Below are positions 1 to 64,000 of a stretch of DNA of 64,000 nt, piece after piece. Where the stretch lies: the IMG/VR virus record IMGVR_UViG_3300046170_000409; one strand, written 5' to 3'. A model generated the notes under the pieces. The model searched no databases and had not been told where the DNA came from. It was given only the letters and a program-made list of their open reading frames with translations. The position numbers and the translations under genes were made by a program. Source of the stretch: an uncultured virus (IMG/VR IMGVR_UViG_3300046170_000409). Lineage: Duplodnaviria; Heunggongvirae; Uroviricota; Caudoviricetes. How positions within the stretch are numbered: position 1 is the stretch's first letter; each line of letters begins with the position of its first letter.

Positions 1-2
1 AA

Positions 3-2738
3 AGATTTTCTTGCCTCTGGATTATCTAACTTTGCCTTTAATCCTGATGTGTCACCAAATGTAACTTTCTTCACATTACCTGTTGATGGATCTTTTACAT
101 AAACATAAAATTTCTTTGGTCCACCACGTTTTGGTTTATTAAGTTCTACATCTTTATCTGCTTCCAATAAAGGAATATCTAATGGCACTTCCATACCCTC
201 ATAGAAATCAACTTCCCCTGCATCTGATTCTAATAGTGTTATATCAAATGTATCAGAAACTAATAAATCACCTGACTCATAAAGTTTACGACATTCTCTA
301 AAAAACTCATAGTATTTGTCACTATGTGGACGGAACACATTCTCTTTAATTGACAAGTTATTATCTATGTGATATTGTATTGCCTCTTGTAAAGGTGTGT
401 CCTTTTTATACTTTTTTACGAGTTTGTCTGTTCCCTCCTCACCTGCACCACCTTTCTCATTCATCATGCTTGGGTGATGTTCAAATGCTCCTTGAACTTT
501 CAGAAATTCAGATGCATACATTGTCTCACCAACACCAGCACTTTTTGTGGTTTGGAATGACTCTGTTATATCTTCAGGTTGAGAGACTGGTCTTGCTTTT
601 GGAATTGCAAGCATTGATTTTAAGTTTTTCTTTTCTTTAGGTTTTTCATGAGTGTAACCCATCTTTGCTAATTTTTCATGGTCAGCAGGAACTTTTGCCA
701 TTTGAGACTTTCCAGATTTTGGATCGTACATCATATGTGGTTCAAATGATTCCTTTGGTTTCTCACCCTTTTCTTTTTTAGCAATTGCAATTGCTGCTTG
801 TTGTGCACGATTCTTTGCTTCAGGCACACAGTTAGGAACCATCTTGTCTCCTTTCTTTTTCATACCTGCTTGTTTATATCCATCCCAACATGCTTCATTA
901 ATTGCTTTTTTCATATCTCTATATGACTTAGACATTGTTGCAATTAATTTTGCTTTATCAGCAGGTCTACGCATGTCTGCCCATTTTTTAAGTGCTTTTA
1001 AAGTCACATCCATTGGGACTTTAACTTTTTTGCCATCTTTAAATTGAACATCATGTTTTCCTTTAGTATCAAATGATTTCTTCAATTGAAGTAAAAGGTT
1101 TTTACGAGCATCATCTTTATCTGCTTTAGATAATTCAATATCTTTAGAGAATGGTCTTTGTTGAACATCTTTATCAAATCTCATTGCTCTACGAGCATCA
1201 GCACGTGCATTCTCTTCAACTGATTCTTTCTTTGTTCCTTTATGTTGTTTCCATAAATCTGCATCACCAGTTGTACGAGTTTTACCTCCAGTGATAAAAC
1301 TATTCACACGAGCATATGCCCATTGTTGTTGAGATGCTCCAGGACGATGTCCTGTTCTCCATGCTGCCATACCACGATCGTATACTTTTTTAAGAATGCT
1401 ATAAGAGATACCAGACTTCTCTGCTTTCTTTTTTAATGCCTCTTTAGAATCTTCTGTCAATTCATATGATTCAGTTTGTTGATTCTTTGCTTGAGTATCT
1501 TGTGTACGTGCACGATCTAACATTGCATCGTGTTTACGTTTATCTGCTTCTTTTTCTCTTTTAATATCTTCTTTTGCACGTTTGACTGAATCTTGTTCGC
1601 CAAACATATCACGATATTTTTTGGTGTGTTTACTTAATTTAGTTTTGACACCAGTGTCGCCAGCATGTTTGTCTGGATATGCTTTTGGATCGTCGGATGA
1701 CATTTTACTACCTCTTTTGAATTGTTTATCTCTTGTTACTTTTGTTGACTTAGCAAGACCAGTGTGATACTTACGAGGTTGTGAACCCTCACGATCTTTA
1801 ATCGCTGGATCTTCTGGTACTTGTCTTTCAAAAATAAATTCTTCATTTTTAGACTTACGCAATGCCTTTAATCTTTCACGTTCTGACTTAGTTATTTTTG
1901 GCATTAAACGTTTTGCTAATTTTTGTATTACTGCAGATTTCTTTGCAACCATTTTATCAATAGTTATCTTTTCTGAAGGAGAGAGTTTTTGATACTCCAG
2001 TCCTCTTGTTCCTGCAACCTTTTTACGAATAATTTTCCTTGCTGCTTTTGCAGCACGTTTTTTAAGTTGTTCTTTGCCTGCCATTTTGCGTAATTTAATT
2101 GCACGTTTTCTAGCAATCTTAGGTGCAAGCACTCTCATTCTACGACCAATAGCAAGTCTTTGTTGAATGGTTAATGGTTTTCTTTGTTCTTCTATTTCTT
2201 CAACAACACTACGAATGGTGTCATATATTTTCTTTGCATCAGAACTTGATAGTTTTCTTGGTAGTCCTGTAGAAAATGTTTTAAAGTCTCCTTCTTTTGC
2301 TAATGCACGCAATTTAGATGCAGACATTCCTGACACACCTTCAGCATCTGGATCTCTTTCCCCTGCTGATACGACATCTATACTATCGAAGTTATACTCT
2401 CTACCATTATATTTGTTGAGTAATTTTGCGAATTCTTTTGTTCTATCAGACCCCACGACTAGAGTTGCATGTGTATATCCCATCTTCTCAAGTTCTTGTA
2501 AGATTTGTATTATTGTTTTAGAACGAGATGTCTGTGCAATAGAACCAAATGCTTTCTTTGCAAAACGCATTTTGGTTGCATAGTCTAATGGATCTTTTTT
2601 ATTGTTTTGTGTATGGGATAAAAAGACTTTTGCATCGGCACGATTAGTTTTTGCGACATCCTTAACTTTATTGACTAGTTTTTGGTGTCCGATGGTTGGA
2701 GGATTCATCCTGCCAAATGTAAATACTACTTTTTTCAT
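3..2738 (-). CDS. Large modular protein (>912 aa, runs off the window): N-terminal HxGH nucleotidyltransferase (cytidylyltransferase-like) domain followed by short conserved virion-internal-type modules
   Basis: Translated by hand: ATG at 2738, MKKVVFTFGRMNPPTIGHQKL...VVGSDR...MSASKLR. The same frame reads ...NPEARKS at the window edge. It is absent from the ORF track, consistent with no stop inside the window. Late promoter at 2780-2787. Confidence 0.8.
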   Translation of the reverse strand, partial: MKKVVFTFGRMNPPTIGHQKLVNKVKDVAKTNRADAKVFLSHTQNNKKDPLDYATKMRFAKKAFGSIAQTSRSKTIIQILQELEKMGYTHATLVVGSDRTKEFAKLLNKYNGREYNFDSIDVVSAGERDPDAEGVSGMSASKLRALAKEGDFKTFSTGLPRKLSSSDAKKIYDTIRSVVEEIEEQRKPLTIQQRLAIGRRMRVLAPKIARKRAIKLRKMAGKEQLKKRAAKAARKIIRKKVAGTRGLEYQKLSPSEKITIDKMVAKKSAVIQKLAKRLMPKITKSERERLKALRKSKNEEFIFERQVPEDPAIKDREGSQPRKYHTGLAKSTKVTRDKQFKRGSKMSSDDPKAYPDKHAGDTGVKTKLSKHTKKYRDMFGEQDSVKRAKEDIKREKEADKRKHDAMLDRARTQDTQAKNQQTESYELTEDSKEALKKKAEKSGISYSILKKVYDRGMAAWRTGHRPGASQQQWAYARVNSFITGGKTRTTGDADLWKQHKGTKKESVEENARADARRAMRFDKDVQQRPFSKDIELSKADKDDARKNLLLQLKKSFDTKGKHDVQFKDGKKVKVPMDVTLKALKKWADMRRPADKAKLIATMSKSYRDMKKAINEACWDGYKQAGMKKKGDKMVPNCVPEAKNRAQQAAIAIAKKEKGEKPKESFEPHMMYDPKSGKSQMAKVPADHEKLAKMGYTHEKPKEKKNLKSMLAIPKARPVSQPEDITESFQTTKSAGVGETMYASEFLKVQGAFEHHPSMMNEKGGAGEEGTDKLVKKYKKDTPLQEAIQYHIDNNLSIKENVFRPHSDKYYEFFRECRKLYESGDLLVSDTFDITLLESDAGEVDFYEGMEVPLDIPLLEADKDVELNKPKRGGPKKFYVYVKDPSTGNVKKVTFGDTSGLKAKLDNPEARKS

Positions 2739-2779
2739 ACGTGTTTTCCTGAGACTTAACGTTAATTATTGATTAACTT

Positions 2780-2787
2780 TATTTATA
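2780..2787 (-). promoter_or_regulatory. T4-type late promoter TATAAATA
   Basis: Exact gp55 consensus about 40 nt upstream of the ATG at 2738. Confidence 0.8.
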
Positions 2788-2790
2788 AGA

Positions 2791-4017
2791 TTACTTTTCC
2801 CAACCTTTAATTACATCAGAACTAAAGTTTGCTTTTGAGAATTCAAGTCGATTCACAAGTTTAACTGCATTTCCATCATTATTAATTGCTACATATCCTT
2901 CAGGTGCAGTAACTTCATATCCACTTTTTGTTTTTAAGAATGTGCCAATAGTTGATGCACGATCCATTTTACGAATAATCATTTCTTTTGCTTCGATTAT
3001 CATATTCATTAATTCAAATATATTAACAATATCTTTCATATTTGAACCAGCAAAGAATTTCATCATTTGTTTTTTCTTTTCCATCCAAGGTTTCTTACCT
3101 CTTGGAGTTTTCTTGCTTTCAATTTGTTTATCATAATAATCTACAACATAGTTGAGTAAATCACGAACATGACTCTTAGGATTTCTTATTTTCTCTCCTG
3201 CACGGACTTTAGTATTAAAGTGTGTTTTGATACGAGTCTTAATTTCTTCATCGTCTGAAATTGCATTTAATACTTTTGAATTAACCTTACGAAATATTTT
3301 TCCTGCATTACTCAGAAGTTTAGTAACTTCTTTTGTTTCTTTTTCAGTCATTGTTGCACGACCAGAAACATCTCTATAAGTTGCATCAGTATGCCATACA
3401 TCTTTAGTATCTTTTAATGCAGTGCTAATATCTTTACCAAATGTTGCTTTTAAATTTTCAAAATCATTTCCACTATAAGTTGTATGCCAAACAATACCAA
3501 TCTTACTATTACGAATACGACGACCTAATTCGCTATCTGTTGGTACAGCATAAACAATAGTGTTTGGATGAAAGGTGATAACCTTTTCATCATCTATAGT
3601 ATCTTTCTTTATATCTTTGGAACTGTAGAGAAAATCTCCTTGTATAATTCCAGTGATACCAAGTTGTGGTAAATGACGAAGTGCCAATTTAAATTTGTCT
3701 GCTAAGTCACCTGACAAGTCTGCATCTATTTCACTTTCTGTTTTATAAATTTTAGGATTCTTATTAAAGATACCTTTTTTAGCAATAAAGAATTTTCCAT
3801 CACGAGGATCTTTACCTGCAAAGATAGCAGGTGCACCATCCCATTTCACTGTTGCATTAATTGCTCTTTTAGTGGAACCTGATAGCATGTCTCGCATACT
3901 CTGTAAAAAGTTAATTGATTCTCTTGCACCACGAACACCAAAGTTGAAGATGCTATCTTCAAGATGCTCCATATGCACATTTTTCTGTTCAGTAAGGTAT
4001 GATGTAAACTTTATCAT
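2791..4017 (-). CDS. Conserved T4-like phage protein with ligase/nucleotidyltransferase-like motifs (DUF6267-like)
   Basis: TVKWDGAPA (KxDG, motif I), EGYV (motif IV-like) and VKLVNRLEFS (motif V-like). Confidence 0.6.
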   Translation of the reverse strand: MIKFTSYLTEQKNVHMEHLEDSIFNFGVRGARESINFLQSMRDMLSGSTKRAINATVKWDGAPAIFAGKDPRDGKFFIAKKGIFNKNPKIYKTESEIDADLSGDLADKFKLALRHLPQLGITGIIQGDFLYSSKDIKKDTIDDEKVITFHPNTIVYAVPTDSELGRRIRNSKIGIVWHTTYSGNDFENLKATFGKDISTALKDTKDVWHTDATYRDVSGRATMTEKETKEVTKLLSNAGKIFRKVNSKVLNAISDDEEIKTRIKTHFNTKVRAGEKIRNPKSHVRDLLNYVVDYYDKQIESKKTPRGKKPWMEKKKQMMKFFAGSNMKDIVNIFELMNMIIEAKEMIIRKMDRASTIGTFLKTKSGYEVTAPEGYVAINNDGNAVKLVNRLEFSKANFSSDVIKGWEK

Positions 4018-5093
4018 TTGAAATCTATTTTGTCTTTAACTTTAATGACTGGTTGTGCACCAAAGAAACTCATTATGTTTCTTGCCTTTTTAGATACAAA
4101 CCTTTTAATTTTGCCCACCATCATTACAAGTTTTCCTTTTAGTTTTGAGAATATTTTAGTGACAATATTCTCAACGAGCATATCGCCACTGTCTTGCTTT
4201 TTTTCGATTTCCTCATCCATTGCATTTACAATAAGTGATACAACAGACCAGAAGTTATATTCTCCTGTTTTCTTACCTTTAATTTTTCTAGATGATGTTT
4301 TAAATCTTGCTTGTAGTCTCATTTTGTCTGCAATCTTTTCACAATAAGTGTCATCATAAACAGACTTAATTGATACAGTGCTTCCACTATGGTCTGCAAC
4401 AACCATATATTCTGCTGATGCATCTGACTTATCGCCATACTTCATAAATCCAGACATTGCCTCACGTGCAAATGCAATCTTGAAGTCACGATTCTCTTCA
4501 AATAGTTTGCCAAGTTCTTCCATAATCTCTTTATGTGCTTTCTCACCTTTGTTTACTAACTCATTAGTTCCTGCTTTAATTAATGGTCTAAGTTGAGATG
4601 GTGCAAGTGAGTTTGTGACGAAGTTCTCAAATATTCCCATCACAGTTGATATTTGTGGAGATTTTTCAACCTTTGCCTTTTCCATTGCAGCATAAAATGT
4701 TGCAGTAGATTCTGCTTTACCACCAGACATTAATTGTGCATTACCAATCTTTAATGATAATCTTTTATCTCCAATAAGTATATCAGTCTTTGGTGTTGTG
4801 TCGGTTGCTCCATGTGATTTCCAAAACTTAGTGAGTCCTGACTTTGCACGACCATATTGTTGTGCTTTGTCTTTTGGATTTTTAAAGTGGTCAAGTATAC
4901 CTTGTGCAATCTTTTCACCTGCTTCAATATACTTTGGATTATTTCCAAGCACTTCATATGTTTTTGGGGCGATTCCAGATTTTGATAAATCAAATGGTTG
5001 TTTAGTTATATTATGCCAACCAACAACAATTGCTGCTTCAAAATCTTCTGCTTTGATTTTTTCTTCAATAAGGTATTCGGATAATTTTAACAT
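4014..5093 (-). CDS. Putative PD-(D/E)xK nuclease-fold protein
   Basis: TPKTDILIGDKRLSLK resembles the PD...(D/E/S)xK core; 4-nt overlap with the downstream gene. Confidence 0.45.
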   Translation of the reverse strand: MLKLSEYLIEEKIKAEDFEAAIVVGWHNITKQPFDLSKSGIAPKTYEVLGNNPKYIEAGEKIAQGILDHFKNPKDKAQQYGRAKSGLTKFWKSHGATDTTPKTDILIGDKRLSLKIGNAQLMSGGKAESTATFYAAMEKAKVEKSPQISTVMGIFENFVTNSLAPSQLRPLIKAGTNELVNKGEKAHKEIMEELGKLFEENRDFKIAFAREAMSGFMKYGDKSDASAEYMVVADHSGSTVSIKSVYDDTYCEKIADKMRLQARFKTSSRKIKGKKTGEYNFWSVVSLIVNAMDEEIEKKQDSGDMLVENIVTKIFSKLKGKLVMMVGKIKRFVSKKARNIMSFFGAQPVIKVKDKIDFK

Positions 5094-5100
5094 TCTATTG

Positions 5101-5108
5101 TATTTATA
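5101..5108 (-). promoter_or_regulatory. T4-type late promoter TATAAATA
   Basis: Exact consensus immediately upstream of the ATG at 5093. Confidence 0.8.
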
Positions 5109-5114
5109 AGATGA

Positions 5115-5891
5115 TTATAATGTTATCATCATCTGTTTTCTGCGTCCTCCACAAAAATGTAAAAAGTTCGCAAACTCAGGAAAGTCACCTAACATGATAT
5201 TTCCTTTTATTGTATTCGCACCAGTCCAATTCCATATATTGTCTAGTTCAGTTATTCTATCTAAAAGATTGTTTTTAGTCAACATTAATATCCACCACAT
5301 TTCATCAATATGAATAAATCTATTAACTACATGTTCATCAGGTTTGAATTCTGTGAATGGTAAAAACTTTTCTCTTATTTCTTTTCTCATCTTTTTTGTT
5401 GTAACCATAACACCTGTATTATACCATCTTATTTGCCCATCGTCAAAGTATGTAATATCAATTTCATGTTTATCAAAACATTCATGTATCTCATTCCATG
5501 CACTACTATATTTTCTCATAAATGCTGGATGGAAGTTGCCTTTATATTCAGCACGTTCTGGCATACAAATTAATTCACCCTCAATATCAAATATATTTGA
5601 TTTTAGTATTAGAGGATAAACATCTGAGTCAACATAAAGAATCTTCTCATATTGGTCAAAGTATGGGTCTGTAAATATTTGATATCTCTCATAGAATTTT
5701 GGATATTTTAATCCTGTTGTTTCTTCATCAAGTTTTGCCTCTTCAACAAACATATAATCTGCATCATGCCATTCAGCATATTCTATAAAACCTGATTGAG
5801 ATACTTGAGCATGTGATGGTTGACTGACAGGAGTGTCATCCTTGAGCAGTGAGTGTCTATTCGGAATGTTAACTTGAAAAACTAAATTCAT
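5115..5891 (-). CDS. GT-A fold glycosyltransferase (GT8-like)
   Basis: ILYVDSD (DxD), YNTGVMV, WN and FLHFCG motifs; TATAAGTA late-promoter variant at 5898-5905. Confidence 0.7.
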   Translation of the reverse strand: MNLVFQVNIPNRHSLLKDDTPVSQPSHAQVSQSGFIEYAEWHDADYMFVEEAKLDEETTGLKYPKFYERYQIFTDPYFDQYEKILYVDSDVYPLILKSNIFDIEGELICMPERAEYKGNFHPAFMRKYSSAWNEIHECFDKHEIDITYFDDGQIRWYNTGVMVTTKKMRKEIREKFLPFTEFKPDEHVVNRFIHIDEMWWILMLTKNNLLDRITELDNIWNWTGANTIKGNIMLGDFPEFANFLHFCGGRRKQMMITL

Positions 5892-5910
5892 TATTACTAC
5901 TTATAAAGAA

Positions 5911-5963
5911 TGCAGTGGTGCACAGTGTAAGTTGTAAGAAAAGAGAGAGTGTGCACCACTGCA
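5911..5963 (-). ncRNA. Perfect 14-bp stem with 25-nt loop; candidate terminator or antisense small RNA
   Basis: TGCAGTGGTGCACA (5911-5924) pairs with TGTGCACCACTGCA (5950-5963). On the minus strand it is followed by TTCTTT. Confidence 0.5.
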
Positions 5964-5972
5964 AGAAAATTG

Positions 5973-6188
5973 TTAGTTGTTAGATTGTCCCAACATAACT
6001 GTGCTCAATGCTTCAAGTTTATCTTGTGCATTAGCAATCTTTTCTAATTCTTTTTCTATTGTTTCTGAGTATTCAATGTGTTCAGCAACACCTTGTAAAC
6101 TTGATAAAAATATGTCAATGTTAGTTTTTGCAATTGCAATATCATTTTCATACTTGCTTTTCAAGTTCTGTAATATCTCATTTTTCAT
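5973..6188 (-). CDS. Conserved small hypothetical protein
   Basis: 71-aa ORF with AGGAGA RBS. Confidence 0.75.
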   Translation of the reverse strand: MKNEILQNLKSKYENDIAIAKTNIDIFLSSLQGVAEHIEYSETIEKELEKIANAQDKLEALSTVMLGQSNN

Positions 6189-6198
6189 AATTTTCTCC

Positions 6199-6321
6199 TT
6201 ATAATATTATATTCCAAAATATTGATATAACAGAAACGAATATGAATGCTTTTACAATATCTGGCACTTCACAGAGCACGTCGCAAAAAACATTACCAAG
6301 TTCTTTTAACTTATCCATCAT
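6199..6321 (-). CDS. Small membrane protein (40 aa)
   Basis: Translated by hand: MMDKLKELGNVFCDVLCEVPDIVKAFIFVSVISIFWNIIL; GGAGG RBS; abuts the upstream stop. Confidence 0.55.
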   Translation of the reverse strand: MMDKLKELGNVFCDVLCEVPDIVKAFIFVSVISIFWNIIL

Positions 6322-6737
6322 TACAAATATTCCTCCCAATTTAGATAAAGTTTATACAATATCTCTTGTAGTCTATATGCTTGTTGTTCCCATGGTTGTT
6401 TGCTATATGGAGTATCAGTATAATCTTTACCTTTCCAATATTGCTTAGTATGGGTGTCTTTTAATAACCTGTACGCATATTGCCAAACATGAACCATTTC
6501 GTGAATGACACAGGTTATAAAATCATCTTCTTTTTTTATCCTATTATCAATTTCAATTTCAAATTCTCTACTTGATAATGCCAGACAATATCCTTCAGCA
6601 TCATCTATTTTCTTTAGATTGATATCGATGTCAAGAGTACGAAGTCTTGGCATCATGTAATCAATACACCAGAAAACTACATCTTCAACGAGTTCTCGTT
6701 GTTTTTTATTTCCACCTCTCACGGAAATAGTATTCAT
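6321..6737 (-). CDS. Zincin-like metallopeptidase-domain protein
   Basis: HEMVHVWQ (HExxH) plus downstream PWEQQA. Confidence 0.7.
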   Translation of the reverse strand: MNTISVRGGNKKQRELVEDVVFWCIDYMMPRLRTLDIDINLKKIDDAEGYCLALSSREFEIEIDNRIKKEDDFITCVIHEMVHVWQYAYRLLKDTHTKQYWKGKDYTDTPYSKQPWEQQAYRLQEILYKLYLNWEEYL

Positions 6738-6749
6738 TTTTATGACCTC

Positions 6750-6935
6750 TTATTTTTCTATTGAAAGACCAAGACCACCAATCGCAATCATAATCGTACC
6801 AGAGATACCATAAATTAAGGCATCTGTGATAGACATAGCATTTTCCAAACATTTACCATCGCAATCAGATCCTGCTGTTCCAAAGAGCATTAGAAACCCC
6901 ATTACAATTATGGTATATAACAAGAATTTAATCAT
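6750..6935 (-). CDS. Small membrane protein
   Basis: Two hydrophobic segments flanking GSDCDGKC; first gene after an early promoter. Confidence 0.7.
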   Translation of the reverse strand: MIKFLLYTIIVMGFLMLFGTAGSDCDGKCLENAMSITDALIYGISGTIMIAIGGLGLSIEK

Positions 6936-6975
6936 ATTTTCTTCTCCTATTTATCTTAATTTAACTTACAGATAG

Positions 6976-7004
6976 ATTATACCCTATTCGAGAAGAAATG
7001 TCAA
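6976..7004 (-). promoter_or_regulatory. Sigma70-type early promoter
   Basis: TTGACA-N17-TATAAT. Confidence 0.8.
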
Positions 7005-7018
7005 GTGTTTTTTACAAA

Positions 7019-7621
7019 TTATTTCAGTTTTTTTGCCTCATTTGGCATACGAGACTCCTTAGTATAGGTCTCAATATCATATTTTGCACATAATTCTTTA
7101 TAATGTTCGATTTCCCCCTCGTTATAGGGAAATTTAATCATCTGCCAACCTATACGACGACCCATCTTTTTACCTAGTACCATCGCATTAAAAACAGAAT
7201 CGAAGTCTGTATTCACACGATATTTTTCTGCCGATTCTTGAGTGACACCATCTAGTCCAAACAACCATTGTACTCTTTTTGAATATGAGAATGCTTTCTC
7301 CCACCATTCTATTTTTTTGCCAGAACCATTAGTGGAGATAACCAAAGTGCCTTTATCTCTTTCGTCGAACAATTTAAGAATATCAAGAAACTTTGGATGA
7401 TATATTGCATCAGAAATATTACCACAAAAGTGCATATTGGTAGAGAATTTAAGAATCTTTTTAAAATCCTCAATGGGCATATCACGATATAGTTTTATAA
7501 GTTCCTTACCAAAATCAGTTTGACGCATACAAAAAGGACACTGCAATCCACATCTAAAAGATATTTCTAGATGCATATAAATTGCATTCATTGTATGTTC
7601 TATGTATCTTTCGTACCGCAT
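7019..7621 (-). CDS. Radical SAM protein
   Basis: CGLQCPFC (CxxxCxxC), STNG, FGLDG. Confidence 0.8.
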   Translation of the reverse strand: MRYERYIEHTMNAIYMHLEISFRCGLQCPFCMRQTDFGKELIKLYRDMPIEDFKKILKFSTNMHFCGNISDAIYHPKFLDILKLFDERDKGTLVISTNGSGKKIEWWEKAFSYSKRVQWLFGLDGVTQESAEKYRVNTDFDSVFNAMVLGKKMGRRIGWQMIKFPYNEGEIEHYKELCAKYDIETYTKESRMPNEAKKLK

Positions 7622-7893
7622 TTTATTTTACAGATTGGGGCAGGGTTATCACTTTCCATTCGTTTATGAAATTTAATCCATGCCTTTGAATAGAATATGT
7701 CTTCAACTGATTCTACGTTTTCGATCTTTAAATTATCATCATAGAATCCATTTTCTTCGAAATATTTATTATGGGAAATACACCAACAGCATGGCAAAAG
7801 ATGACCAGTGCCTGTGTAAAAGACTCCTTGCACCCACTCAGTTTGTTCTTCAGATGGTGTTGTGTATACTTGTTTGCATTTTGGTTTAATCAT
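7600..7893 (-). CDS. Stand-alone SPASM/twitch-like Fe-S domain protein
   Basis: PKC...GHLLPCCW...CKIKC. Likely start is MIKPKC, overlapping the gp41 stop (ATGA), rather than the track start at 7941. Confidence 0.6.
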   Translation of the reverse strand: MIKPKCKQVYTTPSEEQTEWVQGVFYTGTGHLLPCCWCISHNKYFEENGFYDDNLKIENVESVEDIFYSKAWIKFHKRMESDNPAPICKIKCGTKDT

Positions 7894-9320
7894 ACTTTCA
7901 ATCCACTGAAGTCTTTTCTTCCCATAGTCTTGGTTGCCCATTTCATTTGGTCATCCTCTTTTGCTCTTGAACCAAATGGAGACTTATCAAACACTGGTTT
8001 GTCATCTTCTTCATCCATGACATCTTTTTGTGCAGTTTGTTCTACATCGAATAGACGCATTTTTGCACGATCTACCCCCACGACAAATCTTTTGTATATG
8101 CTCGGATCTCCATAACGATTCTTCAATTGCTTAACCATCATTTGTCCAAGTTCCTGTAGTTCTTCCGAACTAATTAATGCAAACATAAAGTCAGCAGTTG
8201 CAGGCAGACCAAATGATTCTGAAGTATCTTCTAGTCCAACATCAGAGTTACTGAAACCAGAACGAGTAGTCTGAGTTGCAGACATGATAGGAACATTGTA
8301 TTCAACTGCCAGTCCACGCAACTCTTCAGCAATTGCTTTGACCAGAGTATATGAATTCACTTGTGCACCAGAACGAATACGACTTGACATACAAATGTTT
8401 AGATAATCAATATATATGATATCTGGTGTAAATTGTTTTTTGAGTTTCAACTCATTAATCAAATGTCGGAAATGACCAGAACCAGCACTTGCTGTTGGAT
8501 ATTCTTTGACAATTAATTTACCAGAGGTATTTCCTCTAACCTTTGCAATCTTTTTATCATACATTGCTTTTGGTAGTTTTGATAATTCATCAAGTGTCAC
8601 ATTTAATAAGTTCGCATCAATACGTTCTGCAATCTTTTCTTCTGCCATTTCCATAGTGATGTATAATACATTTTTACCATCAAGTAAATTCGCTGATGCA
8701 AAGTGACACATGGCAAGAGATTTACCAACACCAGTTCCAGCAAGAATAATGTTTAGTGATTTCTTAGGGAGACCACCTTTTGTAATCTTGTTAAGATATT
8801 CAAGGTCAAATGGCAAACGTTCTTCAACACGATGATAGAAATTATATCGTGTGTCAGAGTCATCTAAAAAGTCATGTCCAACACTGGGGTCGAAACTGAC
8901 TGATAATGCATCTGATAACAGTTCAGGAATTTTTCCTTTTTCATCTCTTTGATTTGAATCGATTATGGAAATTGATTCTGTGATGGCATTATAGATTGCC
9001 CTTTCTTGACAAAACTTTTCTGTCTTTTCAATTAACCATTGTTTATCTGTTTCTTCATTATCAGAAGATAAATCAGTAATTAATCTACTACAGACAGAAA
9101 ATTCTTCATCGTTGATATTAGAATTATTATCAAGTTCAATTACAAGTGCTTCTTTACTTGGTAGAGAATTGTATTTGTTAATAAACTTATCAATCTCTTC
9201 ATAAACAACTTTATCGGTTCTTTCTCGGAAATATTCAGACTTTAGGTATGGAATTGTTCTTCTTGCATAATCCTCATCATTAATCAGATGCTTCAGTATT
9301 ACCAGTTCCGTCCTGTCCAT
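7890..9320 (-). CDS. 41: Replicative DNA helicase (T4 gp41-like)
   Basis: AGTGVGKS Walker A, IDYLNIC, SATQTTRSG, QLKNRY. Confidence 0.97.
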   Translation of the reverse strand: MDRTELVILKHLINDEDYARRTIPYLKSEYFRERTDKVVYEEIDKFINKYNSLPSKEALVIELDNNSNINDEEFSVCSRLITDLSSDNEETDKQWLIEKTEKFCQERAIYNAITESISIIDSNQRDEKGKIPELLSDALSVSFDPSVGHDFLDDSDTRYNFYHRVEERLPFDLEYLNKITKGGLPKKSLNIILAGTGVGKSLAMCHFASANLLDGKNVLYITMEMAEEKIAERIDANLLNVTLDELSKLPKAMYDKKIAKVRGNTSGKLIVKEYPTASAGSGHFRHLINELKLKKQFTPDIIYIDYLNICMSSRIRSGAQVNSYTLVKAIAEELRGLAVEYNVPIMSATQTTRSGFSNSDVGLEDTSESFGLPATADFMFALISSEELQELGQMMVKQLKNRYGDPSIYKRFVVGVDRAKMRLFDVEQTAQKDVMDEEDDKPVFDKSPFGSRAKEDDQMKWATKTMGRKDFSGLKV

Positions 9321-9630
9321 CTTGTTTTTCCTCCTCAGATTTCTTTAAATATTGTTCAACCAAATCGGTTAATATGTCACCAATTATAACCTTAAACTCA
9401 TCTGAAGACAAGTCTTTATTTTCTTTATTTTCAAGTGTGATTGTATTGAAAACAAGAACAGTGTCATCGCCATCTTCTTCAAACTTCACAGTATCATATT
9501 GATAGACTACACCAGCATAATCACTTTCAAGTAATCTTATAGACCAGTGTTTGTCATGAAAAGATTTTTCATGTTCTATCATTTCATATTTTATAGGTTC
9601 TGCTCTCATGAATTTACACCCATAACCCAA
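9280..9630 (-). CDS. Hypothetical protein; occupies the gp40 position between uvsX and 41
   Basis: Synteny and size only; true start may be 9609. Confidence 0.5.
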   Translation of the reverse strand: MGYGCKFMRAEPIKYEMIEHEKSFHDKHWSIRLLESDYAGVVYQYDTVKFEEDGDDTVLVFNTITLENKENKDLSSDEFKVIIGDILTDLVEQYLKKSEEEKQDGQDGTGNTEASD

Positions 9631-9800
9631 TTTTCTGCAGCATCTTCTGCATAGTATATTGAATGGTTGCTAACATCACATTCTTCAACAACTTCATTAT
9701 CTTGTATCTTCACTACATATGTTTTGTCACCATCTTTACGAATTGATGCCTTTCGATTAGCATATTCGCCATCACCCATGTACTCACTTATCACTGTCAT
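9606..9800 (-). CDS. Conserved small hypothetical protein
   Basis: 64 aa, YAEDAAENWV C-terminus; overlaps both neighbours. Confidence 0.7.
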   Translation of the reverse strand: MTVISEYMGDGEYANRKASIRKDGDKTYVVKIQDNEVVEECDVSNHSIYYAEDAAENWVMGVNS

Positions 9801-10818
9801 CTTCTACTACCTCTTCTTTCTGTTCCCCATAATTAAATTCTTTTTTAGCACACTCTTCAAGTTGTTCCATGAGTGGAGCAAAATATTTTTCTGGATCTTC
9901 ATTAATATTCTTACCAAAAACTTTTGTCCCATCTGGTAACTCATAACGAGTTGATACTTTTTTAATTACATCATATTTCTCTGCTAAGTCTAACAAACCA
10001 TAGTATCTGTCAAGTCCTTTGTCATATGACAATTTGACTTCCACTTGTTTATTTTCTTTTGTGAATCTGGATTTATGCATTTTCACTTTGATAATATTAC
10101 CAACAACTTCAGTGCCATCTTTATCTTTTTTCTTAGATAACATAGCAATTGAAGATGCAGCATATTTTAATCCAGAACCACCTGATATTTCTTTTGTTGG
10201 AACATATGCACCTACAACATCATAAACATGGTTTGTGACAAGCAGTGGAACATTCGCTTTTGCTAGTTTGAGAGAGAGGACACGAAATGTTCCTCGCAAG
10301 AGTTGTGCTTTAGTCATGTCTCTTGCCTGCTTGCCACTTTCGACATCTTCAAGTTCTTTCACTGAGGAAAGCATACCCAAAGAATCTAATACCATCATCA
10401 TTGGTGGTTTGTCATTCCCATCATTGTAGGAATCCAACATTCGTACTGCATTTGTACGGAATTCTTCGATGGATTGTGGTTCAGAAATAACAACACGATT
10501 AGTGTCAATACCTCTATCTTCCATCATTGATTTTGTTACTGCTGCTTCAGTGTCAAAGTAAATGACACCACCTTCTTTATTGTCTTCTAAGAATCGATGT
10601 ATGACTCCGAGTACAAAGAATGTTTTACCTGTTGCTGACTCACCAGCAAATGCAGTAATCTTATTGTTAGGCACACCACCATATAAACTGCCACACATTG
10701 CAGCATTTAGAATATATGAACCAGTGTCAATTGTGCCACTATATTCAGAACTGTTCTCACCTTTTGCCAGAACAGTGGTATTATCTATACCAGTAATTAT
10801 ATTATTCAAAAAGGTCAT
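9784..10818 (-). CDS. uvsX: RecA-like recombinase UvsX
   Basis: GESATGKT, YFDTE, LDSLGML, SGGSGLKYAAS. Confidence 0.96.
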   Translation of the reverse strand: MTFLNNIITGIDNTTVLAKGENSSEYSGTIDTGSYILNAAMCGSLYGGVPNNKITAFAGESATGKTFFVLGVIHRFLEDNKEGGVIYFDTEAAVTKSMMEDRGIDTNRVVISEPQSIEEFRTNAVRMLDSYNDGNDKPPMMMVLDSLGMLSSVKELEDVESGKQARDMTKAQLLRGTFRVLSLKLAKANVPLLVTNHVYDVVGAYVPTKEISGGSGLKYAASSIAMLSKKKDKDGTEVVGNIIKVKMHKSRFTKENKQVEVKLSYDKGLDRYYGLLDLAEKYDVIKKVSTRYELPDGTKVFGKNINEDPEKYFAPLMEQLEECAKKEFNYGEQKEEVVEDDSDK

Positions 10819-11509
10819 ATTGATTATCCTCCTCTCCTGATGTTTCCATCATTTCTTGTTGCGTTATATCTTGTTTCATGTCTTGTGAAAAACAGAAGTT
10901 AATCACGGATCTGTTTTGTTCGTAAATCGGATAAGTATGTGTGTGCACAATATCGGAATCAAATAGAATTGCTGAACCTTTCCTTGCTGTAAACTTTTCA
11001 CGCACAGTCAATTCTTTAGGATCTTTTGATACGACATCATCATATCTTTCATTGTATATAATTGTTTCACCATCAGCACTATCAACATAATATAAAAGAC
11101 TTTTATATCCTGGAAGTTTAAAATCAACATGTGGTTCTGCAATTTTATTTTCCCAAGATTGTGGTTTCTTTGTATTTAAATTTGCTTTAACACGTTGGAA
11201 TTGTCCTATAGATGATTCTGGTACTCTATCAAACATGAAGAATATTAATCCACTAAACAAGTCCAGATACTTAGTTTGTAAAGTTTCTTTTGGTGCACTG
11301 TTGTGCCAAATGTTTGTGCTCAATTGTCCCTCATCTTTTACATCATTCCAGACACCACTAAATGTTTTTAGATAATCAGTAAACTTTTGTTCATTAGTTG
11401 CTGTATTAGTAGAATAATTCCAATTAAACATATTGGAGTAGACTACATCTTGCAATCTATCTGCAAATTGTTTAGGAACTAAATCTGATATGTGTATCAA
11501 GTCTTTCAT
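10802..11509 (-). CDS. 2OG-Fe(II) oxygenase
   Basis: PHVD...LYYV...FDSDIVH...RSVIN. Confidence 0.8.
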   Translation of the reverse strand: MKDLIHISDLVPKQFADRLQDVVYSNMFNWNYSTNTATNEQKFTDYLKTFSGVWNDVKDEGQLSTNIWHNSAPKETLQTKYLDLFSGLIFFMFDRVPESSIGQFQRVKANLNTKKPQSWENKIAEPHVDFKLPGYKSLLYYVDSADGETIIYNERYDDVVSKDPKELTVREKFTARKGSAILFDSDIVHTHTYPIYEQNRSVINFCFSQDMKQDITQQEMMETSGEEDNQYDLFE

Positions 11510-11535
11510 TCAATATCTCCATTACAAGTTCAATC

Positions 11536-11564
11536 ATTATACTACAATATGTATATGATGTCAA
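11536..11564 (-). promoter_or_regulatory. Sigma70-type promoter
   Basis: TTGACA-N17-TATAAT. Confidence 0.7.
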
Positions 11565-11827
11565 GCATTATATACAGAATCTAATTTATCTCTAAATTCT
11601 TCAATCTTCGCCATACGATCTTGACCATTCCATTTGATATAATCTTTTTCTGGATTTGCAGCAAGATTATTCAATAATGGCATAATCATGTTATAAAGTG
11701 TATCACATTTTCCTTGAACATTATCAAGATTAGTTGTTGTTGCTTTTGCTTCTGTGGTAACTTTTTGAACAATATCAAGTTCATCTTCGTTTACCATTGT
11801 GAAACCGAAATCAAAATTTTCGCTCAT
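11561..11827 (-). CDS. Conserved hypothetical protein
   Basis: FDFGFT...PLLNNLAANPEKDYIKW; GAGGAG RBS. Confidence 0.75.
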   Translation of the reverse strand: MSENFDFGFTMVNEDELDIVQKVTTEAKATTTNLDNVQGKCDTLYNMIMPLLNNLAANPEKDYIKWNGQDRMAKIEEFRDKLDSVYNA

Positions 11828-11860
11828 TACTTTGCTCCTCTGTTATGTTTTAATTCTTTA

Positions 11861-14362
11861 TCAACCGAAAAAATCTTCCAGTGTTGATACATGTTCCACT
11901 TTCCATCCAATTTTATCATGAATGATTCTCAGTGGTTCTAGAAATGCTTTCTCAAACTGCAGTTCGTAGTCAATATACTTATCCATATCAAATTGTTTAG
12001 GAAGTGTGCTAATGATACTCAGCACATTTTGTCCTGCAGGATTAGGTTGCTTCATGTAGCAAAACTTAATCTTCTCTCCATCTTTGATAGTTTCGTATCT
12101 CTTATTTAGACTATGTTTATGTATCATGTGATTAAAAACCATACTACCACGAACATGTATTGGTGTTGACTTTTGTATGTTTAATTGTTCCATATTATTA
12201 TCACTATACTTTGACAACTCACTCACAGAACGAGGAAACGCAATCTCTTCGAATGGTAGTGTTTTAAATTCCTCTTTAAATTCTGCAATAAAGTTTTGAA
12301 CAGTAGATTCATCTGCATTCATAATCAATGCAAAACATTGTTTCATCTTTTCACGACATGCTGAAGGAGTTGAAGATTTAATTGCTTCAATTCCCATCAT
12401 CTTGAGTTTTGGTTCAGCATAACGCACACCCTCTGAATCATGCACATTAAGAATATATCTTTTCTTTGCAGTCCAGATTCCTTTGTCTGCAATCACCTCA
12501 CGTTTCATAAACATCTTCTGGTCATACGCATTCATCAGTTCAGAAAGTCTCAAATAACTTTTATCAATAAATGGTTCAACTTTTTTCTCAGCAACTTTGT
12601 CAAGAAAATCTACAACTCTTTTCTTGTAATCATCTTCTGACTCATCATCTTTTTTTGGACATACTTTTTCAACAAGTTTGTCAAAGGTAATGTATACTGA
12701 ATCTGTATCTGATGCAAGAACATAATCAATATCTTTTGTTTCAAGTAGATTGTTTAAATAATCATTCAACTCTTGTTCAATCCAACGAATAGATAATTGA
12801 CCAGAAAGTGTGATAGATTCTGCCATACGCACATCAAAGAATCGGAAGTATTGATTACCCAATGCACCATATGCAGAATTCAATTGAACCTTTTTTGCCA
12901 ATTGCATGTTTTTGTATTTGGAAATCTTTTTTATAAATTTAGGATCTTTTGTTTTCTCATAATTCTTTTGTGCCTCAATCATTTTCTTTTTATAAACCAC
13001 TCGGTCATCATACATACGTTGCATCATTTCAGGTAAGAATCCTTGATGCTTTCTACTATAATGATATCCATTTGCAGATAACACATGGTCAATTGGATAC
13101 TCTGGTATTTCTTTGTTAAGTAATTCATCTACTGAGACATTTGAATGTATGCCATCTATAAAAGTATCTGGACTGATATTGTATTGCATAATCAAATGAG
13201 GATACAAAGAGTTCAAGTCAAATGACATAATCCATTGATGCATACCAACTTGAGGATCTTTTACATATGCTCCAGCATATTGTGTATTCTTTTTCTTGTC
13301 TTGTTTTGGTGGAATGACAATTTTCTTGTCATACAAATAATTATGGATAAGTGTGTCCCACATTCGCACTTGTGTCATGCAATCACCATAGTTTACTTTT
13401 GCATCATATGCAATCGTAAGTGCTTGTTCAATCAAACGCATTTTATCTTCCAGCATCTCAACAAGTTCAACATCACGAATATTATAATCAATAAACTTTT
13501 GATAATCTGTTTTATAAAGTTGATGTAATGTCTCAACTTCAGAGTAATCTAATTTTCTTTCATTCAACTCAACATATGCAATGTGGTCTAGTCGATAAGA
13601 CTCTTGCATAGAGTAAGTGAATTTACGATATAATTCCAAATAATCAAGTGTTGACATACCAATTAATTCATACTCTGTATTGTTTTGATTATTCATGTAT
13701 ACAGTTCTTTCTCTAAACATTCCTGATGGAGATAATTTCTTTACCTCTTTGGAACTGAGAATCTTTTCAATACGATTATGAAGATATGGAATGTCAAAAA
13801 ACTTTACGTTCCAACCAGTGACAATATCTGCATCAATTTTTTTCCAGTAATCTAAAAACTTAGTTAACAGTTGATGTTCATTTGTACATTGAATATATTT
13901 GACATCGTCTCTTGTATTGTTGTATTCACCACAACCAAGTACAAGATATCTTTTGTTGAATCCAATTGTAATTGCAGTTACAGGTTGACTTGCTTTTTCT
14001 GGTTCTGGAAATCCATCATCTGATGCGACCTCAATGTCAAGTGTGATTGTTCGTACAATATCTGGATCCCATTTTGTAGAGAAGTTCTCATGTAAGCAAG
14101 TATAACCATACATGTTTGAACCATATACAGTGAAGTTTTCTATATCAGCATATCTATCGAAAAATTTTCTTGCGTCTTTAATTGAACCCATTGTTACAGG
14201 TTCAACAGAAATTCCATCCACAGTCTTCCATTCACTTTGTTGTTTTGTTGGAACATAAAGTGTTGGATTATAGTTGATGCGTTCGTTGAAACGTTTTCCG
14301 TCATCGTACCCACGCACAACGATCGCATCTCCATAGGAGTAAAAATTAGTATAGAATCTCAT
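11861..14362 (-). CDS. 43: Family B DNA polymerase (gp43)
   Basis: DIE exonuclease motif, SFDLNSLYP, KVQLNSAYG, SDTDS, C-terminal clamp-binding LEDFF; no intein. Confidence 0.98.
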   Translation of the reverse strand: MRFYTNFYSYGDAIVVRGYDDGKRFNERINYNPTLYVPTKQQSEWKTVDGISVEPVTMGSIKDARKFFDRYADIENFTVYGSNMYGYTCLHENFSTKWDPDIVRTITLDIEVASDDGFPEPEKASQPVTAITIGFNKRYLVLGCGEYNNTRDDVKYIQCTNEHQLLTKFLDYWKKIDADIVTGWNVKFFDIPYLHNRIEKILSSKEVKKLSPSGMFRERTVYMNNQNNTEYELIGMSTLDYLELYRKFTYSMQESYRLDHIAYVELNERKLDYSEVETLHQLYKTDYQKFIDYNIRDVELVEMLEDKMRLIEQALTIAYDAKVNYGDCMTQVRMWDTLIHNYLYDKKIVIPPKQDKKKNTQYAGAYVKDPQVGMHQWIMSFDLNSLYPHLIMQYNISPDTFIDGIHSNVSVDELLNKEIPEYPIDHVLSANGYHYSRKHQGFLPEMMQRMYDDRVVYKKKMIEAQKNYEKTKDPKFIKKISKYKNMQLAKKVQLNSAYGALGNQYFRFFDVRMAESITLSGQLSIRWIEQELNDYLNNLLETKDIDYVLASDTDSVYITFDKLVEKVCPKKDDESEDDYKKRVVDFLDKVAEKKVEPFIDKSYLRLSELMNAYDQKMFMKREVIADKGIWTAKKRYILNVHDSEGVRYAEPKLKMMGIEAIKSSTPSACREKMKQCFALIMNADESTVQNFIAEFKEEFKTLPFEEIAFPRSVSELSKYSDNNMEQLNIQKSTPIHVRGSMVFNHMIHKHSLNKRYETIKDGEKIKFCYMKQPNPAGQNVLSIISTLPKQFDMDKYIDYELQFEKAFLEPLRIIHDKIGWKVEHVSTLEDFFG

Positions 14363-14970
14363 TTCTGGTGGACTGCCACCAAATTAAATGCGATACTGAC
14401 TCGATAATCCTCAGATAAATTAGATTCTACTGCATGAAAACGATGTGGATAAAATAGCAAAAGTTGTCCCTCCTCTGGTTCAAATACTTCGTCTAAATTT
14501 CTCTTGAAAAAAGGTTTGAGAAATTTAAGTTCCGATGGAAATATTATTCTACCTGAATTCTCTGGAACAGTCAAGTAGTAAATGCCAGAAATTAAAACTT
14601 CTTTGTCTAAGTTACCCTCACGTGTCCTAGTGTGATTGTGGATGGCATTGAAGTCATTTTTGTAGTTTACGTTTACCCACAGTTCAATGTCAAATCCATA
14701 TGGCAATGCATTCTCTCTTTGTTCGAGATACTCCAATGTTGGTTTGCTTTTGGAAAATATTTCGTCCGACAACACTTTAAATTCTTTAGCAAAAAATTCT
14801 TGTGCGGACTGATAATGTGAATGATATCCTCCCTGATTTGATGCAAGCATACTGTTGCCATATTCCAGTTGTGTCATATGTAAAATGTTATGCAACAATC
14901 CTTTTTTAATCTTATCATGACAATCTAATCGAGTGTCTATGATAGAATAGTCGTTCTTGAGGATATCCAT
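14359..14970 (-). CDS. Putative 2OG-Fe(II) oxygenase
   Basis: WVNVN...HNH...SGIYY...HAV...RVSIAFN. Confidence 0.8.
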   Translation of the reverse strand: MDILKNDYSIIDTRLDCHDKIKKGLLHNILHMTQLEYGNSMLASNQGGYHSHYQSAQEFFAKEFKVLSDEIFSKSKPTLEYLEQRENALPYGFDIELWVNVNYKNDFNAIHNHTRTREGNLDKEVLISGIYYLTVPENSGRIIFPSELKFLKPFFKRNLDEVFEPEEGQLLLFYPHRFHAVESNLSEDYRVSIAFNLVAVHQK

Positions 14971-15077
14971 TATGTTAAGAATCCAGATAAGAAAGAAAAG
15001 TCATTTGTTGTAAATACCATAAGACCTACTACAAATGCTGGCACTATTACTATTGCAATAATAATTTCAATTGTCAT
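14970..15077 (-). CDS. Small membrane peptide (35 aa)
   Basis: Translated by hand: MTIEIIIAIVIVPAFVVGLMVFTTNDFSFLSGFLT; fills the gap and its stop overlaps the next ATG. Confidence 0.5.
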   Translation of the reverse strand: MTIEIIIAIVIVPAFVVGLMVFTTNDFSFLSGFLT

Positions 15078-15087
15078 TTTAGTTACT

Positions 15088-15306
15088 TCATTCATTTTTT
15101 TCCTCTATTAAATGTTTTAAATCTGTTATCTTTTCTTGCTCTATTGCATCAATAATAAAATTAGTTAGTTGTATTTCTTTTCGTAAGTAGAACATTTTTA
15201 GTTCTAAATCTTTTAATTGCTTATCGTAATAATCTAGTTCTGCTTGTTTGCGAACTCTTTGAGATATAATATCTTCTAAGAATAATATCTTTTTATCTTT
15301 TGACAT
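15088..15306 (-). CDS. Coiled-coil hypothetical protein
   Basis: 72-aa ORF within the operon. Confidence 0.7.
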   Translation of the reverse strand: MSKDKKILFLEDIISQRVRKQAELDYYDKQLKDLELKMFYLRKEIQLTNFIIDAIEQEKITDLKHLIEEKNE

Positions 15307-15729
15307 TTAATGACCTTTATAATCATTTACATCATTGTGTGAATTTGATATTTGTTTTTCACCTTCACCTTGCCACATCAGTTCATAACCTAGTTCTTTT
15401 GTCTCTTCACAAAACTCTAATAGTTTGCAAAACTCATTTTTAAAATCTTTATCTGCATGACTACGTTCATGTTCTTCAAATGATGACCAATAAGTTATGA
15501 TAGCAATATGATTTCCTTCAGATCCCAAATCACCAACAGATCCTTCATCACTAATGAATCCAGAATATTTGAAAACTTGTCCTGCTAAAAAACCTTTGTA
15601 TCTGTTTTTAACAATGTTACACATCATTGCTAAATTTTCTTCAACATCATCAATGCTGACACCATCTTTTAATTTTGCCACATTGTAAAGCATCACACTA
15701 TTAAATGGCACTTTTATATCATTAAACAT
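15307..15729 (-). CDS. Possible dimeric alpha+beta barrel (ABM-like) protein
   Basis: GFLAGQVF...IITYWSSFEEHERSH resembles the ABM-fold W-x-S-x-E pattern. Confidence 0.45.
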   Translation of the reverse strand: MFNDIKVPFNSVMLYNVAKLKDGVSIDDVEENLAMMCNIVKNRYKGFLAGQVFKYSGFISDEGSVGDLGSEGNHIAIITYWSSFEEHERSHADKDFKNEFCKLLEFCEETKELGYELMWQGEGEKQISNSHNDVNDYKGH

Positions 15730-16309
15730 TATTTGCCTCAGTAATATGATTATATAGATGTTTCCATTTTGAAAATCTAGGAAACTTTGAATCTATATTA
15801 TGTTCATGAGCAATCAGTACAGAATTCAAACCAAAGTCTTTACCAACTTGAGCATTCTCAGGTTTGTCTTCAATCCACCAACAACCAGTGTCAGCATATT
15901 TTCTTAGTTCTTCATCTTTATCTGCACCAGTGTCAAGGAATACAAACTTCTCAAAAATACCTTTACCAAATAATTTCTCAATATTCATTTTTCTTAACTC
16001 TTGAGCATTTTGATTATGAGATAAAGAAGTTATGCAATGAAATACATAACCATGTTTCTGATGAAGTTGTTTAATGTAATAGATTGAATCCCTTAGTGGT
16101 GGGATGAAACCGATTGATGCACTCTCATTAAAAAATCTAATTAGTGTATTCTTTTGATTTTTAGAAATACCATATCTTTCGTCAACTGAATATGTAGATT
16201 CATCTTTTAGTCTAAATCCTTGATGAAACATCCAAGTTTCGAAAGCATATAACCAGTCGAGTAAGACTCCATCACAATCAACTAGTATTACTTTGTCCTT
16301 TTTCTTCAT
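15722..16309 (-). CDS. HAD-family 5'(3')-deoxyribonucleotidase-like phosphatase
   Basis: VDCDGVL, ITS, WIEDKPEN. Confidence 0.85.
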   Translation of the reverse strand: MKKKDKVILVDCDGVLLDWLYAFETWMFHQGFRLKDESTYSVDERYGISKNQKNTLIRFFNESASIGFIPPLRDSIYYIKQLHQKHGYVFHCITSLSHNQNAQELRKMNIEKLFGKGIFEKFVFLDTGADKDEELRKYADTGCWWIEDKPENAQVGKDFGLNSVLIAHEHNIDSKFPRFSKWKHLYNHITEANNV

Positions 16310-16334
16310 AATAATCCTCTCAATTTACACCTAG

Positions 16335-16363
16335 ATTATACTATATTTTAGGGTAAAAGTCAA
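16335..16363 (-). promoter_or_regulatory. Sigma70-type early promoter
   Basis: TTGACT-N17-TATAAT with an upstream A-tract. Confidence 0.75.
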
Positions 16364-16380
16364 CACTTTTTTTGTATAAT

Positions 16381-16659
16381 TTATTTGTATAATAATGCTC
16401 TTGCCTCAATGTATGTATCATAAATGATTAAATACCAATCTGTGAAAAAGTGATAGTTTATGATACCTGCTAACATGATTAAAACACCTACCACATTGAC
16501 CACTATTAGTGCCCAATCTTTCCACATTATTCCGACTATCAACCAACCTGTTAGTCCGACAAGTTGAAAGTACATACTATATGGATACATGTTAAGTGCA
16601 ACTAATGCACCTGCTATTATCAATGTAATACTTGCAAACCATTTTATGTACCAATCCAT
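16381..16659 (-). CDS. Small multi-pass membrane protein
   Basis: DWYIKW...YP...GW...W.D.ALI..N pattern; three hydrophobic helices. Confidence 0.75.
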   Translation of the reverse strand: MDWYIKWFASITLIIAGALVALNMYPYSMYFQLVGLTGWLIVGIMWKDWALIVVNVVGVLIMLAGIINYHFFTDWYLIIYDTYIEARALLYK

Positions 16660-16660
16660 A

Positions 16661-16963
16661 TTAATATTTCATCACTCTATCTAGTATAGTTTTTTCTTCT
16701 TCAAATATTTCAACTTTATCATATACTCGAATTGCTACACCATTTGAAGGATTCTCATACCAAGAACCATTTTCTTCTCTAACATCATTACCAAAGACTT
16801 CATCAATCAATTGTAAGTCAGACATGTGCTTTACTTTATTGGTTTTTTGTATGCTATAATCATACCATGAATTTTCACCATACATAACTTCATAAGTTAT
16901 AACAGTATGTGGTGCTTTTCTGACTATTTGACCACGTAAAAAGTTTTTCAATATTTCGCTCAT
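16661..16963 (-). CDS. Hypothetical protein
   Basis: 100-aa ORF within an early operon. Confidence 0.65.
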   Translation of the reverse strand: MSEILKNFLRGQIVRKAPHTVITYEVMYGENSWYDYSIQKTNKVKHMSDLQLIDEVFGNDVREENGSWYENPSNGVAIRVYDKVEIFEEEKTILDRVMKY

Positions 16964-16967
16964 AGTT

Positions 16968-17297
16968 TTAGTTCTCCATATTAGATATATCAGTTGCTTG
17001 TTGTTTATTTAAAATCGGCACTGCATTAGATTTATGCATTGTCGCAATTCCTTTAATTAAAGTTCCTGTATATTTCATTGGTTCTTTTTTGTGAGCAATT
17101 CCACCACAAGAGGGAGCACTTGTTGATGTGTCTTCCCTCGTATAGAGAGGTTGTGGTGGAACGTATTGCCCTGTAGAAATCTTTTTCTTCTTATGTAATC
17201 TTTTTGTACTAGCAAGGAAATCGCTATACTTTTTTTGTTCTTTCGCTAAAGTGTGTTCACGTTGCCTTGCTAGTTTTTTCCATTTAGGTGTGCTCAT
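16968..17297 (-). CDS. Conserved basic hypothetical protein
   Basis: YTGTLIKGIATMHKSNAVP motif, typical of T4-like phage early genes. Confidence 0.75.
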   Translation of the reverse strand: MSTPKWKKLARQREHTLAKEQKKYSDFLASTKRLHKKKKISTGQYVPPQPLYTREDTSTSAPSCGGIAHKKEPMKYTGTLIKGIATMHKSNAVPILNKQQATDISNMEN

Positions 17298-17300
17298 ATA

Positions 17301-17516
17301 TTATACCAACAGTATAACAAAATCACCAAAGTATTCATCAAACACTCTCAACAAATGTTGATAATCCTTAGACTTCATTTGCTTAGTTACTTTATCAGAA
17401 TCCAAACCTAGTTGATTTGATAGATGTTTTGCAGTACCCAAAAGATAATGTGCATTACCATCTGGACCAGTCAAATCTATGACTAATTTATCTGATTTTT
17501 GTTTTACTCTAAACAT
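17301..17516 (-). CDS. Conserved small hypothetical protein
   Basis: IDLTGPDGNA motif; GAGAGG RBS. Confidence 0.75.
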   Translation of the reverse strand: MFRVKQKSDKLVIDLTGPDGNAHYLLGTAKHLSNQLGLDSDKVTKQMKSKDYQHLLRVFDEYFGDFVILLV

Positions 17517-17549
17517 ATAATAACCTCTCTATAATTAACTTACAGAGAC

Positions 17550-17578
17550 ATTATATCCTATGTAAATAGTAATGTCAA
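17550..17578 (-). promoter_or_regulatory. Sigma70-type early promoter
   Basis: TTGACA-N17-TATAAT with ATAGGA just before the -10 box. Confidence 0.8.
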
Positions 17579-17622
17579 GGGTTTTTTTTGTCTTTTTTTG
17601 AGGTATTTTAGGGGGATTTACA

Positions 17623-17647
17623 CTCGGTGGGGGTGAACCCCACCGAG
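17623..17647 (-). terminator. GC-rich hairpin downstream of the alkB-like gene
   Basis: 10-bp stem CTCGGTGGGG/CCCCACCGAG with 5-nt loop; no clear U-tract. Confidence 0.55.
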
Positions 17648-17657
17648 CACTTATTGA

Positions 17658-18734
17658 TTAATAAGTTGAGAAGTTTCCAGCGATTGCTTTTTCTTCTTTT
17701 GTTGCACGATTATTATCCCAGTCGTCTAGATGTTTCTTCATGAATTTTCTATACAATGGTGGAATCAACGCAATTGTAAATAGTGTGAAATAACCAACAC
17801 CTGTGTTTGGAGCATCCACATCATCTAATTCCCAGAAGTGTGTTTCACCTCTGTCATGATGGTCTGCTTGTCTTCCGATTTCAATAAAGAACCAAGAAGT
17901 AAACGCAGTTGCATTATCCCAATTGTGTCTGTAGTCAATTGGTTGGTCTTTTTGGCGTATTAAACCATAATGCTCTAAGTAGTTAAGTGCTTCTAATTCA
18001 AAGTTAGAAATTACCCACATAACTGCTAAACAAGCAACACCGACCCATCCACCAGCAGCAAAGAATATTGATACAGATGGCACTGCCATTAGATAACCAC
18101 GTATCCAACGATTTTCCCATGAAATGAAACTTTTACCTTGTCTACCTAATCTATTTTTTTCCATTTCAAATAGGAATTTAGATTGTCCAAGATAAGATAA
18201 TAAGTAATGTCCATAGATTGTTCTACCACGTGGAGCAGTAGCAGGATCGTCTTCACTAGCAAGTTCTAAGTGATGGTTATATACGTGTGCATAGCAGAAA
18301 TGAGCAGAACCTGAAAGTCCCATCATCCAACGACTTATCACAAAAGCGAATCCTTTTGTATGTGACAGTTCGTGTCCATATATAATACCAATACCTAAGA
18401 AGATACCAGCAGATAAAGTTGTACCTACGAGTTCCCAACCAGTTACACCGATAGCGATTTTGTATGCTACAGCAAGTTGTAAAACTACAAAGACTGGTAA
18501 CATTAGATACATGACCATGTTTTGTAACCATGGAATACCTAGTGTTTCACCATTCTCGTCATATCCAGCACCTTTGGTCTGGTATGTGATTAATGTGTCT
18601 ATTACGATTCCAACACCTAATAAAGCAACACCTATCCAAGCGAATAGTCCTCCTTGAAGGACACCTAGTGTTGTCACTATTATTAATAGTGGTGCAATCC
18701 AATAGCGAACATTTGTAAAGAGTTTTCTTAACAT
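17658..18734 (-). CDS. alkB: Membrane di-iron alkane 1-monooxygenase (AlkB/XylM family)
   Basis: His boxes HELSH, AHVYNHH, NYLEHYG and RQADHH, plus DPATAPRG and several TM helices. GGGAG RBS favours the start at 18734. Confidence 0.85.
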   Translation of the reverse strand: MLRKLFTNVRYWIAPLLIIVTTLGVLQGGLFAWIGVALLGVGIVIDTLITYQTKGAGYDENGETLGIPWLQNMVMYLMLPVFVVLQLAVAYKIAIGVTGWELVGTTLSAGIFLGIGIIYGHELSHTKGFAFVISRWMMGLSGSAHFCYAHVYNHHLELASEDDPATAPRGRTIYGHYLLSYLGQSKFLFEMEKNRLGRQGKSFISWENRWIRGYLMAVPSVSIFFAAGGWVGVACLAVMWVISNFELEALNYLEHYGLIRQKDQPIDYRHNWDNATAFTSWFFIEIGRQADHHDRGETHFWELDDVDAPNTGVGYFTLFTIALIPPLYRKFMKKHLDDWDNNRATKEEKAIAGNFSTY

Positions 18735-18803
18735 AATGTTCTCCCGACAATTTCTTGCCATTTAGTTTTGTTAGTGATATAAAAATAAAAATATCACTCT
18801 GTC

Positions 18804-18833
18804 ATTATATATAAACACCAGACTTATTGTCAA
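18804..18833 (-). promoter_or_regulatory. Sigma70-type promoter of the alkB-like gene
   Basis: TTGACA-N18-TATAAT; a second TTGACA-N16-TATAAT lies at 18905-18932. Confidence 0.65.
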
Positions 18834-18941
18834 GTGTTTATTTGTTTACATTATAAAATCCGAATATACCAATATTCTAAATGATAATTCGAACTGTTAG
18901 AGACATTATACTACATCTAGGAGAGATGTCAAGTATTATTT

Positions 18942-19511
18942 TCAGATAGAGATAATATAGTCTTTATATTTTTGACAACTTCTTTGTAGAAGTTTTTGAT
19001 GTTTTTCAGAATCTATTTCAAAGTGAAAGAATAAGGTTTGTCTTTTATCCTCATCATTGACACCATGCATTCCTGTGGTGTGATTAATTACATAGGTGTC
19101 AGTCTCGAAAGGAACTTCAGCATATTTCTTTTCCATATCTTTTCCAACAACATATAATGCATTTTCTCTTTTACCTTTGATGACACAACGATATCCACAT
19201 GGTTCATTAAAGAAATTATTGTTGTATAATTTTAAGTTGTCATTTGGTGAAGTAAAATCTATATGAGGTTCAACTTCAGATACTTGATAATTATATTTTA
19301 TGTTGACAATTTTAGACCATGGAAGATAATTTATCCACTCAACAAACTCTGGATTTTTTTCTGCAAAATTTTCTAGTATTTCATTATATCCATATTGTTT
19401 CTTTTTTGTTGTGATGGCATAAAAGTTCCAGTGATAGAAATTTTTTGCTTGTAATCCATCTAAATGTATTTCAGGAACTTTGGGTATATCAATTGGACAA
19501 TAAAGTATCAT
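18942..19511 (-). CDS. Putative 2OG-Fe(II)/cupin-fold oxygenase
   Basis: PHID...HGV...R pattern. Confidence 0.5.
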   Translation of the reverse strand: MILYCPIDIPKVPEIHLDGLQAKNFYHWNFYAITTKKKQYGYNEILENFAEKNPEFVEWINYLPWSKIVNIKYNYQVSEVEPHIDFTSPNDNLKLYNNNFFNEPCGYRCVIKGKRENALYVVGKDMEKKYAEVPFETDTYVINHTTGMHGVNDEDKRQTLFFHFEIDSEKHQKLLQRSCQKYKDYIISI

Positions 19512-20101
19512 TGTTTTTGAAAAATTGCTTGTTTTTCTTCAACATAAAATCCTAATTCATTTGTTGTTGAGAATTCGTGTACTGCTTTTGGTACGTCTGG
19601 TTTCCACCCATCAGTCTGATAATCATCTGCAATCATTACTCCATTTTTATTAAGAATCTTCCAACTGTTTTTTAAATCAGATAAAACATCTTTATATGAA
19701 TGACTTGCATCAACATAGATTAAATCTGCACCACCTTTGTATTCTGTAAAGAATTCATCTGTCGTCATTCTATGGATATGTACATGTTTATGTTTTTTAA
19801 ATTTTTTGCAAACATGTTCATACACTTTTTCATATTCTTCTTGTAGAAGATTTTCGAGTGGAGGAATGTTATATTTTTTAGAATATCTTTTTAAGTAACC
19901 TAACATTCCATTCCACTCTGTTGTATCTTCATATGCTCTAGTGTGCCAAGAGTCCACTGCATGCACTTCTTTAAATTTCTCTGCAAGGACTCTTGTCAAT
20001 CCACCTTTCCATACACCAAGTTCAATGGCAATTCCTGGATAAGTTTCATTAAACATTTTTTTTATCAAAACTTTTCCTGAACCATTGTTGCCATTCATCA
20101 T
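19508..20101 (-). CDS. Class I SAM-dependent methyltransferase
   Basis: IELGVWKG, DLIYVDASHSY, GVMIADDY. Confidence 0.85.
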   Translation of the reverse strand: MMNGNNGSGKVLIKKMFNETYPGIAIELGVWKGGLTRVLAEKFKEVHAVDSWHTRAYEDTTEWNGMLGYLKRYSKKYNIPPLENLLQEEYEKVYEHVCKKFKKHKHVHIHRMTTDEFFTEYKGGADLIYVDASHSYKDVLSDLKNSWKILNKNGVMIADDYQTDGWKPDVPKAVHEFSTTNELGFYVEEKQAIFQKQ

Positions 20102-20107
20102 GATGTT

Positions 20108-20695
20108 TTATGAATTTGAAACTTGAGGTGATTTTAAATGATACAAAATATTTTCTGGACTTGAAATTATATAAGGATCTGTATCACAATTATCTTCTTT
20201 GCCCTGTTCAACATACATTGAATCAATGATACCATTCTTGACAATCATTGCATATCTCCAAGAACGTTGACCAAACCCAAGATTATCTTTATCTACAAGC
20301 ATACCCATTTGTTTTGTAAACTCACCAGAACCATCTGGAATCACTTTCACATTTTTTATTTTTTGAGATTCTGCCCAAGCATTCATAACAAATGCATCAT
20401 TTACTGATAGACAATATATTTCATCGATACCTTGTTCTTTGAATTCATTATATAAATTCTCAAATCCTGGAAGTTGTTGTGTTGAACATGTTGGTGTAAA
20501 TGCTCCTGGAAGTGAAAAGATAATTACATTTTTATCTGAACAAATATCATCACTTGTTACATCTTTCCAATCATACTCACCTAAAGTACAAACTTCATCA
20601 CCATAATCATCAGTTATAAAATTTTCATTACGAACTCTTGTATGAAACATTACTGATGGAATTTTATCTCCAATTTTTTTCATAATATTCTCCAC
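20108..20695 (-). CDS. Peroxiredoxin (Prx5-type)
   Basis: LPGAFTPTCS, SVNDAFVMNAW, RSWRY. Confidence 0.93.
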   Translation of the reverse strand: MENIMKKIGDKIPSVMFHTRVRNENFITDDYGDEVCTLGEYDWKDVTSDDICSDKNVIIFSLPGAFTPTCSTQQLPGFENLYNEFKEQGIDEIYCLSVNDAFVMNAWAESQKIKNVKVIPDGSGEFTKQMGMLVDKDNLGFGQRSWRYAMIVKNGIIDSMYVEQGKEDNCDTDPYIISSPENILYHLKSPQVSNS

Positions 20696-20700
20696 TATAA

Positions 20701-21291
20701 TTAAAATTTAACTTTTAAATTTGTGCCAAGAAAAACATCACTGCGTTTCCAGTCACCATGCTCACCAGATGTTTTATATTCCCAAAATGGACCAAAAACA
20801 ATCTTTTCATTTATCAACATATTATAACCAACTACAACTTTTGCTTTATCAATTGTTAAGTCATTTGATTCTCCATGTTTATGAAGATTCCATTCAGGTT
20901 GTACCTTTCCCCATAGACCAATACTGTCTCCTATGATTACTTCAGGTTTGAACACAAAATGACTATCATCATTTTTAAATGTTTTATAATCAACTTTCCA
21001 ATTTAACTTACTTCCTAAAACTAAAGGTGTTTTCTTTGAATAAGTAAATCTTCTTTCTCTTTCATCATCCTCGACAAATCTTGCTTCAACTTTTCCATAA
21101 GGTGATTTGTATCCAATTGAAAGATGGTCTTTTTCACTATTCCAATCTTGCCTGACACCCAACTCCCATTTATCAACAACAAATTTTATATTGTGTTGTG
21201 TATGGTCATATGAATCTGCATCAGCGAGAGCAAAAGTCGCACCAAATAAAAGTATTTGTGCAACAAATATAACTTTTAATAATCTTAACAT
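20701..21291 (-). CDS. Putative outer-membrane beta-barrel (porin-like) protein
   Basis: AGGAGG RBS before MLRLLKVIFVAQILLFGATFALA (signal peptide); alternating beta-strand pattern; C-terminal LGTNLKVKF. Confidence 0.6.
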   Translation of the reverse strand: MLRLLKVIFVAQILLFGATFALADADSYDHTQHNIKFVVDKWELGVRQDWNSEKDHLSIGYKSPYGKVEARFVEDDERERRFTYSKKTPLVLGSKLNWKVDYKTFKNDDSHFVFKPEVIIGDSIGLWGKVQPEWNLHKHGESNDLTIDKAKVVVGYNMLINEKIVFGPFWEYKTSGEHGDWKRSDVFLGTNLKVKF

Positions 21292-21302
21292 GTTCCTCCT
21301 TG

Positions 21303-22340
21303 TTATGTTAATAATATTGATATAAACCCAGTGAGAACCATGAGTCCACCCCATAATCCTAAAACACTGGCATACTGTTTAAATGGTGTTCCAAAGTAAG
21401 TCATACCAATTACTGCACACTTATGCATTGGTGACATAAGATAACCAGCAAACTCAACTGCGAAAAACCACACAAAATACTCCACACCATATATTGATGA
21501 GAGTAGAACTGACAGTGCGACGAATCGACTGCTTGAACCCAATAGAAGTGAACCAAAAAATCCAACTAACGAAACTGCAATGAATCCAAATAAGGTTTCA
21601 AAATCAAATACAGTTCCTTCAAGAACAGTTTTAATTTCTTCAGTATGAGTTCTTGTAACATTAGCAAGTGCAATAATAATCGCAACACTAATAATTACAT
21701 TCCAATTTATATATGACAAAAGTTTTTTATAATCCCATGTCATTGTAAGTATCATATAATATAATGTCAATGCACCAAATGCCCAATGTGGAGCAACACC
21801 ATAAATCACCAATCCAATGCTAAACAATAAAGGTAATACATTCCTTGTTATCAAACTGATTTTTAGTTCAGACTTTTTACCTTTACGAATTGTTACATCA
21901 GATTCTTTTACATAATAAAAAATATATCCCACTATTAATAGTAAAGTGACAATTAATAATGGAGATAGCAATCCAATCAATGCACCATATGAAAGTCCCA
22001 ATGCTGCCATCGGAACAATAATTGTTTTTTCTAATGGTGACCACAAGTAATAGTGATGTGTTGATAGATAATCAATAATTCCATATTTCTCTCTACCCTT
22101 TCCTTTTTTTGGTGCCATCGTATCAAGCAGTCCTGCTGAAGTTGTAACACGTCCAGGAATTGGAAGAATGCCTGTAAAGGCACTCATTAGTGCAATAAGT
22201 ATTCTTTTTGATACAAAGACTTTTTGTAAATATGCATACACTGGTGAGAACATATTATGTTCTTTAATCATACCAACACTAAGCATTATAAAAATAATAT
22301 ACAGTAAGTATATTTGATTATTGAAAATATATTCAATCAT
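21303..22340 (-). CDS. Polytopic inner-membrane permease (ion-transporter superfamily/DUF401-like)
   Basis: Many TM helices; GILPIPG and GYLMSPMHKC motifs. Confidence 0.7.
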   Translation of the reverse strand: MIEYIFNNQIYLLYIIFIMLSVGMIKEHNMFSPVYAYLQKVFVSKRILIALMSAFTGILPIPGRVTTSAGLLDTMAPKKGKGREKYGIIDYLSTHHYYLWSPLEKTIIVPMAALGLSYGALIGLLSPLLIVTLLLIVGYIFYYVKESDVTIRKGKKSELKISLITRNVLPLLFSIGLVIYGVAPHWAFGALTLYYMILTMTWDYKKLLSYINWNVIISVAIIIALANVTRTHTEEIKTVLEGTVFDFETLFGFIAVSLVGFFGSLLLGSSSRFVALSVLLSSIYGVEYFVWFFAVEFAGYLMSPMHKCAVIGMTYFGTPFKQYASVLGLWGGLMVLTGFISILLT

Positions 22341-22342
22341 TA

Positions 22343-22945
22343 TTATTTCCTATTATTATACCATTCAAAATAGGATGCATCATTTGTGTCCATTGATGCT
22401 TTGAAAACAACTGATGTTCTCAACTCGTAACATTCTCTTGTTACAGGCATTGCTCTATGTGGAATTTTTGCATCAAACAATATCATCCTATTAAACTTAT
22501 ACGACACATACTTTATACAATCATTCATTTCTTTATTATAAAAAGATGTACCACCTTCCCAACTCACGTCCCAATCCATGCATGGATAATATAACGCAGT
22601 TACATTTCCATCATCTGTATGAATAGAACCATCGATACCATATGTATGCGAATTGGAATAATACCTATCCATTTTATGTTTGACACCAAATTTGTCAACT
22701 ATAGATGAATCAGTATAATCCCATAATGTTCGTATTATCGGATCTAGATTATTTATGTAGGATTGTGTGTCGCCAAGATTTTGTTTATCGGTAGCAACTG
22801 AACGATGCCAGTTCCATTTTTGTTCTTGTTGAGGATCTAGTCCTCGATTCCAATCATAAGACCATGATTTGTCGGAAAAAAATTTGTCATGAAATTCCTT
22901 CGCAGTATTGTCTGGCAAAAAATTATCAATGACATATATGTTCAT
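22343..22945 (-). CDS. 2OG-Fe(II) oxygenase (prolyl-hydroxylase-like)
   Basis: HTD...WEGGT...FNRMILFD...PH...R. Confidence 0.85.
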   Translation of the reverse strand: MNIYVIDNFLPDNTAKEFHDKFFSDKSWSYDWNRGLDPQQEQKWNWHRSVATDKQNLGDTQSYINNLDPIIRTLWDYTDSSIVDKFGVKHKMDRYYSNSHTYGIDGSIHTDDGNVTALYYPCMDWDVSWEGGTSFYNKEMNDCIKYVSYKFNRMILFDAKIPHRAMPVTRECYELRTSVVFKASMDTNDASYFEWYNNRK

Positions 22946-22968
22946 AATTTCCTATAAAAAATGCGAAA

Positions 22969-22991
22969 GTGGGGACTGTGAATGTCCCCAC
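22969..22991 (-). terminator. Intrinsic terminator-like hairpin
   Basis: GTGGGGAC/GTCCCCAC stem followed by TTTCGCATTTTTT on the minus strand. Confidence 0.65.
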
Positions 22992-23014
22992 GTTTCTTGT
23001 TGAGTTTAAGATTA

Positions 23015-23296
23015 TTAACTTTTGTAAGAAAAGTCAGTACCAGAAACTGCTTTAAGACCTGCTGCAATAATTGCTTTAGATGGTTCGCCAAGTCTGTATG
23101 TTGTTTTACCATCAACTTTATTCACGTAGATGCAATTACCTTCATTACGAAGTGAATCAATCATTGCTCTTGGTGAAGTAAGGTCAAACCTGTTTCTTAG
23201 TGTAGTCCAAGCAACGTTTTTACCTGTTGATAAAAGTTTCATTACTTTTTCTTTTTTTGTCATTTTACTTCTACTCATATTATATTTCTCCTTCAA
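23015..23296 (-). CDS. Small basic, probably winged-HTH DNA-binding protein
   Basis: SPRAMIDSLRNEG..IY...YRLG pattern; probable start MSRSK at 23278; own promoter at 23319-23347. Confidence 0.6.
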   Translation of the reverse strand: MKEKYNMSRSKMTKKEKVMKLLSTGKNVAWTTLRNRFDLTSPRAMIDSLRNEGNCIYVNKVDGKTTYRLGEPSKAIIAAGLKAVSGTDFSYKS

Positions 23297-23318
23297 AGTT
23301 AATATTAATGTACAAGAG

Positions 23319-23347
23319 ATTATATCTCAAGTGAGACCAAAAGTCAA
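23319..23347 (-). promoter_or_regulatory. Sigma70-type early promoter
   Basis: TTGACT-N17-TATAAT with an upstream A-tract. Confidence 0.75.
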
Positions 23348-23466
23348 CACTTTTTTTGTACTTTTTTTACTCAAATATAAAATGATGGGCGAAGACTTGG
23401 TATGCGTTTGTTTCGTCATACTTTAATGGTTTTAGTACCACAACCAACCTTTCAAATTATAGAGTC

Positions 23467-23495
23467 ATTCTACTACAGTTTAAGCAAAAAGTCAA
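23467..23495 (-). promoter_or_regulatory. Sigma70-type early promoter
   Basis: TTGACT-N17-TAGAAT with an upstream A-tract. Confidence 0.7.
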
Positions 23496-23514
23496 CACTT
23501 TTTTTGTCTTTTTT

Positions 23515-23931
23515 TTACTTAATTTCGATTGAACGAGGTTTCTTCTCTTCAGGAACAACCCTTTCGAGTTCTACCTTTAGTAGACCATCCTTCAATACTG
23601 CATCGTTCACTATGACGTCCTCTGCGAGTGTAAATACCCTTTTAAATGCTCTTCGAGCAATACCTTTGTGGACGACTTCATCATCATTAGGTTTATGAGG
23701 TGTCATTAAATCTGCAGATTTGATTGTCAAAGTCTTGTCTTCAACGATTACTTCGACCTCTGCTTTAGAATACCCTGCCAATGCAACTTCAACACAATGT
23801 GTATAATCACCTGTCTTGATGATATTGTATGGTGGATAGTTTGGTTGTTGATGGTTTAATAATGCATCAAAGTGTTTGAATACATCATCATAACCAATAG
23901 TGTATGGATGTAACGAATTAAATATCGTCAT
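23515..23931 (-). CDS. Small heat-shock protein Hsp20 (IbpA-like)
   Basis: YPPYNI, EVALAG, HKGIARRAFKRVFTLA, DGLL. Confidence 0.95.
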   Translation of the reverse strand: MTIFNSLHPYTIGYDDVFKHFDALLNHQQPNYPPYNIIKTGDYTHCVEVALAGYSKAEVEVIVEDKTLTIKSADLMTPHKPNDDEVVHKGIARRAFKRVFTLAEDVIVNDAVLKDGLLKVELERVVPEEKKPRSIEIK

Positions 23932-24023
23932 AGTTTGCCTCCTTTTATTTAAGCGAGTTATATTACGAGACCCAATTTTGGCATCTCTCAGAGAGTATAT
24001 AGGTATTTTGTATAAAAGTCAAG
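23932..24023 (-). promoter_or_regulatory. RpoH-type promoter plus ROSE-like RNA thermometer leader
   Basis: CTTGAC-N14-CCTATAT; leader hairpin GAGATGCC...GGGTCTC; CTCGCT positioned to pair with the AGGAG Shine-Dalgarno. Confidence 0.65.
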
Positions 24024-24030
24024 TGGTTTT

Positions 24031-24234
24031 TTAGAAATAAAGTTTAACTGTAATCAAAAGCACACATGCTAATATAATCAATTCAACGATACTAACTTCT
24101 GGTCTTAGATATTTTGTTCTGATATGTAACCAATGTGTGAGAGAATTATACCAATCTTTTTTATAATGCATTATTAATACAAATGCAATTATGACTACCA
24201 ATAATATTTGTAAGCAAAACATATCTTCTCCCAA
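24031..24234 (-). CDS. Small membrane protein
   Basis: Two hydrophobic segments. Confidence 0.65.
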   Translation of the reverse strand: MGEDMFCLQILLVVIIAFVLIMHYKKDWYNSLTHWLHIRTKYLRPEVSIVELIILACVLLITVKLYF

Positions 24235-24257
24235 ACATTATTTATCCTGTTTACAAT

Positions 24258-24626
24258 TTAGATGCAGTCACTCAAATCTGGTTCAGAGTAATTTTCTCCT
24301 TTTAAAATTTTGCCATCTTCTCTGTATATTGGTTTGCCATCTTTTCCTAATTTTGACATATTTGACCTTTGCACTTCTGCAAAACATTTGTCAAGATTAA
24401 TTCCAAAAGTATGTCCTGCTCCATATGTGACATATAAAATATCTGTCAATGCATCAGCAATCTCAATAATGTCACCATTCTTGATTCCTTCTTTCAACTC
24501 ATTTAATTCTTCTTCAATTAATTCTACACGTAGTGCTTGTTCTTCTTTCTTTGGCAACTCTGGAGATTTTCTAACCTCTTGTCCAAACGTACTCATAAAT
24601 TCTTCTACTTGCTTAAAATTTGTCAT
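24258..24626 (-). CDS. MazG-like/PRA-PH nucleoside triphosphate pyrophosphohydrolase
   Basis: EEELNEL...DALTDILYVTYG...EVQRSNMSKL...REDGKILKG. Confidence 0.9.
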   Translation of the reverse strand: MTNFKQVEEFMSTFGQEVRKSPELPKKEEQALRVELIEEELNELKEGIKNGDIIEIADALTDILYVTYGAGHTFGINLDKCFAEVQRSNMSKLGKDGKPIYREDGKILKGENYSEPDLSDCI

Positions 24627-24628
24627 TG

Positions 24629-25309
24629 TTAAACATCCTCTGGTTTTTCTATAAATTCCGATCTCATTCTAAGTAATGCTGCAACATTAAACTCTTTTGG
24701 TTTGGTTATATTGTGAGGAATGTCAGTTCGAATTGCAGTTACTTTATCTCTTTTACAAGTGTCTATTAATTCCACATCCTCTGGTTTCCAAGATAACTGT
24801 GTAACAACTCTACCATTTAGCATTTTTGAAGTCTTATATTCTTTTTTTGTTGGTCCTTTATCTGTAAGTGGTTTATAAAAATTTACAACAGTATCATCTT
24901 GTGCGATAATAGGAATATTAAGACTCACATAATAATTTCCTACTCTTGGTTTATGTGAATGAATTGAATGGTCGCCATATTCTGGATCTTCTTCTTTGTC
25001 TGTAGGAGAAACGAAAGAAAACTGTGTATTAAAAATCATTTCATGATGTAAACCAAATTGTTTTAAAAAACCTTTAAATAGTGAATTGTTGTATATTTCG
25101 AATTTAAGTTCTGGTAAACTTGTTACAATGTGCATTACATGTTTATCTGTTGGTATACCAAAATATTCTGCTCTTGATTCGTCTTCAAACAATTCTTTAG
25201 GTATTTTTTTAATTATTTGCTCTTGAAATTCTTTAAGTTTATCCCATTCGAATACTTTATAATTGTCAAAATCAAATACTCTATCATTTTTCATTCTATA
25301 ATTATCCAT
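24629..25309 (-). CDS. Putative cupin/2OG-Fe(II) oxygenase-like protein
   Basis: HSH...LNIPI...TDIPHNI. Confidence 0.5.
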   Translation of the reverse strand: MDNYRMKNDRVFDFDNYKVFEWDKLKEFQEQIIKKIPKELFEDESRAEYFGIPTDKHVMHIVTSLPELKFEIYNNSLFKGFLKQFGLHHEMIFNTQFSFVSPTDKEEDPEYGDHSIHSHKPRVGNYYVSLNIPIIAQDDTVVNFYKPLTDKGPTKKEYKTSKMLNGRVVTQLSWKPEDVELIDTCKRDKVTAIRTDIPHNITKPKEFNVAALLRMRSEFIEKPEDV

Positions 25310-25805
25310 TAATTAATTCTCCTGACTTATACATCAAATACATTTCTTCAATTGATTCCCCATATTCTAATTGTATACTTATTCTTTCATTGTCATTATT
25401 CTTTACAGAATGCATAATCTGAGTGCTAAATGCATAACAATCCATATATGGAACTTCTTCTCCACCAGAAATTGCTCCAGCATAATTATCTTTATCTGGT
25501 GACAGAGGAATAATAATTGTAGTATCTCTTTTATATATCTTACCATCTGTATGTGGTGCAACGTAATGATTTGGATGTATGTATAGAAAAAATGAACGAT
25601 TTGGTTTGTGTTTAAATTTAGAATTTACTTTTCCGAGAAGTTTATCATTATCATCAACATGAAAGAGATTTGTAGGTTTTCCACTTTTGCTAGAATAATG
25701 TTCTGGTGTGTTTGACAAATTCTTTTTTGCACTCGCAATACATTGTTCGATAAATTTGCTAGTCATAATAGAAAGGTCAAATTTTTCTATATTAAAGTAT
25801 TTCAT
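25302..25805 (-). CDS. Putative 2OG-Fe(II) oxygenase-like protein
   Basis: PHTD...HSVKN...RISIQ. Confidence 0.65.
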   Translation of the reverse strand: MKYFNIEKFDLSIMTSKFIEQCIASAKKNLSNTPEHYSSKSGKPTNLFHVDDNDKLLGKVNSKFKHKPNRSFFLYIHPNHYVAPHTDGKIYKRDTTIIIPLSPDKDNYAGAISGGEEVPYMDCYAFSTQIMHSVKNNDNERISIQLEYGESIEEMYLMYKSGELING

Positions 25806-26835
25806 CTTGTTCTTTTTTTGCTTTTTCTATTTTCATTTTATTTGTATTATATTCTTCTTTAAATGGTTGCATTGTATAAGGATTATAATCTTCTACAAGT
25901 TTACTATAATCATGTTGTATTCGATATGCGATTCTATTATCTGTGCTACCTAAACGTCTGTGTATTGTAATAGAATTATCAAATAATAATAAATCATTAT
26001 CTTGCTTATACCAATGGTCATATATGTAATTTTCTGTAAATAAAGTTTTATTGATATAATCAAATACTTTTTGTGATTCTTCTTGTGACATGTCTTTTAT
26101 GTCATGAACAGTATTTACTGAATAATGCAATCCTTTATGTCCATGTGGAGATTTAATCACTAAGGGGATGTAACTGTCTTCAGGACACATATTTTTTTGC
26201 ATTACATAGTCTTGTTCTTCACGCAATCCTGGATTAATTTTTCCTGGAGTAAATCTATGTCGGATTATCATTTGGTCCAATTCACTTCTAAAGGATTCAG
26301 TTTGATTTTCATACCATTCTGCAGTTGTGATAAATCCTGTGCAACTTTTTGTCATACCAGTTCCACCCAATAAACTAACTCCTGGAGTATGATTGAGACA
26401 AGCACTTTCATTACTGTGCCATAAAAGTTCTCCTTCAGCAAACATACCAATTGGTCTACCTTTTTTATCCTTCATTCCACTAACACGAGTGGTGTCATGT
26501 GTCTCGCAATAATTTAACATCTGGATTAACCACTTCTTGTCTTCTTTTTTGACAGGAATGCCATTGACTTCTTTTCTTTTAAGAATCTTTCTCCAATCGG
26601 CAGTGTTATAATATTCTTGGAGACGAATTTCATTGAGGTCGATTGGTCTGCCCCATTGAAAAATTCTTTTTTCATATTCTTCAATAGTGAAGTCTATATC
26701 TCGAATGATACAAACAAGATTTTCTAAATAAAGTTGCCCAATTTCATTCCATAAATCGTCAGTTATATCTTTAGATTTTAGACCATCAATATAAATTCCA
26801 TATTTTCCCATTTCAGGAATACTTGTCACTTTCAT
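25792..26835 (-). CDS. TauD/TfdA-family dioxygenase
   Basis: WHSNE...DLLLFDNSITIHRR...RIAYR. Confidence 0.8.
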   Translation of the reverse strand: MKVTSIPEMGKYGIYIDGLKSKDITDDLWNEIGQLYLENLVCIIRDIDFTIEEYEKRIFQWGRPIDLNEIRLQEYYNTADWRKILKRKEVNGIPVKKEDKKWLIQMLNYCETHDTTRVSGMKDKKGRPIGMFAEGELLWHSNESACLNHTPGVSLLGGTGMTKSCTGFITTAEWYENQTESFRSELDQMIIRHRFTPGKINPGLREEQDYVMQKNMCPEDSYIPLVIKSPHGHKGLHYSVNTVHDIKDMSQEESQKVFDYINKTLFTENYIYDHWYKQDNDLLLFDNSITIHRRLGSTDNRIAYRIQHDYSKLVEDYNPYTMQPFKEEYNTNKMKIEKAKKEQDEIL

Positions 26836-26859
26836 AGTATAAATCCTCTGTACAATTAT

Positions 26860-27258
26860 TTAATTTTTCTTACCAATATTGTATTTGGTCACTAACTCCC
26901 ATTCATTCTTTTCTTTATATGGAAGGACTTTAATTTGTGATAGTGGTGCAACAGGTGATTCTGTTTTTGCAGGATCCACTAACTTAACTAATCCCCATTC
27001 TGCAATTAAATTTGCAATTGTATTTCTTCTTGCCTTATCTTCATCTACAAAGTTACTTGGTTTGCCATCTAATGCAAATAATTCTTTAAAATGCACAATA
27101 TAATATTTACCTTGTTTATGTAGAATATGACATGATTGATATATAATTTTATCTTTACGAGATGCCACACCAATCCTTGTTAGTGTCTCTCGTATTTTAA
27201 GAAAGTCATCATCATCACTGATAGTAACTTCCACTAAACTTTCAAGCATTTTTGCCAC
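26860..27258 (-). CDS. regA: Translational repressor RegA
   Basis: DDFLKIRETLTRIGVAS, QSCHILHKQGKYYIVHFKELF. Confidence 0.96.
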   Translation of the reverse strand: MAKMLESLVEVTISDDDDFLKIRETLTRIGVASRKDKIIYQSCHILHKQGKYYIVHFKELFALDGKPSNFVDEDKARRNTIANLIAEWGLVKLVDPAKTESPVAPLSQIKVLPYKEKNEWELVTKYNIGKKN

Positions 27259-27643
27259 CCTTTTCCATTATTCGTTTTATGTTTAGAAGATCCTTTTCGG
27301 ACAAAATGGAGAGTGCTTGTGTTGCTTTGATATCGTTGTATTGAAAGTATTCTTTGACAATTTCCAAATCACTATTTCCATTCTTTTTATTCCACTTAGC
27401 ATATCGCTTTTTGCTTCTAACTGTATTTATTAAAAACTCATACTGCATGAGATTATCGAGTTCATGTCTGATGTTCATCTCATTTGCGAGTCCAATAGTG
27501 TCATTGTAATTTGACAGTGAACGATTCGTCAAGAATGGACTATATCCTTTCTCCATGAGAGAATCATTTTCAGTTCCTCTCATTAAATTCTTTTTTGTTA
27601 GTGTTATAGAGTTGACATAATCAAATGGTTTTGTCTTGTTCAT
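27242..27643 (-). CDS. 62: Clamp loader small subunit (gp62)
   Basis: PFDYVNSI...YSPFLTNRSLS; position between 44 and regA. Confidence 0.9.
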   Translation of the reverse strand: MNKTKPFDYVNSITLTKKNLMRGTENDSLMEKGYSPFLTNRSLSNYNDTIGLANEMNIRHELDNLMQYEFLINTVRSKKRYAKWNKKNGNSDLEIVKEYFQYNDIKATQALSILSEKDLLNIKRIMEKGGKNA

Positions 27644-27978
27644 TTGTGATTTCTTCTCCCATCAAACACACAAATAAATTTACAACCAACATATCCTGCA
27701 TGAACACGATGAAATACTCCATCTTCAATCAGAACAACATCACCTTCTTGAACATCAATAGTTTTGTCATCAAGTTCCATTGTGCCATGTCCTTCAGTGA
27801 AGATATAAACTTCTTCTTGTCCTTCATGTTTATGTCCAGATGTACTCTTATTCACAAAAAGATTCGTTGTACTGACAATTAGATTGTTTAACAGTACATT
27901 GTCTTTAACAACATATCTTTCATCTTGTTTAACTATTTCTCCACCAACTTCCCAATTCTTATATTTGTTCATTTCCAC
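27640..27978 (-). CDS. Cupin-domain protein
   Basis: HKHEGQEEVY...GDVVLIEDGVFHRV. Confidence 0.85.
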   Translation of the reverse strand: MEMNKYKNWEVGGEIVKQDERYVVKDNVLLNNLIVSTTNLFVNKSTSGHKHEGQEEVYIFTEGHGTMELDDKTIDVQEGDVVLIEDGVFHRVHAGYVGCKFICVFDGRRNHK

Positions 27979-28910
27979 TCCGAGTCTATCATTAATTCAG
28001 TAAGCATTGCCATCATATTTATTTCATGGTCAGCAACGAATGCAGATTTATATTGATAGTCAGCGAGAGTAACTACGATTTGTGGAAGACTGTTTGGTTT
28101 TACAAATTGATTTATCTCATCATACAACTGTCGGAATATAGATTGACTTGAATCGCCATCCACATTTTGAGAAACCCACTTACGAACAGTAGAGAATTCT
28201 TTTGCTTTCATTGCATCAATTAGATTTTGTATATTAACATTCTCAAAATTGGCAAGAATGCCAGTGTCAATTGAACCTGACACAGAATATCTTTGCAGTT
28301 CATTAAGAACTCTTCGGTTGTCAGGGAAAAACTTTTTGATAACTTCTGCAACAACTTTTTTATCATACTTGATTTCTTCATTATCAAGCACAGACAAACA
28401 TCTCTTAAAGAAGTCTGTTGCCATTGTTTGTTTTTCTTCTTTTGGAATCTTGAATTCAACCACTGTACATCTTGAATGTAATGGTTCAATAATACGATTC
28501 ACAAAGTTGCATGTGAGTATGAATCCACAGTTCTTGGAATACTCTTCCATAAAGTTACGCAATGCAGGTTGAGTTGATTGTGCATTTAAATAATCTGCCT
28601 CATCCAATATTACATACTTACGACCACCAGAAAAAGAAACACTGCTTGCAAAATTACGAATCTCTGTTCTCAATGTATCAATGTTACCATTCATTGAACC
28701 ATTAATTACGATGTAATCACAATTCAATTCTTCAAGCATTGCTTTTGCAACTGTGGTCTTGCCCATACCTGCTCCACCTGAAAGAATCATATTTGGAATA
28801 TTGCCTTTACTGACAAATTCTTGGAATGTTTCTTTCAGTTTTGCAGAGAGTATTGTCTCACTTATTGTCTTAGGTCTGTATTTCTCGACCCATAAAAAAT
28901 CTTCACGCAT
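27969..28910 (-). CDS. 44: Clamp loader large subunit (gp44)
   Basis: WVEKYRP, GMGKTT, DEAD, SRC. Confidence 0.97.
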   Translation of the reverse strand: MREDFLWVEKYRPKTISETILSAKLKETFQEFVSKGNIPNMILSGGAGMGKTTVAKAMLEELNCDYIVINGSMNGNIDTLRTEIRNFASSVSFSGGRKYVILDEADYLNAQSTQPALRNFMEEYSKNCGFILTCNFVNRIIEPLHSRCTVVEFKIPKEEKQTMATDFFKRCLSVLDNEEIKYDKKVVAEVIKKFFPDNRRVLNELQRYSVSGSIDTGILANFENVNIQNLIDAMKAKEFSTVRKWVSQNVDGDSSQSIFRQLYDEINQFVKPNSLPQIVVTLADYQYKSAFVADHEINMMAMLTELMIDSEWK

Positions 28911-28913
28911 TTA

Positions 28914-29384
28914 TCACTCCATTTCATTATGTAATTGTTCTCTAATATAATGCATATTGTATGCATAGTCAAAAGGTTTTATCTTCAAATTGGTATCATA
29001 GTTATAAATATTTTGCTCTTCATCTGCATCTTTAATTATGTAAGATGGTCCATTAAGTATCAAATGTTTATATTCTATCTCGTTATGATGCCCATAGTTT
29101 TCTGGATACATCCACAAACAAAATTTATATTGCTTAAATTTTATTGTTGAAAGTTCATCACTGTTATCATATATTGGATATTTTGCATAACAATTATGCA
29201 TATTAATTTCTACCATACCTTCAATAAAAATATCAAACCAACCATGGAAATCATTAGAGGATGGGATTCTGTAAATAACTCCATCTTCATGTTCTTGTAC
29301 TACACCATCAACTTTAATAATAGCATCTGGTTCTTTTCTTCCATACAGAACAATTTCACGTTTTCCTTTGGTTGGAATATACAT
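28914..29384 (-). CDS. Hypothetical protein inserted between 45 and 44
   Basis: 156-aa ORF translationally coupled to 45. Confidence 0.65.
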   Translation of the reverse strand: MYIPTKGKREIVLYGRKEPDAIIKVDGVVQEHEDGVIYRIPSSNDFHGWFDIFIEGMVEINMHNCYAKYPIYDNSDELSTIKFKQYKFCLWMYPENYGHHNEIEYKHLILNGPSYIIKDADEEQNIYNYDTNLKIKPFDYAYNMHYIREQLHNEME

Positions 29385-30040
29385 TATCCAAATGTAGAAT
29401 TACTTTCAGTTGCAACCCAATATTGGACAGACTCACCAGCAAAATGTGCAATACCTTTAGAAGAAATTGTCACATCATAATCGCCAGATAAGAACTTGAG
29501 ATTTTCTACTTTGAATACGAATTGAAATGTTTGGTCTGTTGTTCCGACTTCAACATCAAATTCATTTGAAGTTGCATTCTTAGTATCAGTTGCAACAACA
29601 AACATCTTACCATCAGATCCACGAACTACAACTTCAGGAAGTTGCAATTGATTCGCACCATTGACAGTTTTACGAAATGCATCTTTTGTAAATTTAAATG
29701 ACACTTCTTGTGATGGAAGTTCAATGTTCTTCTCAGGTGGAGTAGTAATCATTGATGGATCTGCAAAAGTATAATTTGCTTTACCACTTCCCTCTTTAAT
29801 TGTTACTGCACTGTCATTGAAATCAAAATCAGGATCTTCAAAAAGACTCTTCAGTCCAAGAAACTGATTCAATTCATAGATTGCAAAGTCTTTAGGAAAG
29901 GACTCTGCAACAGTTGCTTGAGCAAGAATGTTCTTCTGTGGCGAGACTGTTCTTACTACATTTCCTGCTTTAAATGCAAGAGATTGGTTGATGCTCGAAA
30001 AGTTTTTCAATACATCAAAGGTTTTATCACTTATCTTCAT
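29384..30040 (-). CDS. 45: Sliding clamp (gp45)
   Basis: LKNFSSINQS, FAIYELNQFL, YWVATE. Confidence 0.95.
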   Translation of the reverse strand: MKISDKTFDVLKNFSSINQSLAFKAGNVVRTVSPQKNILAQATVAESFPKDFAIYELNQFLGLKSLFEDPDFDFNDSAVTIKEGSGKANYTFADPSMITTPPEKNIELPSQEVSFKFTKDAFRKTVNGANQLQLPEVVVRGSDGKMFVVATDTKNATSNEFDVEVGTTDQTFQFVFKVENLKFLSGDYDVTISSKGIAHFAGESVQYWVATESNSTFG

Positions 30041-30338
30041 TATCTATTTCTCCTTCAGTTTGTGATTTAATATCATGATTGAATAGAGCAATTATACAAT
30101 AATGTGCAATTTTTAGCAAGTCTTTTCTTTGCTCATTTTGTGTGCCCTTTTTACCATAACGTTGTGCATACTTGATGATGTTTCCCAAACAGAAACCCTC
30201 GCCATGTCCACTGTCAATGATAAATTCAGTCGTTTGAAATTTATTATGTGAATAATGTTGGTCGTAAGTTTTGACAACATAATCATATAATTCTTTTATC
30301 AGTTTATCTTCTTTGTATTTGAATTTTACTTCACTCAC
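30027..30338 (-). CDS. DUF3310-like (putative nucleotide kinase) protein
   Basis: HY...GFCLGNIIKYAQRYGKK...DLLK. Confidence 0.75.
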   Translation of the reverse strand: MSEVKFKYKEDKLIKELYDYVVKTYDQHYSHNKFQTTEFIIDSGHGEGFCLGNIIKYAQRYGKKGTQNEQRKDLLKIAHYCIIALFNHDIKSQTEGEIDNEDK

Positions 30339-30368
30339 ATCAAATCTCCATAATATAAATTTTGTTTA

Positions 30369-31226
30369 CTACTTTTTCATTTTACTAATTTGGTCTGGAT
30401 CGGCAGTTGCTGATGCACCAAGCATCGCAAGATCTGTTAAAGATCCACCAAATGTATATGAACCTGTATGCATGAGTTTCATCCATGGACACATCCATGT
30501 ATCAACTTTCACTTTACGCATCCATTGACAGAACATATAATCCTCTGAGAGATATCTCTTAGAATCTGGATCTATCAATGCTTGAAAGTACATCATAATC
30601 TCACGAGTACCATCAAAATGTTTTGTTCGAACATGGTCAGGTTTATATGAATAGTCTGGATATGCTTTTTGAAATTCTTCAAATGCATGTCGTGTAACCA
30701 TCATAAATCCAGTACCACCTTCAAGAACTTTCACTGGTTCATCAAGTCTCACATTTACTTGTCCTTCTTGTGGATTAAAGACATAATCACCAACGAATCT
30801 CTCTAACTCTCCAGGATTCTCATCTGCAAATCCTTTATCAACTGCACGTTTAATTTTTTCCCATGCAATTGTTTTCTTAGGATATGGTCCACACATTATA
30901 TGTTTGTCACTTTTAGGATCGTCTTGGTCCATTAATGCTAACATAGATAGAACATCATTTGGGTCAAACCCAATATCACTATCAATAAACATCAAGTGTG
31001 TATAATCACTACGCATAAATTCATCAACGCAGTAATTTCTTGCACGAGTGATTAGAGATTCATTAAAGAGATAAAAGAATTTTGCCTCAATACCATAATG
31101 TGTGCATAGTTTAGTTAAGTCCGACGTTGACTTGGTATACATACCATGACACTGTCCTCCATACATTGGAGTCGCAACGAATAACTTCTTTTTCTTCAAT
31201 TCACTAATTTGAACTTGTATTTCCAT
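30369..31226 (-). CDS. GT-A fold glycosyltransferase-like protein
   Basis: ATPMYGG, ESLITRARN, FIDSD, GTGFM, LSEDY. Confidence 0.75.
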   Translation of the reverse strand: MEIQVQISELKKKKLFVATPMYGGQCHGMYTKSTSDLTKLCTHYGIEAKFFYLFNESLITRARNYCVDEFMRSDYTHLMFIDSDIGFDPNDVLSMLALMDQDDPKSDKHIMCGPYPKKTIAWEKIKRAVDKGFADENPGELERFVGDYVFNPQEGQVNVRLDEPVKVLEGGTGFMMVTRHAFEEFQKAYPDYSYKPDHVRTKHFDGTREIMMYFQALIDPDSKRYLSEDYMFCQWMRKVKVDTWMCPWMKLMHTGSYTFGGSLTDLAMLGASATADPDQISKMKK

Positions 31227-31324
31227 ATTATATTGTCACCTTTATATTTAATAATTAATCATAATGCCGAGAATGTAGCGAAAGGTGAGAAACCCACCTA
31301 ACACTATTATATAGTCAACTTTGA

Positions 31325-32482
31325 TTAAGATATTGATTCAGAAGAAACAATTCCTTCATCAGATTTATTTTCATCATCCATTTCCACACCAGCATCTATT
31401 TTGCTGTACAGTTCCATGAATGATTGTTTAGTATCATCATCAAATCTATTAGTACACATCTCAATAGCATTCATTCTATCATTAAAGATAGAGTATGCCT
31501 TTGCGATATGAACCAGTCTTCTGGTAGAGATAACTTCATCAACACCACCATCATAGAAAGTTTTTCTGATGATATCTGCCCAGTCGACAAGTTTGTCAAC
31601 AAACTCAGTATCTTTGACACTAAGACTGTCAAATACAGATCCTAATATCTTTTTCTCAGTAGCAACACTTGGATATTCTTGCTCAAATGTCACAGGGAAT
31701 CTTTCAAGGAATGCCTCATTCAGGATATTTGTCCCGATGAATCTACCATCGTCAGATCCTTTTCCTTTGGTATTCGCAGTAGCAACTACTGTGAAACCAT
31801 CAGCAGGAATAATGTACTCACCAGTCTTTTTGATAAAGTATCCTTTTCCTTCAAGGATAGATTGTAGACACATAATCTTCGCAGGATTACCTAAGTCAAT
31901 CTCATCAAGCAAAAGGACAGCACCTTTCTGCATTGCTTTGATAACTGGACCATGGAAGAATTTAGTATTGCCATCAACCAATCTGAAACCACCAATCAAG
32001 TCATCCTCATCAGTTTCAACAGTAATGTTTACTCTGATAACTTCCCTCATGGTTTGAGCACATGCTTGTTCAACACCAAATGTTTTACCATTACCAGATA
32101 ATCCAGTAATAAAAACAGGATAAAACATTTTAGAATTGATTACTTGTTTCACTGTTTTGAAATTTCCAAAAGGAACAAACAGTGAATCTTTTTCTGGAAC
32201 TAGATTCTCAGAAAATCCATTTGTCTCTGCTGCAAGATTAGAGACAACTTTTAGATTTGGTTGCATTGCAGCAGTCGCTGTTTGTTGAGTTGGAGTCGCA
32301 CTACCAGATCCTGGAATCTTGTACACACCTCTAGATACTCTCAAACTTTTGTTATAGAATAACCATGATGGATATGGAATCCCATTTTCTTCAGCAGTCG
32401 CCACGATCTCTTTTTTGGTCACATTTCTGGAACCATATTTACCTGCTAACAGGTCAACGAGTTTTACAGCATTTTTGTTCAT
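31325..32482 (-). CDS. MoxR/CobS-like AAA+ ATPase
   Basis: GLSGNGKT, LLLDEID, ATANTKG, AFLERF, STRRL. Confidence 0.92.
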   Translation of the reverse strand: MNKNAVKLVDLLAGKYGSRNVTKKEIVATAEENGIPYPSWLFYNKSLRVSRGVYKIPGSGSATPTQQTATAAMQPNLKVVSNLAAETNGFSENLVPEKDSLFVPFGNFKTVKQVINSKMFYPVFITGLSGNGKTFGVEQACAQTMREVIRVNITVETDEDDLIGGFRLVDGNTKFFHGPVIKAMQKGAVLLLDEIDLGNPAKIMCLQSILEGKGYFIKKTGEYIIPADGFTVVATANTKGKGSDDGRFIGTNILNEAFLERFPVTFEQEYPSVATEKKILGSVFDSLSVKDTEFVDKLVDWADIIRKTFYDGGVDEVISTRRLVHIAKAYSIFNDRMNAIEMCTNRFDDDTKQSFMELYSKIDAGVEMDDENKSDEGIVSSESIS

Positions 32483-32522
32483 AATATATTTTCCTCTCTC
32501 AAAATTAACAACTTATACGAGA

Positions 32523-32647
32523 ATGATATCCTATCCAAAAAGAAATGTCAACACCTAATTTGTGTTTTTTACAAGTTTTTTTAGGGTTTTTAGGGTTTTT
32601 TCTCATATTTACACCCCAATGATATCCTATCTAAAAAGAAATGTCAA
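32523..32647 (-). promoter_or_regulatory. Two tandem near-identical early promoters (32523-32551 and 32619-32647)
   Basis: TTGACATTTCTTTTT(G/A)GATAGGATATCAT. Confidence 0.8.
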
Positions 32648-32695
32648 GTAAAAAGGCAATTTAGAATACAAGTTTTTTGTCCAAAATTGCCTATT

Positions 32696-34898
32696 TTAAG
32701 CGACCATATCAATGAATTTAGATAGCATAACTCTGGATTCTTTTCTACCTTTGTTCGCTTTTCTAAAGGCATTCTTAATTTGACCTTTGGTAGCATCCGA
32801 ACTAACTTGGATTTCACCATTTGAAGTCGCCATAGAATCACCACCAGCGAGAGCAAAGTATTTTGAATAACCACTATTTGGAATTGTTATCCATCTGTTC
32901 TTTTTCAATTCAGCATGTTTTGATTCTAAGTCAGAATAGTTCCTAATATAACCTTGTAGATTAGACATCACTTCTCTTTTATTAACAGGAATGATTCTAT
33001 ATCCAATCACATTTGCGTTAGTTCTGTCTCTCAATCTTCTTAGCAACAAATTAGTTATACCATAATATGATTCTCTAATTACATATGATTTCTTAGTCAC
33101 TTTATCATGAATGAAACCTTTTGTTGTTACTTCTACTTTATTGTCATAGTCATATTTCTTTCTTGTAAAATGAGAAATATATGCACTACTCATAGATGGA
33201 ACATATTCTTTTGTTTCTGCATCGTATTGTTCACTTGCAACAGCAACTTTACTAGGATGCGAATCACCATCAGTCAAGAATACCATATTGACAATATCAA
33301 GTCCATTTTCTTTTTTGAATTCATCAAACAATTGTGGAGCACAGATAATTGCAGTATCAAGTGGTGTTCCACCTAAACCAAGTGGATGTGGAACATTGTA
33401 ATATGATGGGATTGCTTCTTTTAAGAAACACATAAGTTCTAGCATTTCATTAATTTCTTTTCTTCTCATAGTCTTACTATTAAAGAATTCCATAAGTCTG
33501 AATTCTTCATCAGCATAAGTCTCTTTATCTTTTTTAACAGGAGTTACACTATGCAAAGTATGGGCATTATCATAAGAATCGCACCATGCTCTGCCTCTAT
33601 CAGTAAAGGCATAGACTCTGTATGGGATCTGAACCTGCTTACAGAACATGACGAGGTTCATCATTTGGTCCAAAGTATTTCCCATGTCATTATGCATAGA
33701 ACCAGACCAATCAAGAAACATCATCAAACCATGATTCTTACCTTCAGGCACTACAGTCATCTTTTTAAAGATGTCGTCTGAATACCTATAATTATTCATC
33801 AATACAGGATCTATAACACCAGTCTTTGCAACAGAAGATCTAGCATACTCAGATGCTTTTTTCTTCATCTCAAATTCTTTTACGAGATAGTTAATAGTCT
33901 TTTTGTTATTAACTAAAAACTTTTTGAATAGTTTTTTTTGAATGTACTTTTTGATTTTCAGGATACTGTTCAAGAACTAATTTCGCTGGAACAATATGCT
34001 GAGAAATATTTTCTTCAGAAAAGTATATATTTTCTACATGACTAGTTTCAGAAAATTCTTGAGCAATATTATCACTCAATGCTCTTTCAGTGACACTTAC
34101 TGGTTCTTGATTTTCGAAATCTTCCCCATTTGCGAGAGAGTTTCCTGCTTGAATTTCTTCATCGGTATCGATGGAGTCGTCAGTTTCTTCTTCCATTGAG
34201 TCCTGTGACGAGTTATTTGCGTCGCCCTCATATTCTTCATCAGATTCATTTTCGTCTGATTCAGATTGTCCCATCTCTTCCATTTCTTCTTCAGCGATGA
34301 GTTCGTCCATTTCTGATTTAAGTTCTTGTTCATGCTCATGTTTCTCAACCGCATCAGCATAGAGTCTACTAGCGATTTCAACTGCTTGCTCAAATGTTTC
34401 AACATCTTTAATTTCGTTAACAATAAGTTTTTCATCTTTATCAAATTCAATTCCAAAAGATTCACCACACTTGAAATGAGTATTCAATCTGTCAATCAAG
34501 TTTAGACTATTTATCTCATCTATACTAGTACCAAAGAATCCTTCAGCAAACATCTTTTTATAAGATTTAACGAAGTCGTGTCTCAATCCTGGATATTTTC
34601 TTTGAATTAGTTTTTCAATCCTAGCATCTTCAACGACATTTAAGAATGATTGAAAACCTCTAGATTTATCTTTAAGTGAACCGACCCATTTATCACCATC
34701 AGTATAAAGAGCATGACCGACTTCATGTCCTACTAAATGATTATAGGTAAAGTTTTCCATATCTTTCCACGCAGGTAAAGTCAGTATTCTGTCTTTTACA
34801 TTGAAAGATGCAGTTTTTACTTTTTCTTGAACCACAGTAATATTTTCAGTGGCAAGTAATTTTGCTAAAATGTCTTTATTCATATTTTTCTCTCTCAT
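32696..34898 (-). CDS. CobT-like protein: N-terminal HExxH domain, acidic linker, C-terminal vWA domain; +1 frameshift near 33932-33939
   Basis: HEVGH in ORF 33909..34898; DWSGSM (MIDAS), GGTPL and LTDG in ORF 32696..33973. Removing one A from an A8 run joins them. Confidence 0.85.
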
Positions 34899-34908
34899 TT
34901 ATACAACA

Positions 34909-34937
34909 ATGATATCCTATCCAAAAAGAAATGTCAA
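34909..34937 (-). promoter_or_regulatory. Early promoter (repeat copy)
   Basis: TTGACATTTCTTTTTGGATAGGATATCAT. Confidence 0.8.
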
Positions 34938-35011
34938 GTATTTGACCAAACTTTTTTGTCCTGTAAGTTGTTGATTTTACAGGATATTTAAAAAAAGTTG
35001 AAAAAAAGTTT

Positions 35012-35680
35012 CTATTTACCAACAAATGCACTCCATAATTCAAGGGCATCCTCAATTGTTGTAGAAAAAGAAACCTCGTTTTTGTTAGATGTCGAATCCA
35101 ACTCATATGTGTCTGATAGGTTGCTCTGTAATTTCTTCACTAGTGGTTGAAAGAAATTAGGATTGTTTGCTTTAAACACAACAGTCACTTGTGGTTCCTT
35201 AGTCTGAACTTTGATACGAAAATAAATATTTTCACGCATACCTGATTCGATGACATACGAAGTTCCACGTGATTCAGTATAACCAATTGTACCTTTAAAT
35301 ACATCTGGATTATCAGAAACAAGAGTTGTCATTTCTTCAAACATGTCACGTTGAGAATCAACAAACTCGCCAAATAAAAATGATAGGTCTTTCATAATAA
35401 AACACTCCTTATAATGTCCACTCACGGAATTGTCCTCTGGGTTTAATGTTGAGATAAGATAGGATTCGAGGACAAATGATGAATCCTTCTTATCTAAGTT
35501 AAATCGTTCTAAATTTTTTGCTACAATTATGCAGTCATCAATTTTATATCCCTTATCTTTTAAATGGTGGAGACAACGATCCCCAACACCTTTACCAATA
35601 TAGGATGGACGTTCAGATGTACCACGATACATATAAACATATTTTCCCAATGTCTCGAAAAATACACCTGTTGGTCTCAT
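35012..35680 (-). CDS. GIY-YIG (LEM-3-like) nuclease-domain protein
   Basis: YVYMY...YIGKGVGDR..HH...ESYLI...N. Confidence 0.7.
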   Translation of the reverse strand: MRPTGVFFETLGKYVYMYRGTSERPSYIGKGVGDRCLHHLKDKGYKIDDCIIVAKNLERFNLDKKDSSFVLESYLISTLNPEDNSVSGHYKECFIMKDLSFLFGEFVDSQRDMFEEMTTLVSDNPDVFKGTIGYTESRGTSYVIESGMRENIYFRIKVQTKEPQVTVVFKANNPNFFQPLVKKLQSNLSDTYELDSTSNKNEVSFSTTIEDALELWSAFVGK

Positions 35681-35694
35681 TTAATAATTCCTAC

Positions 35695-35985
35695 TTAAAA
35701 ATTTCTAGTTAATGTGAATGCTGATTTGTCACGTGGGATATCATGAAATAATTTTGACATATTATCAAACACCATGTTATAAGCATTCACTTCATAACAG
35801 TAAATATCATAGAAGTCTTCATCTTGTGGGGTTTCACAATACTTTGTAAAAGCATCGTTTAATTTTCTCATACCATTCAGTACTTCGTCACTATCACCAA
35901 ACATTTCCATAATAGAAACTGCCTGACCAAATGTCATTTCAACCTTATAAAAATTAGGGATATCAAATTTAGTAGTGTCAATCAT
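35695..35985 (-). CDS. Early hypothetical protein
   Basis: GAGAGG RBS; first gene after a promoter. Confidence 0.7.
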   Translation of the reverse strand: MIDTTKFDIPNFYKVEMTFGQAVSIMEMFGDSDEVLNGMRKLNDAFTKYCETPQDEDFYDIYCYEVNAYNMVFDNMSKLFHDIPRDKSAFTLTRNF

Positions 35986-36018
35986 TTTTAACCTCTCTTT
36001 TAATTAACTTACAGGACA

Positions 36019-36047
36019 ATGATATCCTATCTAAAAAGAAATGTCAA
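36019..36047 (-). promoter_or_regulatory. Early promoter (repeat copy)
   Basis: TTGACATTTCTTTTTAGATAGGATATCAT. Confidence 0.8.
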
Positions 36048-36085
36048 GTATTATTTGAAAATAAATTGCTTGTTAAATCAACAAC

Positions 36086-36634
36086 TTACGTGATTTGATT
36101 GTAAATATATTGTGCTATTTCATCAGTATCAGAGGAATTTTCATGTCTCATCTCGATTATACATCCCTTTTCTGTACCAAATAGTGTCTGTTTATCACCG
36201 AATTCTTCAACAATATTATTCACTTTAGTTCTTACTGTTTGAATGAATTTGTCGCTCTGGTCGGATCCTCGTTCTTTATATCTTCTCTCTCGTTCTTCAT
36301 CACTGACTGTGAGGCGAATGATTGTAAGATTATCACCACATGCATTGAAGAATGCTTTGTTATTTAATCTGTCTCCTTCACCAAGAATAAATTCTTCTGG
36401 TTTAGATTCAATATACTCTACTGCTTTTGGAGAAACTGCCATAGATAAACGATCTGTTCCACTAAATGTTTCGCCCTCTTCATATTTGCCAAGAACACGA
36501 ACATTATTAGAAACATGACTGTCAAGAAGATCTATAGGACGATGTTGTTCCCATCCTTCAAACTTTGACATCACATTTTTCATGACAGTTGATTTTCCAC
36601 ATCCTGGAAGTCCGATTAAATAAATTACTTTCAT
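36086..36634 (-). CDS. P-loop nucleotide/DNA-base kinase of hypermodification type
   Basis: GLPGCGKST, GTDRLSM, GEGDRL; directly downstream of the TET/JBP and aGPT-Pplase genes. Confidence 0.75.
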   Translation of the reverse strand: MKVIYLIGLPGCGKSTVMKNVMSKFEGWEQHRPIDLLDSHVSNNVRVLGKYEEGETFSGTDRLSMAVSPKAVEYIESKPEEFILGEGDRLNNKAFFNACGDNLTIIRLTVSDEERERRYKERGSDQSDKFIQTVRTKVNNIVEEFGDKQTLFGTEKGCIIEMRHENSSDTDEIAQYIYNQIT

Positions 36635-38038
36635 TAGAAAAATGCCTCCAGTGAAGATTTAGTTTCATATGCATTAGGATGATATTTGTCAACCATTTCA
36701 CGACCACCATTTTTTTCAAGATAGTCATACCATTCTTGGTCATCCCACATAGACGGAGACACACCATTCCAAAAAGGTTTCCAAAGTTTGTGTGTCTCGT
36801 CCTTACGACGATCGTCAACAAATTGACGACGTAGTGATTCGTATTCCCATGAACCTAACATATCCATATCTTCACGGAAATAAAAAACTAATGACATTCT
36901 TAGGAAATCATCTTCCCCAGTGTCAGGTGCTTCAATTCGGTGTATTGCCATGAATGACTCGCATATTGTCAATTAACAATAAATCTCCTGGACGACAATT
37001 AATTGCAGCACGAACTTCAGGTGTAACCAAATATCCACCTTTCCAATTTTTTCCTTCTTTTGTCACCACTGTAAGATTAGAATATCCTTCATTCAATGAA
37101 CCAGCATCACGATGACATGCCATACGAGCATTACGATCTTTACTTGTAGTGTTCACAGTAATTGTAGTGAATGTTGTATCCTCACCTATTAGAAATTTGT
37201 TATCAAGTCTATCTGCAAATTTCTTTTGCTCAGTCCAACGTTGTGGTAACATACGAGCAAATTCAGATTCGAGTTTACGTGCAAAAGGGTAACACTTCTC
37301 AAACTTCTCACGATTGTGGTCAGTATATGCAGTTGCACGACCATATGGAATTCTAGGATAACGACCATAGAATCCTGCAATGCCAGACCAAATCGCTGTA
37401 GCATAAGAAGTGTCTGAAATAAATTCTTTACGCAGTTTCTTTGCATATGCACTTGCATCTGGTATTGTCATACTTGCAAGTTTTTCCATACACAATGGAA
37501 AGAATTCTTTATATGTACCAAATTCTTCTTCGACTTTTAATCGTAACCAAACATCGCCACGAATTTCATCTTTAGCAACTTTATGTTTATCTGCAATTTC
37601 TTGAAGAGGATCTGTACCAATAACTGATTGTGGTTGTTCTTGTTCATAATAAGAAAGAATGTCTGCTTGATATCCTGTTACCCAATCACGAGTTCCTTGT
37701 GTTTCAGAACGTGGTCCAGCAGCAAGTCCACGATTGTTAGATTCTACTGCAGCATCATACAATCCTTCATATGCACCACGTTGTTCTTCTTCAGTGAATA
37801 CATTTTTACGAAATTTAAATGCAATTCTATCTTCTGTTAGTTCTTGACTGCCAGTCAATGATGCAGGTAAATAAAAATCTGCATCTTTATCAATTAGAAT
37901 ATCATAGGAATCTTTATCAACAAATTTCCCAAGTACATCTTTTTCAGTCTCAAGGAATTGTGCAACATAAACATCTTGCCCCTCGTTACCGATGGACTTC
38001 TCCCATTTGCGACCATTAATTTCAATTATCTCTGTCAT
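36634..38038 (-). CDS. TET/JBP-family 2OG-Fe(II) dioxygenase (about 467 aa after correcting a +1 frameshift near 36936)
   Basis: FTTITVN, CHRDAG (HxD) and HGNT in the upstream ORF; RMSLVFYFRE in the downstream ORF 36634..36972. Confidence 0.8.
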
Positions 38039-39048
38039 ATAAAAAATTTCTCCAATCCTATATCTTTGTTCTCATTAGAAAAAGTGCCCATGTGGTCAAT
38101 CTTTCCTGTTTCTAAGAATATCTCCATTCTATCCTTTTTTATGGAATTTGTCAAGTAGTTTTTTCGTAAAGTTTCTTCCCTTGCATCCCACAGGGGTTTC
38201 CAGTCAATACCATGCCAATTATCCTTTTCAACTTTCTTGATTTCCTCTGCTTGTCGGTCGATATAATACCCAAGATATCTTCCATCTCTTTTTCTAAAGA
38301 GTTTCTTAAATGAACATAAGCAAGTTTCCATTGCAAAGTAATCTGCTTTATTTGCAACATTTGGAAATCTTCTTTTGGTTTCTGTTAGTAATTCTTTTGC
38401 CTCATTGTTAAGAATGTTTATTTGATTCTTATCCATATGTTGGTCGACCCACTCGTCTTCACCGATAGCGAAACAGAGTCCATTTCTATGTGACTTGCTC
38501 CCTGAGTAGTCATGCAACCAGAGATTGTCAATGTCAAGATTAACACCAGCACAATGTTTGAGTGTTTGAAGATAAAACCACGAAGTGTATCTACCAAACT
38601 TGTGCCAACTGTTTGCCACTTCCCAAAGATTTTTAAAATTTTCATATGGATCCTCGCTTGTATATTCATTAAATCTTTCATGTTGTGTTTTATTTCCAAC
38701 CCATTTTTTATATGATAGAAATTGGTCAGGTAAATGTCCTTTGTTCCATTTTGTATCAGTTTGATATCTAAGTCTTGCATAGTTTTTATCATTCCATTTT
38801 TTTAATCGATCTATGCCAACTAATTCCATATCAGGAAATTCATTCCAAATTAAATATGCAGTTGGAAAATGATATGTTGTTCCATACAACCAAACTAACC
38901 AATACTTTTGTTCAAGATTATATTCAAACCTATCAAAGAAATAATTGGTCATGTATAATGCACTATCACAATCTTCTAAATCTAGTGACCAACCAAACCA
39001 ATTGATAAATGCTTCTTTGCGATTTTCTTTTAATCTATAATCTAACAT
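38035..39048 (-). CDS. aGPT-Pplase clade-2-like (amino acid:DNA transferase, HhH-glycosylase fold) protein
   Basis: FGRYTSWFYLQ, SHRNGL, ETCLCSFKK, RYLGYYIDRQ. Confidence 0.75.
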   Translation of the reverse strand: MLDYRLKENRKEAFINWFGWSLDLEDCDSALYMTNYFFDRFEYNLEQKYWLVWLYGTTYHFPTAYLIWNEFPDMELVGIDRLKKWNDKNYARLRYQTDTKWNKGHLPDQFLSYKKWVGNKTQHERFNEYTSEDPYENFKNLWEVANSWHKFGRYTSWFYLQTLKHCAGVNLDIDNLWLHDYSGSKSHRNGLCFAIGEDEWVDQHMDKNQINILNNEAKELLTETKRRFPNVANKADYFAMETCLCSFKKLFRKRDGRYLGYYIDRQAEEIKKVEKDNWHGIDWKPLWDAREETLRKNYLTNSIKKDRMEIFLETGKIDHMGTFSNENKDIGLEKFFI

Positions 39049-39713
39049 TATTGTTCCATAAATTTATCAAGTGTTGCTGAATTGTTGTCATTGACTAAAT
39101 AGTCTCTCAACCAAGACACACCAACTGATTCTATTGCTTGTTCAACTCTTGCCTTTTTTTTCATTCCAAACTTATGAGATTCTAAACCTTCACTTAATAA
39201 TCTATCAATAACTTTTTGGTCTTTTGGAAAAGCAATGTTAGGATTTTCTATTGCTTGTTCTCTAAATTTAAGTTGTTCTGCTTTTGAAGAATATAATGGT
39301 TGGTCACTACGCAATGAACCTGAAGGATCTACTGCCCAAAAAATAAGTCCATTACGATTATGCCATGTTACAGAAGATGGAGTGCAAGATAATTTTAATC
39401 TTCTCATACCATCTGCATAAGCAACACCCATAACTTCTTCCCAAATTTCTGTGGCATATCCTTTGCCCTCTTGACCATCCATAGTTACGATTTCATATAG
39501 ATTAATATACTTAGAATTATTACTGAATGTAGCAAAAACCATTGCAACAGGTTCACCACCTTTCTTCATTACGAATGGTGGATGTTTATCATAATTTTTA
39601 AATCGATACCATAGATTATGAGATGAAGATAAGAACTTTGTGTTCTTACCCTCTGGATTTAAAGTTTCTATGAGTTCAACAATATTTTCACTTTTCTTTA
39701 TTCTGTCTAGCAT
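39048..39713 (-). CDS. GNAT-family acetyltransferase
   Basis: EIVT..GQEGKGYAT (acetyl-CoA motif A). Confidence 0.7.
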   Translation of the reverse strand: MLDRIKKSENIVELIETLNPEGKNTKFLSSSHNLWYRFKNYDKHPPFVMKKGGEPVAMVFATFSNNSKYINLYEIVTMDGQEGKGYATEIWEEVMGVAYADGMRRLKLSCTPSSVTWHNRNGLIFWAVDPSGSLRSDQPLYSSKAEQLKFREQAIENPNIAFPKDQKVIDRLLSEGLESHKFGMKKKARVEQAIESVGVSWLRDYLVNDNNSATLDKFMEQ

Positions 39714-40369
39714 TGTAAGTCTTGCACACCCTCTGGTACATCTATTGAAATCTTTTCTAATTTGTTATTATATTGATACTCTACAAACATACCACATTTC
39801 TTTGAAGAAGTCAAGTTACTTCTATATGCAATATCTTTTGTTGATGTAAATACAATACCATTATTCAATTCAGTATACCACAGTGGTCTTGCTTCATTAC
39901 GATATGCAACAATTGTTTTATCTTTTAATAGTTCAACAACTGCCATACTTGATGGGCGAAATTTTGTTAATGGTGTTTCTTTATGTTCTCTTGCACGAAG
40001 AATTAATTCGCTGTCATTTGGTGTTTCAGTTTTATAACTCCATGTACTAGGATCTTCTTGAGATATAACACCATTATGCACAACTGAAATTTCTTTATTA
40101 AAAAATGGTTGATTATGTTCTAATGTTGATGTTGAATATCTTATATGACCAATACATGACACACTACCATCTTTATCAACAATTTGTTCAAAATCAAATT
40201 TATCTAAGAATACATCTGCTGGAATAGATTCTTTGTGTGTCTTTAATTCTCCATCATAAACATATGTTATGCCAGTCGCATGTTTACCACGAATCATTGA
40301 CTGTTGAAACAAATTACGAATTACATTTAAATTCGCATCTTTCATAGATATTCCAATTACACCACACAT
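39707..40369 (-). CDS. Stand-alone class II (Ntn) glutamine amidotransferase
   Basis: N-terminal MCGVIG, RGKHATG, GHIRYST, HNG, DSE. Confidence 0.88.
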   Translation of the reverse strand: MCGVIGISMKDANLNVIRNLFQQSMIRGKHATGITYVYDGELKTHKESIPADVFLDKFDFEQIVDKDGSVSCIGHIRYSTSTLEHNQPFFNKEISVVHNGVISQEDPSTWSYKTETPNDSELILRAREHKETPLTKFRPSSMAVVELLKDKTIVAYRNEARPLWYTELNNGIVFTSTKDIAYRSNLTSSKKCGMFVEYQYNNKLEKISIDVPEGVQDLQC

Positions 40370-40378
40370 ATTATATTC

Positions 40379-41161
40379 CTATTGATAATGACAATCAATT
40401 ATATCTCTTAATATTCTATCAAAGTCATTTAAATGAATCATGTTTGCACCATCACTTGGAGCATTATCAGGATTGTCATGCACTTCCATAAAGAAATCAG
40501 AAATGCCTAATGCAGATGCAGCACGTGCTAGTCCAGGAACATATTCTCGATTTCCACCAGAAGATCCTCCATTAGCACTTGGTTCTTGAACAGAGTGAGT
40601 TGCATCAAATATAAGACGTGCACCAGCATTGTGCATCATATAATTCAGACCAGCAAAATCTACAACTAATCTATTGTATCCAAAAGAAGTGCCACGTTCA
40701 GTTATCCAAACAATATTTTCATAATCACATGTTTTACTCATTATTCCTTCAACATCCCATGGAGCAAGAAACTGTCCCTTTTTAATGTTGACTATTTTCC
40801 CTGTTTCAAGTGCTGCAACAATTAAATCTGTTTGTCTACAAAGGAATGCAGGTATCTGTAAAACATCAACAGCATCATCAAAATATTCTTTTATCTTTTC
40901 AACTTGTTGCACTTCATGAACATCTGTAAGTGTTTTTAATTTTGGCATTGCCTTTTTCATTCTACGAAAATCATTTAGTGTTTGTACTAAACCTTGTCCA
41001 CGTTTCCCATCAATGCTTGTACGATTTGCTTTGTCGTAACTTGCTTTGAAAAAGTATTCATCAATTGCTTTATATTTGTTGCAAATTTTTGCACAATGTT
41101 TTGCAATTTTTAAACTGTGCTTATAAGATTCATGTTGACATGGTCCAGCAATTATTTTCAT
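40379..41161 (-). CDS. kdsA: 3-deoxy-8-phosphooctulonate (KDO8P) synthase
   Basis: IAGPC, KASYDKANRTS, QIPAFLCRQTDL, KKGQF, ERG, DATHSVQ. Confidence 0.93.
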   Translation of the reverse strand: MKIIAGPCQHESYKHSLKIAKHCAKICNKYKAIDEYFFKASYDKANRTSIDGKRGQGLVQTLNDFRRMKKAMPKLKTLTDVHEVQQVEKIKEYFDDAVDVLQIPAFLCRQTDLIVAALETGKIVNIKKGQFLAPWDVEGIMSKTCDYENIVWITERGTSFGYNRLVVDFAGLNYMMHNAGARLIFDATHSVQEPSANGGSSGGNREYVPGLARAASALGISDFFMEVHDNPDNAPSDGANMIHLNDFDRILRDIIDCHYQ

Positions 41162-41502
41162 GATTTGCTACCAGATGTTCTACGTTTAATATCATTGTGA
41201 TTAAATTCTGCCCAATATAATTCAAATGCCACACCATCTTTCAGTCCTTCAAATTGATGATATGCTCCAGGTTTTACTTGAGTAAAATCACCTGCTTTCA
41301 AAATTGTTTCATCAACCAATCCTTGGTCATCTTGCCAAACACGAACAATCATTTCACCAGACTCAACAAAGAATCCATTCCACTTGTATTCATGTTTATG
41401 TTCAGAACATTTGTATCCTTTTTTATATTCAATACGATGAAATTCTAATACACCATTTGCATGTATAAGTTCTGTTTGTCCCCATACTTTACCTGCTTTC
41501 AT
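41158..41502 (-). CDS. Cupin-domain protein
   Basis: KVWG, CSEHKH, HQF. Confidence 0.8.
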   Translation of the reverse strand: MKAGKVWGQTELIHANGVLEFHRIEYKKGYKCSEHKHEYKWNGFFVESGEMIVRVWQDDQGLVDETILKAGDFTQVKPGAYHQFEGLKDGVAFELYWAEFNHNDIKRRTSGSKS

Positions 41503-41512
41503 TTCTTCTCCT

Positions 41513-42169
41513 TTAACAATTTCTGTATGCGATGTGTTTTATATTTGGAACGAGCATCACAACATATTCATTTCCATGAGTATAACCTTTTTCACTTAAT
41601 TTGTCAATGATTATTTCTCTTTTTGATTCAAAATCTCCACAGTCTCGTATTTGTATTGCAACTTGACCAGTCTGTTTAACACATCCCTCAAATAACATAA
41701 ACCAATCATCACCAAATGATTCATAGTTTCCGAGAACCTGTGCAGTTTCTTTTGTCCAGTCAAATGGTTGAAGACTCTTAACAATTTCTTGGGCATGTTT
41801 ATCAGAATCAAATTCTTTTAAATGCCAGTCAACAGTTTCTGGTTTTTCAAACATATTATTTGTATCATCATATCGACCATCTTCAATTGTATCCATCCAA
41901 ATTGTAACATTTGCTTTTACAATTTCTCTATACTCTTGAAGTGGACATACAAAGTCTAATACAACGAATTGTTTCTTAGACTTTTCACTAAGTTCTTTCA
42001 TGCGATGTGCTTGGCGAAGTCTACCCTCAACACTAAAGTCCCAATCATTAAATTTTGTTCGGACACTGTCTGCATTTATATGCTCTGCACCAAGTTTCTG
42101 TGCAATTTTATTAGCGAGTGTAGACTTGCCAGATCCTGGAAGTCCAAAAACTAAAATAGTTTTTGCCAT
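41513..42169 (-). CDS. Adenylylsulfate-kinase-like P-loop kinase with a C-terminal extension
   Basis: GLPGSGKST, NADSVR, DFSVEGRLRQ, FVCP, FEKP. Confidence 0.75.
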   Translation of the reverse strand: MAKTILVFGLPGSGKSTLANKIAQKLGAEHINADSVRTKFNDWDFSVEGRLRQAHRMKELSEKSKKQFVVLDFVCPLQEYREIVKANVTIWMDTIEDGRYDDTNNMFEKPETVDWHLKEFDSDKHAQEIVKSLQPFDWTKETAQVLGNYESFGDDWFMLFEGCVKQTGQVAIQIRDCGDFESKREIIIDKLSEKGYTHGNEYVVMLVPNIKHIAYRNC

Positions 42170-42174
42170 CTAGA

Positions 42175-42276
42175 TTAACACCAAGGACAGAAAAGTGCAT
42201 ACACTACTGTAAGTATCAATGCATACACAGCACATTCTACAAATGGTGTTCCATTATTATAGTCATCTGTTCTCAT
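42175..42276 (-). CDS. Small membrane peptide (33 aa)
   Basis: Translated by hand: MRTDDYNNGTPFVECAVYALILTVVYALFCPWC; GGAGG RBS. Confidence 0.55.
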   Translation of the reverse strand: MRTDDYNNGTPFVECAVYALILTVVYALFCPWC

Positions 42277-42291
42277 ATTGCCTCCATTATA

Positions 42292-42540
42292 TTAATTGTA
42301 CTTCATCAAACCTTTTTCTACAAAAGATTCAACTAATTCTTTATAACCACCAATTAGTCTACCCTCTAGTTTGACTTGTGGTAAGGTTTTGTATTGCGTT
42401 CCAACTTTTCTTTTAAAATCTTTTTCAGATTCAAAATCTTCAAGTTTGTATTCTTTAAATTTTATTTCCATATCATTAAGAAGAGTTCTAATTTTATCAC
42501 CAAATAAACTTCCTTCTCTTGTGTATAATACTATTCTCAT
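42292..42540 (-). CDS. Glutaredoxin-fold protein lacking cysteines
   Basis: IVLYT...TLPQV...IGGY retained; the CxxC position reads SLFG. Confidence 0.7.
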   Translation of the reverse strand: MRIVLYTREGSLFGDKIRTLLNDMEIKFKEYKLEDFESEKDFKRKVGTQYKTLPQVKLEGRLIGGYKELVESFVEKGLMKYN

Positions 42541-42692
42541 GATTTAGACTCATATGTTTTCTTTTCATTTCCAGGATGATATAATGCACCTACTGTAGTG
42601 CCTTTCTTCTTAAATATCTTTTCATAATTATCTCTATATGAATTATTATTTTCAGGTCGCCTTTTGCTACCTTTACCATTAGTTGATTTCAT
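42537..42692 (-). CDS. Small basic protein (51 aa)
   Basis: Translated by hand: MKSTNGKGSKRRPENNNSYRDNYEKIFKKK...; overlaps both neighbours. Confidence 0.6.
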   Translation of the reverse strand: MKSTNGKGSKRRPENNNSYRDNYEKIFKKKGTTVGALYHPGNEKKTYESKS

Positions 42693-43330
42693 CATAATGT
42701 TTCACCCTCCACGTTATTAACCAACCAATCAAGACAATTATCAATCTGGTCTTGTTGCCATGTGCTTATATAATCGTACTTGTTGTCTTCGAATTCTTCC
42801 TGACATTTCTCTCCTAATTCATTATCAAACCACCATTCTTCTTCTTCATCCCAACCTTTTTTGAGTTCAGGATATTCAGCAAAAAGTGCATCATGAAGTT
42901 CATTACCATCAAGATCTGAACCATCTTCCATTCCTTCAGATGAGTATACTGTCCAACCTACAAAGTTTGGCATCTCATCATCATATACCATTGTTGCAAT
43001 AATATTTTCATCATATTCTTTTAGAATGTTTATGAGTTTCATAATTGCTTCTTCTGGTGCACACCATGCAGAGTCAAGAGTAAAATGTGGTCTAGTTTCA
43101 GTTACATCCCAATCTGTTAGGTAACACCATTTTGAACCAAGATGTTTTGTTGTCCACTCAAACTTCTCTGTATCTTCATATGTTGTATTCTCATCAACAA
43201 AGATATCAGCAAACCATTTATAATCATGTGAGTTAGTATGTCTAAGATTCTCAAACATTTGATATAATTTCTTAGAAGCATCTTCATTAATGCGTTCAAA
43301 CGTAACATGTGAGTTTACATGATTTGCCAT
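42692..43330 (-). CDS. Acidic hypothetical protein
   Basis: MANHV...GSKW...SAWCAP...DEMPNF; family not confidently recognised. Confidence 0.7.
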   Translation of the reverse strand: MANHVNSHVTFERINEDASKKLYQMFENLRHTNSHDYKWFADIFVDENTTYEDTEKFEWTTKHLGSKWCYLTDWDVTETRPHFTLDSAWCAPEEAIMKLINILKEYDENIIATMVYDDEMPNFVGWTVYSSEGMEDGSDLDGNELHDALFAEYPELKKGWDEEEEWWFDNELGEKCQEEFEDNKYDYISTWQQDQIDNCLDWLVNNVEGETL

Positions 43331-43549
43331 TTACTTTTTCCCCTTTGTTTTTGCGTCTGCATATTCCCAATAATCTTCACCAACACCATTTCTAAGCAAA
43401 CAAAACCCTAGACTACCTTTGTTATCTTCATAAACAAATTGTGAATCTAAAATTTGTGATACTTTACCTCTTCTCACTTTATTATTTAAGTGAGGCAATG
43501 TGTGTTTTATTTCATCTCCAACTTGTAACGTTTTTTTTCTCATTCGCAA
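43331..43549 (-). CDS. Hypothetical protein
   Basis: 72-aa ORF within the operon. Confidence 0.65.
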   Translation of the reverse strand: MRMRKKTLQVGDEIKHTLPHLNNKVRRGKVSQILDSQFVYEDNKGSLGFCLLRNGVGEDYWEYADAKTKGKK

Positions 43550-43764
43550 TCAGGTTCCTCATCTTCAGTAGATATTTCTTCCTCTGTGCCTGTAGAATTG
43601 TTTTTAATTGTAACTTTCACATTTTCTAAATCCTGTGTCATTAATACTACAGGTCTAGGATTTTCCACATCATTAACAAACATTCTTATTGTTGTTGTTT
43701 CTGCTCTAGATATTGTTACACAAAAAACTAAAGCAAGTATTAACGCAAATGTACTTAGTTTCAT
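43540..43764 (-). CDS. Small secreted/membrane protein
   Basis: Signal-peptide-like N-terminus; AGGAGG RBS. Confidence 0.65.
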   Translation of the reverse strand: MKLSTFALILALVFCVTISRAETTTIRMFVNDVENPRPVVLMTQDLENVKVTIKNNSTGTEEEISTEDEEPDCE

Positions 43765-43776
43765 ATTTCCTCCTTT

Positions 43777-44292
43777 TTAAATTGCATTTCTTTTCCTCAT
43801 TCTATCTAATTTAACTTTTTGTCTCCTTGCTTTTTCAAGATGAATCGTATTCATTCTTTGAGTATAAACAATTCCTTGACAATGGTCATACTCGTGTTGA
43901 AAAACTCTAGCATAAAAACCAGATATATTTACTGTTTCAACAACACCCAATGGATTCGCAAATCTTGCACGAATCGTATTAGATCTCTTTATTTTACCAA
44001 ATAATCCTGGAAAAGTCAAGCACCCCTCTTCACCAAGTATAATATCTTTTGAATAGTCTACAATCTTAGGATTCACAACACACACTATATCGTCTGGTTT
44101 TGCGTATTCTCCCATTACAAACACAGAGTATGGTATACCTACCTGAATCGCTGAAAGACCGACTCCTCGCCTCTCTGCCATTGTGTCGCACAGTTGTTCG
44201 CATAGGTTCTCTAAATCCATTGGAGGATTGTCAAAATCCCATTTTTTTGTTGGTTCTCTGAGTAATGGGTCGTGTTGTTCTAAAAATTTCAT
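43777..44292 (-). CDS. def: Peptide deformylase
   Basis: GVGLSAIQVG, EGCLT, QHEYDH. Confidence 0.95.
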   Translation of the reverse strand: MKFLEQHDPLLREPTKKWDFDNPPMDLENLCEQLCDTMAERRGVGLSAIQVGIPYSVFVMGEYAKPDDIVCVVNPKIVDYSKDIILGEEGCLTFPGLFGKIKRSNTIRARFANPLGVVETVNISGFYARVFQHEYDHCQGIVYTQRMNTIHLEKARRQKVKLDRMRKRNAI

Positions 44293-46007
44293 TCTACTAT
44301 CCTACTAAAGTTTTTATATTTTTCAAATCTGATGGAACTTCTAAACTTATCAGTCAATATATCCCCTTTGTGTGAGATAACAAAGACATTGGTCTCATTA
44401 CTAACTTCCTGTAGAAGTTTAAGAAACTCATCACAACCAGAAGCATCCAGTGATGCATCAAATACTTCATCAAGTAATAGTAAGTTTGTGTTTGTTGAGT
44501 TTTTAAGTTTAGCAACTGCTCTCCATGTAAATAATAAAGCAAGGTCAATTCGTAATTTTTCTCCCTCTGAAAAACTTGCATAAGAAAATTCATCACGATG
44601 TCGACTCTTAATAATTTCATTAAACTCTTCATCCAATTCAAACTGAACAAAGAAGTCTAGTGAAGCAAGGTATTTATTTACCAACTTGTTAATGATTGGA
44701 ACATATTGTCGAATAATCTTTTTCTTAATACCACCATCTCGTAACATCTCTGTTGCAATTTTATATACCTCTGAATCCTTTGAAAGATTTTCTGTTTGTG
44801 ATTCAAACTCTTTTAATTCTGTTTCTAAAATTTGTATTTCACTTGCAGGACTATGCTCATCATTACTATCAACATCTTTTATATTGTTCAGTTTTTCTTG
44901 TACTCTTTCTGCATTTGTTTTGTAAGATGAAATAGATGTTTCAATATCTCGCCAATTTTGTTGTAAAGAAGTAATCTGTGTTTGCACAGAAGTAATACGT
45001 TCAAGTTCTTTATCAAGAGATTCTTGCTGTCGTTTTAATTCATCAATTGCACCTGAAGTTTCTTCTGCAGTATGTTGTGTTTTTTCAAGTTGTTTTGCTT
45101 TTGCTGTTGCCTCTATAACTTGTTCACATGTTGGACAATTATCATGATTCTCATAGAAGTGAATTCGTTTTTCAGTTTTAGAAATCTTGTCATGAAGTTT
45201 CATCATCAACTCAGATACCTTACTAGATTTTTTATTTACTTTATCTGCATTTGAAATAGAATCTGACAATTCATTAATTTTATCCATGACTTCTTTTTGT
45301 TCTTCTAATGCATTTACTCCTTGCTCTGACCAATCTTTCAATTCATTTCGTAATTCTTCTTTTTGCTTTGCAACATCTGCTTCAAGTTTTGCAAGATATT
45401 CTTTTTGTACTACTATTTTATCTTCACGCAGATTAATTTGATATTCAACTTCTTGTTTATCTTTTTTGTTTGATGCCATGCGATCTTTTAACAAGACATT
45501 CATGTTACTAAAGATTTGTATATCAAGTAAATCTTCAATCACTTCTCTTCTGTCTTTAATTGACAGTTGCATAAATGGAGTAAATGATGCATTACCAAGC
45601 ACAACAATCTGAGTGAATGATTTGAAATTAAGTTTTAGAATAGTTTCCTCAAGAATTTTTTGATAGTCTTTATTTGCTCCAGGTTGAGGAATTAATTCAC
45701 CATCTTTAAAGATTTCAAACTTAGTGGGTTTGTAACTTCTTCTAACTTTATATTCTACATTACCAATTGTAAATTCAACTTCAGCATGACAGTCTTTTTG
45801 ATTAATAGAGTTAATCAGTTGGAGCATTCGTATGTTTCGGAAAGGTCTGTTGAACAATACCCAGCAGAGTGCATCAAGGATAGTTGATTTCCCTGCACCA
45901 TTTTCTCCGACAATGATTGTGGTCGGACTTTTGTTTAGTTGTATTTCTGTAAATACGTTACCAGTGGAAAGGAAATTCTTCCACCGAATAGATTTGAATC
46001 TTATCAT
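44289..46007 (-). CDS. 46: Recombination endonuclease ATPase subunit (gp46, Rad50-like)
   Basis: GENGAGKST, CPTC zinc hook, FSEGE, LLDEVFD. Confidence 0.97.
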   Translation of the reverse strand: MIRFKSIRWKNFLSTGNVFTEIQLNKSPTTIIVGENGAGKSTILDALCWVLFNRPFRNIRMLQLINSINQKDCHAEVEFTIGNVEYKVRRSYKPTKFEIFKDGELIPQPGANKDYQKILEETILKLNFKSFTQIVVLGNASFTPFMQLSIKDRREVIEDLLDIQIFSNMNVLLKDRMASNKKDKQEVEYQINLREDKIVVQKEYLAKLEADVAKQKEELRNELKDWSEQGVNALEEQKEVMDKINELSDSISNADKVNKKSSKVSELMMKLHDKISKTEKRIHFYENHDNCPTCEQVIEATAKAKQLEKTQHTAEETSGAIDELKRQQESLDKELERITSVQTQITSLQQNWRDIETSISSYKTNAERVQEKLNNIKDVDSNDEHSPASEIQILETELKEFESQTENLSKDSEVYKIATEMLRDGGIKKKIIRQYVPIINKLVNKYLASLDFFVQFELDEEFNEIIKSRHRDEFSYASFSEGEKLRIDLALLFTWRAVAKLKNSTNTNLLLLDEVFDASLDASGCDEFLKLLQEVSNETNVFVISHKGDILTDKFRSSIRFEKYKNFSRIVE

Positions 46008-46023
46008 ACTCTAGTTGTTGTAG

Positions 46024-47085
46024 TTATACTTCCATATGCAATGCTTCATTATATAACGATCTCATCAAAATGTCAAGTTCTTTTTTAGGAATATCACCAC
46101 CCAATCCATCAATGTGTTTGGACAGAATAGTTAATGTGTCCTCTGCTTCATTGACAATATCAGAATCATCTTCTAAATTGAGATTCAAATGGTCATCAAC
46201 AACCTGTATATTGACAGGTTCAACTTTGACTAATTCATCCATAAACTTGTCAAACCAATATGGATTGTTCACTGAGTTCTTAACAACTTTTACATATGAA
46301 TTTTTATAAGGAGTAAAGTCTGTTGCAAGAATTTCATCTAACTCTTTGTTTTCGTCAGAATAAAATATTTTATGAAACATAGAATATGGATTACGAATAA
46401 ATTCAAACTCACGTGTGTCAGTATCGAAGATATGAAATCCTTTTGGATCTTGATAATCTGCCCAAGTTAATTCATAGGGACAACCAAGATAATGAATATT
46501 CTGTGTTGTGTTTTTATGATGGAAATGACCAGAAGCAACTGTATCAAATTGTTTGAAGTCTGAAATTTCTAGACCATGTTCATTTGTTATACCACGCATC
46601 ATTAAACAACCTGCAATCTCAAGATGTCCAAACAATATTTGTGCAGGAGTTTCTCTCATTGCTTGCATTGCTTCATCATAGTTCTCACTATTAATCCATG
46701 GCATTAATAAAATATCACAACCATCATAATTTTTAGTGATTGGTCCACTGTAATATTTTATATCTTGTTTATCAAATAATTCTGCCATTGAGTTGATGTC
46801 ATTACTGTTCTTATAAGGAACATCATGATTACCAATCAATACATCTAGATTATATCCATCGTTTGTTACTCTATTAATGAATGTGTCTTTAAAACGACGC
46901 AATGTAGTATAAGAAATAAATTTTCTACGATCGACAATATCACCCAAGTGAATGATATCTTTAATACCATTGTCTTCAAGATAAGGAAAAAATGTAGTGT
47001 TATAAAATAAGTCAAAGTAATCTAAAAAACTTCGACTGTCATTTCTTACACCCCAATGGGTATCTGTGATTAATGCTATCTTCAA
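46024..47085 (-). CDS. 47: Recombination endonuclease subunit (gp47, Mre11-like); TTG start
   Basis: DTHWG, GD, GNHD, GH, SGHFH. Confidence 0.96.
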   Translation of the reverse strand: MKIALITDTHWGVRNDSRSFLDYFDLFYNTTFFPYLEDNGIKDIIHLGDIVDRRKFISYTTLRRFKDTFINRVTNDGYNLDVLIGNHDVPYKNSNDINSMAELFDKQDIKYYSGPITKNYDGCDILLMPWINSENYDEAMQAMRETPAQILFGHLEIAGCLMMRGITNEHGLEISDFKQFDTVASGHFHHKNTTQNIHYLGCPYELTWADYQDPKGFHIFDTDTREFEFIRNPYSMFHKIFYSDENKELDEILATDFTPYKNSYVKVVKNSVNNPYWFDKFMDELVKVEPVNIQVVDDHLNLNLEDDSDIVNEAEDTLTILSKHIDGLGGDIPKKELDILMRSLYNEALHMEV

Positions 47086-47086
47086 A

Positions 47087-47653
47087 TTATTCTCCTACAA
47101 CAGCATTTTCAGTTTTTTTCTTTTTTGGTTTCTTCCTTTTAGTTTCTTCAAAATCCTTAATGAACTTTTCCATATGTTCTTCAGTCCATTCACCAAATTT
47201 AATACCATCATTATAATTTGTGCCTTTATCCTGCTCTTGTCTATCTGCAGTTTGTCCTGTCACATTAAAATGTTGAGATGCTTTATATTTTGTATACAAG
47301 TATTTCTTTTCTTTTTGTATTCTTCTTAGGAACGCATAGTATATAATTTGTGTGAAGTATGCAAATGGATTATTTGATTTGTCTGGATTGAAGTTATCAA
47401 TATATTGTAAACAGTTCTCAATACCATCACTAATCATCTCTTCACGAAATGAATAGTTCATGAAGTTTGGTTTGAATGATAGATGTGTGGCAATTTTCAT
47501 AATACAATCAGCGATGTAGTATGGTACTTGAGGTCTTTCTCTTTTATCCTCAGTTGCTTTACTTACTTTTTCACGATATTCTATCATTGCTTGTAAAAAC
47601 TTTTTGTTGTCCACGTAATTAGGACGTTTTCTTTTTTCTTCCCTTGTTGCCAT
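47087..47653 (-). CDS. 55: Late-transcription sigma factor (gp55)
   Basis: YVDNKKF, EMISDGIENC, NPFAYFTQIIYYAFLRRIQKEKK. Confidence 0.96.
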   Translation of the reverse strand: MATREEKRKRPNYVDNKKFLQAMIEYREKVSKATEDKRERPQVPYYIADCIMKIATHLSFKPNFMNYSFREEMISDGIENCLQYIDNFNPDKSNNPFAYFTQIIYYAFLRRIQKEKKYLYTKYKASQHFNVTGQTADRQEQDKGTNYNDGIKFGEWTEEHMEKFIKDFEETKRKKPKKKKTENAVVGE

Positions 47654-47662
47654 GTTTATCTC

Positions 47663-48121
47663 CTAATGTACTGTGTTCGCTGTCCAGTTATCACTAAACA
47701 ATTTATTAGTTTCTTCTTTCTCAACTTCTCTATCAATTTCTCTTTCAATCTCTTGTGACATTTCTTCGTCTGTCATAAAGTCATTTTCTTTAGATAAATT
47801 ACTCAACCTCTCTAATTTATCTCCGTCGCCTTGTAAATATGCAACTGTTTTATCATAATACAATTCTGTTTCTTCGTCAACACTTAATGTTGTTATGATG
47901 TGTTCTTTTTTGATATCAATTACAGTATCACCCTCACGTGCAAATGGAACCCAAACTGTAGAAGATAATGCTATACCTCTTCCTGCTGTGTTCACTACAA
48001 GTGCAACAGGATTTGCCACTGTAGCAACAGTTTCATCACTGCCAACATATTCTGCAAGTACTGTGTCACCACTGACAAGTTTATACAGAAGCACTTCTAT
48101 TGATGGATCTTTATAATTCAT
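47663..48121 (-). CDS. Conserved hypothetical protein between uvsW and 55
   Basis: KLVSGDTVLA...NP...WVPF pattern; synteny. Confidence 0.7.
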   Translation of the reverse strand: MNYKDPSIEVLLYKLVSGDTVLAEYVGSDETVATVANPVALVVNTAGRGIALSSTVWVPFAREGDTVIDIKKEHIITTLSVDEETELYYDKTVAYLQGDGDKLERLSNLSKENDFMTDEEMSQEIEREIDREVEKEETNKLFSDNWTANTVH

Positions 48122-49574
48122 TTTTTATTTTTATGTTATACATTTTATATTCAAATTCTTCTTCGTTATATAATTTTACTCTTATCGCAAAATGTTTTAA
48201 AGTATGGTTATGATGCGAACGATAACTGAGATCGTCAGCAATATCATAAAGAGTCGCCATAGTTTTATTATCACCCTTTCTTAATCCTCTTCCTATTGAT
48301 TGTAAATTCCGTATACGAGATTTAGAAGGACTAGCAAAGATAATGTTATGCAAATTTCTAATATTAATACCAGTCGAAAAAGTTCCATAACTGGCAATGA
48401 TGATAATATCTTCTTTTTCAGCGATTGCCCTAACCTTTTCACGTTCTTCAGCATTTACTCCTCCATGTATAAAGAATACCTTTTTATCGGTTGATTTTAT
48501 AATTGTATTATACAACAATTGACCATGTTTGTCAACCATTTGATACAATAATAATGTCGTTCCTTTTCTGGATATTACAAGATTCTTTATAAAGTTATTA
48601 CGTTCTTCATTTCCAATTAGAAATTCTATTTCTTCTCTGTAAGTAGATTTCTTTTTCTCTTTACAAATTTTTTCTGGATACTTTAATAACAAACACTTAA
48701 TTCTAAAGTCAGATAAAGTTCCAGATTCTATAAGTTCTTTTGTCTGTATAACTTTCATCACTGGACCAAACAATCCTTCAAGTACAAGTTTATTTGTTTG
48801 TGTTCCGTCTAGTGTTCCAGTGAAACCAAATCTCCACTTACACTTATGTAGTTTAGTCATAATCTTGGTCAGAGAGGTTGCTTTAAATTGATGTGCCTCA
48901 TCTCCTACAACAACATCAAATTGTTCGAACCATTTCTTTGATTCTTTATATATTGATTGCCATGTACTAATAATTATTTTTGCTTCAGGACAATTTTTTG
49001 CTTGACCTTGCATGATGTTATGGATATAATAGGTCTGTCCTTCTTCAGAATAATCAGTTATATCTGATTGCATCTGATAAACGAGACTAGTTGTTGGGAC
49101 GATAATTAATGCTTTATTACAGATAGAAGAATCAAGGAGATATTTGATGATTGAATATATTATAAAAGATTTACCTGAAGCAGTGGGCGAAAGGATGAGT
49201 GCACGATGATTGCGGAGAGCATATGCTGTTGCTCTGAGTTGGTAGTCTCTGGGAATATATTTACCCTTCAAGACTTCTTGCAACTCATGGGTAGAGATGT
49301 CATTGATATGGTTCAATCCCCCATGTATCACACATTCATAGTCCCGATTTTCGCAGAAATGTTCGATGCGTCTCATCAATCCATTATAGATTGTGTAGTT
49401 AGATTTGTTGAACAATCTAATCTTGCCATCCCAAATGCGATTGCGATATGAGGGCATAAATTTTGCTCCAGGAACTGTAAAGGTAAAATAGTCCGAAAGT
49501 TCCTGAGCAATTCCTCGCTCACAATCTACTTTTACATAGACCTCATCTTTCGGAAATATTTCAATTTTATCCAT
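48111..49574 (-). CDS. uvsW: UvsW SF2 helicase
   Basis: WDGKIRLF, SPTASGKS, DEAH, QSIGRGLR. Confidence 0.96.
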   Translation of the reverse strand: MDKIEIFPKDEVYVKVDCERGIAQELSDYFTFTVPGAKFMPSYRNRIWDGKIRLFNKSNYTIYNGLMRRIEHFCENRDYECVIHGGLNHINDISTHELQEVLKGKYIPRDYQLRATAYALRNHRALILSPTASGKSFIIYSIIKYLLDSSICNKALIIVPTTSLVYQMQSDITDYSEEGQTYYIHNIMQGQAKNCPEAKIIISTWQSIYKESKKWFEQFDVVVGDEAHQFKATSLTKIMTKLHKCKWRFGFTGTLDGTQTNKLVLEGLFGPVMKVIQTKELIESGTLSDFRIKCLLLKYPEKICKEKKKSTYREEIEFLIGNEERNNFIKNLVISRKGTTLLLYQMVDKHGQLLYNTIIKSTDKKVFFIHGGVNAEEREKVRAIAEKEDIIIIASYGTFSTGINIRNLHNIIFASPSKSRIRNLQSIGRGLRKGDNKTMATLYDIADDLSYRSHHNHTLKHFAIRVKLYNEEEFEYKMYNIKIKNEL

Positions 49575-49998
49575 TAGTAAATTTTAACCAATCAATGGCA
49601 TTTTTAATTTGGAAACCACGATTGTTAATTGATTTGAGAATACCTTCAATGTAATCTACCTTTTCTTCCTGAACATTCATCTTTAATATTTTATCGACAT
49701 ATAAACCATCTGATTCAATATAAGTATCTATTTCGTTCTTCAGAAGTTTCTTATAAAATTGTTCACGACCAAGTGCTTGTAATTCATTTTCGTCCATTTC
49801 TCCAAGATAATATTCTGTTAATATTCTCTTATGTTTTTTAACTTCTGCACGCATACGAAATAGTTGAGTTCTTTCAACCATATAAATTTTCATAAACTTG
49901 TTGTGTATGACTGGAATCTTAGTTGATTCATCACCAAGTTCAGTCTCATCAATTTTGCAATCTTTATCCCATTGGGACATTATTTCTTCTATTTTCAT
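49567..49998 (-). CDS. uvsY: Recombination mediator UvsY
   Basis: WDKDCKID...RGFQIKNAIDW. Confidence 0.9.
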   Translation of the reverse strand: MKIEEIMSQWDKDCKIDETELGDESTKIPVIHNKFMKIYMVERTQLFRMRAEVKKHKRILTEYYLGEMDENELQALGREQFYKKLLKNEIDTYIESDGLYVDKILKMNVQEEKVDYIEGILKSINNRGFQIKNAIDWLKFTNG

Positions 49999-50049
49999 AA
50001 TTATAAATCCATAGTATATTAGTTTAGGTATTAGTAGAAGTATACTATA

Positions 50050-50583
50050 TTATGCGATGGTTGTCAACTGATATTTTCGATATGCAAAACTTACTGTTCC
50101 AAGTAAATATTCGACATCAGTTGCTTCAATTGTAAAATCAACAGAGGAAAGTGCCACTGGATACATGTCTGTAAACTTAACTTCTATGTTTGGTTTATAA
50201 CTTGCTGTGGTTATAATTAAAGATCCATCAGAGTAAGTGTCACCTTGTGGAAGATTATTATTTGTTGTATTTCTTAATGCTGCACTCTGATTAAAATTAT
50301 CTGGATAACCTAGTCCAATCATCCAATTATAGATTTCTTGAAAGTTTTGTAAATCTTCATCAACACGAAAATTAAGACTTAATAATCCAAATTGTAATTT
50401 GTCTCCAGGAACTGGTAATTTGATAAAAGTATTATCAACAGTATCAATCTGTCCCATTGAAAGATCTGGAATAGATGCAGTTGTACAGAAATAGTTGATG
50501 TGTGGTAATCTCTGTATTGAAAACTTAAATCCTATTGGAGATAAGAAATTTGTATTGTTTGGTTGAGATCCTTGTAATGCCAT
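50050..50583 (-). CDS. Tail tube terminator/completion protein (gp3-like)
   Basis: NFLSPIGFKF, FRVDEDLQN; position after 23; late promoter at 50607-50614. Confidence 0.8.
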   Translation of the reverse strand: MALQGSQPNNTNFLSPIGFKFSIQRLPHINYFCTTASIPDLSMGQIDTVDNTFIKLPVPGDKLQFGLLSLNFRVDEDLQNFQEIYNWMIGLGYPDNFNQSAALRNTTNNNLPQGDTYSDGSLIITTASYKPNIEVKFTDMYPVALSSVDFTIEATDVEYLLGTVSFAYRKYQLTTIA

Positions 50584-50754
50584 TTTGTGTCCTGTTTAGT
50601 ATTAACTATTTATAAGAGTTATTGGCATCTAAGTTTTTATTTGCTATTTCAGTAATTTCTTTATGTGATAAATCAGGTCTGAGAGATTTAACCCAATCGT
50701 ACATTTTCCAAAAATTACTTGTATATTCATTTGACATATAATTATATAGGCAAC

Positions 50755-50778
50755 AAAAAGGGAGACCGAAGTCTCCCT
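50755..50778 (-). terminator. Intrinsic terminator after 23
   Basis: AGGGAGAC-TTCG-GTCTCCCT followed by a T-run (UUCG tetraloop). Confidence 0.9.
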
Positions 50779-50802
50779 AATCGTTTGGTTGATAAAGATA
50801 AC

Positions 50803-52182
50803 TTACATTAAGTTAGTTACTTTAGCAAGTCTGTAGTAGATGTTACCATCACCAGAACCAAGTCTTGCTGCGATACCATTAGCATCGTTAGTAGCAAATG
50901 GGTTAGATACCATTCCGTATCTTGTTTTAAACCCAATTTTTGGTTGGAAAGTATTTTCCCCTACTGCACGTACCATTTGTAGAGGTACATATGGGCAATA
51001 GAACAGACCAGCATCAAAGGCATTAGAACCTTTGTAACCGATAGTGTAATAGTTATTAGTTGTATCTGAGAAGTACGGATCGATGTACACTCTTATACGA
51101 CCATTTAATACACCAGCGAATGTGTTACCTGTATCATCAACATTTAAGTTGTTGTTCAGTGCTGGAGCGTAATCCAATACACCTGCCATTTGTAGAGCAG
51201 AAGCAACATCTGAAGATGTTATCATGATGTTACCTTTCCCTCTACGAGTTGCTTTAGCAAGTTCGTTTGCATCACGTTCGATTTGGAACATTAAACCTTT
51301 GAACTTCTCAACAGACCAACGTCCATTTGAATCAGTGTCAAGGTCAAAAGTACCAGCAGTTGTAACGTTCTTCTGAGCACCTGCAACAGCAGAATAGTTA
51401 ATAGTTCTAACTACTTCTCTGTTGATTTCAGCAAGAATTTCAGCAGAAAGAATATTTGATAATTCTTGTTCTGCATCTAGACCATGCACTGCTTTAAGAT
51501 CTTGTGCAAGTTCCATTGTGTATTCTGCTTTAAGAGCACGAGAAACTGCAGTTACTGCTACTTTCTCAATGCTAAATGCCATTTCATTAAAAGCATTTGT
51601 GCTTGAATCACCTAGTTTTTCTGCATCAGCAGTAGACATACCTGTCTCTACTGTATAACCAGAACCAGAAGCACGATCGTTAGGATCTGTTCCTGTTTGT
51701 CCTGTACCTGCAGATGCGTTTGCTGCTTGTATAGAGTTTGTGTTACCCGAAGCACTAGCAGAGAAAGAACCATCTGCTTCATTGAAGAGTGCTTCTGTTC
51801 CTGTTTGTGATGAATAACGTGAACGCATAGCAAAGATAAGTCCTGTTGGACCTGTCATTGGTTGTACGCCAGCAATATCGTAAGCGATTAAGTTAGGCAT
51901 AGATCTACGAACTAGTGAAATTAACACTGGGTCGAATATATCTACACTTCCGTCTGATGCAGTAGATGACGATGCACCCATTGCATTACTTGGTGCTGCT
52001 TCACCTAATAGTGATACACCATGTGAACCACCTTGATGGGATGCTTGTTCCCTTGCAGCATTTTGTTGGTTTTCCAACAATTGAGCAGTTACAGAACGCT
52101 TATGAGAATCTTCGATTTTCGGAAGGTCTGTGTGCTCAATGACTGGTTGCCACTTTTTAATCAGAGCATCATGAGTTGCCAT
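50803..52182 (-). CDS. 23: Major capsid protein (gp23)
   Basis: VQPMTGPTGLIFAMR, SRALKAEYTMELAQDLKAVHGLDAE, YCPYVPL; late promoter at 52221-52228. Confidence 0.98.
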   Translation of the reverse strand: MATHDALIKKWQPVIEHTDLPKIEDSHKRSVTAQLLENQQNAAREQASHQGGSHGVSLLGEAAPSNAMGASSSTASDGSVDIFDPVLISLVRRSMPNLIAYDIAGVQPMTGPTGLIFAMRSRYSSQTGTEALFNEADGSFSASASGNTNSIQAANASAGTGQTGTDPNDRASGSGYTVETGMSTADAEKLGDSSTNAFNEMAFSIEKVAVTAVSRALKAEYTMELAQDLKAVHGLDAEQELSNILSAEILAEINREVVRTINYSAVAGAQKNVTTAGTFDLDTDSNGRWSVEKFKGLMFQIERDANELAKATRRGKGNIMITSSDVASALQMAGVLDYAPALNNNLNVDDTGNTFAGVLNGRIRVYIDPYFSDTTNNYYTIGYKGSNAFDAGLFYCPYVPLQMVRAVGENTFQPKIGFKTRYGMVSNPFATNDANGIAARLGSGDGNIYYRLAKVTNLM

Positions 52183-52233
52183 TTTTGTTGTCTCCTTTGG
52201 TTTCTCTTTTTACTTGTTTATATTTATAAATGT

Positions 52234-53355
52234 TTACTTCTTAACCGATCTTGTGATTGCATCCATGTATGCACTCATTTCTGGTGATGGTTTCTCCTCT
52301 TGTGAATCAGAAGATTCTAATTCAAGTGGTTCTTCATCAGTAGAAGCATCCTCTGTAATTTCTTCTTTAGGGAAGTAATTACTTTTCAGTGTTTCCAACT
52401 TCTTCATATAGTCTTCATCAGAATCAAACTCAACTCCTTCGGAGAGTGATTTCATCTTTTCGACTTGTGAGTCAGTCAGACCTTCACACACAATTCCCAA
52501 AGCAATTGTTTTCTTCGCAGAAACCAATTCCTTACGAACTGAAATGTTCTTTTCTACTTCTTCGTTTACAGAAGATTCAAGTTCGCTAACTTTAGTTGCA
52601 AGTTCGTCAACTAGGTCAGTTTTCTCTTCTGGAACGTCGATGTAGTTCTCTGTAAAGAGATCTTTGAGTCCTTTCATGAAGTTCTCAACAATCTCAGCAC
52701 GAATACCCTGCTCAACAGCGAGTTCGTTATCTTTCATCCACTCTTCAACGACATACTCTAAGTAGTCATCAAGTTTGTTTGAAAGTCCTTCAACAATTTC
52801 TCCCTTTTCTGCTTCAAGTTCTGCTTCCATGTCAATAGAAACTGTTTCCAGAATCTCATTAACTTTAGAAACGACTGCTGCTTCAAAGATAGTAGTTGCT
52901 TTGGTTACAAATTCTTCAGAAAGATCTTCGCTACCGAAGATTGCTTTCATATCTTCAGAGACTTCTACATCATCAGATGTAATTTTTTTAATCTCTTTGA
53001 TTGAGGTTTTTTCAGCGTCTTCTTCAGTTTCCTCTTTCACACCTGACATGCCTTTATATGTTGCCATAAGTTTGGACTTGTCCATACCTGCAAGCATATT
53101 TGACATTGCTGTGATAAGAGCAACCTTAGTTTTAGGCATAGATGAACCTTGTGCTGGTGCACTTGATTTATCACCTTGCTGTGCTTCACCTCCAGGTGCG
53201 GTTGCCTTTTTTGCTTCTGGATCAGGTACTTCAGCGTCTACACCAAATGATGCTTTTTTTGCTTCATCGATGCTTTCTTCAGTTTGATTTTCATCTACTG
53301 AAGTAATTTTCTGCTCTTCGTCCTGTTCCATCATTTCCTTTTCTTTATCGGACAT
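52234..53355 (-). CDS. 22: Prohead core scaffold protein (gp22)
   Basis: Acidic coiled coil, LSEEF...IFEAAV, YLEYVVEEW; late promoter at 53394-53401. Confidence 0.93.
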   Translation of the reverse strand: MSDKEKEMMEQDEEQKITSVDENQTEESIDEAKKASFGVDAEVPDPEAKKATAPGGEAQQGDKSSAPAQGSSMPKTKVALITAMSNMLAGMDKSKLMATYKGMSGVKEETEEDAEKTSIKEIKKITSDDVEVSEDMKAIFGSEDLSEEFVTKATTIFEAAVVSKVNEILETVSIDMEAELEAEKGEIVEGLSNKLDDYLEYVVEEWMKDNELAVEQGIRAEIVENFMKGLKDLFTENYIDVPEEKTDLVDELATKVSELESSVNEEVEKNISVRKELVSAKKTIALGIVCEGLTDSQVEKMKSLSEGVEFDSDEDYMKKLETLKSNYFPKEEITEDASTDEEPLELESSDSQEEKPSPEMSAYMDAITRSVKK

Positions 53356-53405
53356 GTTGGATATCTCCTTGTAAGTTTATCATTTACTTAGTATATTTAT
53401 AATTT

Positions 53406-54062
53406 TCAAAGTTTCGTTATAAAATCTTTAAAAACTTTCAGTTTTTGTTCCTCAAGTTCGGAACGAGAGGCAGTCTTAATTTGCTTTTCGTAATCAGAGA
53501 CTGTTGCTTCTCTTATGACACCATTTTCCCAAACCCACTCCTTTCCTTCCATAATGCCTTGTACAAATGCATCTGGAGCAGAAGGATCTGCAACGATGTC
53601 TGCTGCAGTAGCAAGGTAGAAATCTTTTTGGACTTCTGCAACCCCTTGCCTGTTTTGCTTTAAAGATCCCATACCACGAGAAGAAACACCAAGTGATGCA
53701 CCCTCATTCATAAGACCTTTTACGATAGCACCCATAGGAGTTTCAGTCATAATTTTTGCTTTACCAATAAAATTAGCACCATCTCTTTCTAATTTAGTAA
53801 TCATATGAGAGACACGTTCTAAGTTAATAGTTGGTCCAGCAGGATGTCCGAGTTCGCCATAGGCACGATTCTTTTCTACATATTCTTTGTTGTATCTTTT
53901 TACTTCTTTATCTAAAACTTCTGCAGGATATACACGACCATTTCTGTTCTTAATATTTCCTTGCATGAAGACACCTTCGATGAAATAGTTTTTAGCACCA
54001 TTTTCGTCCTTCACTTCAGTAATATATTCTACGTTTTCTGTAACTTCTGTTATAAGTTTCAT
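53406..54062 (-). CDS. 21: Prohead protease (gp21)
   Basis: NRNGRVYP, GELGHP, GVSSRGMGS, DIVADPSAP. Confidence 0.96.
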   Translation of the reverse strand: MKLITEVTENVEYITEVKDENGAKNYFIEGVFMQGNIKNRNGRVYPAEVLDKEVKRYNKEYVEKNRAYGELGHPAGPTINLERVSHMITKLERDGANFIGKAKIMTETPMGAIVKGLMNEGASLGVSSRGMGSLKQNRQGVAEVQKDFYLATAADIVADPSAPDAFVQGIMEGKEWVWENGVIREATVSDYEKQIKTASRSELEEQKLKVFKDFITKL

Positions 54063-54403
54063 GATTGTTTTCCTAATTTTAACATGATAGTTCCTGTACC
54101 ACCAGTCTTAGTGAACACTACATTTGCTTGTTCATCGCCACCACTAGCAACCGAAAATCCAGATCCTTGATAATCATGATTACCAGATCCAGTTAAAACA
54201 GCAATTGTATTACCACCACGACTTACTGTCCATGTATTTCCTGAACTTACTGACCAAAATATCTCACGAATTGATAGGTCTGTTATAGTTCCATCACCAT
54301 TTGTATTAGCAGGAAATGTACCACCATTAACGTTTAAATATCCTGAAACATCTGATACCAAATGTATTTCAGAACGATTGTTTCTTGTAATTCTTTGTGC
54401 CAT
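54059..54403 (-). CDS. Virion-region hypothetical protein
   Basis: Beta-rich 114-aa ORF coupled to 21. Confidence 0.7.
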   Translation of the reverse strand: MAQRITRNNRSEIHLVSDVSGYLNVNGGTFPANTNGDGTITDLSIREIFWSVSSGNTWTVSRGGNTIAVLTGSGNHDYQGSGFSVASGGDEQANVVFTKTGGTGTIMLKLGKQS

Positions 54404-55143
54404 TAACGTTTACCTCCAAAAGCAACGTCCATAAGTTTCATTAAACCTTCAGGCGATTTTTCTAACATATCTTCTGCTTTCTTTTGATTAGCAGGTTTTA
54501 ATTTTTTCATCATACCAACAATCGCATTTGCAGTTGTCATATCAACTTTTACGTTTTTACCATTACCGAATCTAACATTCGATGCCTGTTTTTTCTTGAC
54601 AATATTTTCTAATGCCTTTAAAACTTTTCCTTCATCTAAAGAAACTTCTTCTTTTACTTGACTGTCAACTTTTTTTTTACTTGCGTGTAAATGCTTTTCA
54701 GACTTTACAACTTTCATTTCATCAACAGGAACTTTTGTTTCTAGTCCATGTTTGAACATAACGTCATACCATTCGATGTTTCCTTCTGAATCTGGTTCTG
54801 CATGCTCTTCAGAGATACAATTTCCTTCACCCCATTTTTCATGTACAACATTTTTTGCACATAAGTGTTGACGATTAGCAGGATTGTCTTCTTTATCTTC
54901 AAGACCCTCTTCTAATTCTTTTTCTTCTTTCATTGGAGTACCATTGAAAACATGGTCTTGTCCAGGATATGGAGCGTAATCTACTTTTTCTACTTTATGC
55001 ATGTTAGCAAACTCTTGTTCACCTTTTGAACGAGGTTGCAGTTCTTTTACTTCTTTGTCATCGTCTTTTGGTGCAACGAAATCATCTGCAGGTTGCCCAC
55101 TTTCAATAACAAAGTTTTTAAAATTTTTAATCTTCTTTGACAT
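54403..55143 (-). CDS. Putative prohead core/internal protein
   Basis: Likely start MSKKIKNFKNFVIE (GGGAG RBS); repeated LEE/KEE/LDE sites; lies between 20 and 21. Confidence 0.65.
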   Translation of the reverse strand: MSKKIKNFKNFVIESGQPADDFVAPKDDDKEVKELQPRSKGEQEFANMHKVEKVDYAPYPGQDHVFNGTPMKEEKELEEGLEDKEDNPANRQHLCAKNVVHEKWGEGNCISEEHAEPDSEGNIEWYDVMFKHGLETKVPVDEMKVVKSEKHLHASKKKVDSQVKEEVSLDEGKVLKALENIVKKKQASNVRFGNGKNVKVDMTTANAIVGMMKKLKPANQKKAEDMLEKSPEGLMKLMDVAFGGKR

Positions 55144-55360
55144 TGGTCTCCCCATCGGGTTCATTAACTGATTCTTCTGCTTCACTATCATTATTCATGT
55201 CATGCATAAACTTAGAAGAGACTTGCATCTTTTTAAGTTCAACTGCATCTCTAACTCTGTTCATTAGTAAATCTTTAACTTGGTCGTTAAAGGATTTCGC
55301 ATCACCTGCAATTGCACTAGTTACTGCTGATTGTGATGTTACTATTTTTTCTTCACTCAT
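55127..55360 (-). CDS. Small prohead core protein (gp67-like position)
   Basis: Follows the portal gene; late promoter at 55382-55389. Confidence 0.65.
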   Translation of the reverse strand: MSEEKIVTSQSAVTSAIAGDAKSFNDQVKDLLMNRVRDAVELKKMQVSSKFMHDMNNDSEAEESVNEPDGETNVKED

Positions 55361-55400
55361 AATTTATCTCCTTATTGTCAGTATTTATAAAGAATTAGAA

Positions 55401-56891
55401 CTAGACTTCCTCATCTTCTTCATTTCCTTCACCCTCGTCAGTAATTTGATTGTCGATTTCTTCAATATCATCCTCAGACTGCATAAGAACGTTCTTACGA
55501 ACCCATGATTCAGAGTAGTATTTACCAACAAATTCATCTAAATCTCTAAGAGTGTTAATTCTTTCACGCATAATTTCAGCGTTTTTCATTTCAGTGAAAT
55601 GGTTGTCTGATAGGTAATCATAGTAAATTTCATTCTTAATTTGAGACCATTCAGTCTTTGTAATAATACCTTTTAACAACAATTGTCTTTCTAATAATAC
55701 GTGTAAGAATTCAGAAAAGCGAAAACGTAATCTTGTTATAAACTTAGAAAACTTAATTTCATCACGAGTTATTTCAGAAGTACGTCCAATGTTAAATTGA
55801 TTTTCTGTTTCTAATCTTGACACTGGAACATTTAAAGACTCATATAGTTTTCTTCTAAAGTATAATACATCTTCAATCTCTCCTAGATTTTGACCTCCAG
55901 GAAGTGTAGAAATTTCTGTTGCTTTACCATCGCCACGTCTTGGCAACCAGTAATCTTCAAGCATTGTTAAGAATTTTCTATCATCTCTTATTTCACCAGT
56001 GTTTGCATCATACACAAGTTTGTTCTTGTGCTTAATCATCATGTCACGTAAATATTGTTCTGCTTTTGCTTTTGGTAAGTTACCAACATCAATATAAAAA
56101 ATACGTCTTTCAGGTGCACGTGCTAAACGATAGATAACTGTAGCATCTTCGAGCATACGCAACTGATTCAAAGGTTTGATTGCTTTATGCAAATACGATA
56201 GCACCATTGAATTATTAGTATTTAATAATCCAGAATGTGTATATGCAATTGAATCTGGTGCAACCTTTATTCCTTGATTACCAACTGAAACACCTTTTGC
56301 TGAGTAAATATAATATTCATCATATTTCTTATCAACAATTTTATTGTCTGATGTTGCAGTACTATTAGTTTTTTTCTTAACACGAACTTTTTTAATTCTT
56401 CGTGGGTCAACATATCTTAATTCTTGTATGCCTTTGCGTGGACTCTTTTCATCAATCATTATATGATAATAAAGTCTACCATCGACATACCAATTTTTAA
56501 ATATGTCATATGCTTTATTATTAAAGTTTAATAGATTGAGAAGTTCATCGAATTCACTACGAATTTTATCTTTGATAGAATCTTCCATTCCTTCAAGATT
56601 GTCTAATACGATAGAGACTGGAGCATCTTGCTCCTGTCCAGAAATTGCTTCATTGATTACATCGTCAATTGCCTTTTCACACTCAGGTTGCTGAGACATT
56701 TCACGATATCTAGAAATTAATTGTGCTTCTGATTTTGCAGTACCATCGACATCTACTGTCGTGCCGAATACACCACCTTCAGTGACTGCAAGTGCACCAT
56801 CGTCATTTGGTGGGGGTGCGAATGATTTTACGTTAGGTTTCTTTTCTTCTTCTTTCCTTCCGATTTGAAACCCAAAAAGTTCGATTGCCAT
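55401..56891 (-). CDS. 20: Portal protein (gp20)
   Basis: WYVDGR, RAPERRIFYIDVGNLPK, EDYWLPRR, LPGGQNLG. Confidence 0.98.
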   Translation of the reverse strand: MAIELFGFQIGRKEEEKKPNVKSFAPPPNDDGALAVTEGGVFGTTVDVDGTAKSEAQLISRYREMSQQPECEKAIDDVINEAISGQEQDAPVSIVLDNLEGMEDSIKDKIRSEFDELLNLLNFNNKAYDIFKNWYVDGRLYYHIMIDEKSPRKGIQELRYVDPRRIKKVRVKKKTNSTATSDNKIVDKKYDEYYIYSAKGVSVGNQGIKVAPDSIAYTHSGLLNTNNSMVLSYLHKAIKPLNQLRMLEDATVIYRLARAPERRIFYIDVGNLPKAKAEQYLRDMMIKHKNKLVYDANTGEIRDDRKFLTMLEDYWLPRRGDGKATEISTLPGGQNLGEIEDVLYFRRKLYESLNVPVSRLETENQFNIGRTSEITRDEIKFSKFITRLRFRFSEFLHVLLERQLLLKGIITKTEWSQIKNEIYYDYLSDNHFTEMKNAEIMRERINTLRDLDEFVGKYYSESWVRKNVLMQSEDDIEEIDNQITDEGEGNEEDEEV

Positions 56892-56922
56892 ATCTGATTT
56901 TCCTCAATAATATAATTTTAAT

Positions 56923-56951
56923 TGGACAGCACTATTTATAAGTGCTGTCCA
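56923..56951 (-). promoter_or_regulatory. Late promoter TATAAATA embedded in an 11-bp inverted repeat
   Basis: TGGACAGCACT-atttata-AGTGCTGTCCA. Confidence 0.75.
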
Positions 56952-56978
56952 TATCGTTCACTCTATAACTTTTGTGGA

Positions 56979-57530
56979 TTAAACTCCACCAGCGTTTCCA
57001 GTGACACCACCAGAAACTTGCCAATAATCATAGGCAAAAGTTATTTGAAATTCCTCGATAGCATCACCATTCTCCCAACCCAAATCAATTGCTGCAACTG
57101 TTGTTGGGAAGATGCCTACAAAGTCATACACACGAAGTATTTCTCCAGTTTTTGAATACTGAGTTACTTGTGCGTTTGCTTTATAAAGCGAAGGTGCAGT
57201 TCCACCTGCGTTGTTGATGTTTCCTTGGAAGGAATTGATTGCGTTCGACCATTGCTCCATTGCATTTCTTATTGCAAAGTCCTCATCATTGATGATTGTT
57301 GGAGACCACTCAGCGAAAGTACGAGTTCCCGCAAGTTTGATATTTCTACCAAAGTAAGGAACGTCGACTGCAGAAACTGAAGATTCTGGAATCTGTGCTG
57401 CTTTGCACAGAAACGGAACTTGGGCATCTGCAACGCCATTAATCGGATTTGTGATCTGGACTTGGAAAAGTGAGGGTCTTGCCCCACCTGCTTTTAGAGC
57501 ACCAGCGAATTCATTTACGTTAAATGCCAT
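56979..57530 (-). CDS. 19: Tail tube protein (gp19)
   Basis: GGARPSLF, FLCKAAQIP, IEEFQITFAYDYW. Confidence 0.95.
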   Translation of the reverse strand: MAFNVNEFAGALKAGGARPSLFQVQITNPINGVADAQVPFLCKAAQIPESSVSAVDVPYFGRNIKLAGTRTFAEWSPTIINDEDFAIRNAMEQWSNAINSFQGNINNAGGTAPSLYKANAQVTQYSKTGEILRVYDFVGIFPTTVAAIDLGWENGDAIEEFQITFAYDYWQVSGGVTGNAGGV

Positions 57531-57564
57531 TTTTTCGTTCTCCTAGTATCATTTATACCTCTAT

Positions 57565-59481
57565 TTATCCAGCACGTCCAACAATTTCTGAGAATTCTAC
57601 CCCAGTCCTTACTGCGACAAAGTTTAGTTGGATAAAGTTGATTGAACGAGCAGGTTTAATGTAAATATCACCGACAAATTCATTTCTGTCAATCACAGCA
57701 CCACTATTGTTAGTACTGTCACAGACAACAGTGAAGTCTGTAATACCTCTTCGCCCTTGTACGTCCCTTAAAAATGGTTCAACCAAATTCTTAAATTGAG
57801 ATCTGGTAAACTCATCATTAAACTCGAATAATGTAAAGTTTGCTGCAGTAGAGATTGCTTTCTCTAATACAATGAACAATCTTCTTACATTGATTCTATC
57901 AAAAGCACTTGGTTGTGCAAGCATTGTCTTGTCTCCGAACAGTACAGTTCCTTGTCCAGGAAATGTTACAACAGGGTTAACACCCTTTTTGTATAGTTCA
58001 TCACGTTGACCTTTTGATGGATTGAATGCGAGTTTAACAACATTCTTAACTGAACCACGATTGAATCCTGCAGGTGAGTACCATGGATCTCTTGCAAGAT
58101 CTGTTTGTACCATAAGTCCTGCTGTGTCTGCATTCAGTGGGACATAACGATATAAGTCGTTATATTTGTCATACTGATACTTCCAACCAGAATCCATAAC
58201 TGCGTATGAAGATGATGGTAGTCCATCACGATATGAAATAATATCGTCAACTTCTTTTCCATCATATCCACTGTTGTTAACAACATCAGCACGTTCTGGT
58301 GAAATACAAACAATACAATCTTTTCTTGATTCAGCGATGTTTGTAATTAAATGAGTTGCCAATGTAGTATCAGCGTCTGAACCTAACAGTAATGATACAT
58401 CCACATCTTCAGAAGATTTGAATTTATCTACCCCTGAGATTTTTTGTGCAGAGGATGGTGTAGCACCATCTTTACCATCTGTCATTGACGCTGTTACAGG
58501 CAAATCATTTCCTGGATAATTTGTACCTAAATCAGCACGAACACCACCTTGTGATAGGTTAGAGTTATGTCCACCCCACCAAACCCAAGAGGATTGCTGA
58601 TTAATTACATCTTTATAGTAGTTAGTTGCACCTTGTGCTGTTTTAGCATCACTTGCAACTGAAACATTTTCATATGCTTCAACAACTGAACCAGATGCAC
58701 CACTAATTGCACCATCTTCGTCAACAACTGCAACATGAATTGCATCACCTTGTGCATTAACAGTGTTTGCATATGTTGTTGTGGTTGGTGCTTGGTCAAA
58801 GTTACCAAAATATTCCCAACGTCTTGTTAAGTCAGGTGTATATGTGTTAACTGTGTTACCTGTGTAATCTGATGTTAAAGTAATTGTATTACCTGATAGC
58901 GATGCGATTTTCTTAGACTCTTTATCTGGTCCAAGAAGAACAAGATCGCCAACTACGAATTGTGTTTCTGTATTAGAACTCCCTTGTCCATCACCAATCA
59001 ACCCTACAGTTTTACTGTTACGTGAAACTGAATATGATGTTGCTACTGTGGACTCCCATGCATTTGCATTATGACACACAGAAACTTTTAGTGAGTTTCC
59101 GAGTTCTCCTGGATATTTTGCAACCCAGTCTCCGTGCCCAGATTGATGGGAATATGTTTCATTATAATAATCTTCGGATTCAACGTATGTCCCTACTGTA
59201 CCAGTGGTAGCATTATTTGCACCATTAACTACACGAACAACATAAAGTGAATTTCCGTATGCTAAGAAGTTTGCTGCAGTGAAAAAGTCTGAAGCAGTGT
59301 TTGAGTTTGGTTTGTTAAAAATGTTAACCAATTGGTCTTCACTATTAACTAGAACACGCTCATTCACTGGACCCCACTTATAATGTCCTGCTACACCACC
59401 TGTTGTAGTGCTTACTGCTGGGACAACAGTGGTTAGATCTATTTCACTAACATTCACTCCTGGACTGACTTGGAATGCCAT
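57565..59481 (-). CDS. 18: Tail sheath protein (gp18)
   Basis: SPGVNVSEID, WYSPAGFNRG, FDRINVRRLF; late promoter at 59526-59533. Confidence 0.97.
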   Translation of the reverse strand: MAFQVSPGVNVSEIDLTTVVPAVSTTTGGVAGHYKWGPVNERVLVNSEDQLVNIFNKPNSNTASDFFTAANFLAYGNSLYVVRVVNGANNATTGTVGTYVESEDYYNETYSHQSGHGDWVAKYPGELGNSLKVSVCHNANAWESTVATSYSVSRNSKTVGLIGDGQGSSNTETQFVVGDLVLLGPDKESKKIASLSGNTITLTSDYTGNTVNTYTPDLTRRWEYFGNFDQAPTTTTYANTVNAQGDAIHVAVVDEDGAISGASGSVVEAYENVSVASDAKTAQGATNYYKDVINQQSSWVWWGGHNSNLSQGGVRADLGTNYPGNDLPVTASMTDGKDGATPSSAQKISGVDKFKSSEDVDVSLLLGSDADTTLATHLITNIAESRKDCIVCISPERADVVNNSGYDGKEVDDIISYRDGLPSSSYAVMDSGWKYQYDKYNDLYRYVPLNADTAGLMVQTDLARDPWYSPAGFNRGSVKNVVKLAFNPSKGQRDELYKKGVNPVVTFPGQGTVLFGDKTMLAQPSAFDRINVRRLFIVLEKAISTAANFTLFEFNDEFTRSQFKNLVEPFLRDVQGRRGITDFTVVCDSTNNSGAVIDRNEFVGDIYIKPARSINFIQLNFVAVRTGVEFSEIVGRAG

Positions 59482-59544
59482 TTTTCTATCTCCTTCTTAT
59501 AGAGTTTTATTGCTTTTACTTACATTATTTATAAAAAACCATAT

Positions 59545-61204
59545 TTAGAATGGTTCAAAGTTTCTTTTCACATATTCACCTGTTGAATATGGATTTTCTA
59601 AATCACCATTAACATCAACATTCACAACATTTTCATCAGGCATACCATCATCAAAAAAACCAAATGGTAATAATTCACTCATTAATTCCTCTTCAGTTCT
59701 CTGCCTTAACGTTTTTAGCGTATTAATGTCAGTTAATTCTTTAAAAAATTGCTGGTCTGTCAACCAAGAAAATAAGACTAAACACATAACCAAGTCATCA
59801 TGATTTCCTGATTCTGCCTCATATGAGTTTGCTTTTCGTGAAAATGTAGAAAATTCCCTTATTGTATTGAAATCATTAATAATTAATTGTTCTTGTTCAA
59901 TTAATAATTTCAATATAGAACATCCTACTGATTTCACTGATTTTGTAGTTCTTATTCCCTTATCTAAATTTTTACCAAATCCTGCAGATATTCTTTTACC
60001 AGAACGTCCTGCAGATTCAGTATATAATATATTCTCATACTCAAAATCGTGATGTAACAAGTCAGAAACTTGCTCTCCGATATCATTTATCTCAACTAAT
60101 ACCACTGCCTCATTATAATGTTTTACTGTTCTATGTATTATTTCAGTATATTCTATTGGTGTGATATAATTGTCTCGATACACACATACTTGTTGATATG
60201 GCATTTTTGTTGTATCAATAATTTGAAAGGCACTATAATCAAGTCCTTTTCCTCTTGATACATCAACTGTTGCCACATATGTGTGTCCTTCCTCTGGTTG
60301 TTTATACATTGACAACCCATTAGAATCCTTGATTGGTTGTCTTGCAACCATTGTTTTAATTTTATTTCCTTCAATCAGTGTGCCAGAACTACCTAAAAAT
60401 TGACACTCAAATTCTTGAGAAAATTTTTCATAGTCAAAATCCATAGAAGCAAGAGTTTCTTGTTTCCATTTGTCATCTCTTCCTGGAACTGATTTCCAAT
60501 GAACCTCAACAAACTGATATCCATTTGTTCCTTCTTTTGCTCCTTCACAAGTCTTATAAAAATGATTTAATCCATTTGGTGTACTTGTTAATAGAATCTT
60601 AGTTGTCTCACCAGAAGAAATAGTAGGAAATACTGATGCAAAGAATTCATCCCAATTTTCTACGAATGCAGTCTCATCAATGTATAGAAGTGATATCGAC
60701 TTACCACGAATAGCACTCGAGGAGGTTGCAGAAGCAATGATTTTACATCCATTCTCAAACTCTACACTACCTTTGTTCCATTCGATTACACCCTGTTGCA
60801 TCCACTTAGGGAGTGCCTCGTAAGCAATCTTAACACGATCTAATATTTCTCTTGCAGCATCTCCTTTGTTTGCCAGCAGTGCAACTGTTTTGTGTTCATT
60901 AAATAATATGTAATGTAATATCACACATACTGCTGTTGTTGTTTTACCTGCTTGACGAGATGTTACGACTGCACAACGACGATGATTAGTAATTTTTTCA
61001 ATAATATCTCTTTTGATAATTATATAAGTCAATTGGAATTAATCCACGATCTACATGAACAATTTGTATATATTTTTGTACAAAGTATATTGGATTCTTA
61101 GCACATTTAAGAAATTCTTTGACTTTTTGTTTAGTCCACTGAATTGGTGTACTTTTTCTTTTTAGATTAGTATTTCCATTATACCCACGATCTAAAGAAC
61201 TCAT
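59545..61204 (-). CDS. 17: Terminase large subunit (gp17); +1 frameshift near 61011-61014
   Basis: RQAGKTT, YIDE, STPNG, DVSRG, HDDLV. The N-terminus is in ORF 60998..61204; removing one A gives about 552 aa. Confidence 0.93.
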
Positions 61205-61623
61205 TCTTCCTCTTGCCCCTTTATAAGTTTCTGTAAGTCAGAAGTACTGCCTACAAATAGAGCATTGGTTACATTTTGTGGGTCTTGTTGTTTTTCTTCT
61301 TTTGTTAAGTCTTTAACCTTTTTCTGTATGTCTAATAAATCTTTATTGGCATCAACTAACGTCTTAGTAAGTTGACTGACCACTTCAAATGCACGTGGAT
61401 GTTCACTTGCTTTTGCAAGTTCCACAAGTTGATTGAGTGCATCCGAACTTGTTTCTATGACTTGATAAAGATTACTTCTAGCATATTCGTAATCAGTTTG
61501 TATTTCTTTATCTTTAGAATCGGTTGTTTTAATAGGAGGTTTTTTATGTGTCTGAAAATCGTCAGATACTAATTCACCTTCAATCTCAAAAATTTCGTTT
61601 AAATTTTCTGTTGTTTTTTTCAT
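61201..61623 (-). CDS. 16: Terminase small subunit (gp16)
   Basis: DYEYAR, HPRAFEV, NALFVGST. Confidence 0.93.
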   Translation of the reverse strand: MKKTTENLNEIFEIEGELVSDDFQTHKKPPIKTTDSKDKEIQTDYEYARSNLYQVIETSSDALNQLVELAKASEHPRAFEVVSQLTKTLVDANKDLLDIQKKVKDLTKEEKQQDPQNVTNALFVGSTSDLQKLIKGQEEE

Positions 61624-62462
61624 TATGAATGTCCATGTCTATCTATTCCATCAAAAAAGTTTTCTGAATCAAATGCAAATCCATAATCACTATTTGCACT
61701 AATTGATGATGTTGCGATACTTGCTGTTGAATTGGTTGTTGGTGAACCATTTGCAAGTAATCCAGGAGTTAATGTTATTCTGGTATTATAAGGTGCACCT
61801 ACAACATTATTTGCTGAAAGGTCAACAAGTGTTCTTTTAATAACACCTTTGTTTCTAGTTGGACCAAATAAATATCCCTTGACTGTAAATGTTAATGTGT
61901 ATATAATTGCCCTGCGAACTTGAAAGTCTGCATCATATGAATCTTCAATTGACATTCCAGTAAATACTGTTGGCACATCAAATTTGTCTGCAATTTCAGG
62001 AACCAACTTTACTGTATGTGTCCACTCTGGTCTAAAAAAAGGTAGTATCTGTTCTATGACTTGTACTGCATCTTCATTATTTGCAAACATTGCATACAAT
62101 GTAAATGTAATATCATAAGGAACAGGTGTATTTGCTTTTCTAATAGTATTTTGATTTGAACCTATACCAGTGTTAATACCAAGTTTACTTAATCCTCTAT
62201 CTGGTGCATATGCCATATCAGTAATTTCAAAAGCAAGTCTTGGTAATTGTATTGCTACATCTTTATCTAATTGTGGATCGCCACGTAATCTTGCAAGAAA
62301 CTTTTCTTTTGGACCATATGCAATAGGAACACGAATTGATTGTACTGCATCTCCTGAATTGTTATATCTAACAACATCTATATCATTAAACATATTACCA
62401 AACATGATAACATATTTTCTTATAATTCCATGATGTTGAACTGAACTACCAAACATTACCAA
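61623..62462 (-). CDS. 15: Tail sheath stabiliser (gp15)
   Basis: VPIAYGPKEKFLARL, LPR, EQILPFFRP. Confidence 0.93.
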   Translation of the reverse strand: MVMFGSSVQHHGIIRKYVIMFGNMFNDIDVVRYNNSGDAVQSIRVPIAYGPKEKFLARLRGDPQLDKDVAIQLPRLAFEITDMAYAPDRGLSKLGINTGIGSNQNTIRKANTPVPYDITFTLYAMFANNEDAVQVIEQILPFFRPEWTHTVKLVPEIADKFDVPTVFTGMSIEDSYDADFQVRRAIIYTLTFTVKGYLFGPTRNKGVIKRTLVDLSANNVVGAPYNTRITLTPGLLANGSPTTNSTASIATSSISANSDYGFAFDSENFFDGIDRHGHS

Positions 62463-63211
62463 CTACCTCCTTCTGAGAAAGGATTTTTTTCAGTGAAGTC
62501 AATGAAGTCTATATTAGTAGATTGTCCAAAGAATTCGTTATTCGCTGATGCATCAGTATCTTCAATTCTATAAGATTCGTTAATCAAATTACTTCCATCT
62601 TCAAATACAATACTGTCACTTGCTTCTGTAAGTATTTCAACAAAGTTTTTATCACCAGAATACCTATCTTCAATTGCATCAATGTCTGTAATACCAGTAT
62701 CGATTTTCTCATGACTGTATTCAAACAATTCAAGTGTAAGGTCGAAAGTTTGTAAACTTCCCATTTGATAGAAGATTGCTTCATGTTCTACAAATTTAAT
62801 TTCAAAGACTTTACCATTGAGTGGGAAATAAATTAAATCTCCTTCTGATGGTCTTGCAATTCCTTCAGTTTCGTTGACAGGTGTGGTATCTTCAGGATTT
62901 ATTTCTTCCCCAAATCTACGTCTTGCAACAGTGAGTACCATTTCATCACGAATCTCTAATCCAAATTTAGAAAGGAAATCACCATCGCCAGTGAATCCAT
63001 CAACAGATTTGATATACATTTCAACTGGATATGCTCCTTCAAATTTAGAAAGAGTATCTTCGCCAAATAACATATCTTCTTTGACGAGTGTGCGTGGCAT
63101 GTAATAGACTTCAATGCCATAGATCTTAATTGATTCGATTATAAGATCTTCGATTAAATTCTGTTCTTGCGTAAACGCATGATTGTTGAAATATAAATTT
63201 GTTGTTGGCAT
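62456..63211 (-). CDS. 14: Neck protein (gp14)
   Basis: EQNLIEDLIIESIKIYG, SKFGLEIRD, RPSEGDLIYFP. Confidence 0.93.
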   Translation of the reverse strand: MPTTNLYFNNHAFTQEQNLIEDLIIESIKIYGIEVYYMPRTLVKEDMLFGEDTLSKFEGAYPVEMYIKSVDGFTGDGDFLSKFGLEIRDEMVLTVARRRFGEEINPEDTTPVNETEGIARPSEGDLIYFPLNGKVFEIKFVEHEAIFYQMGSLQTFDLTLELFEYSHEKIDTGITDIDAIEDRYSGDKNFVEILTEASDSIVFEDGSNLINESYRIEDTDASANNEFFGQSTNIDFIDFTEKNPFSEGGSW

Positions 63212-63215
63212 TTAA

Positions 63216-63960
63216 TTACCCAATCATGTCCATTGATGGCATAGAATATCTATTTACAACTTCTTCTTCTAGTGCTTTAATTTCTTCATCTGCTTCATTC
63301 CAGATAGTTTGTCCATTAAATTGCACTCCACCTGGAAGTTGCATGCCCTCAAATTTTTTAAGATTTTCGCCCCATTGTTTTTTGAACAAAGCAGTAGTAT
63401 ATCTACGCAACCACCAATCACCCCAAACACTAGTGTATGTGTCAGGATCTAATTGACGATATGCCTCAATGATTAAATATTCACCAACTGAAGTTCTGTT
63501 GCCCCAGTCCATGTCAATGAAAAGTCTGTCCATATGACGATTAAATCTTAATGGTTGTTTTCCAACAAATAATTCTTCTAACAATGCAATACGTTCCATG
63601 GAACTTACATAGTTTTGTACTTTAGCATGAGACCAATCATATACATCATTAAGTGTAATTTGATATCTTAAATTAAATAAATTATTTGCATTAAGACCAG
63701 TGCCAACAGGGAAACACATTTACAACACCAATAATGTTTGATGGAATTGCAACATATCCATTTGTTTGGTCTGTTGAAGTTACTTGATGTTTATAGAAAG
63801 TTCTTTCTGAACCATCATAGTGATAATCTCTATAAAAAGCAAGAGCATCATCAATACGATCTTGCATTTGGTCTTCATCGACGTTTATCTCTATAACAGG
63901 ATGTCCCAGTCTACGCAAACAATATTTCTTTAATTCATCTCTACTTGTAGGGTTTGCCAT
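63216..63960 (-). CDS. 13: Neck protein (gp13); +1 frameshift near 63709-63711
   Basis: YCLRRLGHPVIEINV in 63691..63960 and KKQWGENLKKF..QLPGG in 63216..63719. Removing one C gives about 247 aa. Late promoter at 63992-63999. Confidence 0.92.
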
Positions 63961-64000
63961 ATCTTATATCCTATATTAGTCGTTCTGTGACTATTTATAA

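Follow-up and report, generated by a model that had tools for sequence, protein, structure and literature searches.

Control by RNAs that come from the 3' part of an mRNA is familiar from bacteria, where terminator-bearing small RNAs derive from 3' UTRs, and from the operon-embedded antisense RNAs of phages P1/P7 (c4) and P4 (CI). Such RNAs carry a single-stranded seed beside or within a U-tailed terminator hairpin, and they pair with ribosome-binding sites. The locus described here, a minus-strand hairpin at positions 5911-5963 of a viral DNA stretch of 64,000 nt (hereafter the window), likewise exposes a seed that is complementary to several translation initiation regions beyond chance. Unlike the seeds of those RNAs, however, this putative one lies inside the loop of a very long stem.

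How early genes are switched off in T4-like phages is only partly understood, even in T4 itself, and no marine or freshwater T4-like relative is known to carry RegB. In T4, RegB cuts in the GGAG Shine-Dalgarno motifs of early mRNAs and RegA occludes translation start regions (PMC3014915). The outcome proposed here would be the same, in that early mRNAs would be inactivated at their initiation regions, but the agents are proteins in T4 and would be an RNA in the present phage. The window encodes a RegA homologue (26860-27258), and no RegB homologue was found among the 44 ORFs scanned. If the proposal holds, an RNA recognizing a shared, private leader would be a compact and evolvable alternative to RegB, and a new kind of phage regulator. 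We found no such antisense RNA control of early genes described for lytic phages in the titles and abstracts of the 12 best-ranked of 90 papers, and the terms 'early gene', 'lytic phage' and 'phage T4' are absent from a 2025 review of phage small RNAs.

Two further systems concern the rearrangement of DNA. The PeSL cassettes of T4-type phages are likewise intergenic stem-loops in the variable early region, placed at the edges of exchanged modules (PMC2839356, PMC4122927), and one crossover of PeSL-mediated shuffling was mapped inside the loop of a stem-loop (PMC2839356). Also in common with those cassettes, near-identical sigma-70 promoter/leader/SD cassettes are repeated through the region studied here (PMC2839356, PMC4122927), and the hairpin sits at a boundary of insertion, deletion or replacement between close relatives. 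A strong sigma-70-type early promoter directly after the stem-loop, as described for PeSLs, is absent at 5911-5963, the six promoters of the family lying elsewhere. Moreover, no sequence-specific role is assigned to the loop in the PeSL descriptions, whereas here the 25-nt loop is the antisense of the cassette's own leader. Hairpin-mediated small inversion in plastid DNA can reverse segments of 4-50 bp that are flanked by short inverted repeats (PMC12371153); applied to a sense leader, such a flip would yield the antisense that the loop carries. Unlike the plastid flip-flop, the loop is seen here in one orientation (another leader-like element occurs in both, at different loci), and a sense leader between the arms would have no obvious role. 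If the loop is a scar of such events, it would illustrate cleanly how the early regions of T4-type phages are scrambled by promoter/leader cassettes and hairpins, including by small inversions that have so far been documented mainly in plastids.

Structure and position of the hairpin

The window comes from an uncultured marine myophage of the T4-like type. Its genes include those for a DNA polymerase, clamp, clamp loader, UvsX, DnaB-like helicase, portal, sheath, major capsid protein and terminase, as well as a CobS-like ATPase and 2OG oxygenases. No isolate has a capsid protein more than 65.7% identical to this one, and Pelagibacter phage Mosig comes closest. The G+C content is 31-37%, and a simple greedy ORF call places 82 of 94 ORFs on the minus strand.

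On this transcribed strand, a 5' arm at 5950-5963 (TGCAGTGGTGCACA) and a 3' arm at 5911-5924 (TGTGCACCACTGCA) form a perfect 14-bp stem, with eight G-C pairs, around a 25-nt G-free loop at 5925-5949 (CUCUCUCUUUUCUUACAACUUACAC, that is, CTCTCTCTTTTCTTACAACTTACAC). Sequence, folding and repeat scans agree on this structure and thereby confirm the hairpin of the original prediction, whose interval (5905-5968) includes a few flanking bases. The fold has an energy of -26.3 kcal/mol (z -5.38) and none of 200 shuffles was equally stable; an 81-nt version gave -24.4 kcal/mol (z -6.24). The loop is unpaired in both the MFE and the centroid structure and has no internal structure. In repeat scans of the window that allowed arms up to 45 nt or 60 nt apart, 5911-5963 was the longest perfect inverted repeat.

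The hairpin is intergenic and lies within an operon, at the end of an early gene block. It starts 9 nt past the stop codon of a gene for a 71-aa protein of phrog_1811 (5973-6188, minus strand; E 5.9e-16) and ends 19 nt ahead of the ATG of a family-8 glycosyltransferase gene (5115-5891, minus strand). These 19 nt (5892-5910, ATTCTTTATAAGTAGTAATA) make up a U-rich tail and spacer, beginning with AUUCUUUAU (ATTCTTTAT), that reaches the ATG at 5891; the glycosyltransferase start has no Shine-Dalgarno motif in front of it. The same stretch contains TATAAGTA, which matches the late-promoter box at seven of eight positions, and no promoter was found between the hairpin and the ATG. There is no comparable U-rich run on the plus-strand side of the hairpin. 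Use of the plus strand, on which the leader would be read in sense, was also considered and rejected: no promoter of the family lies upstream, and a plus-strand ORF of 75 aa (5977-6204) has no family match.

With its G+C-rich stem and U tract, 5911-5963 resembles an intrinsic terminator; the short loop of such terminators is missing, the 25-nt loop being atypical, and a terminator scan that allowed loops of 3-8 nt did not call it. In Rfam 15 the sole match, to U6atac (E = 0.37), scored 17.1 bits, short of the gathering score of 33. The element is a terminator-type hairpin, at which transcription would presumably terminate, and its position and tail fit an attenuator or a 3'-end hairpin at a module boundary. 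Among contigs from RNA libraries, one from run X5 spans the hairpin, i.e. shows read-through, which counts against a regulator. Another, from run X7, breaks at the loop with a depth of 10.7 upstream and 3.7 downstream; we do not use this step as evidence because contig depths cannot rank the parts of a gene and DNA carry-over is possible.

Complementarity between the loop and early leaders

The minus strand of the window carries six near-identical early promoters (TTGACATTTCTTTTTGGATAGGATATCAT and variants). Their pattern has eight matches at up to two mismatches, six of them exact, where 0.08 would be expected. By transcription starts predicted from sequence, most transcripts would begin 5 nt past the -10 element with (T/G)TGTAAGTT or TATAAGTT; either start is followed by a variable A/T-rich linker, then GAGAG(G), then ATG. 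One of these promoters, P7004, together with its leader (6936-7004, starting with TGTAAGTT), heads the operon that ends at the hairpin. Another serves the gene of the CobS-like ATPase (promoter and leader at 32483-32551), and the others, each with its leader, are P36047 (35986-36047), P17578 (17517-17578), P34937 (34888-34937) and P16363 (16310-16363), a weaker member of the family. Across the clade, CobS leaders are homologous, with T(G/A)TAAGTTG followed by GAGAG and then ATATT-ATG.

The loop is the antisense of this leader family. It consists of two modules, CTCTCTC, which is complementary to the Shine-Dalgarno region, and AACTTACA, which is complementary to the 5' end of the transcripts, and its reverse complement (GTGTAAGTTGTAAGAAAAGAGAGAG) is itself a member of the family. 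The copy begins at about the position of the first transcribed base and stops where the ribosome-binding motif ends; it includes no promoter bases, spacer or ATG. Both conserved modules are intact, at 15 of 15 bases; the linker between them matches no leader within the 64-kb window.

The individual matches that had been listed in the original prediction could all be reproduced. The loop matches the CobS-like leader at 32494-32518 in 18 of 25 ungapped positions, a number also reached by one unrelated plus-strand site, and this leader is the best predicted partner (-20.6 kcal/mol). The leader of P36047 shares blocks of 8 and 9 nt with it (35993-36013; -19.0 kcal/mol) and that of P17578 blocks of 8 and 6 nt (17525-17544; -15.8 kcal/mol). 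In the leader of P34937 (-18.4 kcal/mol), the match is the 7-nt GAGAGAG at 34890-34896, and in the operon's own leader it is 8 nt long (6963-6970).

The two-module motif TGTAAGTT-N4-12-GAGAG occurs three times, compared with 0.02 expected and with none of 100 shuffles reaching three; two of the sites are true leaders and the third is the hairpin loop on the opposite strand. By itself, TGTAAGTT is not enriched (8 occurrences vs 4.58 expected, with 12 of 100 shuffles reaching 8). Comparison with other start regions and with shuffled controls pointed to a preference for early leaders: the mean duplex energy with the loop was -16.8 kcal/mol for the six early leaders and -7.05 kcal/mol for 78 other start regions, and when all 84 were ranked the early leaders took the top four places as well as the sixth and eleventh. 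Among 300 shuffled loops, one reached the mean energy of the early leaders and none reached the rank-sum of 27. The best single energy, that with the CobS leader, was equalled by 9% of shuffled CU-rich loops, which counts against a regulator; any such loop pairs well with purine-rich start regions. Finally, we scanned the window blindly for perfect, GC-containing hairpins in which the complement of the loop has 8 nt or more in common with upstream regions. The present hairpin came out on top, with six start regions matched, as against two, three and one in three controls. The chance tests are thus mixed, though positive overall, and the pairing of the loop is specific to early leaders beyond chance.

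A role in insulating the downstream start region in cis is not supported. The glycosyltransferase start is not among the best 20 of the 84 start regions paired with the loop, and in the other lineage described below the longest stretch in common with the downstream start is 4 nt (L133) or 7 nt (L130).

The hairpin is not the only structure of its kind: the window has 11 distinct hairpins whose perfect stems reach 10 bp or more, and in three of them an antisense leader segment is exposed. One of the other two, at 34948-35011 on the minus strand, combines an outer stem of 10 bp with an inner hairpin, CCTGTAA..TTACAGG. It agrees with the CobS leader at 14 of 15 positions and with its own promoter/leader junction at 12 of 12, the latter match including bases that probably precede the transcription start. 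A match that reaches into the promoter indicates inverted copying at the level of DNA, which counts against a regulator. The third structure (17099-17161, minus strand) lies inside a coding region, where it folds at -35.1 kcal/mol (z -6.3) with a stem of 11-12 bp; the CCUCUCUAUAC that it leaves unpaired is part of a 12/12 antisense match to the leader of its own operon (TATAGAGAGGTT).

Leader-like fragments also occur in sense. One of them, AAGTTGTTGATTT (36075-36087, minus strand), lies upstream of P36047 and is taken as evidence of recombination relics; it has an antisense copy at 34965-34977 and, with one mismatch, is part of the true CobS leader. The 25-nt leader-like element that 34948-35011 holds in inverted form is found in sense in a close relative (L001, see below), upstream of the homologue of P7004. 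Located at two module junctions, these sense fragments cannot be antisense regulators, and they too count against that function.

A near-identical relative and an analogous loop in another lineage

The original prediction held that the architecture, with covariation between loop and leaders, should be sought in related phage genomes. There the outcome was divided: an analogous loop is conserved, with its stem replaced, in another lineage, but across the databases searched the hairpin itself occurs only in one near-identical relative. Of the 24 IMG/VR loci that encode the 71-aa protein, the hairpin follows its gene only in L001, where the protein is 97% identical; in the other 23, with identities of up to 73%, a different gene follows directly. 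When the glycosyltransferase gene was used as the anchor, one relative was found, on L001's contig. Searches with the hairpin itself gave a similar picture. A 24-mer of the loop had a single match in IMG/VR, on that same contig, and a 21-mer had four in metagenomes, namely the same contig and three copies of an unrelated stemless sequence. No hairpin match was found by blastn in 50,697 phage records, and a search of IMG/VR for the outer 10+10 stem around any loop returned five unrelated matches and no homologue. No diverged homologue of 5911-5963 was thus found in IMG/VR, metagenomes or phage records, which counts against a regulator.

In L001 the loop is identical at all 25 positions. This identity is uninformative because the whole block 7019-5954, of which the 71-aa gene is the last gene, is ~99% identical, with ~13 differences in ~1,066 nt, seven of them clustered in a small ORF. 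That cluster (6265-6279) was examined as a possible hairpin-loop inversion and proved to be coding variation. The stem carries three changes, two of which turn a C-G pair into U-A (5953/5921) while the third opens the closing pair at 5924, and the hairpin still folds (-21.6 kcal/mol, z -6.7). The one compensated pair shows some constraint on the stem. Below 5900, where the glycosyltransferase gene is the first gene of the adjoining block, there are 4-18 differences per 100 nt, so that divergence jumps from ~1% to ~10% at the hairpin. At the other end of the block, just upstream of P7004, L001 is without 874 bp that are present in the window. Taken together, the jump in divergence and the indel place the hairpin exactly on a mosaic boundary of a promoter-headed module. 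No flipped form of the loop turned up: L001 and the contigs from four sequencing runs, which as contigs drop rare variants, all show the same orientation, with no inversion joints.

Beyond this relative, we carried out a blind scan of 80 CobS-anchored loci (921 kb), in which no hairpin reached three targets. The 148 intergenic hairpins of these loci gave 12 antisense and 32 sense matches, compared with 5 and 12 for reversed controls; antisense matches are not enriched across loci, and therefore the anti-leader design is not general. Most CobS genes of the relatives end in ordinary short-loop terminators.

Nevertheless, one lineage in this set has a hairpin analogous to that of the window. In L123/L127, whose CobS is 58% identical to that of the window, a GC stem of 12 bp carries a 24-nt loop in which G occurs once (TTCATCTTACAGTCACCTTTCTCT), and a U-rich tail follows the stem. 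This hairpin sits after a small winged-helix-like gene downstream of CobS. The complement of its loop resembles a ribosome-binding site, a 7-nt spacer and ATG, and the loop matches the CobS leader of its own phage by 10 nt and 8 nt. A contiguous sense copy of the loop is absent from the 125-kb and 70-kb contigs, whereas a 9-mer of the 5' module occurs 10 times in the 125 kb and its reversed control does not occur. In L133-135, where the neighbouring protein is 77% identical, the 14-bp stem is a different one (GGAGAGTGGAGGGG / CCCCTCCACTCTCC) and 21 consecutive bases of the loop are identical. In L133 the CobS leader starts with the 5' module known from the window (TGTAAGTTG), and its match to the L133 loop is 10 nt long. 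In L125/126 (73.5% nucleotide identity), the homologous antisense stretch is single-stranded and lies just 5' of a short-loop terminator, matching the start region of its own CobS gene by 11 nt in L125.

In L130, L133 and L125, the best match of the element within the locus is always the CobS leader, as it is for the loop of the window, and the longest exact matches are 10 and 11 nt within the own locus compared with 7 and 9 nt across lineages. In L097 the own-locus match is only 7 nt long. In 1.55 Mb of sequence there are 66 distinct hairpins with loops of 14-36 nt and perfect stems of 9 bp or more, five or more of the pairs being G-C. Only six combine a G-poor loop with a U-rich tail, and four of these six are the window/L001 and L130/L133 pairs. 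A MAFFT alignment of these four hairpins brought the loops together and left the unrelated stems out of register. An antisense-leader loop that is conserved while its stem is replaced in another lineage raises the prior for function here.

Regulator, scar and other explanations

We favor, at a probability of roughly 0.45, the explanation that 5911-5963 is a terminator-type hairpin whose loop acts in trans as a base-pairing regulator of early leaders, CobS-type leaders being the best targets. The sequences show the hairpin's structure and place, its specific complementarity, the compensated pair in its stem and the analogous conserved hairpin, and from these we infer termination, a stable RNA end, pairing in vivo and repression in the following way. 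The early operon would comprise P7004, three or four small genes and, at its 3' end, the GC-clamped stem-loop. The stem would stabilize this 3' end and attenuate transcription into the glycosyltransferase block, and the exposed loop could base-pair with the leaders of early mRNAs, best with those of the CobS type and possibly in cis with the leader of its own operon. Such pairing would cover the ribosome-binding site and lower the translation of the paired mRNAs. It counts against this proposal that the hairpin is predicted to be co-transcribed, from an early promoter, with its supposed targets. As a candidate trans-acting RNA for early-gene shut-off, the element is partly supported. The suggestion, made at the same time, of a decoy for a leader-binding protein is rejected: what the transcribed strand carries is the antisense of the leader, not its sense form.

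The other alternative raised in the original prediction, a captured inverted leader fragment, has become the main rival. According to it, 5911-5963 is a PeSL-type terminator or attenuator and a recombination junction, with the loop as the functionless scar of a leader fragment that was captured or flipped, either through illegitimate recombination or through a small inversion mediated by a hairpin; we regard this as doubtful, though with a substantial chance of being right. The sharp change in divergence from L001 at the hairpin and the 874-bp indel at the early promoter cassette on the other end of the block form a pattern like that of PeSL-mediated shuffling (PMC2839356), and leader-like fragments in both orientations lie at junctions. 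Inside the 10-bp inverted repeat that bounds it, 34948-35011 holds the 25-nt sense segment of L001 in inverted form, and in plastid DNA there is good documentation of 4-50-bp inversions promoted by hairpins (PMC12371153). The ordinary short-loop terminators of most CobS genes in relatives fit as well, and this explanation is kept alive by the sense relics, by the second hairpin's match that extends into the promoter and by the negative outcome of the global scan. However, a scar does not readily explain why both leader modules are intact in the loop, yet the linker matches no leader in the window, or why the copy extends no further than the transcribed leader. The single orientation, without joints, in L001 and four sequencing runs also speaks against it, as do the L130/L133 loops: they were kept over 21 nt despite replacement of the stem, and they are a circular permutation of the leader antisense rather than a simple inversion, on contigs that hold no contiguous sense copy. 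Two other explanations appear far less probable. It would be tempting to confine the pairing to cis, such that the loop binds the 5' end of its own operon's mRNA (UGUAAGUU with AACUUACA, AAGAAAA with UUUUCUU), closing the transcript and affecting its stability or the translation of its first gene, with no targets in trans. Indeed, the predicted start of the P7004 transcript is an exact 8-nt complement of the loop's 3' module, 34948-35011 and 17099-17161 each match the leader of their own operon at 12 of 12 positions, and in L130, L133 and L125 the element lies at the end of the very operon whose leader is its partner. But the own leader is only the sixth-best partner of the loop (-14.7 kcal/mol), its two blocks are 19 nt apart compared with 2 nt in the loop, the best partner, CobS, belongs to another operon 26 kb away, and the transcription start of P7004 is predicted rather than mapped, all of which makes an exclusively cis role improbable. 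We consider it least probable of all that the loop is a landing site for a protein or the ribosome, be it a standby site or S1-type enhancer for the glycosyltransferase gene, a Rho-loading patch or the operator of a phage protein, with an incidental likeness to antisense leaders. The absence of a Shine-Dalgarno motif from that gene, the G-free loop with no internal structure and the RegA-type translational repressor encoded at 26860-27258 would suit such a site; the two-module match to the leader family goes far beyond what chance would give, however, and the operators described for T4 RegA are A+U-rich and overlap the AUG, unlike the loop (PMC3014915).

Returning to the regulator of early leaders, we speculate that it might represent a class of terminator-embedded anti-leader RNAs in uncultured T4-like phages of the clade, either long GC-clamped hairpins or single strands immediately ahead of a terminator. 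Centred on the CobS leader, they would expose the complement of the phage's own early leader and ribosome-binding site and serve as an RNA-only brake or timer on early protein synthesis and fill the role of T4 RegB. In that case 5911-5963 would be this phage's member of the class, and 34948-35011 and 17099-17161 would be cis-acting members. This wider idea is tentative and less likely than not. A further antisense region may lie after the wHTH gene of the window, where 22990-23035 is weakly complementary to the CobS leader; it is suggestive only, since 63 of 2000 shuffles and 0.65% of genomic windows attain its score of 12.

Leader length and the CobS-like gene

In many of the relatives represented by loci L003-L021, each of which surrounds a homologue of the 71-aa gene, the ATG lies just 5-7 nt past the -10 element of early sigma-70-type promoters, a spacing which implies that their early mRNAs would be leaderless or almost so. 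Unlike in many of these relatives, the early leader in the lineage of the window is 20-35 nt long and carries a GAGAGG ribosome-binding motif.

The CobS-like gene, whose leader is the best predicted partner of the hairpin loop, is preceded by a tandem early promoter comprising two copies 96 bp apart (32519-32647, minus strand), and the same layout is found in the close relative. Across the clade, including the window (32483-32518, minus strand) and L130 and L133, two loci of another lineage that carry an analogous anti-leader element, the 3' end of the CobS leader reads ...ATATTATGA. The L130 and L133 leaders contain a short upstream reading frame of 7-8 codons, with its ATG near the 5' end and its TGA overlapping the CobS ATG; the window leader contains a TTG-initiated frame that has the same ending. 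Behind the gene, the loop of the terminator measures 4 nt in the window versus 23 nt in the 93%-identical close relative (contig L048), so terminator loop expansion recurs in the lineage of the window.

Antisense matches and candidate regulators elsewhere in the window

In L130, L133 and L125, a further locus of this kind, a small winged-helix-like gene lies ahead of the anti-leader element; the window also encodes a homologue of this gene with 37% identity (23015-23278, minus strand). The 12-mer CTTTTCTTACAA occurs both in the last codons of this homologue and in the hairpin loop, and the stretch before its terminator (22990-23035, minus strand) shows weak complementarity to the CobS leader. 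In addition, a structure of very high stability (-35.1 kcal/mol, z -6.3) at 17099-17161 (minus strand), within a 109-aa gene (16968-17297, phrog_27048), exposes an antisense match of 12/12 to the leader heading the operon in which it lies. A homologue of the RegA-type translational repressor (26860-27258, minus strand; phrog_242, E 2e-58) adjoins the clamp-loader genes.

Late-promoter boxes beside hairpins

Between the tail-tube-region gene and the portal gene lies an 11-bp perfect hairpin (56923-56951, minus strand) whose 7-9-nt loop contains TATAAATA, the late-promoter box, so that a terminator and a late promoter overlap. The 3' flank of the anti-leader hairpin (5892-5910, minus strand), TTCTTTATAAGTAG, differs from TTCTTTATAAATACTG, the context of the late promoter at 55400, only within the box, where an A is changed to G. 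If a promoter in this flank were active, the mRNA of the glycosyltransferase gene would start 0-1 nt 5' of its ATG.

Gene content in and just upstream of the operon ending at the hairpin

Near P7004, the early promoter heading this operon, the window carries two genes (7020-7893), one radical-SAM-like and 200 aa long, the other 113 aa long, both absent from L001, the 97%-identical relative that has the hairpin; in L001 the P7004 cassette follows the helicase gene after 46 nt. The seeming 132-nt intergenic region at 6199-6339 (minus strand) contains a small hydrophobic ORF of ~42 aa, in which the cluster of seven differences relative to L001 consists of coding changes.
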